From the NCBI RefSeq assembly GCF_000015585.1, contig NC_008789.1:2190001-2222000 (forward strand): a DNA stretch of 32,000 nt. The letters run 5' to 3'. The notes below the pieces were generated by a model that ran no database searches, was not told where the DNA came from, and saw only the letters and a list, made by a program, of their open reading frames with translations. Each line of letters begins with the position of its first letter. Positions within the stretch are counted from its first letter, which is position 1. Positions 1-32,000 of this stretch are shown in pieces. A program made the position numbers and the translations under genes. This DNA is from Halorhodospira halophila SL1. GTDB lineage: Bacteria; Pseudomonadota; Gammaproteobacteria; Nitrococcales; Halorhodospiraceae.

Positions 1-1
1 G

Positions 2-148
2 TTCGTCGAGGATGTGGTACGGGACATCGCCGGCCGGCTCAACGATGATGGGCGCATCGCCGCCTACTCGGTGACCTCCGAGAACTACGAGTCCATCCAC
101 AACCACTCCGCATTCGCGCTGATCGAGCAGGACAAGCGGGGGCGCTGA
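2..148 (+). CDS. folE2: GTP cyclohydrolase FolE2 (type IB), C-terminal fragment entering from upstream of the window
   Basis: Frame 2 reads [48 protein letters not shown], then TGA at 146-148. The [11 protein letters not shown](F/Y)A C-terminal motif is what I recall for FolE2/COG1469. Absent from the ORF track because it has no start in the window. Confidence 0.55.
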
Positions 149-351
149 CCCCCGCGACGCCTCGGCACTTGGCGGCCCCGGTTGACCCTGCCGCAGGGGC
201 AGGATTAGAGACTCTTACCCCGCTCGACCAACTGATCAGAATCAATCACAACCCGTGCAACGTGCTCCTTGCGCCGGTAGGATGGCCTTTGTAGGATCAC
301 TGACCGTTCGGTCGGTTGGCCAAGCGACCGCACCCCTGGAGCCTGAGCAGG

Positions 352-984
352 ATGGCCGCGCCCATGCCCGAGAACACCGGACGCACCGAAGCCGCCGAGC
401 GGATCCTTGCCGCCGCCAAGCACCTGTTCGCCCGCGACGGCTACAGCTCCGTCTCGATCCGCGACATCGCCGAGGCCGCCGGCGTCAGCAAGGCCAACGT
501 CTTCCACCACTTCGCCTCCAAGGAGGAACTCTACGTGGAGACGCTGCGCCGCTGCTGCGAAGCGGCGCGGGCGTTGATCCAGGCCTTCGCCGAAGATCAG
601 GCGCGGGAACCGGCCGAACAGCTGCGCGCCTTCGTCCGCGCCGACCTCCGGCGCGCCCTGGACGACCCCGACGCCACCCGCTTGGTGTTGGCCGAGGCCT
701 TCGACGCCTCGCCGAGCCAGGCCCGGACCCTGGTCAACCAGGTCTTCGGCGCCGATTTCCGGCGTATGACGGAGATCTTCTCGCGGGGCCAGGAAGACGG
801 CTCGTGGCGGCAGGACACCAGCCCCGCGCTGATGGCCTCACTGATGCTGGCCGCCAACACCTTCTACACCGCTCACCGAGAGGTCCTGCGCCAGCTCCCC
901 GGCGTGGACTTCGCCGACGACCCTGATCAGTACGCGGATCACGTCGTCGACATCCTGCTCGACGGGATCCAAAAGGAGGCGTAA
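352..984 (+). CDS. TetR/AcrR family transcriptional regulator
   Basis: N-terminal HTH RILAAAKHLFARDGYSSVSIRDIAEAAGVSKANVFHHFASKEELY is a classic TetR_N. ATG at 352 gives a normal ~10-residue leader; the track start at 316 is a TTG with no SD. The stop abuts the next gene start at 985. Confidence 0.9.
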   Translation: MAAPMPENTGRTEAAERILAAAKHLFARDGYSSVSIRDIAEAAGVSKANVFHHFASKEELYVETLRRCCEAARALIQAFAEDQAREPAEQLRAFVRADLRRALDDPDATRLVLAEAFDASPSQARTLVNQVFGADFRRMTEIFSRGQEDGSWRQDTSPALMASLMLAANTFYTAHREVLRQLPGVDFADDPDQYADHVVDILLDGIQKEA

Positions 985-2139
985 GTGACTCACTGGCACA
1001 AGCTCGATTCGTCCCCCGTGTCGCCGGCCCGGCCCCGCCGGGTCGGTGTGATGGTCTCCGTAGCAGCCCTCGCCCTGCTCGCCGCTGCCTGCGGCGAAGA
1101 CGCCGACAACGGCGAGGCCACCGCCGAGGAGGACGCCATCCCCGTCACCTGGATCGAGGCCGCCGAGGAAGAGGTCCGCGAGGTCCGCAACACCGTCGGC
1201 AGCATCGAAGCCAAGTCGCGGCCGCTACTCGCCGCCGAGGTGGGCGGCGTCATCGACACCATCCACGTCGACGAGGGGGCGCAGGTCGACCGCGGCGAAC
1301 TCCTCGCCGAGATCGACCGCGAGGATTACATCGATGACCGCGACGCGGCCGCCGGCGACGTGGCCCGCCTGACCGCCATGGTCGGCGTGCAGGAGCGCAA
1401 CGTGGCCCGCAACCGGGAGCTCTACGAGGACGACCACATCTCCGAGGACGAGCTCGACAACGCCGAGGCCGAGCTTGAAGCCCGCGAGGAAGAGCTCGCC
1501 TCCGCCCTCGCCCAGCTGCGGCGGGCCGAGCGGGATCTGGAACGCACCCGGATCCGCGCCGTGGTCAGCGGCGCCGTGGACGAGCGCCACATCAGCGCGG
1601 GCGACTACGTCAACGCCGGCGACGCCGTCTTCCAACTGATCAACCTGGACCGGCTCAAGGTCCGCCTGCCGGTCTCCGAAAGCCTGGCCCCCCGGGTCGA
1701 CAGCGGCACGGAGCTGATCCTCAGCAGCCGCTCTGGCCTCCGCCCGGACCTGAAGACCACGGTCTCGGACCTGCGCCCCGGTATCCGTGATGCCACCCGC
1801 TCGCTGCAGCTTATCGCCGAGGTCGACAACCCCGGGGGGTGGCGCCCCGGCGCCAGCGCCGAGGCGGAGGTGGTGCTCGATGTCCGCGACGGCATCGTCG
1901 TACCCAACCAGAGCGTCGTGCGCCGCCCCGCCGGCGAGGTGGCCTACGTACTGAGCGAAGACGAGGGCCGGGTCGAGGAGCGCACCGTTGAGGTGGGGAC
2001 CCGCTTTGGGGACCGCGCCGAGATCCGCGACGGCCTGGAACCCGGTGAGCGGCTCGTCCTCGACGGTGCGGGCTTCCTCACCGACGGCGCCGCCGTGGAC
2101 GCCGCTCCCCACGAAGGCGACGACACGGATACGGAGTAA
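985..2139 (+). CDS. Efflux RND transporter periplasmic adaptor subunit (membrane fusion protein)
   Basis: Lipoprotein-like signal (VAALALLAAACGE), a coiled-coil hairpin region (DELDNAEAELEAREEELASALAQLRRAERDLERT) and beta-barrel/MP domains typical of HlyD/AcrA-family adaptors. GTG start at 985; alternative ATG at 1051. Confidence 0.88.
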   Translation: MTHWHKLDSSPVSPARPRRVGVMVSVAALALLAAACGEDADNGEATAEEDAIPVTWIEAAEEEVREVRNTVGSIEAKSRPLLAAEVGGVIDTIHVDEGAQVDRGELLAEIDREDYIDDRDAAAGDVARLTAMVGVQERNVARNRELYEDDHISEDELDNAEAELEAREEELASALAQLRRAERDLERTRIRAVVSGAVDERHISAGDYVNAGDAVFQLINLDRLKVRLPVSESLAPRVDSGTELILSSRSGLRPDLKTTVSDLRPGIRDATRSLQLIAEVDNPGGWRPGASAEAEVVLDVRDGIVVPNQSVVRRPAGEVAYVLSEDEGRVEERTVEVGTRFGDRAEIRDGLEPGERLVLDGAGFLTDGAAVDAAPHEGDDTDTE

Positions 2140-2145
2140 GGCACC

Positions 2146-5100
2146 ATGACGCTCTCCGAGCTCTCCATACGCCGCCACGTCCTGGCGGTGATGATCAGCG
2201 CGCTGATCGTGCTCGTCGGCGCGATCGCCTATCAGGATATCGGCACCGACCGGATCCCCAACATCGACTTCCCCATGGTCAGCGTCACCGTTCATCAGGA
2301 CGGCGCCGACCCGGAGCTGATGGACTCGGCGGTGACCGACGAGGTCGAGCGAGCAGTGAACACGGTCCCCGGGATCGACGACATCCAGTCGGTCTCCCTG
2401 CCCGGGACCTCGGTGGTTACCGTGCAGTTCGACCTGGACGTCGACGTCGATGTGGCCTTCAACGAGGTCAACGCCAAGGTCTCCGAGATCGTCCAGGACC
2501 TGCCGGAGGACGCCGAGGCGCCGGTGGTCGATAAGGTGGAGATGGACGCCCAGCCGATCATGTGGCTATCGCTCCAGGGCGACCGCACGGCGCAGGATCT
2601 CGACCGCTACGCCCGCAACGAGGTGCGCCCGCAGATTGAGGGGATCACCGGCGTCGGCGAAGTGCGGATCGGCGGCTCCCGGGAGCGGACCATGCGCCTG
2701 GAGGTCGACCCCGACCGCATGGCCGCCCACAACGTCGACGCCCAATCGATCATGCAGGCCCTCGAAGAGGAGCACGCCCAGATGCCGGGCGGCTTCCTGG
2801 TCGGCGGTGACACCGAGGAGATGCTCAAGCTCGACGTGGAGTACCACGACGCCGATGGCCTCGAAGCGATGATCATCGCCGAGGACGGCGACGATCGGGT
2901 CCGTTTCCGCGATATCGGCACCGTCGAGGACGGCCTGGCCGATATGCGCCAGCTCGCCCGCTTCAATGGCGAGCCGACTATCGGCCTCGGCGTGGTGAAG
3001 GTCTCCGGGGCGAATACCGTCGCCATCATCGACGAGGTCAAGGAACGCCTGGACGACCAGATCCGGCCGCAGTTGCCGCCGGGGCTCGACTTGCACATCT
3101 CCACCGACGAGTCGCAGTTCATCCTCGAGCAGATCGACTCGCTCTATCTGACCATCGCCCTGGGCATCCTTTTCGCCGCCCTGGTGATGTGGCTGTTCCT
3201 GCGCAACCTGCGCTCGACGGCCATCGTCTCGCTGGCCATCCCCATCTCGCTGATGGCCGCGATTGCGGTGATCTACTTCTTCGGCTACACGCTGAACTCG
3301 ATCACCATGCTGGCCATGCTCCTGCTCATCGGCGTGGTGGTCGACGACGCCATCGTCGTGCTGGAGAACATCTACCGACACCGCCAGCAGTACCGACAAG
3401 GGCCCATGGCGTCGGCGATCTCCGGCTCCAACGAGGTCTTCTTCGCGGTCATCGCCTCCACCCTCACCCTGGTCTCGATCTTCGGTTCGGTGATCTTCAT
3501 GGAGGCGATCATCGGCCGGTTCTTCGAGTCGTTCGCGGTGGTGGTCGCCTTCGGCGTGCTGGCCTCGAGCATCGTCGCCCTGACCCTGATCCCGATGCTC
3601 GCCTCGCGCTTCCTCCACGTCCCGGAGCAGGAGGGGGCCTTCTACCGGGCTCTCGAGCAAGGCTTCCAGGCCATCGAGCGGACCTACCGCTGGTCCCTGG
3701 GCTACGTCCTGCGCTTCCGCTGGACCACCCTGGGCCTGGCCCTGCTCTTTGCCGTGGCGGTGGCCGTGCTCATCGCACCGCGTCTCGGCGGCGAGTTCGC
3801 CCCGGACGAGGACACCGGCGAGTTCATGGTCAACTTCCAGACCCCGCTGGGCTCCGGGATCGAGTACACCGATCGGCAGATGCGCGAGATCGAGGCCATC
3901 CTCGAGGAACAGCCCGAGGTGGACCGCTACTTCTCGGCCATCGGCATCGGTGACCGCGGCCAGGTCAACCGCGGCATCGCCTTCGTCCGGATGGTCGAGC
4001 GCGATGAGCGGGACGCCTCGCAGCAGGAGGTGGTGCAGCGGATCCGGCCCGAACTGGCCGAACTGCCCGGGGTGCGCGCCTTCGCCTCGGACGTGCCCTT
4101 CGTCCCCGGCCAGCGCGGCGAACCCCTGCAGTTCGTGGTCACCGGCCCCAACGTCGAGGAACTGGGCGACCACGCCCGGGAGATCCAGGAGCGCCTGGAG
4201 GCCGTCGACGGCATGGGCAGCATCGACTTGGAGCTCGACCTGGAGCTGCCCCAGGTCGAGGTCGAGGTGGACCGGGAACAGGCCCGGAGCCTCGGCCTCA
4301 ACGCCCGGGACATCGCCCAGACCATCAACGTCCTCGCCGGTGGCTTCAACGTCGCCCGCTTCGACGACGGCCCCGGCGGTCAGGACGGGCGGCGCTACGA
4401 CATCCGCCTCAAGGCCCAGGAGGACATGATCGGCGATATCGATGACCTACAGCGGATCCAGCTCCTCTCCGAGCACGGCGAGATGGTCCCGCTAGAGGCG
4501 GTGACCACCATGGAGGAGACCCTAGGACCGGCGGCGATCACCCGCCACAACCTCTCCTACTCGGCGGAGTTCTACGCCGACCCGGATCTGCCCCTGGCCG
4601 AGGCCGTCGACGAGCTCAATGCGGTGGCCGACGACGTCCTGCCGCTGAACTTCGACGTGGAGCTGGTCGGCCAGGCCGAGGAGATGGAGCGGGCCGTGAC
4701 GGCGATGCTCTTCGTGCTCTTTCTGGCGGCGACGCTGGTCTATATCGTGCTGGCCAGCCAGTTCAACTCCTTCGTCCAGCCGCTGCTGATCATGGCAGCG
4801 CAGCCCCTGGCGCTCATCGGCGGGCTGCTCGGCCTGTGGGTGGGCGGCTTCACGCTCAACATCTACTCGATGATCGGCATGGTGCTGCTCATGGGGCTGG
4901 TCACCAAGAACGGGATCCTGCTGGTGGACCTGACCAACCAGTACCGGGAGAAACGGGATCTCTCCATCAACGAGGCCCTGGCCGAGGCGTGCCCGATCCG
5001 TCTGCGCCCGGTGCTGATGACCTCGCTGACCCTGATCCTTGCCCTGATCCCGGCGGCCGCAGGGCTGGGCGCCGGATCGGAGACCAACGCCCCGATGGCA

Positions 5101-5241
5101 GCGGCGATCATCGGCGGTATGATCACCGCCATGCTGCTCACCCTGGCCGTGATCCCGGCGGCCTACTCCCTGCTCGAGGGCTACCTCTCGCGGCGGGGCT
5201 GGGGCCGGCTGAGCAAGATCGCCGAGGACTACTTCGGATGA
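2146..5241 (+). CDS. Efflux RND transporter permease, AcrB/HAE-type
   Basis: 1031 aa with 12-TM/two-large-loop architecture. N-terminus LSELSIRRHVLAVMISALIVLVG. TM4 motif LLIGVVVDDAIVVLENIYRH carries the DD pair of HAE-type pumps. GGAG-type SD upstream. Confidence 0.95.
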   Translation: MTLSELSIRRHVLAVMISALIVLVGAIAYQDIGTDRIPNIDFPMVSVTVHQDGADPELMDSAVTDEVERAVNTVPGIDDIQSVSLPGTSVVTVQFDLDVDVDVAFNEVNAKVSEIVQDLPEDAEAPVVDKVEMDAQPIMWLSLQGDRTAQDLDRYARNEVRPQIEGITGVGEVRIGGSRERTMRLEVDPDRMAAHNVDAQSIMQALEEEHAQMPGGFLVGGDTEEMLKLDVEYHDADGLEAMIIAEDGDDRVRFRDIGTVEDGLADMRQLARFNGEPTIGLGVVKVSGANTVAIIDEVKERLDDQIRPQLPPGLDLHISTDESQFILEQIDSLYLTIALGILFAALVMWLFLRNLRSTAIVSLAIPISLMAAIAVIYFFGYTLNSITMLAMLLLIGVVVDDAIVVLENIYRHRQQYRQGPMASAISGSNEVFFAVIASTLTLVSIFGSVIFMEAIIGRFFESFAVVVAFGVLASSIVALTLIPMLASRFLHVPEQEGAFYRALEQGFQAIERTYRWSLGYVLRFRWTTLGLALLFAVAVAVLIAPRLGGEFAPDEDTGEFMVNFQTPLGSGIEYTDRQMREIEAILEEQPEVDRYFSAIGIGDRGQVNRGIAFVRMVERDERDASQQEVVQRIRPELAELPGVRAFASDVPFVPGQRGEPLQFVVTGPNVEELGDHAREIQERLEAVDGMGSIDLELDLELPQVEVEVDREQARSLGLNARDIAQTINVLAGGFNVARFDDGPGGQDGRRYDIRLKAQEDMIGDIDDLQRIQLLSEHGEMVPLEAVTTMEETLGPAAITRHNLSYSAEFYADPDLPLAEAVDELNAVADDVLPLNFDVELVGQAEEMERAVTAMLFVLFLAATLVYIVLASQFNSFVQPLLIMAAQPLALIGGLLGLWVGGFTLNIYSMIGMVLLMGLVTKNGILLVDLTNQYREKRDLSINEALAEACPIRLRPVLMTSLTLILALIPAAAGLGAGSETNAPMAAAIIGGMITAMLLTLAVIPAAYSLLEGYLSRRGWGRLSKIAEDYFG

Positions 5242-5248
5242 AGGCGCC

Positions 5249-5269
5249 CGGGGGCCCTGGTGGCCCCCG
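5249..5269 (+). other. Intercistronic GC-rich stem-loop between the RND pump and outer-membrane factor genes
   Basis: CGGGGGCC / GGCCCCCG 8-bp perfect stem with a 5-nt loop, no T tract. Sits in the 53-nt gap after the pump stop codon. Confidence 0.35.
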
Positions 5270-5294
5270 CGCCCCGCGATAAGGACCAACGCCC

Positions 5295-6791
5295 ATGAAG
5301 CGAGGCAACGAGAGACTGCAGTTCAGGCTCGCCCCCCGGGTCACCGGCTGGACCCTGGCCGCCCTGCTGGCGCTGCCCGGGGCCACCGGTGCCGGGGACG
5401 AGGACAACGACGATCGCGACGACGCCGAGGCGGTGGTCGACGCCCCGGTGCCAGTGGAGGACGAAGAGGACGCCCTGGCCCCGGCAGAGATTGAGGAGCG
5501 GACTCCGCAGCAGGACCTGCTGGACATCTACCGCCTGGCGGTGGAGGCCGACCGCAGCCTGTCCGCCGCGCTCAACCGGCGCCGCGCCGCCGACGAGCAG
5601 ATCGCCCAGGCCCGCTCGCAGTTCCTGCCGCAGATCAATGCAACAGCAAAGTACGAAGACATCGATTCAGAGACCGACTGGGATGGGGGTGCCACCGTGG
5701 ACGGCGACACCTCGGGGTGGCAGGCGACCCTCTCTTTAACCCAGCCGATCTTCCGGCGCGGCAACTTCATCGACCTGGAGCGGGCGCGGACCGCCGTGGA
5801 CCGGGCCGGGATCGAACTCGCCGTGGCCGAGCAGGGGCTGGTGGTGGACGTCACCGAGGCGTACTTCGACGTGCTCCTGGCCCAGGACGAGCAGGCCCTG
5901 GTCGAGGCCGAGCTAGCTGCCGTTGAGAGTCAGCTTCGCCGCGCCGAGCGGGCCCTGGAGGTGGGCACCGGCACCCAGACCGACGTCGACGAGGCCCGGG
6001 CCACCTTCGACCGGGTGCGCGCCGAGCGGGTGGCGGTGGACAACCAGGTGGAGGTCGCCAAGCAGGCCCTGCGCCGACTCACCGGCGAACTGCCCGGGGA
6101 GCTGGCCGGCCTCGGCGAGGCGTTCGAGCCGCAGCCGGTGGAACCTGCCGACACCGACCACTGGGTAGACCTGGCCCAGCGCTACAACCTGGAGGTTCAG
6201 CTCGCCGAGCGGGACGACCAGCTGGCCCGCCACGACGTCGAGGGGCAGCGCGCCGATCGCTGGCCGGAGGTTGACCTGGAAGCCTCTTTACGACGAGAAG
6301 ATGGCGAAAGCCTTAACCAGCAAGCAATGACGAGCATGGACCGTCAGATAGACACCCGCTCCATCCGCCTGCAGGTCTCCGTGCCGCTTTACACCGGCGG
6401 CGCCATCTCCAGCCGGGTCCGTGAGGCCGAGGCCGAACGCACCGCAGCCAGCGACGACCTGGCCGACCAGCGCCGGGCCAGTGCCCTGGACGCCCGCTCC
6501 GCCTTCCTCGGCCTGACCTCGGAGCTGGAACGGGTCCGGGCCCTGGAGCAGGCCCTGGTCTCGGCGCGCAGCAACGAGGCGTCGGTGCGTCGCGGGCAAG
6601 AGGTGGGCACCCGCACCACCACCGACGTCCTCGACGCCCAGAGCCAGCGCTTCGAGACCAAGCGCGACCTGGCTGCAGCGCGTTATGATTACCTGCTGAA
6701 CTTTGTGCAGTTGCAGGCGTCCGCCGGACTGGCGGTGGATGAGACGGTCATCCGCGAGATCAACGAGCAGCTGCAGTCGGTCTCTCGATAA
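5295..6791 (+). CDS. TolC-family outer membrane efflux channel
   Basis: Signal peptide (WTLAALLALPGATGAG), then an acidic linker. Two internally repeated halves with TolC-type motifs (LLDIYRLAVEADRSL; LSLTQPIFRRGN; LQVSVPLYTGG; TTTDVLDAQSQ). Confidence 0.9.
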   Translation: MKRGNERLQFRLAPRVTGWTLAALLALPGATGAGDEDNDDRDDAEAVVDAPVPVEDEEDALAPAEIEERTPQQDLLDIYRLAVEADRSLSAALNRRRAADEQIAQARSQFLPQINATAKYEDIDSETDWDGGATVDGDTSGWQATLSLTQPIFRRGNFIDLERARTAVDRAGIELAVAEQGLVVDVTEAYFDVLLAQDEQALVEAELAAVESQLRRAERALEVGTGTQTDVDEARATFDRVRAERVAVDNQVEVAKQALRRLTGELPGELAGLGEAFEPQPVEPADTDHWVDLAQRYNLEVQLAERDDQLARHDVEGQRADRWPEVDLEASLRREDGESLNQQAMTSMDRQIDTRSIRLQVSVPLYTGGAISSRVREAEAERTAASDDLADQRRASALDARSAFLGLTSELERVRALEQALVSARSNEASVRRGQEVGTRTTTDVLDAQSQRFETKRDLAAARYDYLLNFVQLQASAGLAVDETVIREINEQLQSVSR

Positions 6792-6800
6792 CTGGGTGCC

Positions 6801-7256
6801 ATGAAACAGGCAGCGTCTACGCCCACCACCGACGAAGCCCTGCAGACCCTGCGTGATGCGGGGCTGCGGCTCACCCAGCCGCGGCGGCAGATCGTCGCCG
6901 CGCTGGTAGCCGCCGACGGCCCACTCAGCCCGCGGGAGCTCCACCAGCAGCTCGGGTCGGCGGCCTGCGATCCGGTGACGGTCTACCGCTGCCTGACCGA
7001 CTTCGAACGGCTCGGGCTTGTCCACCGCCACGAGTTCGGGGACGGCTCGACCCGCTACCAGCTGGTCGAGGCGGACGGCAGTCACCTGCACTACGTCATC
7101 TGCCGGCACTGCCAGCGCAAGGATCCCATCCACGCCTGCCCGGCAGATCTCGAGGCCACCGTCCGCGCCCGCGGCTACGCCGGGGTGAGCCACACCCTGG
7201 AGTTCTTCGGAGTCTGCCCCGACTGCCAGCAGGGCCCGGACCCGGAGCCACAGTGA
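6801..7256 (+). CDS. Fur-family metalloregulator (Zur/Fur-like; metal specificity not assignable)
   Basis: Winged-helix LRDAGLRLTQPRRQIVAAL...VTVYRCLTDFERLGLV, plus CxxC pairs CRHC and CPDC for the structural Zn site. Starts 10 nt after the TolC stop. Its stop overlaps the CDF start (GTGA). Confidence 0.85.
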   Translation: MKQAASTPTTDEALQTLRDAGLRLTQPRRQIVAALVAADGPLSPRELHQQLGSAACDPVTVYRCLTDFERLGLVHRHEFGDGSTRYQLVEADGSHLHYVICRHCQRKDPIHACPADLEATVRARGYAGVSHTLEFFGVCPDCQQGPDPEPQ

Positions 7257-8422
7257 GCGGCCGCCGGTCGGCCACCGCCATCGCCGAGGATCCCGCCCGG
7301 GCCAAGCGGCGTGTCACGCTGATCGGCGGGGTGATCAACCTGTTCCTTGGGTGCGGCAAGATTGCCGCCGGCTGGCTGGGCCAGTCCCAGGCCCTGGTGG
7401 TGGACGGGGTGCACTCCCTATCCGACCTGGCCTCCGACGCCCTGGTCTACGTGGCCGCCGCCTACGGCAGCCAGGAGGCGGACAGCGATCACCCCTACGG
7501 CCACGCCCGCATCGAGACCGCAGCGACCGCCGGCATCGGCGCCGTCCTCCTGCTGGTGGCCGCCGGGTTCATCTACGACGCCGTGCAGCGGCTGCTCATC
7601 ACCCCCGAGTCGCTGTGGGTGCCGGGCTGGCTGGCCCTGGGGGTGGCCCTCGCCTCGCTGGTCATCAAGGAGGGGCTCTACCACTACACCCGCTGGGTGG
7701 CCTACCGGGCGCACTCCAACCTGATCCACGCCAACGCCTGGCATCACCGCTCCGACGCCCTCTCGTCGGTGGTGGTCGTCGGCGGTATCGTCGGTGTCCT
7801 GCTCGGACTGCCGTGGCTCGACGCCGTGGCCGCCATCGTCGTGGCGGTAATGCTCGCCCACGTGGGGATCACCTTCGCCTGGCGGTCGGTCTGCGAGCTG
7901 GTGGACACCGGCCTCGACCCGGCCCAGGTCGCGCATATCGAGAGATTGGTCAGCGAGATCGACGGGGTCCGCGATGTCCACGGCCTGCGCAGCCGACACA
8001 TGGCCGAGGAGGCGCTCATCGACCTGCACATCCAGGTGGATCCGCGACTGAGTGTCTCCGAGGGCCACCGGGTCAGCGAGGCGGTGCGTCGGCGCATCAT
8101 CCAGGACATCGGGGTGGTGACCGAGGTGCTGGTCCACGTCGACCACGAACCGCCGCGCTGGGACGAGGCGACCGCTGCCCTGCCGCTGCGCGGCGTGGTG
8201 GAGCGCGACCTGCACGCCGCCTGGTCGGGTGTCGAGGGGGCCGACACCGTCGAGCGCGTCGATCTGCACTACATGGAGGGCCGCCTGGAGGTGGAACTCC
8301 ACCTGCCCTGGCGCCCCGACTGCGACGCCGCCGGGCTGCACCGGCGGGCCACACGGCTGGCCGAGGTTGCCGAGGGCCTGGCCTACGTCAGTGCCTGCCG
8401 GGTCCACTTCATTGGGCGCTGA
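7253..8422 (+). CDS. Cation diffusion facilitator (CDF) family exporter, YiiP/FieF-like, with an extra C-terminal module
   Basis: TM2 DLASD (DxxxD) and TM5 HHRSD (HxxxD) form the transport-site quartet. Signature SDHPYGHARIE. Cytoplasmic CTD VRDVHGLRSRH...LVHVDHEP is followed by ~89 further residues. GTG start overlaps the Fur-family stop. Confidence 0.9.
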   Translation: MSGRRSATAIAEDPARAKRRVTLIGGVINLFLGCGKIAAGWLGQSQALVVDGVHSLSDLASDALVYVAAAYGSQEADSDHPYGHARIETAATAGIGAVLLLVAAGFIYDAVQRLLITPESLWVPGWLALGVALASLVIKEGLYHYTRWVAYRAHSNLIHANAWHHRSDALSSVVVVGGIVGVLLGLPWLDAVAAIVVAVMLAHVGITFAWRSVCELVDTGLDPAQVAHIERLVSEIDGVRDVHGLRSRHMAEEALIDLHIQVDPRLSVSEGHRVSEAVRRRIIQDIGVVTEVLVHVDHEPPRWDEATAALPLRGVVERDLHAAWSGVEGADTVERVDLHYMEGRLEVELHLPWRPDCDAAGLHRRATRLAEVAEGLAYVSACRVHFIGR

Positions 8423-9395
8423 GCGGCGGTTCGGCCAGGGCGCCCAGCTGCTCGCGCAGCGCCAGCAGGTGCTCCTCCCAGTACCGGGGCTCAGCAAACC
8501 AGGGGAAGGCGCGGGGGAAGGCGGGATCCTCCCAGCGCTCCGCCAGCCACGCAGCGTGGCGTACCAGCCGCAGGGTGCGCAACGGCTCGATCAGGTGCAG
8601 CTCGCGCAGGTCGAGGTCGCAGAAGGTCCGGTACCCCTCGAGCACCGCCTCGAGGAAGGACTCGCGCTCGGCCCGCTCGCCGGGCAGCAGCATCCACAGA
8701 TCTTGGATGGCGGGACCGGTGCAGCTGTCGTCCAGGTCCACCAGGTGGAACCCCTCCTCGGTCTGCAGGACGTTGCCTGGGTGGAAGTCGCCGTGCAGAC
8801 GGATGGCGTGCACCGCCCCGGCCCGCTCCCAACAGGCGGCCATCGCCTCTAAGAGGTCGTCGGTGACCGTGCGGTACGCCTCCTCCAGGTGCGGCGGCAG
8901 CCAGTTTCCGGCCAGCAGCCAGTCCCGCGCCCGCCGGCCGTGGTCGCCCGGGTCGAGGCTGAGGCGATGATCGAAGGCCCCACCGCCACCCACGACGTGG
9001 ATCCGCCCCAGATAGGCCCCCAGGCGGCGGAGCACATCCCGGTTGTCCACCTCGAGCATGCGTCCGCCCCGCATGGGGTAGAGGGCAATGCGGAAACCGT
9101 GGCTGTGGGCCAGGGTCCCTGCCCCGCAGCGCAGCGGCGCTACCACCGGCACCTCGGCTGCCACCAACTCCTCGCTGAAGGCGTGCTCCTCGCGGATCTG
9201 CGCGTCGTCCCAGCGGTCGGGGCGGTAGAACTTGGCCACCACGGCCGGACCCCCCTCCACTCCGACCATGTACACCCGGTTCTCATAGCTGTTCAGGGGC
9301 AGTAGCCGGCCGTCGCTGCGTACCCCGCCCACGGCCTCGACCGCATTGAGGACGGTATCCGGATCCAGGGTCTCGAAGGGGTGGTGGGTTTCCAT
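8409..9395 (-). CDS. srkA: Stress response serine/threonine kinase SrkA (YihE/RdoA family)
   Basis: N-terminus FETLDPDTVLNAVEAVG...LPLNSYENRVYMV...AKFYRPDRW and catalytic region RLHGDFHPGNVL...LVDLDD match the YihE/aminoglycoside-phosphotransferase-like fold. The 3' end overlaps the convergent CDF gene by 14 nt. Confidence 0.88.
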   Translation of the reverse strand: METHHPFETLDPDTVLNAVEAVGGVRSDGRLLPLNSYENRVYMVGVEGGPAVVAKFYRPDRWDDAQIREEHAFSEELVAAEVPVVAPLRCGAGTLAHSHGFRIALYPMRGGRMLEVDNRDVLRRLGAYLGRIHVVGGGGAFDHRLSLDPGDHGRRARDWLLAGNWLPPHLEEAYRTVTDDLLEAMAACWERAGAVHAIRLHGDFHPGNVLQTEEGFHLVDLDDSCTGPAIQDLWMLLPGERAERESFLEAVLEGYRTFCDLDLRELHLIEPLRTLRLVRHAAWLAERWEDPAFPRAFPWFAEPRYWEEHLLALREQLGALAEPPLSAQ

Positions 9396-9530
9396 GGAGC
9401 GGCTCCTGCAGCAGGGCTTGGGTCACTTCGTTCGACCGGACGTCCCGGTCGGTGACGGGTCAGGGTAGCCCGCAGCCTGGTCGGCCGGCTATCCTTGGAC
9501 CCCTGAACGGTCAAGCAGGTGGAACATCCC

Positions 9531-9839
9531 ATGCGTATGCAGAACGTCGAGCGCGGGCCGATCGCTCGTGTGGCGGGCGTCATCGGGGCCATCGCCGTCA
9601 TCGCCCTGGCGGCGACGCTCGGCATCGTCATGCTGGCGGTCATGCTCGGTCTGGCGCTCATCGGTGCCGTGATCATCGCAGCGCGGACCTGGTGGCTGCG
9701 CCGCCAGATGCGTCGGGCCGCGGCCCGTGGCGAGGGTTTCGGCCACACCGCCCGCCCCGGGACACCGGCACACGGCCGGGTCATCGAAGGCGAATACAGT
9801 CGCGGCTCAAAGGACGACCCGCACCATCCGCGGCGTTGA
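9531..9839 (+). CDS. Small hypothetical membrane protein (two predicted TM helices, basic tail)
   Basis: High GC3 coding pattern. Hydrophobic stretch VAGVIGAIAVIALAATLGIVMLAVMLGLALIGAVIIAA followed by RTWWLRRQMRRAAARGE. AGGTGG lies ~10 nt upstream of ATG 9531; the track start at 9519 is GTG. Confidence 0.55.
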   Translation: MRMQNVERGPIARVAGVIGAIAVIALAATLGIVMLAVMLGLALIGAVIIAARTWWLRRQMRRAAARGEGFGHTARPGTPAHGRVIEGEYSRGSKDDPHHPRR

Positions 9840-9915
9840 GCCCGCCCCGGCGCAAGCGGCAGGAGCCGCCACGCCCCGGGGAGCGACCCGTTCGCCACAG
9901 GGGAGCTGAAACGGC

Positions 9916-10845
9916 GTGAAAGATCGTTTCACGGTCACCATCACCGACTTCCGCGGCGCCCGCCACTACTCGCTGCATCAGATCGCCAAGCGCTTCGCGC
10001 TGGCCCTGGCCGGAGCGGTGCTGTTGCTGCTGCTCGCCGGTGCCCTGGCCATCTACGCGCTCAACGACACGATCGATGAACTCGACCAGGTCCGCGCCGA
10101 GAAGGCGGAGGCCGCCCGCCAGATCGAGCTGCGCAACGAGCAGCTCCAGGATCTGGTCAGCGAACGCGAGCAGGAGATCCACCGCATGGATCTTGAACTC
10201 GGGCACATCGAGGCGCTGGTCGGGCTCGACCCGCAGCCCGAGGCCAACCGGCGCGAGCGACTCGACACCGCCAGCCAGACGGCGCTGGAAAAGGCGCTGA
10301 TGTTGCGGACGATCCCCAACGGCTGGCCCCTCAAGGAGGCGTCGCGGATCACCAGCGGCTACGGCTGGCGGACGCACCCGGTGACCGGCGAACGCTCCTT
10401 CCACGCCGCCGTCGATCTGCGCGCGCCGGTGGGCGAGAAGATCGTCGCCACTGCCGACGGCGTGGTCAACTACGCCGCCAAGCACCAGGGCAGCGGGCTC
10501 GGCAAGCTGGTCATCCTCGCCCACGACTTCGGCTTCCAGACCCACTACGCCCACCTGAGCAGGATCGAGGTCGAGACCGGCACGTTCGTCGAGGAGGGCG
10601 ACGTCATCGCCCGCTCCGGGGCCACGGGCAACGTCAACGGCCCCCACCTGCACTACGAGATCTGGCACACCCAGCGCAAGCTGAACCCGGAACCGTTTCT
10701 GGACTGGAGCCTGGACAACTATGAAGAGCTCTTTGAAGAAGAGGGCCGCGTAAAATGGGACTCATTGGCAAAGGGGATAAATCGAAGAGCCGAGGCCCTG
10801 GAACGACAGTTATCTGCGACGGCACGCGACTGGTCGGAGAACTGA
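9916..10845 (+). CDS. M23 (LytM-type) family metalloendopeptidase with N-terminal cytoplasmic peptide, one TM and a coiled coil
   Basis: Catalytic motifs are intact: HAAVD (HxxxD) and HLH in GPHLHYEIW (HxH). TM FALALAGAVLLLLLAGALAIYAL. Coiled coil DELDQVRAEKAEAARQIELRNEQLQDLVSEREQEI. GTG start. Confidence 0.9.
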   Translation: MKDRFTVTITDFRGARHYSLHQIAKRFALALAGAVLLLLLAGALAIYALNDTIDELDQVRAEKAEAARQIELRNEQLQDLVSEREQEIHRMDLELGHIEALVGLDPQPEANRRERLDTASQTALEKALMLRTIPNGWPLKEASRITSGYGWRTHPVTGERSFHAAVDLRAPVGEKIVATADGVVNYAAKHQGSGLGKLVILAHDFGFQTHYAHLSRIEVETGTFVEEGDVIARSGATGNVNGPHLHYEIWHTQRKLNPEPFLDWSLDNYEELFEEEGRVKWDSLAKGINRRAEALERQLSATARDWSEN

Positions 10846-11441
10846 CCCTGGAGTCGAACCTGCATCTGGACGGCCAGATCAAGGGCACCATCGTCTCGGA
10901 CCACGACGTCAGCATCGGTCATACCGGCCGCTTCGAGGGCAATATCAAGGCCCATCGGCTGCTGGTCAGCGGCTACGTCGAGGGGGTCATCGACTGCGCC
11001 AGCCTGGAGATCGTCGCCGAGGGACGGGTCTTCGGCGAGCTCCACAGCGATGACTTCATCATCGAGGCCGGCGGTCAGTTCCTCGGCGAGAGCCACCCCC
11101 GGCGCGAGGTGCCCTTGGCGGCGCTGCAGCACGAGGGCAGCCAAGCCTCCCAGCTGACCGGTCCGGCACAGCCCGAGTCCGATTCGGAGGCGACGCCCCA
11201 CCCTGACCCGGCGGCGGGCGCTGCCACCCGCGCTGAACCCGAAGCGGACCCGCCGCAGCCCGAGAGGCCGGACCCGGCGCCACGCCAACACGCCGAGCCA
11301 CCCCCGGACGACGCCTCCGGGACGACCGACGAGCCAACCCCCGACCCGGAGGACGAACCGGAGCAGGAAGCAGACTCCGAGCAGGAGCCATCCCGTCATT
11401 TCCGGCCCCAGCCCCGACAGACCTTCTGGGGACGACGCTGA
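10755..11441 (+). CDS. Bactofilin (DUF583 beta-helix) with a long Pro/Glu/Asp-rich C-terminal tail
   Basis: Repeating beta-helix pattern TVICDGTRLVGELTLESNLHLDGQIKGTIVSDHDVSIGHTGRFEGNIKAHRLLVSGYVEGVIDCASLEIVAEGRVFGEL. Lys-rich N-terminus MGLIGKGDKSKSRG. AGAGGG SD 9 nt upstream of the ATG. The first 91 nt overlap the M23 gene out of frame. Confidence 0.88.
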   Translation: MGLIGKGDKSKSRGPGTTVICDGTRLVGELTLESNLHLDGQIKGTIVSDHDVSIGHTGRFEGNIKAHRLLVSGYVEGVIDCASLEIVAEGRVFGELHSDDFIIEAGGQFLGESHPRREVPLAALQHEGSQASQLTGPAQPESDSEATPHPDPAAGAATRAEPEADPPQPERPDPAPRQHAEPPPDDASGTTDEPTPDPEDEPEQEADSEQEPSRHFRPQPRQTFWGRR

Positions 11442-11555
11442 TCGGTGGCGGCGCCGCCGGCCGCCTGTGCTAGCATGGCCGGCATCCGCTTGGGGATTCA
11501 GGGCACCTGAACGCCCAGAGAGAGACGGCGAACGGGCAACAGAGGGGGATACGCC

Positions 11556-12710
11556 GTGGAACGTTGCATTGGCCTGGACATGGGGTACGGGTTCATCAAG
11601 ATCGATGACGGCCGCGAGGGGCACGTATTCCCCAGCGTCGTCGGCGAGGGCGAATCGGGCATGCCGATGTCCCTGGGCGTGGCCCAGCGCAGCGGCAGCA
11701 GCGAGCTTCGCATCACCTACGGCGGCAAGAGCTACCTGCTCGGCGACTACGCCATCCGCCACTCCCGCCTGGCGCACCGGGGGCTGTCGCCCACCCGCGC
11801 CGAAGGGGACGACCTCAAGATCCTCTTCCTCGGTGCACTGAGCCTCTACGCCCGCGAGACCGTGAACAACTTCCACGTCGTCACCGGCCTGCCGCCGGGG
11901 CGCATGCACATGGCCGACGACCTGGTCCGCCAGCTGCGCGGCGACCATGAAGTCATCCGCCACGTGGGCGCGAGCCGCTTCGGGGTAAGCATCCGCCTGG
12001 AGCAGATTGAGGTGGTCCCGCAGCCGGTGGGCAGCTTCTGGGCCGAGGTGCTGGATGATCGGGGGCAGATCCGTGGTGATCACCCGCTGCTCAACGGCCG
12101 GGTCGGGATCATGGACATCGGCTTCCGGACCAGCGACTTCGCCACGGTCATCGATGGCGAGTACTCCCCGGGGTTCTGCAAGACGGTGCCGCTGGGCATC
12201 TCCTTCGGCTACGAGGAGATCGCCCAGGAGCTCTCTACCCAGTACGGGCTCGAGCGCGAGCAGTACACCCTGGACGAGGCCATCATCCAGGGGCAGGTGA
12301 ACGTCAACGGCCGCCCGGTGGACATCGTCGAGCTCCGCGATCGGATCTTCGGCGACATCGCCACCAAGCTGCTGGTCGAGGCGCGCTCGATGTGGCAGAT
12401 CCAGGAGTACGACCACATCATCATCACCGGCGGCGGCGGCCGGGTGCTTGAGCGCTACCTGCGTCCGGAACTCTCCCAGGCCCAGCTGGCCCAGGACTCC
12501 GTCACCGCCAACGCCCGCGGCTATTTCAACTGGGCCTACTTCAACGCCCAGCAGCGGGCCGCGGAGATGGGCCACGCCACGGAACAGAGTTCGGCAGAGG
12601 ACTACAGCTCCGGCAGCTACGGCACCGGGAGCACCACCTACAGCCGGGGGGGCGACGACGGCCGAGACAGCGCCGCCGTGCCGCAGTCGCGCAGCGGCAG
12701 CGAGGGCTGA
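11556..12710 (+). CDS. ParM/StbA-type actin-like ATPase (chromosomal, orphan)
   Basis: Actin-fold motifs in the correct order: phosphate-1 IGLDMGYGFIKI, connect-1 VVTGLPPG, phosphate-2 GIMDIGFRTSDFATV, adenosine HIIITGGGG, connect-2 ANARGYFNWA. Layout parallels R1 ParM as I recall it. GAGGGGG SD 8 nt before the GTG start. ~55-aa Ser/Gly/Tyr-rich tail. Confidence 0.8.
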   Translation: MERCIGLDMGYGFIKIDDGREGHVFPSVVGEGESGMPMSLGVAQRSGSSELRITYGGKSYLLGDYAIRHSRLAHRGLSPTRAEGDDLKILFLGALSLYARETVNNFHVVTGLPPGRMHMADDLVRQLRGDHEVIRHVGASRFGVSIRLEQIEVVPQPVGSFWAEVLDDRGQIRGDHPLLNGRVGIMDIGFRTSDFATVIDGEYSPGFCKTVPLGISFGYEEIAQELSTQYGLEREQYTLDEAIIQGQVNVNGRPVDIVELRDRIFGDIATKLLVEARSMWQIQEYDHIIITGGGGRVLERYLRPELSQAQLAQDSVTANARGYFNWAYFNAQQRAAEMGHATEQSSAEDYSSGSYGTGSTTYSRGGDDGRDSAAVPQSRSGSEG

Positions 12711-12754
12711 CCTCCTGCCGGCCGGGGCCTCGCCCCGGTGCCGGAACAGGCCAA

Positions 12755-12785
12755 GGGGCCGCGCCTCGGCGCGGCCCCTTTTTTT
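12755..12785 (+). terminator. Rho-independent terminator after the actin-like gene
   Basis: GGGGCCGCGC / GCGCGGCCCC perfect 10-bp stem, 4-nt loop, followed by seven Ts (12779-12785). A second 7-bp hairpin, CCGGGGC/GCCCCGG, lies at 12722-12738. Confidence 0.85.
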
Positions 12786-12802
12786 GATTGGGGCGGGTCA
12801 AT

Positions 12803-12870
12803 CTGCTGTTGCAACGCAGCACGGGCGGTGCTATGTTGCATCGCACAAGGCATGGCGAGCGGTCATGCCT
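12803..12870 (+). promoter_or_regulatory. Candidate operator/promoter/5'-UTR structure upstream of the phasin gene
   Basis: Two related palindromic elements share the core TGTTGCA-N-CGCA, spaced 27 bp apart: CTGC-T-GTTGCAAC-GCAG at 12803-12819, and GTGCTATG-TTG-CATCGCAC at 12828-12846 (7/8 arms). A further AGGCATG/CATGCCT hairpin lies at 12848-12870. All sit in the lowest-GC stretch of the window. Confidence 0.3.
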
Positions 12871-12898
12871 CGAGCAGCTTCAACAAGGAGAGAGACCC

Positions 12899-13366
12899 AT
12901 GCAAGACCAGCTCAACAAGTCCATGCAGCAGTTCCAGAAGATGATGGAGCCCAGCCGCAAGCTCAACGCGCTGCTCCTCGAGCACGCCGAGAAGGTGGCC
13001 CACCTGAACCTGGAAGCCGCCCGTTCCTACACCGATCTGGCCATGGAGCAGATGCGCAAGGCCATGGAGGTCCGGGACCCGGAGAGCTTCCAGAGCTACC
13101 TGAACGACCAGGGCAAGGTCGTCCAGACGATGAGCAACAAGCTCACGGAGAACGCCAGCACCCTGGCCGACATCAGCAAGAACATGGGCGAAGAGGTGCA
13201 GAAGATCGCCCAAGAGAACGTCTCCGCCCTCACCGAGACGATGCAGGGCCAGGCTGAGAAGGCCTCCGGCAAGGGCCGCAGCGCTGGCAGCAGTGCCGGT
13301 AGCAGCGCCTCTGCGGGTAGCAGCAGTGGCTCCGCTGCCTCCGGCAGCAGCAAGAAGTCCGCGTAA
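12899..13366 (+). CDS. phaP: Phasin family protein (PHA granule-associated)
   Basis: MQDQLNKSMQQFQKMMEPSRKLNALLLEHAEKVAHLNLEAARSYTDLAMEQMRKAMEVRDPESFQSYL is typical of the amphipathic phasin_2 type. AAGGAGAG SD precedes ATG 12899; the track ORF start at 12788 crosses the upstream terminator region. Ser/Ala/Gly-rich tail. Confidence 0.85.
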   Translation: MQDQLNKSMQQFQKMMEPSRKLNALLLEHAEKVAHLNLEAARSYTDLAMEQMRKAMEVRDPESFQSYLNDQGKVVQTMSNKLTENASTLADISKNMGEEVQKIAQENVSALTETMQGQAEKASGKGRSAGSSAGSSASAGSSSGSAASGSSKKSA

Positions 13367-13395
13367 CCCCCTCGGGGAGGCGCGGTGACGGAGTC

Positions 13396-13429
13396 GGTGC
13401 CCCGCGGGGCACCGGCTCCTTTGTGTTTT
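13396..13429 (+). terminator. Rho-independent terminator after the phasin gene, in the gap shared with convergent purD
   Basis: Perfect 18-nt palindrome GGTGCCCCGCGGGGCACC followed by the T-rich GGCTCCTTTGTGTTTT. The T tract is on the + strand only. Confidence 0.7.
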
Positions 13430-13459
13430 CAGCCCCGTAGGGCGAGACCTACCCCGCGG

Positions 13460-14749
13460 TCAGCCGGTCTCCCGGGCGATGGCCCGCGCACCGATATCCC
13501 GCCGGTAGAACACCCCTTCCCAATGGATGGCCGCCACCCCCCGGTAGGCCGCCTGCTGCGCTGCAGAGACACGCTCACCCAGCGCGCAACAGCACAGCAC
13601 CCGCCCCCCGTTGGTCACCACACGGCCGTCGGCGTCGAAGGTCGTGCCGCCGTGGAAGACCTTGCAGCCGGTGGCCTCGGCGTCGTCGAGCCCTTCGATG
13701 ACATCGCCCCGCTCCACCGACCCTGGATAGCCGGCCGCCGCCATCACCACGCCCACAGCAGGACGCGAGTCCCAGGCCAGATCCACCTCGCCCAGTCGCC
13801 CCTCGAGGGCGGCCCGGCAGACTTCGGCAAAATCCGCGTCCAGGCGCATCAACAGCGGCTGCGCCTCCGGGTCACCCAGGCGGCAGTTGTACTCCAGCAC
13901 CCGGGGGTTGCCGTCGGCGTCGATCATCAGTCCGGCGTAGAGGAAGCCCTGATAGGGGCGCCCCTCGGCGGCCAGCCCCTGGACCGTGGGGCGGATCACC
14001 TCGTCCATGACCCGCTGGTAGAGCTGCTCATCCATCAGCGGCGCCGGCGAATAGGCCCCCATACCACCGGTGTTGGGGCCCCGATCTCCGTCGTCCCGCG
14101 GCTTGTGATCCTGGGAGCTGGCCATCGCCACCACGTGCTCGCCATCGACCAGCGCGATGAAGCTCAGCTCCTCGCCCTGCAGGCACTCCTCGACCACGAC
14201 CCGCGCGCCGGCATCCCCGAAGGCCTGCCCCGAGAGCATGCGCTCGGCCGCCAATAGGGCCTCGTCCTTGGTCGCCGCCACCTCGACCCCCTTGCCGGAG
14301 GCCAGGCCGTCCGCCTTGATGACCATCGGCGTCGAGTGCTCGCGGATATAGTCGCTGGCCGCCCCCAGGTCGTCGAAGGTGCGGTAGGCGGCCGTTGGCA
14401 CCCCGTGACGCGCCATGAACGCCTTGGCAAACGCCTTCGAGCCCTCCAGCTCGGCGGCGTCCGCCGTCGGCCCCAGACACGCCAGACCCGCCTGCTGGAA
14501 GGCGTCCACCACGCCGGCCACCAGGGGCGCCTCGGGGCCGACCACGGTCAAAGCCACCTCCTGCTCGCGGGCCTGTTGGACCAGCGCGGGGATATCCTCC
14601 GCCCCCACCTGGATGTTGCGCACCTTGGGCTCGCGCTCCGTGCCGGCATTCCCCGGGGCGACCAGCACCTCCTCGACCTGCTTGGAGCGCGCCAGGGCCC
14701 AGGCCATGGCGTGCTCGCGGCCGCCCCCTCCGATCACCAGTACCTTCAT
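13460..14749 (-). CDS. purD: Phosphoribosylamine--glycine ligase
   Basis: MKVLVIGGGGREHAMAWALARS..., an ATP-grasp core, and the C-terminus GGRVLCCCALGE...AYRGVAAIHWEGVFYRRDIG. Full-length PurD pattern. Confidence 0.97.
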   Translation of the reverse strand: MKVLVIGGGGREHAMAWALARSKQVEEVLVAPGNAGTEREPKVRNIQVGAEDIPALVQQAREQEVALTVVGPEAPLVAGVVDAFQQAGLACLGPTADAAELEGSKAFAKAFMARHGVPTAAYRTFDDLGAASDYIREHSTPMVIKADGLASGKGVEVAATKDEALLAAERMLSGQAFGDAGARVVVEECLQGEELSFIALVDGEHVVAMASSQDHKPRDDGDRGPNTGGMGAYSPAPLMDEQLYQRVMDEVIRPTVQGLAAEGRPYQGFLYAGLMIDADGNPRVLEYNCRLGDPEAQPLLMRLDADFAEVCRAALEGRLGEVDLAWDSRPAVGVVMAAAGYPGSVERGDVIEGLDDAEATGCKVFHGGTTFDADGRVVTNGGRVLCCCALGERVSAAQQAAYRGVAAIHWEGVFYRRDIGARAIARETG

Positions 14750-14772
14750 CCTTTACCTCGCTTGGGCCGCGT

Positions 14773-16356
14773 TCAGTGGCGGAAGTGGCGCATCCCGGTG
14801 AAGACCATGGCCAGACCGTGCTCGTCGGCGGCATCGATGACCTCCTGATCCCGCATCGAGCCACCGGGCTGGATCACGGCGGCGGCGCCGGCCTCGGCAG
14901 CCTGATCGACGCCGTCGCGGAACGGGAAGAAGGCGTCAGAGGCCAGGACCGAGCCCTGCAGCGCCAGGCCCGCATCGGCCGCCTTCTCGCAGGCAATACG
15001 GGTACTGAAGACACGGCTCATCTGCCCGGCCCCCACGCCGAGGGTGCGCTGCCCGCCGGCGAAAACGATGGCGTTGGACTTCACGTGCCGCACCACCTCC
15101 CAGGCGAAGCGCAGGTCGGCCCACTCGGCATCGGTGGGCTGGCGCTTGGTGACCACCCGCAGGTCGGCCGGATCAACCACCGCGGTGTCCCGGTCCTGCA
15201 CCAGGAGGCCGCCACGCACCCGCTTGAGCTCCAGATCCGCGCCCGGATGCTGCGGCCAGCGGCCGGTCTGCAGGACTCGCACGTTGGCCTTGGCGGCGAA
15301 GCGCGACAGGGCTTCGTCACTGACCTCCGGGGCGATGACCACCTCGACGAACTGGCGATCGAGGATGGCGCCGGCCAGCTCGGCGTCGACGGTATCGTTG
15401 AAGGCGATGATGCCGCCGAAGGCGGAGGTCGGATCGACCTCGAAGGCCCGGTCGTAGGCCTCCCGCAACGTCCCCGAGCAGGCCACGCCGCAGGGATTGG
15501 CGTGCTTGACGATGACGCAGGCCGGCGTCTGGAAGCCCTTGACGCACTCCAGGGCGGCGTCGGTGTCGGCCACGTTGTTGTACGACAGGGCCTTACCCTG
15601 GAGCTGGCGGGCGGTGGACACGCTGGCCTCGCCGGGAGCGACATCGCGATAGAAGGCAGCGGATTGATGGGGGTTCTCGCCGTAACGCATGTCGGCGACC
15701 TTCTCCACCTGGAGCGTCCAGATCGCCGGGAAATCGCCCTGCTGCTCGCCCTGTTCGTCGCGCTGGCTCAGGTAGGCAGCGATGGCGCCGTCGTAGCGCG
15801 CGGTGTGGCTGAACGCTCGGGTCGCCAGATGGTGGCGCAGGGCGCGGCTGGTCCCGCCAAGGCGCTGGAGCTCATCGAGGACCAGGCCATAGGCCGACGA
15901 CTCGGTCACCACCGCCACGTCGGCGTGGTTCTTGGCGGCCGCACGGATCATCGCCGGCCCGCCGACATCGATATTCTCGATGGCGTCGGTCAAGGTGCAG
16001 CCCTCGGCGGCCACGGCCTGCTCGAAGGGGTAGAGGTTGACGCAAAGCAGATCGATGGGACCAATGCCGTGCTCGTCCATGACCGCGTCATCCGTGCCGC
16101 GCCGGCCCAGCAGCCCGCCGTGGATGCGCGGATGCAGGGTCTTGACGCGACCGTCCATGATCTCCGGGAAGCCGGTCTCGGCCGAGACCTCCCGCACCGG
16201 GATCCCGGCCTCACCCAGCAGGCGGGCCGTACCACCGGTCGAGAGGATCTCGACGCCTTGCTCATGCAGGGCGCGGGCAAAGCCCTCCACCCCGCTCTTA
16301 TCGGAAACGCTGATCAGGGCCCGCCGCAGGGGCCGCACGCCGTCGTTGGTCGCCAT
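14773..16356 (-). CDS. purH: Bifunctional AICAR formyltransferase / IMP cyclohydrolase
   Basis: [20 protein letters not shown]...GGTARLL...[13 protein letters not shown]...[10 protein letters not shown] and the C-terminus ...GMRHFRH. Located 23 nt upstream of purD. Confidence 0.97.
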
Positions 16357-16376
16357 ATTGGATTGTCCGGGTTGGT

Positions 16377-16673
16377 TCAGTTGTAGTCGATGCCGTGTTC
16401 ACGGAGCTTCTTGCGCAGCGTGGCTCGATTGAGGCCGAGCAGCTGAGCCGCCCGCGTCTGGTTGCCAGAGCAGTAGTCCATCACCGACTCCAGGAGCGGG
16501 ACCTCCACCTCGTTGAGCACAAGCCGGTAAAGACCGTTGCAGTCGTGCCCGTCCAACTCCCTGAAATAGTCATCCAGGGCGCGGGTCACCGCCTCGCGGA
16601 TGGGTCCCCCCACCGCGCCGTCACCGCCCCTGCCAGGACCCTGTCCGGGACCGGGTCCCTTGCCCTCGTGCAT
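16377..16673 (-). CDS. fis: Fis family DNA-binding protein (nucleoid-associated)
   Basis: 98 aa. C-terminal two thirds ([63 protein letters not shown]) align by eye to E. coli Fis. The N-terminal ~24 aa are Gly/Pro-rich. Located 20 nt upstream of purH. Confidence 0.92.
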
Positions 16674-16746
16674 GCGTCACCCCCATTGATGCCTGACTTC
16701 GAAGAATAACAGACCCGACCGACCGCCCACCGGGGCGCCGGCGGCC

Positions 16747-17706
16747 TTACTCGACCGGTCGGAATGACAGCGAGAAGCTCTCGGCCCCGCCGTCGGGCTC
16801 TGCCACGTAGAGTTCCACCGGGACCCGCGCCCCCGGCTCCATACCGGCGCCCAGACGTGCTCGCAGACGGCTGTCGGCGACGTAGTCCTCGGGACGGACC
16901 CAGCGCTCGCCGGTGACGTGGCCATCGAGATCGCGCAGCGTCAGCCGCATCTCCGGGTAGGGCAGGCGCCGCTCGCCGGTATGCACCAGGACCCCGCCGA
17001 GCATGAGCGCGTCATCCCGGCGCGGATCCGGCTCCAGCCAGCGCTCCTCGACCTCGATGACGTCGTAGCTCGCCGCGGTCTCCAGCTGGCAGTCGTAAAG
17101 GGTGCAGACTGCGGAGAGCCAGGCCCGGGTGCCGGGCAGCTCAAGCAGCGCCCCGCGGTAGAGATACGATCCGTGGACCAGCGCTGCCGCTAGCACCAGC
17201 ACCCCGGCGGCCACGAGCCAGCGGCGGCCGCGCCGCTTCTTCGGACCGCCGGCAGCCGACGCACGGGCCGGGCGCTGTTCGGCCCGCAGTTCGGCCAGGA
17301 CCTGTTCCCAGTCCGCGTCCGCAGCCCCGCCCCGTCCCGCCCCGGCGGTTTCCTCCGAGGCCGTCGCTGCCCGTTGCTCGGCCGCGGGATGCTCACCGAC
17401 CAAGGCCCGAAGATCTACGGGCCGCTCGTCGCTGTCGCCGGGCAGCAGCCGGCCGATCGCTGACATCTGCGGCCCCAGGGCGGGGATACGCACCTCCGCC
17501 TCTTCGGTGGACGACGCCGACGTCGACGCCGCTGGCTGCCCACCATCCGCCGCGCCGGCCTCATCACCCGGCAACTCCTCGCTCAGCGCCTGGACGGCGT
17601 CGAAGGTGGTCTGACACAGGCCACAGGTCACCCGACCACGAGCCTGACGGAGCTGCCAGGCACGCAGCGCGAAGATCGTCCCGCATCCAGGGCACTGGGT
17701 GTACAC
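16747..17706 (-). CDS. Zinc-ribbon (MJ0042-type CxxC) and DUF3426 domain protein
   Basis: VYTQCPGCGTIFALRAWQL...VTCGLCQTTFDA zinc ribbon, one TM (WLVAAGVLVLAAALVHGSYLY) and a C-terminal DUF3426-like beta domain. I place the start at GTG 17706, with GAGGGA SD 5 nt upstream. This removes the overlap with prmA implied by the track start at 17790. Confidence 0.8.
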   Translation of the reverse strand: MYTQCPGCGTIFALRAWQLRQARGRVTCGLCQTTFDAVQALSEELPGDEAGAADGGQPAASTSASSTEEAEVRIPALGPQMSAIGRLLPGDSDERPVDLRALVGEHPAAEQRAATASEETAGAGRGGAADADWEQVLAELRAEQRPARASAAGGPKKRRGRRWLVAAGVLVLAAALVHGSYLYRGALLELPGTRAWLSAVCTLYDCQLETAASYDVIEVEERWLEPDPRRDDALMLGGVLVHTGERRLPYPEMRLTLRDLDGHVTGERWVRPEDYVADSRLRARLGAGMEPGARVPVELYVAEPDGGAESFSLSFRPVE

Positions 17707-17744
17707 GGGCTTCCCTCGTTGTTGGAGAATCCGGAGACCGACGT

Positions 17745-18626
17745 TCAGGCGGTACGGGTGCCGCTGACCAGCACCCAGTCGCCGCAGCACCGCGGCGCAT
17801 CCCAGGCGATGCCGCCCTGGAAGGCATCCATGACCTGCTGCTCCTGCCCCCGGAGGATCCCGGAGAGCGCCAGGCGTCCGCCGACACGGACCCCATCGCG
17901 CAGCTCATCGGCCAGATCCACCAGCGTCGAGGCAAGGATATTGGCGACAAGGAAATCGGCGCAATACGCCGGACGCTGATCGACGGCATAAGACGGGACA
18001 TCCTCGGCCACGCCGTTGCGCTCGGCATTCTCGCGGCTGGCGACCACCGCCTGAGGATCGTTATCGACGGCCATGCAGCAGGCCGCCCCCAGACGCACCG
18101 CCGCCACGGCCAGGATGCCGGATCCGGCGCCGTAATCCAGGCCGTTGCGCCCCGCTATGGGCTCGCCGTCCAGCCACTCCAGGCACAGCGCCGTGGTCTC
18201 ATGGGTCCCGGTACCGAAGGCCAGGCCCGGATCGAGGTGGATCGGCACCGCGCCGGCAGGCAGCTCGGGCTCGGCCCCGGTGGGGACGATCCACAGGCGC
18301 TCGCCGAAGGCCATCGGCCGAAAGTGGTCCAGCCACTCACGCTCCCAGGCACGGTCCTCCAGCGTCTCGGCCTGCCAGCCCCGCAGCCGCTCCCCCAGCT
18401 GCCCGGCCAGCAAGGTGTGCAGGGCATCGGGGTCGGTCTCAGGGGGAAAAAGCGCATCGACCCGCACCTGCTCCCACAGCGGGTGCTCGCCCACCCCGGG
18501 CTCGAGGAGCACGGTGCCGTCGTCGGCCTGATAGGTCTGGGACAGCGCCCCGGCCAACTCCAGTGCGCCATCCACGGCGTCGAGGTCGCCGGCCGCCACC
18601 TCCAGCGTGACTTGCAACTGCGCCAC
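17745..18626 (-). CDS. prmA: Ribosomal protein L11 methyltransferase
   Basis: WEREWLDHFRPMAFGERLWIVP..., the SAM motif LDYGAGSGILAVAA and LVANILASTLVDLA match the PrmA pattern. Confidence 0.93.
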   Translation of the reverse strand: MAQLQVTLEVAAGDLDAVDGALELAGALSQTYQADDGTVLLEPGVGEHPLWEQVRVDALFPPETDPDALHTLLAGQLGERLRGWQAETLEDRAWEREWLDHFRPMAFGERLWIVPTGAEPELPAGAVPIHLDPGLAFGTGTHETTALCLEWLDGEPIAGRNGLDYGAGSGILAVAAVRLGAACCMAVDNDPQAVVASRENAERNGVAEDVPSYAVDQRPAYCADFLVANILASTLVDLADELRDGVRVGGRLALSGILRGQEQQVMDAFQGGIAWDAPRCCGDWVLVSGTRTA

Positions 18627-18629
18627 GAG

Positions 18630-18971
18630 TCAGGAGCCTTGTCGCGGAGTGGGCGGGACCACGAAGCAGGCGGCCTGCTCACGGGTGTAGAAGCAGCCAT
18701 CGCGCTCGAACCCCGAGACCACGCGCTGCCTCACCGCGATCACCCGGCCGCGGTCATCGCGCTCGCTGATCAGCTCTTCGGGCAGACCGTCGAGGCGATG
18801 GAAGGGGGCCGGCTGCCCGCTCCGGTTGCAGGAGAGGTAGATCGTCCCCGTCTCCGTATCGAGGAAGGCCGGCCGGAAACCGTGATCCCGATTGCAGGCA
18901 CTGACCCCACCGGTCCCGTGGAACGTGGCGTTCTCGCACTCGAGTCGCTCTGCCGTAAGGGCGCGAGCCAT
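18630..18971 (-). CDS. Hypothetical protein (113 aa, four Cys), tightly linked upstream of prmA
   Basis: Strong SD GGAGGTGGTGA 5 nt before the ATG. The stop lies 3 nt before the prmA start. I recognise no family. Confidence 0.55.
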   Translation of the reverse strand: MARALTAERLECENATFHGTGGVSACNRDHGFRPAFLDTETGTIYLSCNRSGQPAPFHRLDGLPEELISERDDRGRVIAVRQRVVSGFERDGCFYTREQAACFVVPPTPRQGS

Positions 18972-19057
18972 CGCTCACCACCTCCGAACGTCGATACCGC
19001 TTCAAGGGTGATCGGCCGCTCCGCTGGCCCCCTGAGCCGGGCAACGCTCCTGCGCTG

Positions 19058-19588
19058 CTACTGATTCTGGTAGTTGGACACCGCGTGCTCGATCTCGGCT
19101 CGCGCGGCGTCGGCACCCTTCCAGTCGCGCACCTGCACCCACTTCCCGGGCTCGAGATCCTTATAGTGCTCGAAGAAATGGCTGATCTCCTGCAACAGGC
19201 GCGGCGACAGGTCGTCGGGGCCCTTCACCTCGCTATAATCGGTGGTCAGCTTGTCCACCGGCACAGCGATCAGCTTGGCGTCCTCCCCCGACTCATCGGC
19301 CATTTCCAGCACGCCCACCGGACGGCAGCGGATCACCGAGCCGGCCACCAGCGGCAGCGGGGTGATCACCAGCGCGTCCACCGGGTCGCCGTCATCCGCC
19401 AGCGTCTGCGGCACGAAGCCGTAGTTGCACGGGTAGTGCATCGCCGTGGCCATGATGCGATCGACGGTGAGGGTGCCCGTCTCTTTATCCACTTCGTACT
19501 TCACGGGGCCGCCGTGGAGCGGGATCTCGATGACGACGTTAATATCGTCCGGAATCGACCGCCCGGCGGGCACGGAATCGAGGCTCAT
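19058..19588 (-). CDS. ppa: Inorganic pyrophosphatase (family I)
   Basis: From the internal Met: [81 protein letters not shown] precedes ATG 19588. The 39-aa extension to 19705 in the track is Arg/Ala-rich and non-homologous. Confidence 0.93.
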
Positions 19589-19808
19589 GCAGTTTCTCCG
19601 TTCAGTAGAGGACTGTTTATGACCATGGAACGGCCAGACAGGGGCGAACTTTAACGCCGTTGCTGCGCCGCGGCAACCGGCGTTACGGCGCGCCGCCCCC
19701 CGCAACGCGCCCTATGGCAGCGCACCCGCCCCGCGGCGTCAACCGGCGGCATCGTGCCGCCGCACCATACGGTATGATTGGGGCGCATGATCAGTCTGAG
19801 GAAAGACC

Positions 19809-20309
19809 ATGGGTCCTTTGCTGCAGAAACTCATCGGCATCTGCCTCTTCCGCGACGGCCCGCAGGATCTGCCCTACTCCGCGACCCACCTGCTTGCCCT
19901 GATCGCAGGGAGTATGGCCCTGACCTACATCGCCGCCGGCAACCTGCCGGATACGGACGCCGTAGGCCTCCAGGTGGCGGTCGCCACGGGGTTTAGCCTC
20001 GCCTTCCTCTACGCCCTGCTGCTGCTACGCGGGCTGACCCCTCGATTCATTCAGAGCGCCACGGCGATGTTCGGCACCGACGTGCTCATCGGCATCCCGG
20101 TGACGCTGATGACCTTCCCCATCGCCACCTACGGGGTGGAGCAGGCCGGGGGGGCCGCCGCCGGTATCCTCTTGCTCTGGTTCTGGCAAGTCGCCATCCT
20201 CGGGCACATCTTCCGGCATACGCTGGAGATGCGTCTGGCGCTCGGCATCCTCCTGGCGCTGGCCTACAGTTTCCTCAGCTTCCAGGTGGTCCAGCTGGCC
20301 GCCGACTGA
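19809..20309 (+). CDS. Hypothetical integral membrane protein (4-5 TM)
   Basis: GAGGAAAG SD and a hydrophobic multi-TM profile. The stop is 12 nt before mpl, so probably the first gene of the mpl-ubiX operon. Confidence 0.6.
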   Translation: MGPLLQKLIGICLFRDGPQDLPYSATHLLALIAGSMALTYIAAGNLPDTDAVGLQVAVATGFSLAFLYALLLLRGLTPRFIQSATAMFGTDVLIGIPVTLMTFPIATYGVEQAGGAAAGILLLWFWQVAILGHIFRHTLEMRLALGILLALAYSFLSFQVVQLAAD

Positions 20310-20321
20310 TCGAGACGACCC

Positions 20322-21686
20322 ATGAAGATTCACATCCTCGGTATCTGCGGCACATTCATGGGCGGCATCGCCCTCCTTGCCCGGGAGAGCGGGCACGCGG
20401 TGGAGGGCAGCGACAGCGCCGCCTGGCCGCCCATGAGCGACATCCTCGACCAGGCGGGTGTCCCGGTGCGGGGGGGGTACGATGCGACCCACCTGGAGCC
20501 GGCCCCCGACCGGGTCATCATCGGCAACGCGCTGTCCCGCGGCAACCCCGCCATCGAATACACCCTCGACCGCGGTCTCCCCTACCAATCCGGCCCCGGG
20601 TGGCTGGCCGAACATGTGCTGACCGGACGCTGCGTCGTCGCCATCGCCGGGACCCACGGCAAGACCACCACGGCGTCGATGGCCACCTGGATCCTCGAGC
20701 GCTGCGGCCTCGACCCGGGGTATCTGATCGGCGGCGCCCCGGGCTTCAGTGAGCGCTCGGCCCGACTCGGCACCGGCTCCCCCTTCGTGGTGGAGGCCGA
20801 TGAATACGATACGGCCTTCTTCGACAAGCGGGCCAAGGTGGTGCACTACCAGCCCCGGGTCCTGCTGCTGAACAACCTGGAGTTCGACCACGCCGACATC
20901 TACCCGGATCTGGAGGCCATCGCCACGCAGCTGCACCACGCGATCCGCACCGTACCGGCCAACGGCCGGGTGCTCATCAACGGCGACGACCCCCACCTGC
21001 CCTCGGTGGTCGCCCGCGGCTGCTGGTCGCGGCTGGAGCGGATCGGCTTCGGCGCCGACAACGACTGGCGCATCGACGCCGACGAGGCCGCGGAGCATGC
21101 CGTCCTCGTCCACCGTGGTACACCACTGGGAGCGCTCCAGCCTCCCCAACCAGGACGCCACAACCTGGCCAATGCGGCTGCGGCGGTGGCGGCGGCGGCC
21201 AGCGCCGGTGCCGACCCGACCACGGCCGTCAAGGCGATCAACGAATTCCCCGGCGTCCGCCGACGGCTGGAATTGCGCGGCTGCGTCGATGGGGTCGAGG
21301 TCATCGACGACTTCGCCCACCACCCGAGCGCGGTGGCGGCCACCCTGAACGCCCTGGCCACCCCCGGGCGGCGACTCCTCGCCGTGCTCGAGCCGCGTTC
21401 AAACACCATGCGCCTGGGTATCCACCGCCATCAGCTGGCCGAAGCGCTCGGGCACGCCGACCAGGCCTTCGTGCTGACCCCGCCGGACCTGCCCTGGTCC
21501 GTCTCCGAGGCCCTGGCCCCGCTGGGCGAGCGCCTGCACACGGCCGCCGAGGTCAGCGACCTGGCCCGCCTGGCCCTGGCTAAGGCCCGCCCCGGCGACT
21601 GCCTGGTGGTCATGAGCAACGGCGCCTTCGGCGATATCCACGAGCGGCTGCTGACCGGCCTGAGGACCCGGGGCGCGCCGGCATGA
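20322..21686 (+). CDS. mpl: UDP-N-acetylmuramate:L-alanyl-gamma-D-glutamyl-meso-diaminopimelate ligase (murein peptide ligase)
   Basis: MKIHILGICGTFMGGIALLARESGHAVEGSD..., the Mur-ligase P-loop AIAGTHGKTTT, and EADEYDTAFFDKRAKVVHY. Confidence 0.93.
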   Translation: MKIHILGICGTFMGGIALLARESGHAVEGSDSAAWPPMSDILDQAGVPVRGGYDATHLEPAPDRVIIGNALSRGNPAIEYTLDRGLPYQSGPGWLAEHVLTGRCVVAIAGTHGKTTTASMATWILERCGLDPGYLIGGAPGFSERSARLGTGSPFVVEADEYDTAFFDKRAKVVHYQPRVLLLNNLEFDHADIYPDLEAIATQLHHAIRTVPANGRVLINGDDPHLPSVVARGCWSRLERIGFGADNDWRIDADEAAEHAVLVHRGTPLGALQPPQPGRHNLANAAAAVAAAASAGADPTTAVKAINEFPGVRRRLELRGCVDGVEVIDDFAHHPSAVAATLNALATPGRRLLAVLEPRSNTMRLGIHRHQLAEALGHADQAFVLTPPDLPWSVSEALAPLGERLHTAAEVSDLARLALAKARPGDCLVVMSNGAFGDIHERLLTGLRTRGAPA

Positions 21687-22291
21687 GCGGGATCAGTGTC
21701 GCCCTGACCGGCGCCTCGGGTATGCAGTACGGGCTGCGTCTGATCCAGGCCCTGGCCGGAGCCGGCGAGACCGTCCACCTCCTGGTCTCCGATGCCGCCC
21801 GAGTGGTGGCCGGACTGGAAACCGACACCCCGCTACCCCGACGCTCCGGGGAGCTGCATCGCGAGCTGGTCGCGGCGCTGGGCATCGATCCGGCGCGGCT
21901 CTACGTCTACAGTGAACAGCAATGGACGGCACCGCTAGCCTCCGGCTCGGCGGCACCCCAACGCATGGTGGTGTGCCCCTGCACCACGGGCACCCTGGCG
22001 GCCATTGCCGGCGGACACTCCGACAGCCTGATCGAGCGTGCTGCGGATGTGGTCATCAAAGAGCGCGGACGGCTGGTGGTGGTCCCGCGGGAGACGCCCC
22101 TGTCGGCGATCCATCTGGAGCACATGCTGTCCCTGACGCGGCTGGGGGTGGTGGTCCTGCCCGCCAACCCGGGGTTCTACCATCGACCCCAGCGGGTCGA
22201 GGATCTGATCGATTTCGTCGTCGCGCGGATTCTGGATCATCTGCATGTGGCCCACGATCTGGGTCCCCGCTGGGGCAAGGAGGGCAATTGA
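21683..22291 (+). CDS. ubiX: Flavin prenyltransferase UbiX
   Basis: ISVALTGASGMQYGLRLIQAL...VVCPCTTGTLAAIAGGHSDSLIERAADVVIKERGRLVVVPRETPLS...PGFYHRP. ATGA overlap with the mpl stop. Confidence 0.92.
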   Translation: MSGISVALTGASGMQYGLRLIQALAGAGETVHLLVSDAARVVAGLETDTPLPRRSGELHRELVAALGIDPARLYVYSEQQWTAPLASGSAAPQRMVVCPCTTGTLAAIAGGHSDSLIERAADVVIKERGRLVVVPRETPLSAIHLEHMLSLTRLGVVVLPANPGFYHRPQRVEDLIDFVVARILDHLHVAHDLGPRWGKEGN

Positions 22292-22866
22292 TGGGCGATG
22301 AGCTGCCGCTGTTCCCGCTGCGCACGGTCCTCTTCCCGGGCGGGCGCCTGGATCTGCGCATCTTTGAGCGCCGTTATCTGGATCTCGTCACCCATTGCGT
22401 GCGCAACGAGGCCCCGTTCGGTATTTGCCTGATCGAAGAGGATAGCGAGACCGGTCTGCCGGCCCGGCCCCACGCCGTGGGCACGGCGGTGCGGATCATC
22501 GACTGGGATCAGCGCAGCGACGGTCTGTTGGGGATCACCGTCGAGGGACAGCGCCGTTTCGAGATCCTGGAGCGGCACGCCCCCGCCGGGACGGTCCAGC
22601 AGGCCCGGGTGCGCTGGCTGGCAGAACAGCCAACACCGCGGCTGGATGCCGAGCTCCAGCCGCTGGCCGATCTACTGGAGCGGATTCTCGACCAGATTGG
22701 CGGCCTCTACGGGGCGATGCCCCGACAACTCGATGACGCAGGCTGGGTCAGCGCCCGGCTCTCGGAACTCCTGCCCATTCCCACCGAGGCGAAGCAGCAG
22801 CTGCTGGAGATCGACGCCCCCGAGGAGCGCCTGGAGCTGCTGCGCCAGGCGCTGGAACAGGAATAG
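22291..22866 (+). CDS. LON N-terminal (substrate-binding) domain protein
   Basis: MGDELPLFPLRTVLFPGGRLDLRIFERRYLDLV...FGICLIEE...GTAVRIIDWDQRSDGLLGITVEGQRRFEI is the Lon_N/PUA-like pattern without ATPase or protease domains. TGATG overlap with the ubiX stop. Confidence 0.85.
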   Translation: MGDELPLFPLRTVLFPGGRLDLRIFERRYLDLVTHCVRNEAPFGICLIEEDSETGLPARPHAVGTAVRIIDWDQRSDGLLGITVEGQRRFEILERHAPAGTVQQARVRWLAEQPTPRLDAELQPLADLLERILDQIGGLYGAMPRQLDDAGWVSARLSELLPIPTEAKQQLLEIDAPEERLELLRQALEQE

Positions 22867-22870
22867 CCTC

Positions 22871-23136
22871 CCCGCTGACGGCCCCGGGCGATGCCCCCCC
22901 CGCCGCAGCCGGGGCCTTTGGGCGTGCCGAGCAGCGCAGCCCCCGGCGGGGGTTCAGCGCGAACCTTTGCCGGTTCGCGCTGAACAGCGAGGTTTTGTCC
23001 GAGCGGCGCGCAGCGCCGCGAGTTAAGCGAGCGGCCCCGCCGGGATGAGCCGCGCAGGGGACCTCGCCGTCAGGCGAGGCGCGCGCGTCAGGCCCCGGCT
23101 GCGGCGGGGGGGGCATCGCCCGGGGCCGTCAGCGGG
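22871..23136. repeat. 266-bp structured element with perfect 47-bp terminal inverted repeats (MITE-like, or a giant bidirectional hairpin)
   Basis: 22871-22917 (CCCGCTGACGGCCCCGGGCGATGCCCCCCCCGCCGCAGCCGGGGCCT) is the exact reverse complement of 23090-23136. The 172-nt core carries four more hairpins: 22940-22952, 22952-22985 (14-bp perfect stem), 23003-23019 and 23062-23079. Confidence 0.85.
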
Positions 23137-25123
23137 CACGATCACCGGTCAGGGCATCCACCGGTAGGATGCGGATCGGCTGAGCCGGCTCCACGATGCG
23201 CAGATCCCCGGTAGCCAGCAGCTCTTCCACCACACGGACCCGCTCGCCGGGGGTAACCCCCCGGGCCTGGATCGCCGCCAACGGCCAACCGCTGTGGACC
23301 TGTTCCACTTCCAGGCTGACCAGCCACACCGAGGCCGCCTCACCGACCACGGTCATCGGCGCCGGCCACAATCGCAGCACCAACCGCCGCTGCTCATCCG
23401 CCGGGATCACTCGAATCAGCGCCGGCAGCCGCCCACGGTACCAGCGCGGCAGCGGCGCCATCCGATAGAGGTCCGGCTCAGGCTGCAGCCAGCGCAACGC
23501 CCCGTAGAGACGGCGCTCGGGCTCGTACCAGCCGGCGTCGTCCAGACGCGCCACCAGCGCCTCAGGCTCCGCCAACCACTGCAGATCCACCGCCCGACGC
23601 CCCCCGTCGAGCCAGCGCAGCTCCCGCCCGAACGGATGCGCCGGCCCCACCTCCAGCCACTCGGCCACCGTCAGCTGCGGCGGATCGGCCTGGGCCACGA
23701 AGCGTTCCCGCTCCTGCGGGAGGATCAGGGCCGCCTTCACCGCCACGGCCCCCACCAGGACCAAGGCCACGATGGCCGGCAGGGTCCGTTCCGGCAGGCG
23801 CCGCTGCGAGGCGCTGCGGGCCAGGACCACCAGCCCGGCAATGACCACGCCGAGGAGCAGACCACCCAGCGCATCCGCCAGCCACAGGTCACCGACCACC
23901 ACGCCGCCGATGGCGGCCAGCAGCGGAATCGCCACCCCCACCACCTGCACCGGGCGCCGTAGCGGACCGTAGGCCACCGTGGCCAGGACACCCGAGGCGA
24001 GGACCAGCGTGGTAAACCCCGCCAGCGCCGGCGACGGGAAGCCCAGCGGCGGCGCCCCGCGGTAGAGCGCGACGGCGCTCCAGTTGCCGCTCACCATGCC
24101 GAGCAGCATCGCCAGCAGGGCCGCCGCGGGCACGATCAGGCCCAGTACCAGCGCCACGCGCAACCGCCCGCCCCAAGCCACCCAGGCCACCCCGGCCAGC
24201 CACGCCGGCACCCAGGCCTGGGGCTCAAGGAGCAGCGCCGGCATGACGAACAGGGCCCTCAGACCGGTATCCAGCTCGCTCATGAGCACCGCCAGCACCG
24301 CCTCGTCGACCAGCGTCGGCCCGCCCCACCAGCCCTGGTAGAGCGTCAGCACCGTCAGGGCGGCCAGCGCCGCCCACCAGATCCACCCGGCGCCGTAACT
24401 AAAGGCACGCAGGGCGTAACGGGGACCGCTGAGCACCTGGGCTGCCACCGGATGGACACGCCCCCAGGCACGGGCTCGCCAGGCGATCAGGGCCGCCGCC
24501 CGACGCAGCCGCGGCGCGAGCAGGTGGCGCGCCAGCCACCACCCCACCCACAGCACGACCAGCGCGATCAGCAGCAGGGCACCCAGGCGCAGCGAAACCG
24601 AGGCGGCCACCGCCAACGAGGCCCCGAAAACCATACCGGGCAGCAGATAGGCCGGCGCCCAGAGCACCGCGGAGATCAGATTGACCACCAGGAAGGGGCG
24701 CGGGGGCATGCTCATCATGCCGGCAATCGCCGGGATGATGCCCCGCAGCGGGCCGACGAAGCGCCCGAAGAACAGGCTCTTGCCCCCGTGGGCGGCGAAG
24801 AAGGCGTCCCCCTTGGCGAGGGCACCGGGATAGCGACGCAGGGGCCAGTAGGTCCGCAGGCGGTCGCCGAAGTGACGACCCAGCCAATAGCTGATGGAGT
24901 CGCCAATGAAGGCGCCCGTGAAAGCGGCGATCAGGCTCGGCCCCAGCTCCAGGTGCCCCGTCCCCACCAGGGCACCGGCGAAGAAGAGCAGGGTGGCTCC
25001 GGGGACGATCAGACCGGCCACCACCACCCCCTCGCAAAGGGCGATGAGGAAGATGACCAGGGTGGCCCACCCCGGGTGAGCGGCCACCCAGTCGAGCACC
25101 CCCGTAATCCAGGTGAGATCCAT
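23129..25123 (-). CDS. Multi-domain membrane protein: DedA (SNARE-associated) domain, PAP2-like TM domain with apparently degenerate catalytic motifs, and a LssY-like C-terminal domain
   Basis: N-terminus LVIFLIALCEGVVVAGLIVPGATLLFFAGALVG...FIGDSISYWLGRHFG...GGKSLFFGRFVGPLRGIIPAIAGM is DedA. The mid region has FPSPALAG where PAP2 has PSGH, and VGDLWLADALGG where PAP2 has GVHWPSDVLxG. The soluble C-terminal ~190 aa resemble LssY_C as I recall that fusion family. Confidence 0.75.
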   Translation of the reverse strand: MDLTWITGVLDWVAAHPGWATLVIFLIALCEGVVVAGLIVPGATLLFFAGALVGTGHLELGPSLIAAFTGAFIGDSISYWLGRHFGDRLRTYWPLRRYPGALAKGDAFFAAHGGKSLFFGRFVGPLRGIIPAIAGMMSMPPRPFLVVNLISAVLWAPAYLLPGMVFGASLAVAASVSLRLGALLLIALVVLWVGWWLARHLLAPRLRRAAALIAWRARAWGRVHPVAAQVLSGPRYALRAFSYGAGWIWWAALAALTVLTLYQGWWGGPTLVDEAVLAVLMSELDTGLRALFVMPALLLEPQAWVPAWLAGVAWVAWGGRLRVALVLGLIVPAAALLAMLLGMVSGNWSAVALYRGAPPLGFPSPALAGFTTLVLASGVLATVAYGPLRRPVQVVGVAIPLLAAIGGVVVGDLWLADALGGLLLGVVIAGLVVLARSASQRRLPERTLPAIVALVLVGAVAVKAALILPQERERFVAQADPPQLTVAEWLEVGPAHPFGRELRWLDGGRRAVDLQWLAEPEALVARLDDAGWYEPERRLYGALRWLQPEPDLYRMAPLPRWYRGRLPALIRVIPADEQRRLVLRLWPAPMTVVGEAASVWLVSLEVEQVHSGWPLAAIQARGVTPGERVRVVEELLATGDLRIVEPAQPIRILPVDALTGDRAR

Positions 25124-25174
25124 CCGTCAGCGCTCTAAGCCGTCAGTAGCCGCATGGGCGCAGCCCGGCCGCAG

Positions 25175-25209
25175 AAAAAAAATCCGGAGGGGCCGCAGCC
25201 CCGCCGGAT
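25175..25209 (-). terminator. Rho-independent terminator downstream of hemL
   Basis: On the - strand: ATCCGG-C-GGGGC TGC GGCCCC-T-CCGGAT followed by eight Ts (the + strand A run at 25175-25182). Located 47 nt after the hemL stop. Confidence 0.8.
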
Positions 25210-25255
25210 CGTCGGATACCAGGGCCGGGACCCGCAGGCCCCGGCGCGGTCTCGC

Positions 25256-26536
25256 TCAGACGCGGGCGAAGGCGCGCTCGGCAGCGTCCAGGGTCTCCTG
25301 CACGGCGTTATCGTCGTGGGCCAGCGAGACGAAGCCGGCCTCGAAGGCCGCCGGGGCCAGGTAGACCCCCTCGTCGAGCATGGCGTGGAAGAAGCGGTTG
25401 AACGCATCCAGGTCGCACGCCTTGACCTGCTCGAAACGGGTCACCGGCGCGTCGTCGGTGAAGAACAGGCCGAACATGCTGCCCGCTTGGTTGGTGGCCA
25501 GCGGGATGCCCGCGGCGTCGGCGCGCTCCTTGATGCCGTCGACCACCCGCGTGGTGGTCTGCTCCAGCCCCTCGAAGGCACCCGGCGCAGTGATCCGCTC
25601 CAGGGTCGCCAGCCCGGCGGCCATGGTCACCGGGTTTCCGGAGAGCGTCCCGGCCTGGTAGACCCCACCGGTCGGGGCCAGCCCCTCCATGATCTCGCGC
25701 CGGCCGCCGAAGGCGCCGACCGGCATGCCGCCGCCGACGACCTTGCCCAGGCACGTCAGATCCGGGGTGATGCCGTAGCGCCCCTGGGCGCACTGCGGCC
25801 CGACGCGGAAGCCGGTCATCACCTCATCGAAGATCAGCAGGGCGTCGGTGCGGTCGCAGACCTCGCGCAGCTTCTCCAGGAAGCCGGGCACTGGCGGCAC
25901 GCAGTTCATGTTGCCGGCCACCGGCTCGACGATGACCGCAGCGATCTCGCTGCCGTGTTCGTTGAAGCACTGCTCCACCGCCTCGATATCGTTATAGGGC
26001 ACAGTGAGCGTCTCGGCGACCACCGCCTCGGGGACACCGGGACAACCGGGCACGCCCAGGGTCAGGGCGCCGGAGCCGGCCTGCGCCAGCAGGGCGTCGA
26101 CGTGACCGTGATAGTTGCCCTGGAACTTGACGATCTTGTCGCGACCGGTAAAGCCGCGGGCCAGGCGCAGGGCACTCATGGTCGCCTCGGTGCCGGAGTT
26201 GACCAGGCGCACCATCTCCAGCGACGGCACGTGCTGGCAGAGGGTGCGGGCCATCTCCACCTCGAGCTCCACCGGGGTGCCGAAGGAGAGCCCCTTGGCG
26301 GCGGTCTCCTGAACGCGCCGGACGATCTCCGGGTCGGCGTGCCCGGCGACCAGCGGCCCCCAGGAACAGACGTAATCGACGTAGCGCTTGCCGTCCACGT
26401 CCCACATATACGGCCCCTCGCCGCGCTCGAAGAAGATCGGCTCGCCACCGACCCCCTTGAACGCGCGCACCGGGGAGTTGACGCCCCCGGGGATCAGCTC
26501 CCGGGCCTGCTGGAATAACTGATGGGTGCGCTGCAT
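25256..26536 (-). CDS. hemL: Glutamate-1-semialdehyde 2,1-aminomutase
   Basis: [61 protein letters not shown]...[10 protein letters not shown]...[17 protein letters not shown] is the canonical HemL pattern. Confidence 0.97.
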
Positions 26537-26578
26537 GGGTACTCCTCTTGTCTTGTGATTCGGTATCAGGACGGGATT

Positions 26579-27208
26579 CTACCGACTGCGCTGCCACTGG
26601 GCGACGAGCTGCCGGGCGGCCGCCTCCGGATCCTCGGCGGCGAACAGGGCACTGACCACGGCGGCGGCATCGGCCCCGGCGGCAGCCACCTCATGGATAT
26701 TGCCGGCGTCGATGCCGCCGATGGCCACCGTCGGGCAGCCCGTGGCCTCGCGCCCGCTGCGCAGAAGCTCCATGGGCGCGAGCCCGGATTCGGGCTTGGT
26801 TGGCGACGGGAAGATGCTGCCGAAGGCCACGTAGTCGGCGCCCTCGGCCACCAACCGACGGGCGCGATCCAGATCGTCGTAGCACGACACACCGATCCAG
26901 GCGGTGTCGCCCAGCTGCTGCCGGGCCGCCACCACGGCCCCGTCGTCGCGGCCCAGATGCACACCGTGGGCCGCCACGGCCGCGGCCAGGTCCACATCGT
27001 CGTTGACCAGGAACAGGGCGCCGTACTCCTCACACAGCCGGCACAGGGCGCCCGCCTCCTCGCGACGGCGGTCGGCATCCTCACTCTTGTCGCGGTACTG
27101 GACGATACCCACGCCGCCCCGCAGGACCGCCGCCACGGCCTCCTGAAGATCGGGGCGGGGCTGGGTCACCGCATAGACCCCGGCCAGTTGACTCGGTTGC
27201 TTGTTCAC
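26579..27208 (-). CDS. thiE: Thiamine-phosphate synthase
   Basis: GVYAVTQP...AVLRGGVGIVQYRDK...LFLVNDDVDLAAAVAAHGVHLGRDDG...IGVSCYD...GADYVAFGSIFPSPTKP...TVAIGGI. GTG start. Confidence 0.92.
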   Translation of the reverse strand: MNKQPSQLAGVYAVTQPRPDLQEAVAAVLRGGVGIVQYRDKSEDADRRREEAGALCRLCEEYGALFLVNDDVDLAAAVAAHGVHLGRDDGAVVAARQQLGDTAWIGVSCYDDLDRARRLVAEGADYVAFGSIFPSPTKPESGLAPMELLRSGREATGCPTVAIGGIDAGNIHEVAAAGADAAAVVSALFAAEDPEAAARQLVAQWQRSR

Positions 27209-27215
27209 TTCGACC

Positions 27216-27386
27216 TCAAACCTCCATCACCTCGAAGGCCTCCTTGCCGGCGCTGCACTCCGGGCAGAGGAATTCCTCCGGCAAGTCCTCGAACGGGGTG
27301 CCCGGCTCAATCCCCTGCTCCGGGACCCCCTGGCTCTCGTCGTACATCCACCCGCATACGGTACAAACCCAGACACGCTCCGCCAC
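27216..27386 (-). CDS. Rubredoxin (56 aa; below the ORF-track size cutoff)
   Basis: My own - strand translation: [56 protein letters not shown], then stop. It has both Cys pairs (CTVCG, CPEC) and the conserved aromatic/acidic core. AAGGAGGGGG SD 4 nt upstream of the GTG. The stop is 7 nt before the thiE start. Confidence 0.85.
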
Positions 27387-27419
27387 GGTGCCCCCTCCTT
27401 ATCGGATTTTCAGCCTGAA

Positions 27420-28751
27420 TCACTCTACCAAAGCCTGCCCGCGCGCCCGACCCCGCGCCTCGTCGACCCCCCAGGCCACCACCAGCGCGCCGGCAAACAG
27501 CACGGCGCAGAGCAGGATCGCCGACTGCAGACCCACGGCCGCCTGCAGCGCCCCCACTGCCACCAGGCCGAAGGCGGCAGCCAGCTTGGTCGCCAGCCCC
27601 CAGAACCCGAAGAACTCCGCCGCACGTCCCGGCGGAGCGAACAGCCCCACCAGCGTCCGCCCGGCCGACTGGCACGACCCCAGGGCCAGCCCCGCGGCCA
27701 CCCCGGCGGTCAGGAAGACGTACTGCGCCTGCCACTCCGTGCCCAGCCAACGATTGAGCCACTCGGTCAGCTCCGGGGTCACCCAGATCAGCAGGATCGC
27801 CGCTACCCACATCACCAGGGTCACCATGTAGGTGCGCAGGGCACCGAAGCGGTCCTGGATCACCCCGAAGCCGATGGCGCCGGCCGCCGCGGAGAACTGG
27901 GTGACCACGAACATGATCAGGCGCGCCCGCTCATCCCAGCCGATGACCTGTGCACCGTAGATGAAGGCGTAGGCGATGACGATGGCCAGCCCCGACATGG
28001 CCATCAGCAGCGAGATCATGAACACCCCCAGGTCACGCAGATAACCGAGGCTGCGCACGGTCTGCCCCACCCGCTGGATACCGAGGCGAACGTAGCCCTG
28101 TCCGGCCGGCAGGCGCCGGGGCTGCCCGCGCTCGCGCAGCCACAGGAAGGTGGGGATGGCACAGAGCAGGAAAAAGGCGGCAGCAAAGGGGCCCACCCAG
28201 CGGATGCGGTCGAAGTTCTCCTTGCTGACCTCACCGAGCAGCAGCACCGTGAACGCGGTGGCGAACAGCCCACCGAGGTAGCCCAAGGACCAGCCCAACC
28301 CGGAGACCCGCCCCATCTCCTGCGGCCCGGCGATATCCGGCAGGAAACCGGCGATGAACGCCTCGCCCATGGAGTAGGCGTAGCTGGAGAGGACAATCAG
28401 CACGAAGCCGAGCACCACGTAGCCGGGCTCCACCCAGTAGAGCGCGGCGGTGGCGGCCACCGTGGTGACGTAGCTCAGGAACAGGAAGCGACGCTTGGCC
28501 GCCGCGTAGTCCATGACCGCACCGAACACCGGGGCGGTGGCCACCACCCCCAGGTAGCTCAGCGCCAGGGCCGTGCTCCAGAGCAGGTTGCCCAGGCGGT
28601 AGTCGTCACCGGCGTCGCCGACGATGACCCGGGTGAACAGATCGCCGTAGATGACGGTGATGATCAGCAGGGTGTAGGCCTGGTTGGCGAAATCGAACAT
28701 CGCCCAACCAAACACCTCGCGCCGCGGCGCCTTGCTGGTTGCCCAGACCAC
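27420..28751 (-). CDS. MFS transporter (UMF1/Atg22-like subfamily)
   Basis: 12-TM profile. N-terminus REVFGWAMFDFANQAYTLLIITVIY is what I recall for the UMF1/Atg22-like MFS group. GGAGG SD 5 nt before the GTG start. Confidence 0.85.
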   Translation of the reverse strand: MVWATSKAPRREVFGWAMFDFANQAYTLLIITVIYGDLFTRVIVGDAGDDYRLGNLLWSTALALSYLGVVATAPVFGAVMDYAAAKRRFLFLSYVTTVAATAALYWVEPGYVVLGFVLIVLSSYAYSMGEAFIAGFLPDIAGPQEMGRVSGLGWSLGYLGGLFATAFTVLLLGEVSKENFDRIRWVGPFAAAFFLLCAIPTFLWLRERGQPRRLPAGQGYVRLGIQRVGQTVRSLGYLRDLGVFMISLLMAMSGLAIVIAYAFIYGAQVIGWDERARLIMFVVTQFSAAAGAIGFGVIQDRFGALRTYMVTLVMWVAAILLIWVTPELTEWLNRWLGTEWQAQYVFLTAGVAAGLALGSCQSAGRTLVGLFAPPGRAAEFFGFWGLATKLAAAFGLVAVGALQAAVGLQSAILLCAVLFAGALVVAWGVDEARGRARGQALVE

Positions 28752-28849
28752 GGGACCTCCCGCCCATCGGCTGCCTCACGCTGGACACGGTACAGGGACG
28801 ACCGCGCTGCGGCTAGCAGCCAGCGGCGGAGTCCGGTACCCTGACAGGC

Positions 28850-30142
28850 ATGAGTGAAACCCACCTGACCGATCAGCGTTTTACCGACCTACCCATCCAC
28901 GACGCGGTGCTTGACGGGCTCGACGACGCCGGCCTGAGCCACTGCACGCCGATCCAGGCGGCGACCCTGCCCCGGACCCTGGCCGGCGGCAACATCGCCG
29001 GCGAGGCGCAGACCGGCACGGGCAAAACCGCCGCCTTCGTCGTCGCCACCCTCCACCACCTGATGAGCCATCCGGTGGAGGAGGACGCCGTCGGGCCGTG
29101 GGCCATCATGCTCGCCCCGACCCGCGAGCTGGCCCTGCAGATCTACAACGACGCCGAGCAGATCGGTGCCTACACCGGCCTGAAGTTCGCCGCCGTCTAC
29201 GGAGGCACCGGCTACGAGTCGCAGCGCAAGCAGCTCCAGGAAGGCGTCGACGTCATCATCGGCACCCCGGGGCGGATCATCGACTTCCACAAGCAGAAGG
29301 TCTTCAACCTGCGCAACATCGAAGTCGTGGTCCTCGACGAGGCCGACCGCATGTTCGACCTCGGCTTCATCTCGGACATCCGCTTCCTGCTGCGGCGCAT
29401 GCCGCCGGCCGATCAGCGGCTCAACCTGCTGTTCTCCGCCACCCTCTCCTACCGGGTCATGGAGCTGGCCTGGGAGCACATGGGGGATCCACCCCGGGTC
29501 GCCGTCGAGAGCGAACAGCGCACCGCCGATCACGTCCGGCAGACGCTCTACCACATCGCCAAGGAGGACAAGACCTCCTTCGTGGTGGGCCTGCTGCAGC
29601 ACATCGACCCGCGGCGCACGCTGATCTTCGCCAACACCAAGCGGGCCGCCGAGCGCCTGGTGGGCTATCTCAAGGGCAATGGCATCGAGGCGGCGGTCAT
29701 CTCCGGCGACATCCCGCAGAACAAGCGCGAGCAGCTGCTCGAGCAGTTCCGCACCGGCGAGCTGCCCGTGCTGGTCGGCACCGACGTGGCCGCCCGCGGT
29801 CTGCACATCGACGCCGTGAGCCACGTCATCAACTTCGATCTGCCCCACGACCCCGAAGACTACGTCCACCGCATCGGGCGCACGGCACGCGCCGGCGAGA
29901 GTGGCGACGCCATCTCACTGGCCTGCGATGAGTACGTCTTCTCGCTGCCGGACATCGAGGCGTACCTGGCCGAAAAGATTCCCTCCGCGCCACCGCCGGC
30001 GGAGTACTTCGCCGAACTGGAAGCGCCGAAGATGCCGCGCAAGCCGCGCAACGGCGGCGGCCCGAGGCGCTCCGGCGGCGGCCAGAGCGGCCGCTCTTCG
30101 TCGTCGCGGCGGCGCAGTGGCGGTGCACGGACGTCGCGCTGA
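28850..30142 (+). CDS. rhlB: ATP-dependent RNA helicase RhlB (DEAD-box)
   Basis: MSETHLTDQRFTDLPIHDAVLDGLDDAGLSHCTPIQAATLPRTLAGGNIAGEAQTGTGKTAAF is close to the E. coli RhlB N-terminus. DEAD, SAT and HRIGRTARAG motifs are present, with an Arg/Gly/Ser-rich tail. Confidence 0.9.
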   Translation: MSETHLTDQRFTDLPIHDAVLDGLDDAGLSHCTPIQAATLPRTLAGGNIAGEAQTGTGKTAAFVVATLHHLMSHPVEEDAVGPWAIMLAPTRELALQIYNDAEQIGAYTGLKFAAVYGGTGYESQRKQLQEGVDVIIGTPGRIIDFHKQKVFNLRNIEVVVLDEADRMFDLGFISDIRFLLRRMPPADQRLNLLFSATLSYRVMELAWEHMGDPPRVAVESEQRTADHVRQTLYHIAKEDKTSFVVGLLQHIDPRRTLIFANTKRAAERLVGYLKGNGIEAAVISGDIPQNKREQLLEQFRTGELPVLVGTDVAARGLHIDAVSHVINFDLPHDPEDYVHRIGRTARAGESGDAISLACDEYVFSLPDIEAYLAEKIPSAPPPAEYFAELEAPKMPRKPRNGGGPRRSGGGQSGRSSSSRRRSGGARTSR

Positions 30143-30230
30143 GGGCATCTATCTGGTCTCGCCCTGCCGGGGCGTGTCATAGTCAGAGCCACACGGCCGC
30201 CCCCGGGGCAGACAAGGCGATCGGGAGACC

Positions 30231-30665
30231 ATGTACGACTTCCTCAGCTACCGCGTAAGCGACTACATGACCGCCGAGCCGAAGACAGTGGGGCACGACA
30301 CCCCGCTGCGCGAGCTCCAGCGGCTGTTCGACGGCCACGACTTCAACGGCGTCCCGGTGGTCGACGAACAGGGCCAGCTCCTCGGGCTGGCCACCAAGCT
30401 CGACCTGCTCAAGGCGTTCACCTTCACCCCGGACGCCATGGTGCCGCGCTACGACGCCATCATGGAGCGCCCGGTCCACGAAGTCATGACCCGCGAGCCG
30501 ATCACGGTGGCACCGGACCTGCCCCTGACCCGCGTCCTCCAGCGCATGGTGGACATGCGCACCAAGGGCTTCCCGGTGGTCGATGACAGCAGCCGCGTGG
30601 TCGGCGTGATCGCCCGCGAGGACCTGCTCGGCGCCCTGCGGGACGCCACCCGCGGCACCGGCTAG
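30231..30665 (+). CDS. Stand-alone CBS-pair domain protein
   Basis: Two CBS repeats: VSDYMTAEPKTVGHDTPLRELQRLFDGHDFNGVPVVDEQGQLLGLATKLDLL and VHEVMTREPITVAPDLPLTRVLQRMVDMRTKGFPVVDDSSRVVGVIAREDLL. Confidence 0.88.
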   Translation: MYDFLSYRVSDYMTAEPKTVGHDTPLRELQRLFDGHDFNGVPVVDEQGQLLGLATKLDLLKAFTFTPDAMVPRYDAIMERPVHEVMTREPITVAPDLPLTRVLQRMVDMRTKGFPVVDDSSRVVGVIAREDLLGALRDATRGTG

Positions 30666-30685
30666 GCAACAGAGGCCAGCACCCC

Positions 30686-31591
30686 ATGAACCCGTCTACC
30701 CTGGTCGGCATCATCGGCGGGTTGATCCTGGTCGGCTCGGTGCTGTTCATCGCCGCCGAAGAGGCCCTGGTCTTCCTCAACCTCCCCGGCCTGGCGATCG
30801 TCCTCGGCGGCACCCTGGCCGCCACCTTCCTCGCCTACCCCATGGACGAGGTGCTGCGCGTCTTCCGTCTGGTGTGGATCGTCATCCGCAACGAGCGCGT
30901 CTACACCCGCGACGACATGGAAGAGCTGATCCGCATCTCGCAGCTCTGGTTCAAGGGCGACGTGCGGGCCGTGGAGGACGCACTGGAGAACGTGGCCAAC
31001 CCGTTCCTGCGCACCGGGGTGCAGCTGCTCATCGACCTGACCCCGGAAGAGGACATCCTCGACCTGCTGCAGTGGCGCATCCAGCGGCTGCGCGCCAAGG
31101 AACACGCCGAGGCGCAGATCTTCCGGGTCATGGCGTCCTTCGCGCCGGCCTTCGGCATGATCGGCACCCTGGTGGGGCTGATCAACATGATGTTCATCCT
31201 CGACGACGGCGATATCGCCCAGATCGGCCAGCAGATGGGTGTGGCGCTGCTCACCACCTTCTACGGCATCCTGCTCGCCAATCTGGTGCTCAAACCCGTC
31301 GCAGTGAAGCTTGAGCGGCGCACCGAACAACGCCTGGTGACCCTGAACATGATCCTCCAGGGCATCTCGCTGATGTGCCAGAAGCGCAACCCGACCCTGA
31401 TGCGGGAGACGCTCCACTCGTTCATCGCCCAGTATAAGGACGAGATCCGCGATCCGGACCTGATCCGACAACTGGAGGAAACCAGCCAGCGGGCGGCGGC
31501 CGCCGCTGGATCGCCCTCCGGCGGCCAGGGCGGCGGCAGTTCGGAGGCGCGCGCCGGCGGCGGAGACCGCCCCACCGGCGCCGAGCGCTAA
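30686..31591 (+). CDS. MotA/PomA-family stator proton-channel subunit
   Basis: 2 TM, a ~100-aa cytoplasmic loop, then 2 TM. Conserved TM3/TM4 region FAPAFGMIGTLVGLINM and GVALLTTFYGILLANLVLKPVAVKLE, including both Pro residues. Gly/Ser/Ala-rich tail. Starts 20 nt after the CBS gene. Confidence 0.85.
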   Translation: MNPSTLVGIIGGLILVGSVLFIAAEEALVFLNLPGLAIVLGGTLAATFLAYPMDEVLRVFRLVWIVIRNERVYTRDDMEELIRISQLWFKGDVRAVEDALENVANPFLRTGVQLLIDLTPEEDILDLLQWRIQRLRAKEHAEAQIFRVMASFAPAFGMIGTLVGLINMMFILDDGDIAQIGQQMGVALLTTFYGILLANLVLKPVAVKLERRTEQRLVTLNMILQGISLMCQKRNPTLMRETLHSFIAQYKDEIRDPDLIRQLEETSQRAAAAAGSPSGGQGGGSSEARAGGGDRPTGAER

Positions 31592-31606
31592 CCCCCGGGG
31601 CACGAC

Positions 31607-32000
31607 GTGGCCGAGCAGACCCCCACCAACCGCCGCACCCGACAGTTCAACCGGCAAGTCCAGCCGGAGGGTGAGAAGGACGACGACAACAGCTGGCTGC
31701 TGGTCTACCTCGACGTCATCACCCTGCTGCTGATCGTCTTCGTCATCCTCCTCGCCTTGCTCGAGCCCGAGGAAGACGACGACCGGGAGGGTCTCGGCGA
31801 CGGCATCCTCGAGGGGCGCGAGCACATCCTCGAGGGCGAGCCCAGCGTGCTCGAGGGACTGCCAGAGCCGTTGGATGAGGCCGACCCGGTCGAGGTCCCC
31901 GCAGAACTCGAAGAGGCCGGGATCCAGGCCGTCGGCGAGGAGGAGACCCTCACCTTCCGGCTCGACGACGCGGTGCTCTTCGAGACCGGCCGGGCCGAAC
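31607..32000 (+). CDS. MotB/OmpA-family stator subunit, 5' part (runs off the window end)
   Basis: My own translation from GTG 31607: VAEQTPTNRRTRQFNRQVQPEGEKDDDNSWLLVYLDVITLLLIVFVILLALLEPEEDDD...TLTFRLDDAVLFETGRAE. It has the TM with the conserved Asp (YLDVITLL) and the start of an OmpA-like domain. Not in the ORF track because there is no stop in the window. Confidence 0.8.
   Translation, partial: MAEQTPTNRRTRQFNRQVQPEGEKDDDNSWLLVYLDVITLLLIVFVILLALLEPEEDDDREGLGDGILEGREHILEGEPSVLEGLPEPLDEADPVEVPAELEEAGIQAVGEEETLTFRLDDAVLFETGRAE

Follow-up and report, generated by a model that had tools for sequence, protein, structure and literature searches.

Bactofilins whose genes adjoin that of a bitopic M23 endopeptidase are known from the BacA-LmdC systems of Hyphomonas neptunium and Rhodospirillum rubrum (PMC10945521) and from CcmA-Csd1/Csd2 of H. 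pylori, and the locus described here has the same arrangement. CorMR and FcmBC, two chromosomal systems derived from ParM, control cell shape and not segregation (bioRxiv 10.1101/2025.06.27.661541; PMC12645912). Their adaptors act at the membrane: in CorR, a membrane helix at the N-terminus precedes an oligomerising domain and a C-terminal peptide that binds CorM and is essential (bioRxiv 10.1101/2025.06.27.661541), and FcmC brings FcmB to the membrane in Nostoc punctiforme (PMC12645912). The window analysed here, a stretch of 32,000 nucleotides from Halorhodospira halophila SL1 (GCF_000015585.1 NC_008789.1:2190001-2222000), contains genes related to both kinds of system. H. halophila is a spirillum.

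The four-gene cluster and its M23-bactofilin half

Positions 9531-12786 of the window hold four co-directional genes on the + strand followed by one strong terminator. In 5' to 3' order, they encode a small protein with two predicted TM helices, an M23 endopeptidase, a bactofilin and a ParM-family actin. All four ORFs are present at the coordinates given in the earlier note (9531-12710 overall), with Pfam matches for all but the small protein, and each is preceded by a Shine-Dalgarno-like sequence. The M23 and bactofilin genes overlap by 91 nt; the RefSeq annotation has identical coordinates, and an overlap is also found in Alkalispirillum and Alkalilimnicola. Upstream, as the same note had stated, lies the divergent srkA (8409-9395; NCBIfam PRK11768, 1.3e-134). 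In the intergenic region, blocks TCAGGGTAGCCC and GCTATCCTTGG (9460..9498, + strand) are kept among Halorhodospira loci while their flanks drift (alignment A4); they may form a promoter, P1, and a consensus sigma-70 scan gave no match.

The 114-nt spacer between the bactofilin and actin genes folds no better than shuffled sequence (z = 0.13). Its sole conserved block in 8/8 Halorhodospira loci is CTGTGCTAGCATGG (11464-11478, + strand, about 75 nt 5' of the actin start codon), the remainder drifting (alignment A3), and this block occurs once in the whole window. It can be read as an extended -10 element (TGnTAGCAT), so the actin gene may have its own promoter besides, and this candidate, P2, could uncouple actin expression from the rest of the cluster. 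The intrinsic terminator (12753..12786, + strand) has a perfect 13-bp GC-rich stem, a 2-nt loop and a T run. Between 8500 and 13500, terminator-like sites were found only at 12753-12780 and, beyond the cluster, at 13390, which bears out the claim that none precedes the cluster end. Gene direction and the one terminator agree with the single unit proposed earlier, but since candidate P2 is conserved, a single transcription unit is unproven. A phasin gene lies 3' of the cluster in Halorhodospira and Alkalispirillum, beyond the strong terminator.

The M23 gene (9916-10845, + strand; PF01551, 6.8e-30) encodes an LmdC/Csd1-type protein with a predicted bitopic layout, comprising a short cytoplasmic N-terminus, one TM helix and a periplasmic coiled coil. 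In the AlphaFold2 model (pLDDT 87.8 overall), a beta-hairpin at residues 6-19 (nt 9931-9972; strands 6-11 and 14-19, moderate at pLDDT 58-68) is followed by a continuous helix at 20-101, which spans the TM segment (hydrophobic stretch 27-49) and coiled coil, and by a helix at 112-132 that precedes the M23 domain (residues 132-262, nt 10309-10701). A conserved extension (263-309) forms the C-terminus. The zinc ligands of the HxxxD and HxH motifs (H163, D167, H244 and H246) are invariant in an alignment of 36 proteins, confirming that the active site is intact. The N-terminal consensus of the same alignment is MRxRFTVTITDxRGARHYSLxQ, and the hairpin motif RFT[VLI]TI[TS]D.[RH]G..[HQ]Y[ST]LHQ is kept from Halorhodospira to Nitrosophilus. 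Using Foldseek, the nearest structures are those of H. pylori Csd1-Csd2 (5j1l/5j1m; TM 0.92, rmsd 1.5 A, 38% identity), which phmmer also matched at 3.8e-43. Alignment, model and structural search all agree with the LmdC-like layout noted previously, and the hairpin is, by motif and model, the predicted counterpart of the BacA-binding hairpin (PMC10945521).

The H. halophila M23-bactofilin pair is among the bactofilin-M23 clusters listed in the Figure 7 source data of Pöhl et al. 2024 (PMC10945521). This half of the locus is therefore an already known LmdC/Csd1-type module, this very locus included, and only the remainder of the module that the earlier note believed undescribed can be new.

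The small membrane protein (9531-9839, + strand, about 102 aa; alternative GTG start at 9519) has a hydrophobic stretch of ~46 residues that accounts for its two predicted TM helices, the sequence WWLRRQ and a basic tail with (V/I)IEGEY, and gave no Pfam match. Homologues with the motif WW.RRQ...IIEGEY are confined to loci that have the M23-bactofilin pair; they lie upstream in Halorhodospira and Alkalispirillum, and downstream in Alkalilimnicola, where there is no actin gene.

The actin gene and its bactofilin neighbour across genomes

The fourth gene (11556-12710, + strand), located on the 2.68-Mb chromosome, encodes a ParM-family actin-like ATPase (PF17989 ALP_N, 2.3e-34; PF21522 MreB-like_C, 1.4e-14), labelled ParM/StbA by Pfam and NCBI. 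AlphaFold2 models an actin fold over residues 1 to ~345 (pLDDT around 90) and a disordered Ser/Gly-rich tail over residues ~346-384. The nucleotide-binding motifs are conserved (D8/G10/G12/K15, Q156, D187/G189/T192/D194 and G292-294). Its nearest structures in Foldseek are Dh-cParM1, pCBH ParM, pSK41 ParM and CorM; among PDB profiles, 6izr matches at 2.3e-37 and CorM only at 1.7e-15. The protein scores 81 bits against the NCBIfam ParM equivalog (cut-off 417) and 43 bits against the FcmB model (cut-off 300).

A bactofilin gene directly adjoins the actin gene on the same strand in 56 of the 65 evaluable species-level loci of this actin clade, comprising 12/17 gammaproteobacterial and 44/48 Bacillota loci, whereas none of 10 outgroup ParM loci has one. 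Bactofilin is the sole actin neighbour conserved in both phyla; its gene precedes that of the actin in Ectothiorhodospiraceae and follows it in Bacillota, and adjacency persists to 39% identity. The actin and bactofilin trees have subclades in common (Mantel r = 0.86; 0/2000 permutations). The core of the gammaproteobacterial bactofilin lies at equal distance from every Bacillota group and so does not point to any of them as its source. Nine evaluable loci lack the adjoining bactofilin; their nested positions in the clade point to secondary loss. They include spiral Ectothiorhodospira, while rod-shaped Aquisalimonas has the pair with M23 unlinked, so that the pairing does not simply follow cell shape. 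The only apparent natural fusion (P0077) was rejected as Rosetta-stone evidence, being a deletion-fusion in which the actin fold is short of its final ~37 residues.

The lack of partition partners reported earlier was upheld: an ORF survey found no ParR-like ORF at the locus and nothing small and ribbon-helix-helix-like beside the actin gene, and there are neither iterated parC-like repeats nor direct-repeat arrays in the flanks or spacers. Relatives on mobile elements are distant, the best having 27.5% identity (plasmid) and 31% (phage), with one IMG/VR match at 30%. The genes around the actin loci are housekeeping genes, and no integrase or relaxase was found near them. Taken together, the comparative data support a functional tie between the actin gene and bactofilin and argue against chance insertion; the central inference of the earlier note thus withstood two refuting conditions set there, a lack of co-occurrence outside this genome and homologues sitting mainly in plasmid or prophage cassettes. 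In the literature, we found no paper describing an actin-bactofilin pairing, and the combination of a chromosomal ParM-family actin with a tailed bactofilin appears to be the new part of the locus.

An M23 gene next to the actin-bactofilin pair was detected only in Halorhodospira, Alkalispirillum and three Bacillota loci (L025, L043 and L045). By gene order, the conserved unit is actin plus bactofilin, and M23 is an add-on in the spirillum genera Halorhodospira and Alkalispirillum and in a few Bacillota. Of the two-cytoskeleton wall-remodelling module proposed in the earlier note, the actin-bactofilin linkage therefore holds, but a wall-remodelling role of the actin is not established given how restricted M23 adjacency is. 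The pair might instead have no link to peptidoglycan and position or segregate other cargo, for example PHA granules, intracytoplasmic membranes or the chromosome; M23 would then adjoin it in spirilla only because the two systems have the bactofilin scaffold in common. Most pair loci have no M23 neighbour, S. thermophilum carries its M23-bactofilin pair at a separate locus, Aquisalimonas keeps the pair as a rod, and ParM relatives normally move cargo. The phasin gene that follows the cluster would fit such a role, but it sits behind the strong terminator and is absent from Aquisalimonas and Bacillota loci, and the locus has neither a DNA-binding adaptor nor centromere-like repeats. Considering also that M23 genes joined the pair independently in the three Bacillota loci, and that CorMR and FcmBC, the two ParM-derived systems characterised on chromosomes, both govern shape, we regard a cargo role as unlikely. 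Linkage in most sampled members of two phyla, together with M23 at this locus, points to an undescribed two-filament system.

The bactofilin tail and a proposed mechanism

The most informative feature of the locus, missed in the earlier note, is the conserved terminal peptide of the bactofilin tail. The bactofilin gene (10755-11441, + strand; PF04519, 1.8e-22 over residues 18-113) encodes a beta-helix core (residues 18-113, nt 10806-11093), which AlphaFold2 builds from stacked strands (pLDDT 85-93), and an acidic, proline-rich and disordered linker (residues 114-220; tail pLDDT 32-50). At the C-terminus stands RQTFWGRR (nt 11415-11438), a peptide that Halorhodospira and Alkalispirillum both conserve. 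The N-terminus, MGLIGKGDKSK, resembles a membrane-targeting sequence. Set against the bactofilin membrane-targeting consensus MFSKKKK (PMC12448750), MGLIGKGDKSKSR likewise starts with hydrophobic residues and contains lysines, but does not match the consensus itself. Many Bacillota partner bactofilins start with MFGWRRK or MFGRT..; in others, the N-terminus is acidic and amphipathic.

Such a tail (median 88 aa) is present in each of the 57 actin-linked tailed bactofilins and bears an aromatic motif close to its C-terminal end or right at it; the S. thermophilum motif exists in a shifted reading frame. Bactofilins without a paired actin gene (n=6) have tails of 4-28 aa and none carries the motif. 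Two genera of a single family show the contrast: Alkalispirillum, with the actin gene, has a bactofilin tail ending in QTVWDRR, and Alkalilimnicola, which lacks that gene, has a bactofilin of 138 aa with no motif. Among these sequences, presence of the tail motif tracks actin linkage. Because the motif varies by lineage (FxxS[FY], FxGx[FY], xWGRR and RRW[RS]), a common binding mode is assumed only.

We think it probable that the locus combines two modules around one common bactofilin, the known M23 module and a new actin module in which the bactofilin is the actin adaptor. In the first, the M23 endopeptidase and the small membrane protein would be recruited to the membrane-bound bactofilin polymer via the cytoplasmic beta-hairpin, localising wall cutting and shaping the cell. 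In the second, the tailed bactofilin would take the role played elsewhere by ParR, CorR or FcmC: its N-terminus would bind the membrane, its beta-helix core would polymerise into a multivalent platform, and its disordered tail would display the terminal aromatic peptide that captures or anchors ATP-driven actin filaments. In the spirilla Halorhodospira and Alkalispirillum, a dynamic actin filament would thereby be coupled through the static bactofilin scaffold to the wall hydrolase, which it would position along the curved cell. When actin and bactofilin were modelled as a single chain with AlphaFold2, there was no docking, and the terminal peptide gained no confidence (pLDDT about 32), a weak test in that the chain was chimeric, the tail had no alignment and no inter-residue error was output.

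The same linkage and tail evidence would equally suit the opposite direction of control, with the actin positioning, moving or limiting a bactofilin patch, or the tail capping or depolymerising the actin, so that the bactofilin is no passive anchor. Cb-cParR is a depolymerisation factor for its ParM (PMC12270681), and partners determine bactofilin localisation in R. rubrum. Many actin-linked bactofilins have an N-terminus similar to the membrane-targeting consensus, which fits anchoring, but the data do not distinguish the direction itself; we consider this reversal improbable. That the gene is left over from the partition cassette of an integrated plasmid or prophage, and sits beside bactofilin by chance, would agree with its ParM/StbA name and with plasmid ParMs being its nearest solved structures, but is effectively refuted, and very improbable in our estimation, given co-inherited adjacency in two phyla, plasmid and phage relatives at no more than 31% identity, the absence of ParR, parC, integrase or relaxase nearby, and a tail motif that correlates with the actin gene.

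If the bactofilin does serve as actin adaptor, it would form a polymeric platform on the membrane, made of protein only, with disordered tails that capture actin by a terminal aromatic peptide. In spirilla, the scaffold, itself static, and the dynamic filament driven by ATP would jointly set the site of wall cutting for a helical cell. More tentatively, the tailed bactofilin may have replaced ParR/parC as the adaptor in a pair conserved in Bacillota, with one transfer to Ectothiorhodospiraceae and subsequent wiring to the endopeptidase in spirilla.

Comparison with known systems

With BacA-LmdC and Csd1, the locus shares an M23 protein that has the predicted hairpin, TM segment and coiled coil and an intact active site. 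It differs in the ~115-aa disordered tail of its bactofilin, with the conserved terminal peptide, and in the addition of a downstream actin-like gene and of a small conserved 2-TM protein.

Plasmid ParMRC systems (R1, pSK41 and pCBH) have the actin fold and nucleotide motifs in common with it; the Bacillota order of actin then partner mirrors parM-parR, and the partner likewise has a C-terminal peptide after a flexible linker. In the outgroup, what comes after ParM genes L077-L080 is a small domain with a linker that leads to LDxLVxNW-COOH. In contrast to ParMRC, the locus is chromosomal and has no DNA-binding adaptor or centromere, and its actin falls far below the ParM equivalog cut-off (81 vs 417 bits), with at most 27.5% identity to plasmid ParMs. 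FtsZ also has a polymer-forming core, a disordered linker of variable length and a short conserved terminal peptide, which docks onto the actin-fold FtsA. This is an analogy only, since the FtsZ core is tubulin-like and that of bactofilin beta-helical, and their roles differ.

Chromosomal ParMR cassettes (Dh-cParM1 and Cb-cParM; PMC12270681) are likewise built on chromosomal ParM-family actins of Bacillota. The structure closest to the locus actin is that of Dh-cParM1 (8x1i), yet with only about 23% identity; these cassettes keep ParR, and Cb-cParMR also parC, and no bactofilin is mentioned (PMC12270681).

CorMR of Anabaena and FcmBC likewise have a chromosomal ParM-derived actin conserved in its lineage beside a partner gene. 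Their adaptors are anchored in the membrane at the N-terminus and bind the actin by a C-terminal peptide, and both systems were repurposed from DNA segregation to shape control. Their partner is a ribbon-helix-helix ParR homologue with a membrane helix, whereas the partner here is a bactofilin, itself a polymer; the actin belongs to another clade (43 bits against FcmB, cut-off 300) in other host phyla, and in spirilla it is directly linked to an M23 hydrolase. In its build, the tailed bactofilin resembles the ParR and CorR adaptors, which bind actin via a C-terminal peptide.

Gene organization and the M23-bactofilin half

Four plus-strand genes run together on the 2.68-Mb chromosome of Halorhodospira halophila: a small, very hydrophobic protein with two transmembrane segments (9531-9839; an ORF with no Pfam match), an M23 peptidase (9916-10845; PF01551, 6.8e-30), a bactofilin (10755-11441; PF04519, 1.8e-22) and an actin-fold protein (11556-12710; ALP_N, 2.3e-34; MreB-like_C, 1.4e-14). 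ORFs and Pfam matches agree with the four co-directional genes described in the earlier note. A Shine-Dalgarno-like sequence precedes each of them, and srkA lies divergently upstream. Between 8500 and 13500, terminator-like sites occur at two places only: at 12753-12786, where a 13-bp perfect stem precedes a run of Ts, and behind the following gene. In agreement with the earlier note, none separates the four genes, and a search of the bactofilin-actin spacer for a hidden terminator found none. The proposal that the cluster forms a single co-directional unit holds as far as terminators are concerned, but is qualified by a candidate internal promoter. A block of this spacer (CTGTGCTAGCATGG, 11464-11478), which includes the conserved element TGCTAGCAT at 11468-11476, is kept ahead of the actin gene in the alignment of all eight Halorhodospira loci. 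It reads as a putative extended -10 element, so that a second promotor serving the actin gene is possible; alternatively, it may be a palindromic (TGCTAGCA) binding site. Blocks of similar conservation also occur upstream of the first gene.

Past the terminator lies a phasin-family gene with a Ser/Gly/Ala-rich low-complexity tail (12788-13366; PF09361, 2.5e-18), and a phasin follows the cluster in Alkalispirillum (locus L087, 7406-7939) and in further Halorhodospira loci as well. Two 12-nt direct repeats, TGTTGCA[AT]CGCA, at its 5' end (12807-12818 and 12834-12845) might be a regulator site. What looks like an ordinary metal-homeostasis pair lies upstream of srkA, consisting of a Fur-family regulator gene (6801-7256) that runs into the beginning of a gene for a cation-diffusion-facilitator transporter (7253-8422).

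The first half of the cluster belongs to the LmdC/Csd1-bactofilin family and is already published. LmdC-type M23 endopeptidases are bitopic proteins whose conserved cytoplasmic beta-hairpin allows bactofilins to recruit them, and 226 species with neighbouring bactofilin and M23 genes have been catalogued (Pöhl et al. 2024, PMC10945521). The source data of that study list this very pair (SL1 2199916-2200845 and 2200755-2201441), at coordinates that equal the window positions plus 2,190,000, which confirms the earlier observation. Homologues show no substitution at any of the zinc ligands (H163, D167, H244 and H246). The AlphaFold2 model (pLDDT 87.8) predicts a moderately confident N-terminal hairpin (strands 6-11 and 14-19), one continuous helix (20-101) comprising the transmembrane segment and the coiled coil, and a confident M23 domain. 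The claim of an intact HxxxD/HxH peptidase is thus borne out, and its LmdC-like layout is supported by the model. The nearest solved structures are those of H. pylori Csd1-Csd2 (TM 0.92, rmsd 1.5 A, 38% identity; phmmer 3.8e-43), and the hairpin motif RFT[VLI]TI[TS]D..G...Y[ST]LHQ and the C-terminal extension are kept as far out as Nitrosophilus (Campylobacterota). The small two-TM protein, with its motifs WW.RRQ and IIEGEY, occurs only where M23 adjoins bactofilin, including Alkalilimnicola, which has no adjacent actin gene, and is for this reason assigned to the M23-bactofilin half.

The bactofilin gene starts 91 nt inside the M23 gene (10755-10845), its first 30 codons lying in a different reading frame, so that a single stretch of DNA encodes both the conserved C-terminal extension of M23 and the conserved N-terminus of the bactofilin. 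Alkalispirillum (L087, 4870-4960), Alkalilimnicola (locus L089, 4768-4858) and Halorhodospira species all share this overlap, which suggests translational coupling.

Linkage of actin and bactofilin across phyla

The actin profile was scanned against one genome per species, yielding 80 loci, and their ORFs were then searched with iterated HMMs that started from the proteins of the window. Of these loci, 70 belong to the clade of the window actin, which reaches down to about 39% identity, and the remaining 10 form an outgroup. In Gammaproteobacteria (Ectothiorhodospiraceae), a same-strand bactofilin lies directly upstream of the actin gene in 12 of 17 evaluable loci, at a distance of 69-149 nt. 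In Bacillota, where the clade occurs in Symbiobacteriaceae, many Clostridia, Tepidanaerobacteraceae and others, it lies directly downstream, again on the same strand, in 44 of 48 evaluable loci, where the gap has a median of about 20 nt. The 10 more distant ParM-like loci all lack a bactofilin. No other neighbour is common to both phyla, the remainder being lineage-specific housekeeping or regulatory genes, and no integrase, relaxase or phage genes were found among the neighbours.

A plasmid, phage or viral origin of the actin gene was rejected, as searches for close relatives retrieved none from plasmids (best 27.5% identity), phages (best 31%) or IMG/VR (a single match, 30%). Since the pair recurs outside this genome and close relatives of the actin gene do not sit in plasmid or prophage cassettes, contrary to two of the outcomes by which the earlier note would have been refuted, we consider the linkage real and not a chance insertion. 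The actin and bactofilin trees have subclades in common (Mantel r = 0.86, 0/2000 permutations), to which shared species phylogeny contributes. The gammaproteobacterial actins form a single clade, sister to Symbiobacteriaceae and nested within Bacillota, which suggests one ancient transfer into Gammaproteobacteria. The origin of their bactofilins could not be assigned from core-domain distances, no Bacillota group being closer than another (0.78-0.79 to each). Actins with no bactofilin beside them, among them those of Ectothiorhodospira, Natronospira, L031, L032 and L066, fall within the linked clade, a position indicating secondary loss or relocation. When a tailed bactofilin was sought elsewhere in Ectothiorhodospira by word-indexed search, only Halorhodospira and Aquisalimonas relatives came up, which does not prove its absence. 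Cell shape does not correlate cleanly with the pair: the rod-shaped Aquisalimonas has it, and in Ectothiorhodospira no bactofilin adjoins the actin gene.

Two further arrangements were seen among these loci. In about seven Clostridia loci (e.g. L031, 4573-5658, and L033, 4582-5688), a conserved protein of ~365 aa with two P-loop motifs and weak AAA/STAND Pfam matches is encoded divergently upstream of actin. A MAG labelled Symbiobacterium thermophilum (L074, 19-3600) carries three tandem ParM-like paralogues on a single contig, on which no bactofilin was detected.

The window actin is modelled with a confident actin fold, its nearest structures being the chromosomal Dh-cParM1, pCBH ParM, pSK41 ParM, CorM and Ta0583. 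It scores well below cut-off with the NCBIfam ParM (81 bits against 417) and FcmB (43 bits against 300) models. Nucleotide-binding motifs are kept across the clade (D8/G10/G12/K15, Q156, D187/G189/T192/D194 and G292-294), and the gammaproteobacterial members have an additional disordered C-terminal tail of about 40-50 aa. Neither a ParR-like ORF nor parC/centromere-like repeats were found at the window locus, in keeping with the reported lack of partition partners.

By gene neighbourhood, the conserved pair is actin plus bactofilin, with M23 as an add-on. The M23 gene adjoins the pair in 7/7 Halorhodospira loci and in Alkalispirillum mobile, where the four-gene order is identical down to the 91-nt overlap, as well as in three Bacillota loci (L025, L043 and L045). 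The arrangement differs elsewhere: Aquisalimonas has the bactofilin-actin pair and a solitary M23 orthologue at another site, in S. thermophilum M23-bactofilin and actin-bactofilin occupy different loci, and the Alkalilimnicola locus consists of M23, bactofilin and the small TM protein, with the actin gene absent. It therefore appears that, in the two spirillum genera, a single bactofilin serves both M23 and actin. L025 (1936-5105), with the order M23, short 117-aa bactofilin, actin and tailed 224-aa bactofilin bearing an FHGTF motif, looks like a natural split of the two client functions merged in the one Halorhodospira bactofilin. Of the three-part module put forward earlier, then, the actin-bactofilin linkage extends across phyla, but M23 takes part in few loci only.

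The tailed bactofilin as a candidate adaptor

Every actin-linked bactofilin consists of a beta-helix core, a low-complexity linker (median 88 aa, up to 205) and a conserved aromatic peptide at the C-terminus or within about 30 residues of it. The motif is Fxx[ST][FY]-COOH in Clostridia (38 loci), FxGx[FY] near the C-terminus in Symbiobacteriaceae, [QHR]T[FVT]W[GD]R[RH]-COOH in Halorhodospira and Alkalispirillum, where the window protein ends in RQTFWGRR, and RRW[RS]-COOH in the Aquisalimonas group. It is absent from all six bactofilins unpaired with an actin gene (those of Alkalilimnicola and Nitrosophilus, and a short second copy in each of L025, L043, L049 and L058), whose tails measure 4-28 aa. 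The bactofilin of S. thermophilum IAM 14863 is only seemingly an exception: its tail (L001, 7380-7700) is frameshifted relative to relatives, and TIVFRGYMRTKRR is encoded in the +1 frame. The deposited sequence thus carries a frameshift, either a sequencing error or a real inactivating mutation.

This build matches the layout of ParM adaptors, in which a membrane-targeting-like N-terminus is followed by a core that multimerises and by a flexible linker leading to a terminal peptide, and on that basis we propose that the tailed bactofilin would serve as the actin's adaptor. In CorR of Anabaena, an amphipathic membrane helix at the N-terminus precedes an RHH2 domain, and the C-terminal peptide that binds CorM is essential (bioRxiv 10.1101/2025.06.27.661541), and FcmB filaments of Nostoc punctiforme need FcmC to stay at the membrane (PMC12645912). 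ParR binds its actin in the groove between subdomains IA and IIA. A single-chain AlphaFold2 model of the window actin and bactofilin, a weak test, folds both domains well and leaves the tail at a pLDDT of about 32, which does not climb at the terminal peptide. An apparent Rosetta-stone fusion in a Symbiobacterium MAG (L002, 4156-5613; protein P0077), a single 485-aa ORF joining actin straight to the bactofilin's Met, was rejected, as the deletion strips ~37 residues from the end of the actin fold, including the invariant A318, N319 and W326; this deletion-fusion is of doubtful function and could be either an assembly artefact or a pseudogene.

A comparable layout is seen in four outgroup loci from Bacillota MAGs (L077-L080), which pair a distant ParM-like gene (30-33% identity) with a following gene for a ~145-aa protein (L077, 7040-7462; L078, 3683-4126; L079, 2247-2690; L080, 5945-6373), whose small domain is joined by a linker to LD[EQ]LV.[DN]W-COOH. 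Its N-domain has a weak Hfq/Sm-like match (17 bits, below cut-off), and a conserved ~281-aa protein without a Pfam match comes next. These loci could represent a further uncharacterised chromosomal ParM-adaptor system.

Comparison with known ParM-derived systems

Bactofilins are usually regarded as scaffolds that are static and independent of nucleotides. A conserved genetic coupling of a bactofilin subfamily to an ATP-driven actin-like filament would offer a concrete handle on their positioning and on their communication with dynamic cytoskeletal systems, because the short terminal peptide could be the physical link. The Halorhodospira and Alkalispirillum module would also offer a route into how Gammaproteobacteria make a helical shape. 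We found no bactofilin/ParM-like actin pairing in the literature covered, which included the key CorMR, FcmBC and cParM papers and few subscription journals. The part that appears new is the pairing itself, for which the comparative signal is strong, while function and physical interaction are predicted.

By analogy, the second half of the cluster resembles CorMR and FcmBC in combining a domesticated ParM with a membrane adaptor. However, its proposed adaptor has another fold and is itself a polymer, and its actin falls in a different clade, so that it does not belong to the CorMR/FcmBC family. The chromosomal ParMs of PMC12270681 keep ParR as their partner, whereas here it is a bactofilin. 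If the proposal is true, this would follow CorMR/FcmBC and the cParMs as a third, independent instance of a plasmid-type ParM domesticated as a cytoskeleton of the chromosome-encoded kind, and one with an adaptor of an entirely different fold.

Follow-up and report, generated by a model that had tools for sequence, protein, structure and literature searches.

The gene at positions 11556–12710 of the window, as the whole 32,000-nucleotide stretch of DNA analysed here is called, encodes an actin of the ParM/Alp type, and in 51 of the 61 loci of its family a bactofilin gene is located directly beside the actin gene on the same strand, a pairing that occurs in about 50 genomes of two phyla. Nearly all understanding of ParM-family actins comes from motors of plasmid segregation, which need ParR and a centromere; of bactofilins it is known that they serve cell-wall enzymes as scaffolds. 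The explanation favoured here, with a probability of roughly 0.6, is that a chromosomal, polymerising actin of the ParM clade, lacking ParR and parC, is coupled to a dedicated bactofilin that replaces ParR/parC as the adaptor. The first-pass annotation of this DNA had presented the actin as an orphan, a view that the recurrent bactofilin partner contradicts. Its interpretation as a whole is supported in part; the type of actin, its chromosomal site and the presence of an added tail stood, but the orphan status, a suggested link to a phasin and the length given for the tail did not.

The locus contains the following features:

9916..10845, + strand, LmdC-like M23 metallopeptidase of 309 aa (Pfam Peptidase_M23, E 6.8e-30)
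10755..11441, + strand, bactofilin of 228 aa (Pfam Bactofilin, E 1.8e-22)
11418..11438, + strand, codons of the bactofilin tip motif QTFWGRR, a candidate actin-docking peptide (from motif conservation)
11442..11555, + strand, spacer of 114 nt between bactofilin and actin, with no iterons but with TGTGCTAGCAT and a Shine-Dalgarno sequence
11556..12581, + strand, ParM/Alp-type actin core, aa 1–342 (Pfam, AF2, Foldseek and PDB profile search)
12582..12710, + strand, predicted disordered Ser/Gly/Tyr/Asp-rich actin tail, aa 343–384, and stop codon (pLDDT 49–62, AF2)
12753..12790, + strand, intrinsic terminator closing the M23-bactofilin-actin unit, with a GC-rich 12-bp stem (10 GC pairs), a 4-nt loop and a T-run

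Bactofilin adjacency and the tail-tip motif

The family sample comprised 17 loci from Ectothiorhodospiraceae and 44 from Bacillota, and the Pfam Bactofilin model was passed by all of the 61 ORFs scanned with it. In Ectothiorhodospiraceae the bactofilin gene is situated upstream of the actin gene (12/17 loci) and in Bacillota downstream of it (39/44 loci), with a spacing of -211 to +150 nt in the linked loci, and because the gene order is thus reversed between the phyla, inherited synteny does not suffice to account for the adjacency. When antisense and out-of-frame ORFs overlapping the actin and bactofilin genes are disregarded, bactofilin is the only neighbour family that is conserved throughout the clade. 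A neighbour-joining tree placed the linked actins in a clade apart from the unlinked outgroup actins, while the unlinked members of the family were nested within the linked clade. An apparent actin-bactofilin fusion, P0077, was considered as a "Rosetta stone" and rejected; an in-frame deletion of ~120 nt removes the last helix of the actin and joins the truncated protein to Met1 of the bactofilin, which shows adjacency and not a functional fusion and would make P0077 a poor target for structure prediction.

The bactofilin of the window is 100% identical to ABM62760 of H. halophila SL1 and begins with an MTS-like N-terminus, MGLIGKGDKSK (the bactofilin MTS consensus is MFSKKKK; PMC12448750). 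According to the AF2 model a beta-helix core extends over aa 17–115 (nt 10803–11099, pLDDT ~97) and is followed by a Pro/Glu/Ala/Asp-rich tail, aa 116–228, which is predicted to be disordered with no secondary structure (pLDDT 52–72). When 12 gammaproteobacterial partner bactofilins were compared, W225 was the sole invariant residue after ~100 non-conserved tail residues. The same layout, a beta-helix core, then a long disordered linker without conservation and, at the C-terminal tip, a short aromatic motif that is conserved, is shared by the partner bactofilins, in which 32–203 non-conserved residues precede the tip. Among the Clostridia-like bactofilins the tip reads F-x-x-S-[FY]-COOH (n=34), with F at -5 and S/T/V at -2 in 34/34 and F/Y at -1 in 32/34, while it is F-x-G in Symbiobacteriaceae and WGRR or RRW[RS], with the W invariant, in gammaproteobacteria. 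As the motif thus varies by clade (F-x-x-S-F, F-x-G, WGRR, RRW), the partners need not all dock in one and the same way.

The presence of the motif follows that of the actin. All gammaproteobacterial bactofilins with the W motif adjoin an actin gene (13/13), whereas the long tail and the motif are missing in 6/6 gammaproteobacterial orthologues that have no actin neighbour, those compared sharing either the Fpg-bactofilin or the APH-M23-bactofilin synteny. Fisher's test of motif against actin co-occurrence gave about 4e-5, a value that ignores phylogeny. In Bacillota loci the second bactofilins found beside M23 genes are short and tail-less. The core of the gammaproteobacterial partner bactofilins shows 37–52% identity to the tail-less gammaproteobacterial orthologues but only ~20–24% to the Symbiobacteriaceae partners, and judged by this identity comparison it is native, so that, as a point against the adaptor reading, the tail motif would have to have arisen or been grafted independently.

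It is possible, although unlikely, that the two genes are a co-inherited cassette in which the actin serves a cargo of its own (the chromosome, another organelle or a polar complex) and the tail motif of the bactofilin does something else; it might contact membrane or lipid, let the bactofilin regulate its own assembly or act as a C-terminal degron. The differences in tip sequence among clades agree with this, as does the observation that the core, and not the tail, is often the binding site of known bactofilin clients (PMC12448750). Ten of the 61 actins, those of Ectothiorhodospira, Natronospira, L015, L019, L020 and the L032 group, have no adjacent bactofilin, and the actin may therefore act without a bactofilin or have its partner encoded elsewhere. 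No relaxed constraint was seen in these ten, which keep nearly all the clade-specific residues, and a word-seeded profile search named no W-motif bactofilin attributable to the genera with unlinked actins, Ectothiorhodospira included. Arguing against an unrelated purpose of the motif are its restriction, together with that of the tail, to bactofilins that adjoin an actin, the adjacency kept across phyla despite the altered gene order and the lack of a tail in the second bactofilins of the same loci.

The actin and its genomic setting

The actin ORF, 384 aa with a GTG start, has a product identical to ABM62761/WP_011814783, annotated as "ParM/StbA family protein", and is located on the 2.68-Mb chromosome of H. 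halophila SL1. Pfam ALP_N matches residues 6–159 (E 2.3e-34, 119 bits against a cut-off of 26.3) and MreB-like_C residues 185–302 (E 1.4e-14). All five actin-fold motifs were found in order and are invariant or nearly so among 104 homologues; phosphate-1 (G6/D8/G10/G12/K15), connect-1 (V109-T110-G111-L112-P113), phosphate-2 (D187/G189/T192/D194), adenosine (G292-G294) and connect-2 (T317-A318-N319/G322). The AF2 model (pLDDT 87 overall and >90 across most of the core, pTM 0.83) gave pCBH ParM, Dh-cParM1, pSK41 ParM, CorM and Ta0583 as the best Foldseek matches (E 1e-22 to 1e-19), the top structures being 6ixw, 6izr, 8x1i, 3js6, 9rmi and 2fsk (TM 0.64–0.83), and a profile search of the PDB returned 6izr with E 9.5e-35. 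Filament-forming proteins of the ParM, Alp or Ta0583 kind occupy at least the first 20 places of the fold search, after which comes MreB; the MreB structures rank below all ParM/Alp structures in Foldseek, and no MreB_Mbl match was obtained with Pfam. These model and profile matches identify the ORF with high confidence as a ParM/Alp-type actin, in agreement with the first-pass annotation, and the protein would be expected to polymerise.

Among the invariant residues specific to the clade, which differ in 9–10 of 10 outgroup actins, are two tryptophans, W162, situated in the helix that follows Q156 of the catalytic loop, and W326, situated in the last helix. Their mapping onto the target-binding cleft of eukaryotic actin follows the order of secondary structure elements only, because hhalign aligned just the N-terminal phosphate-1 region, with a probability of 25%.

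The core is followed by a tail of ~42 aa. The disorder first ascribed to it agrees with the AF2 prediction, but the length of ~55 aa does not, since the tail sequence quoted corresponds to residues 343–384. The sequence of the tail varies even among Halorhodospira, and when the residues past the profile end are counted (median 38 in gammaproteobacteria versus ~4 in Bacillota) the added tail is, within the family, specific to Ectothiorhodospiraceae. A small tandem repeat is found at 12602–12632, inside the codons of the tail.

The genes flanking the actin gene are the bactofilin and a phasin, the latter starting at 12899, and a ParR adaptor gene next to the actin is absent; there is no room for one, because the gaps beside the actin gene measure 114 nt on the upstream and 188 nt on the downstream side. 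When analysing the spacer 11442–11555, no tandem repeats or iterons were detected, just short palindromes, and no tandem or direct repeat array resembling parC appeared in 11300–11700 or in 9000–13500. The spacer contains a conserved TGTGCTAGCAT at 11466–11476, a putative extended -10-like element or operator palindrome TGCTAGCA that is present in 6/7 Halorhodospira loci, and a Shine-Dalgarno sequence GGGGGA at 11544–11549, ahead of the actin gene. Housekeeping neighbours on the chromosome include RND efflux genes, CDF, APH, purD, purH and a Mur ligase, no plasmid- or phage-typical Pfam domains were found in the neighbour genes examined, and an Rfam scan of the window gave zero matches. The actin is 40–53% identical to chromosomal members in Bacillota, and among 72,556 plasmids and 50,697 phages no homologue exceeded ~31% identity (best 27–31%). 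What had first been described as a chromosomal actin free of plasmid and phage markers, with neither ParR nor centromere, is thereby confirmed, and no ParR-like gene or iterons that the earlier reading might have overlooked came to light.

A degenerate or relocated ParMRC that segregates the chromosome or an integrated element, its ParR and centromere having been missed or being encoded elsewhere, is on the strength of this setting very unlikely. Among solved structures the nearest are those of plasmid ParMs and chromosomal cParMs, most of which have ParR-like neighbours (PMC12270681), and ParM PRK13917 is the closest NCBIfam model, but the actin reaches only 81 bits against its cut-off of 417, and the neighbour conserved in the 51 linked loci is a bactofilin and not a ribbon-helix-helix protein.

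Positioning of PHA granules by the filament through the phasin, one of two cargoes proposed in the first-pass annotation, has in its favour that the phasin gene starts 188 nt 3' of the actin stop codon and that a downstream ORF matching it recurs in Halorhodospira loci. The proposal is nevertheless rejected as most improbable, because the strong terminator intervenes, its GC-rich hairpin and T-run, at 12753–12780, standing directly 3' of the actin gene as originally noted, and because the downstream ORF family is confined to Halorhodospira and occurs neither in other Ectothiorhodospiraceae nor in any Bacillota locus. A non-polymerising ASKHA-fold enzyme or chaperone of the sugar kinase, Hsp70 or EutJ type, a placement the same annotation had named as contrary to its view, shares the superfamily fold only and is scarcely credible, as the fold search leads to polymerising ParMs, no kinase or Hsp70 was found near the top of the Foldseek ranking and the Pfam match is ALP_N.

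Proposed coupling at the cell envelope

In the favoured explanation, that of a bactofilin acting as adaptor for the actin, the bactofilin would form a nucleotide-independent, membrane-associated polymer by means of its beta-helix core and MTS-like N-terminus, and each subunit would project a disordered tail of ~100 residues ending in the aromatic motif QTFWGRR. From the conservation of this motif beside the actin we infer that the tips bind the actin, and a plausible binding hypothesis is that the 7-residue peptide docks on the two clade-specific tryptophans. The bactofilin polymer could thus take the adaptor role of ParR/parC and anchor or nucleate ATP-driven actin filaments at a fixed site on the envelope.

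Of the two cargoes suggested at first, the bactofilin/M23 machinery upstream is the one that the evidence supports. The M23 gene directly adjoins the bactofilin gene, the two ORFs overlapping by 91 nt and both exceeding the Pfam cut-offs, and no terminator-like site was found between the M23, bactofilin and actin genes. The same overlapping M23-bactofilin pair is present in two gammaproteobacterial relatives that lack the actin (L085 and L088). Judged from its translation the M23 protein has an N-terminal cytoplasmic tail of 26 aa, one hydrophobic helix at ~aa 27–49 and a coiled-coil-like stretch, and the M23 domain, aa 162–258, carries the HxxxD and HLH motifs; matches to the NCBIfam models ShyA, MepM, Pgp3 and DipM were all below cut-off. 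In Halorhodospira the actin-bactofilin pair may accordingly be seen as an addition to a native LmdC-type M23 hydrolase-bactofilin module, and a joint role of M23 protein, bactofilin and actin in cell shape or in remodelling the cell wall locally is probable. A cell-wall role is not generalisable to the family, because an M23 gene is present in only 11 linked loci, eight of them from Halorhodospira (window included) and three from Bacillota.

A broader picture, put forward tentatively and somewhat doubtful as a whole, is that of a two-polymer cytoskeleton in which a bactofilin "centromere" catches the actin by its tail tips, encoded by a mobile cassette of Bacillota and Ectothiorhodospiraceae which in Halorhodospira has been plugged into an LmdC-BacA module and shapes the spiral cell. 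The bactofilin scaffold would here be non-polar and independent of nucleotide, its flexible tails capturing a dynamic ParM-type filament via the terminal aromatic peptide, and the two-gene cassette might have been transferred between Bacillota and Ectothiorhodospiraceae.

A pair conserved in about 50 genomes suggests a direct coupling of two distinct cytoskeletal polymers, and the actins of this clade are misleadingly named when databases call them "plasmid segregation protein ParM".

Comparison with known systems

A search of the literature outside the subscription journals revealed no description of a bactofilin paired with a ParM-type actin; the papers on cParM, CorMR and LmdC make no mention of such a pairing, nor is bactofilin referred to in the JBC survey on chromosomal ParMs.

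The upstream half of the locus, a bactofilin gene with an adjacent M23 peptidase gene, resembles CcmA/Csd1 of Helicobacter and the BacA-LmdC system of Hyphomonas and Rhodospirillum, where the M23 endopeptidase LmdC is a binding partner of BacA (PMC10945521), and the translated M23 protein of the window shows the LmdC arrangement of putative N-terminal cytoplasmic tail, one TM helix, coiled coil and M23 domain. BacA-LmdC is, however, a two-part system with no actin-like protein, whereas the window adds a third gene and a long bactofilin tail with a terminal motif. A use of such a tail is described for Myxococcus xanthus, where, by the account cited in PMC12448750, BacP of the BacP-PadC-ParA system binds PadC via a conserved motif in its long tail. 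As far as that account goes, a soluble client is recruited there through a short conserved motif, placed in a disordered C-terminal tail of unusual length, but PadC is an adaptor for the ATPase ParA and not an actin, and the motif, KKKVVVKK, is not an aromatic tip.

With the ParMRC systems of R1, pSK41 and pCBH and with cParMR (Dh-cParM1; PMC12270681) the actin shares its fold, the closed-barrel ParM architecture and its best sequence and fold matches, and the proposed capture of a filament by an adaptor peptide follows the same logic. The H. halophila locus differs from them in having no ParR, parC iterons or mobile-element context and in having a bactofilin as the conserved partner.

A near parallel is CorMR of Anabaena sp. 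PCC 7120, a chromosomal ParM-family system recently shown to be repurposed for cell shape (10.1101/2025.06.27.661541; PDB 9rmi), CorM being a clear relative in structure and sequence. Both have a chromosomal ParM-family actin that is no longer, or in H. halophila would no longer be, used for DNA segregation, and both actins have an added disordered region, which in CorM modulates assembly and is N-terminal, whereas it is C-terminal in the H. halophila actin. In CorR the N-terminus is formed by a membrane helix and the C-terminal peptide binds CorM (10.1101/2025.06.27.661541), so that this adaptor is attached to the membrane by one end and to the actin by the other, and the MTS-like N-terminus and conserved tip of the bactofilin may point to a similar arrangement. 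CorR is, however, a ParR homologue with a ribbon-helix-helix dimer, whereas the adaptor proposed here is a self-polymerising bactofilin, and CorMR is cyanobacterial, whereas the present clade belongs to Bacillota and Ectothiorhodospiraceae and to a different family (43 bits with the NCBIfam FcmB equivalog against a cut-off of 300). The actin-bactofilin pair points to a second loss of the DNA adaptor by a ParM, along an independent route.

The actin gene and its chromosomal setting

The products encoded between 9916 and 12710 are identical to ABM62759, ABM62760 and ABM62761 of the H. halophila SL1 chromosome (a 2,678,452-bp contig), and the genes are as follows.

9916-10845, forward strand: LmdC-like M23 metallopeptidase
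10755-11441, forward strand: bactofilin with an MTS-like N-terminus (MGLIGKGDKSK), a beta-helix core and a long tail
11556-12710, forward strand: ParM/Alp-type actin, GTG start, 384 aa

Pfam searches placed ALP_N at aa 6-159 (E 2.3e-34) and MreB-like_C at aa 185-302 (E 1.4e-14) of the actin, and a scan of NCBIfam gave nothing above cut-off, ParM PRK13917 (81 bits, cut-off 417), FcmB (43 bits, cut-off 300) and PRTRC_D all being sub-threshold. The five actin-fold motifs recognised in the first-pass annotation are invariant or nearly so in a family alignment of 104 sequences. An AlphaFold2 model based on this alignment (mean pLDDT 87.2, pTM 0.83) has its last helix at residues 318-347, with pLDDT down to 49-62 across residues ~341-384. 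The C-terminal tail proposed earlier does exist and is disordered, its length being ~42 residues and not 55, and it is specific to Ectothiorhodospiraceae. Short in-frame tandem repeats are found in the part of the gene encoding this tail (12602-12632, period 15, 2.1 copies) and in the Ser/Gly/Ala-rich C-terminus of the phasin (13274-13309, period 12, 3 copies), which fits low-complexity tails expanding by slippage.

The top fold matches of the actin in the PDB (Foldseek) were pCBH ParM (6ixw, 6izr), chromosomal Dh-cParM1 (8x1i) and pSK41 ParM (3js6), together with CorM (9rmi), Ta0583, Bacillus thuringiensis ParM, Alp7A, Alp12 and R1 ParM; MreB ranked after this ParM/Alp group, and a profile search of PDB sequences gave the same picture. 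Since the top ranks hold filament-forming relatives only, the actin falls outside the non-polymerising ASKHA clade, the alternative named beforehand.

The description of the surroundings as core chromosomal was confirmed by housekeeping neighbours (RND efflux, CDF, APH, purD, purH, Mur ligase), and the closest relatives among 72,556 plasmids and 50,697 phages share only 27-31% identity with the actin. Neither gap flanking the actin gene could hold a ParR gene. As first described, the spacer at 11442-11555 is without tandem or iterated repeats, and a strong terminator (12753-12780) follows inside the 188-nt downstream gap. No terminator-like site was found between the M23, bactofilin and actin genes, and Rfam gave no matches. 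The flagged gene is almost certainly a ParR-less chromosomal ParM-type actin.

When analysing the bactofilin-actin spacer one element, TGTGCTAGCAT (11466-11476), was seen to be kept in six of seven Halorhodospira loci, the remainder of the spacer diverging; within it lies a perfect palindrome, TGCTAGCA, at 11468-11475. The element could be read as an extended -10 (TGTGnTAnnAT) or an operator, and its conservation suggests a putative promoter or regulator site belonging to the actin gene itself. At 10755-10845 the M23 ORF shares 91 nt with the bactofilin ORF, each in its own frame, an overlap possibly reflecting translational coupling. The same overlap occurs at two actin-less loci, L085 and L088 (M23 3141-4091/4100, bactofilin from 4001), and because such relatives share it, it looks like a conserved trait of the gammaproteobacterial M23-bactofilin pair.

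Adjacency of actin and bactofilin genes

Homologues of the actin sit on chromosome-sized contigs and show protein identities of 75-97% in Halorhodospira, 56-67% in other Ectothiorhodospiraceae and 40-53% in many Bacillota (Symbiobacterium, Tepidanaerobacter and several Clostridia lineages). In 79 loci from one-genome-per-species contigs every ORF was scored with an iterated bactofilin profile, and all 61 bactofilin ORFs scanned passed Pfam Bactofilin. The actin had been called an orphan, a label not borne out, as a same-strand bactofilin adjoins it in 12/17 loci of Ectothiorhodospiraceae (always upstream, gap 68-148 nt) and in 39/44 core Bacillota loci (downstream in 39/39, gap -211 to +150 nt; only 6 nt in Symbiobacterium thermophilum), one of the latter, L026, having an additional short bactofilin upstream. 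More distant actins of this set (< ~225 bits) had no adjacent bactofilin. Neighbour clustering, setting aside antisense and out-of-frame ORFs overlapping the two genes, revealed bactofilin as the sole neighbour family conserved clade-wide, and M23 peptidases recur at the Halorhodospira loci and at three loci of Bacillota (L026, L044, L046).

Mere inherited synteny is an unlikely explanation of the adjacency, since the gene order is opposite in the two phyla. In an NJ tree the bactofilin-linked actins form a clade apart from the unlinked outgroup, with the few unlinked members nested within it, and Ectothiorhodospiraceae are sister to Symbiobacteriaceae, a placement in this tree that would fit inter-phylum transfer. 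A bactofilin neighbour is missing from ten family members in which nearly all clade-specific residues are retained, so their partner may lie elsewhere in the genome or be dispensable. Functional coupling of the actin to the bactofilin is the reading we favour, with a probability of roughly 0.8.

A protein of ~1,500-1,700 aa, possibly a regulator of the module, is encoded near the actin at thirteen Bacillota loci (L031, L041, L044, L046-L050, L053, L054, L058, L060, L068), in 11 of them upstream and in the same orientation. In the L041 sequence, the only one read and by eye rather than by Pfam, the N-terminus looks kinase-like and the C-terminal module histidine-kinase-like, and between the two there seem to be, in this order, an AAA/STAND-like region, repeats and a GAF-like region. 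Four loci (L080-L083) represent a remoter clade of ParM-like proteins (30-33% identity, no bactofilin), apparently a further chromosomal actin module lacking ParR; here the ParM-like gene is followed by two other conserved ORFs (~140 and ~282 aa) and preceded by opposite-strand ORFs that read, by eye and not by a scan, as FtsE-like and FtsX-like. On the far side of these, two of the four loci have a match to an M23 peptidase.

The bactofilin tail and a putative docking site

The window bactofilin has its core at aa 17-115 (pLDDT ~97), followed by a Pro/Glu/Ala/Asp-rich tail of 113 residues with no predicted structure (pLDDT 52-72). Among partner bactofilins the tails range from 32 to 203 residues and are not conserved in sequence, ending in a conserved tip. 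In Clostridia-like partners (n=34) the final five residues are F-x-x-S-[FY], with F at -5 in 34/34, S/T/V at -2 in 34/34 and F/Y at -1 in 32/34; the tip is F-x-G-x-aromatic near the end in Symbiobacteriaceae, [FVT]-W-G-R-[RH] in Halorhodospira and R-R-W-[RS] in Aquisalimonas-like partners. Where these Bacillota loci have a second bactofilin next to an M23 gene, it is short and has no tail. The cores of gammaproteobacterial partners share 37-52% identity with tail-less gammaproteobacterial orthologues and ~20-24% with Symbiobacteriaceae partners, and the core, judged from sequence, is native.

The annotated S. thermophilum bactofilin (AP006840.1, locus L001 ~7300-7780) ends in VGAGGV with the tail motif TIVFRGYMRTKRR in another frame, which points to a frameshift, either genuine or due to a sequencing error, where the GC-rich DNA encodes the tail. 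In P0077, a protein from a Symbiobacterium-like MAG (L002, 4156-5613; cluster of 10 member sequences), the actin is fused to Met1 of the bactofilin (GDPH-MFGWRRK) by an in-frame deletion of ~120 nt, the last actin helix and the intergenic gap being lost.

Close orthologues, gathered by profile search with the gammaproteobacterial partners, fell into a long class (190-230 residues, ending WGRR or RRW[RS]) and a short class (140-177 residues, without the tip motif). All 13 motif-bearing genes with known context adjoin an actin, and the six motif-less genes examined, in the same synteny, lack one (Fisher's test ~4e-5, uncorrected for phylogeny), so the presence of the extended tail and its tip motif tracks that of the actin. 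Fpg-bactofilin stands at L084, L086 and L087 and Fpg-bactofilin-actin at L011, L012, L014, L017 and L021, while APH-M23-bactofilin (L085) and M23-bactofilin (L088) compare with APH-M23-bactofilin-actin in the window. At two Aquisalimonas-like loci (L015, L020) the actin directly follows the Fpg gene after ~180 nt and the bactofilin is missing; the arrangement in sister genomes is either Fpg-bactofilin-actin or just Fpg-bactofilin, and all three locus states therefore occur within one family.

Residues G22, S78, R116, H118, W162, G231, I244, T317 and W326 of the actin are invariant in the linked clade and different in 9-10 of 10 outgroup actins. W162 is located six residues past the invariant Q156, in the helix following the catalytic strand, and W326 within the last helix. 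In the structure of R1 ParM with the ParR peptide (4a62), the peptide reportedly occupies the hydrophobic cleft that separates subdomains IA and IIA. Since hhalign, used to check the mapping, aligned the N-terminus alone, it is from secondary-structure order that we infer that the W162 and W326 elements line this cleft of actin/ParM. That the bactofilin tip is a docking peptide for the actin is an even proposition.

Proposed role and comparison with known systems

The bactofilin would build a membrane-associated polymer whose flexible tails present the terminal aromatic peptide for docking on the actin, thereby serving as adaptor much as ParR/parC does for plasmid ParM or the membrane-binding CorR for CorM in Anabaena. 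H. halophila cells are spiral, and in Halorhodospira the actin-bactofilin pair is joined onto an M23/bactofilin module of LmdC type; a role of the actin in the cell wall or cell shape is tentatively proposed. The LmdC-type M23 and bactofilin combination controls local cell-wall remodelling and curvature (PMC10945521), and in BacP-PadC of Myxococcus xanthus a bactofilin with a motif in its long tail recruits a soluble client (PMC12448750). The disordered region of CorM tunes bundling (10.1101/2025.06.27.661541), and the actin tail may, speculatively, act likewise.

The actin-bactofilin pairing is unmentioned in the searchable literature, which is mostly open-access and leaves subscription journals largely outside, so that an earlier mention is possible; it is absent from the survey of chromosomal ParMs, the CorMR preprint, the LmdC paper and the bactofilin-membrane paper. 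The flagged protein is a member of the ParM/Alp superfamily; as for the system, none of the defining tests places it among ParMRC partition loci. CorMR would be the closest in working, but the putative adaptor here is of an unrelated kind, a bactofilin, itself a cytoskeletal polymer.
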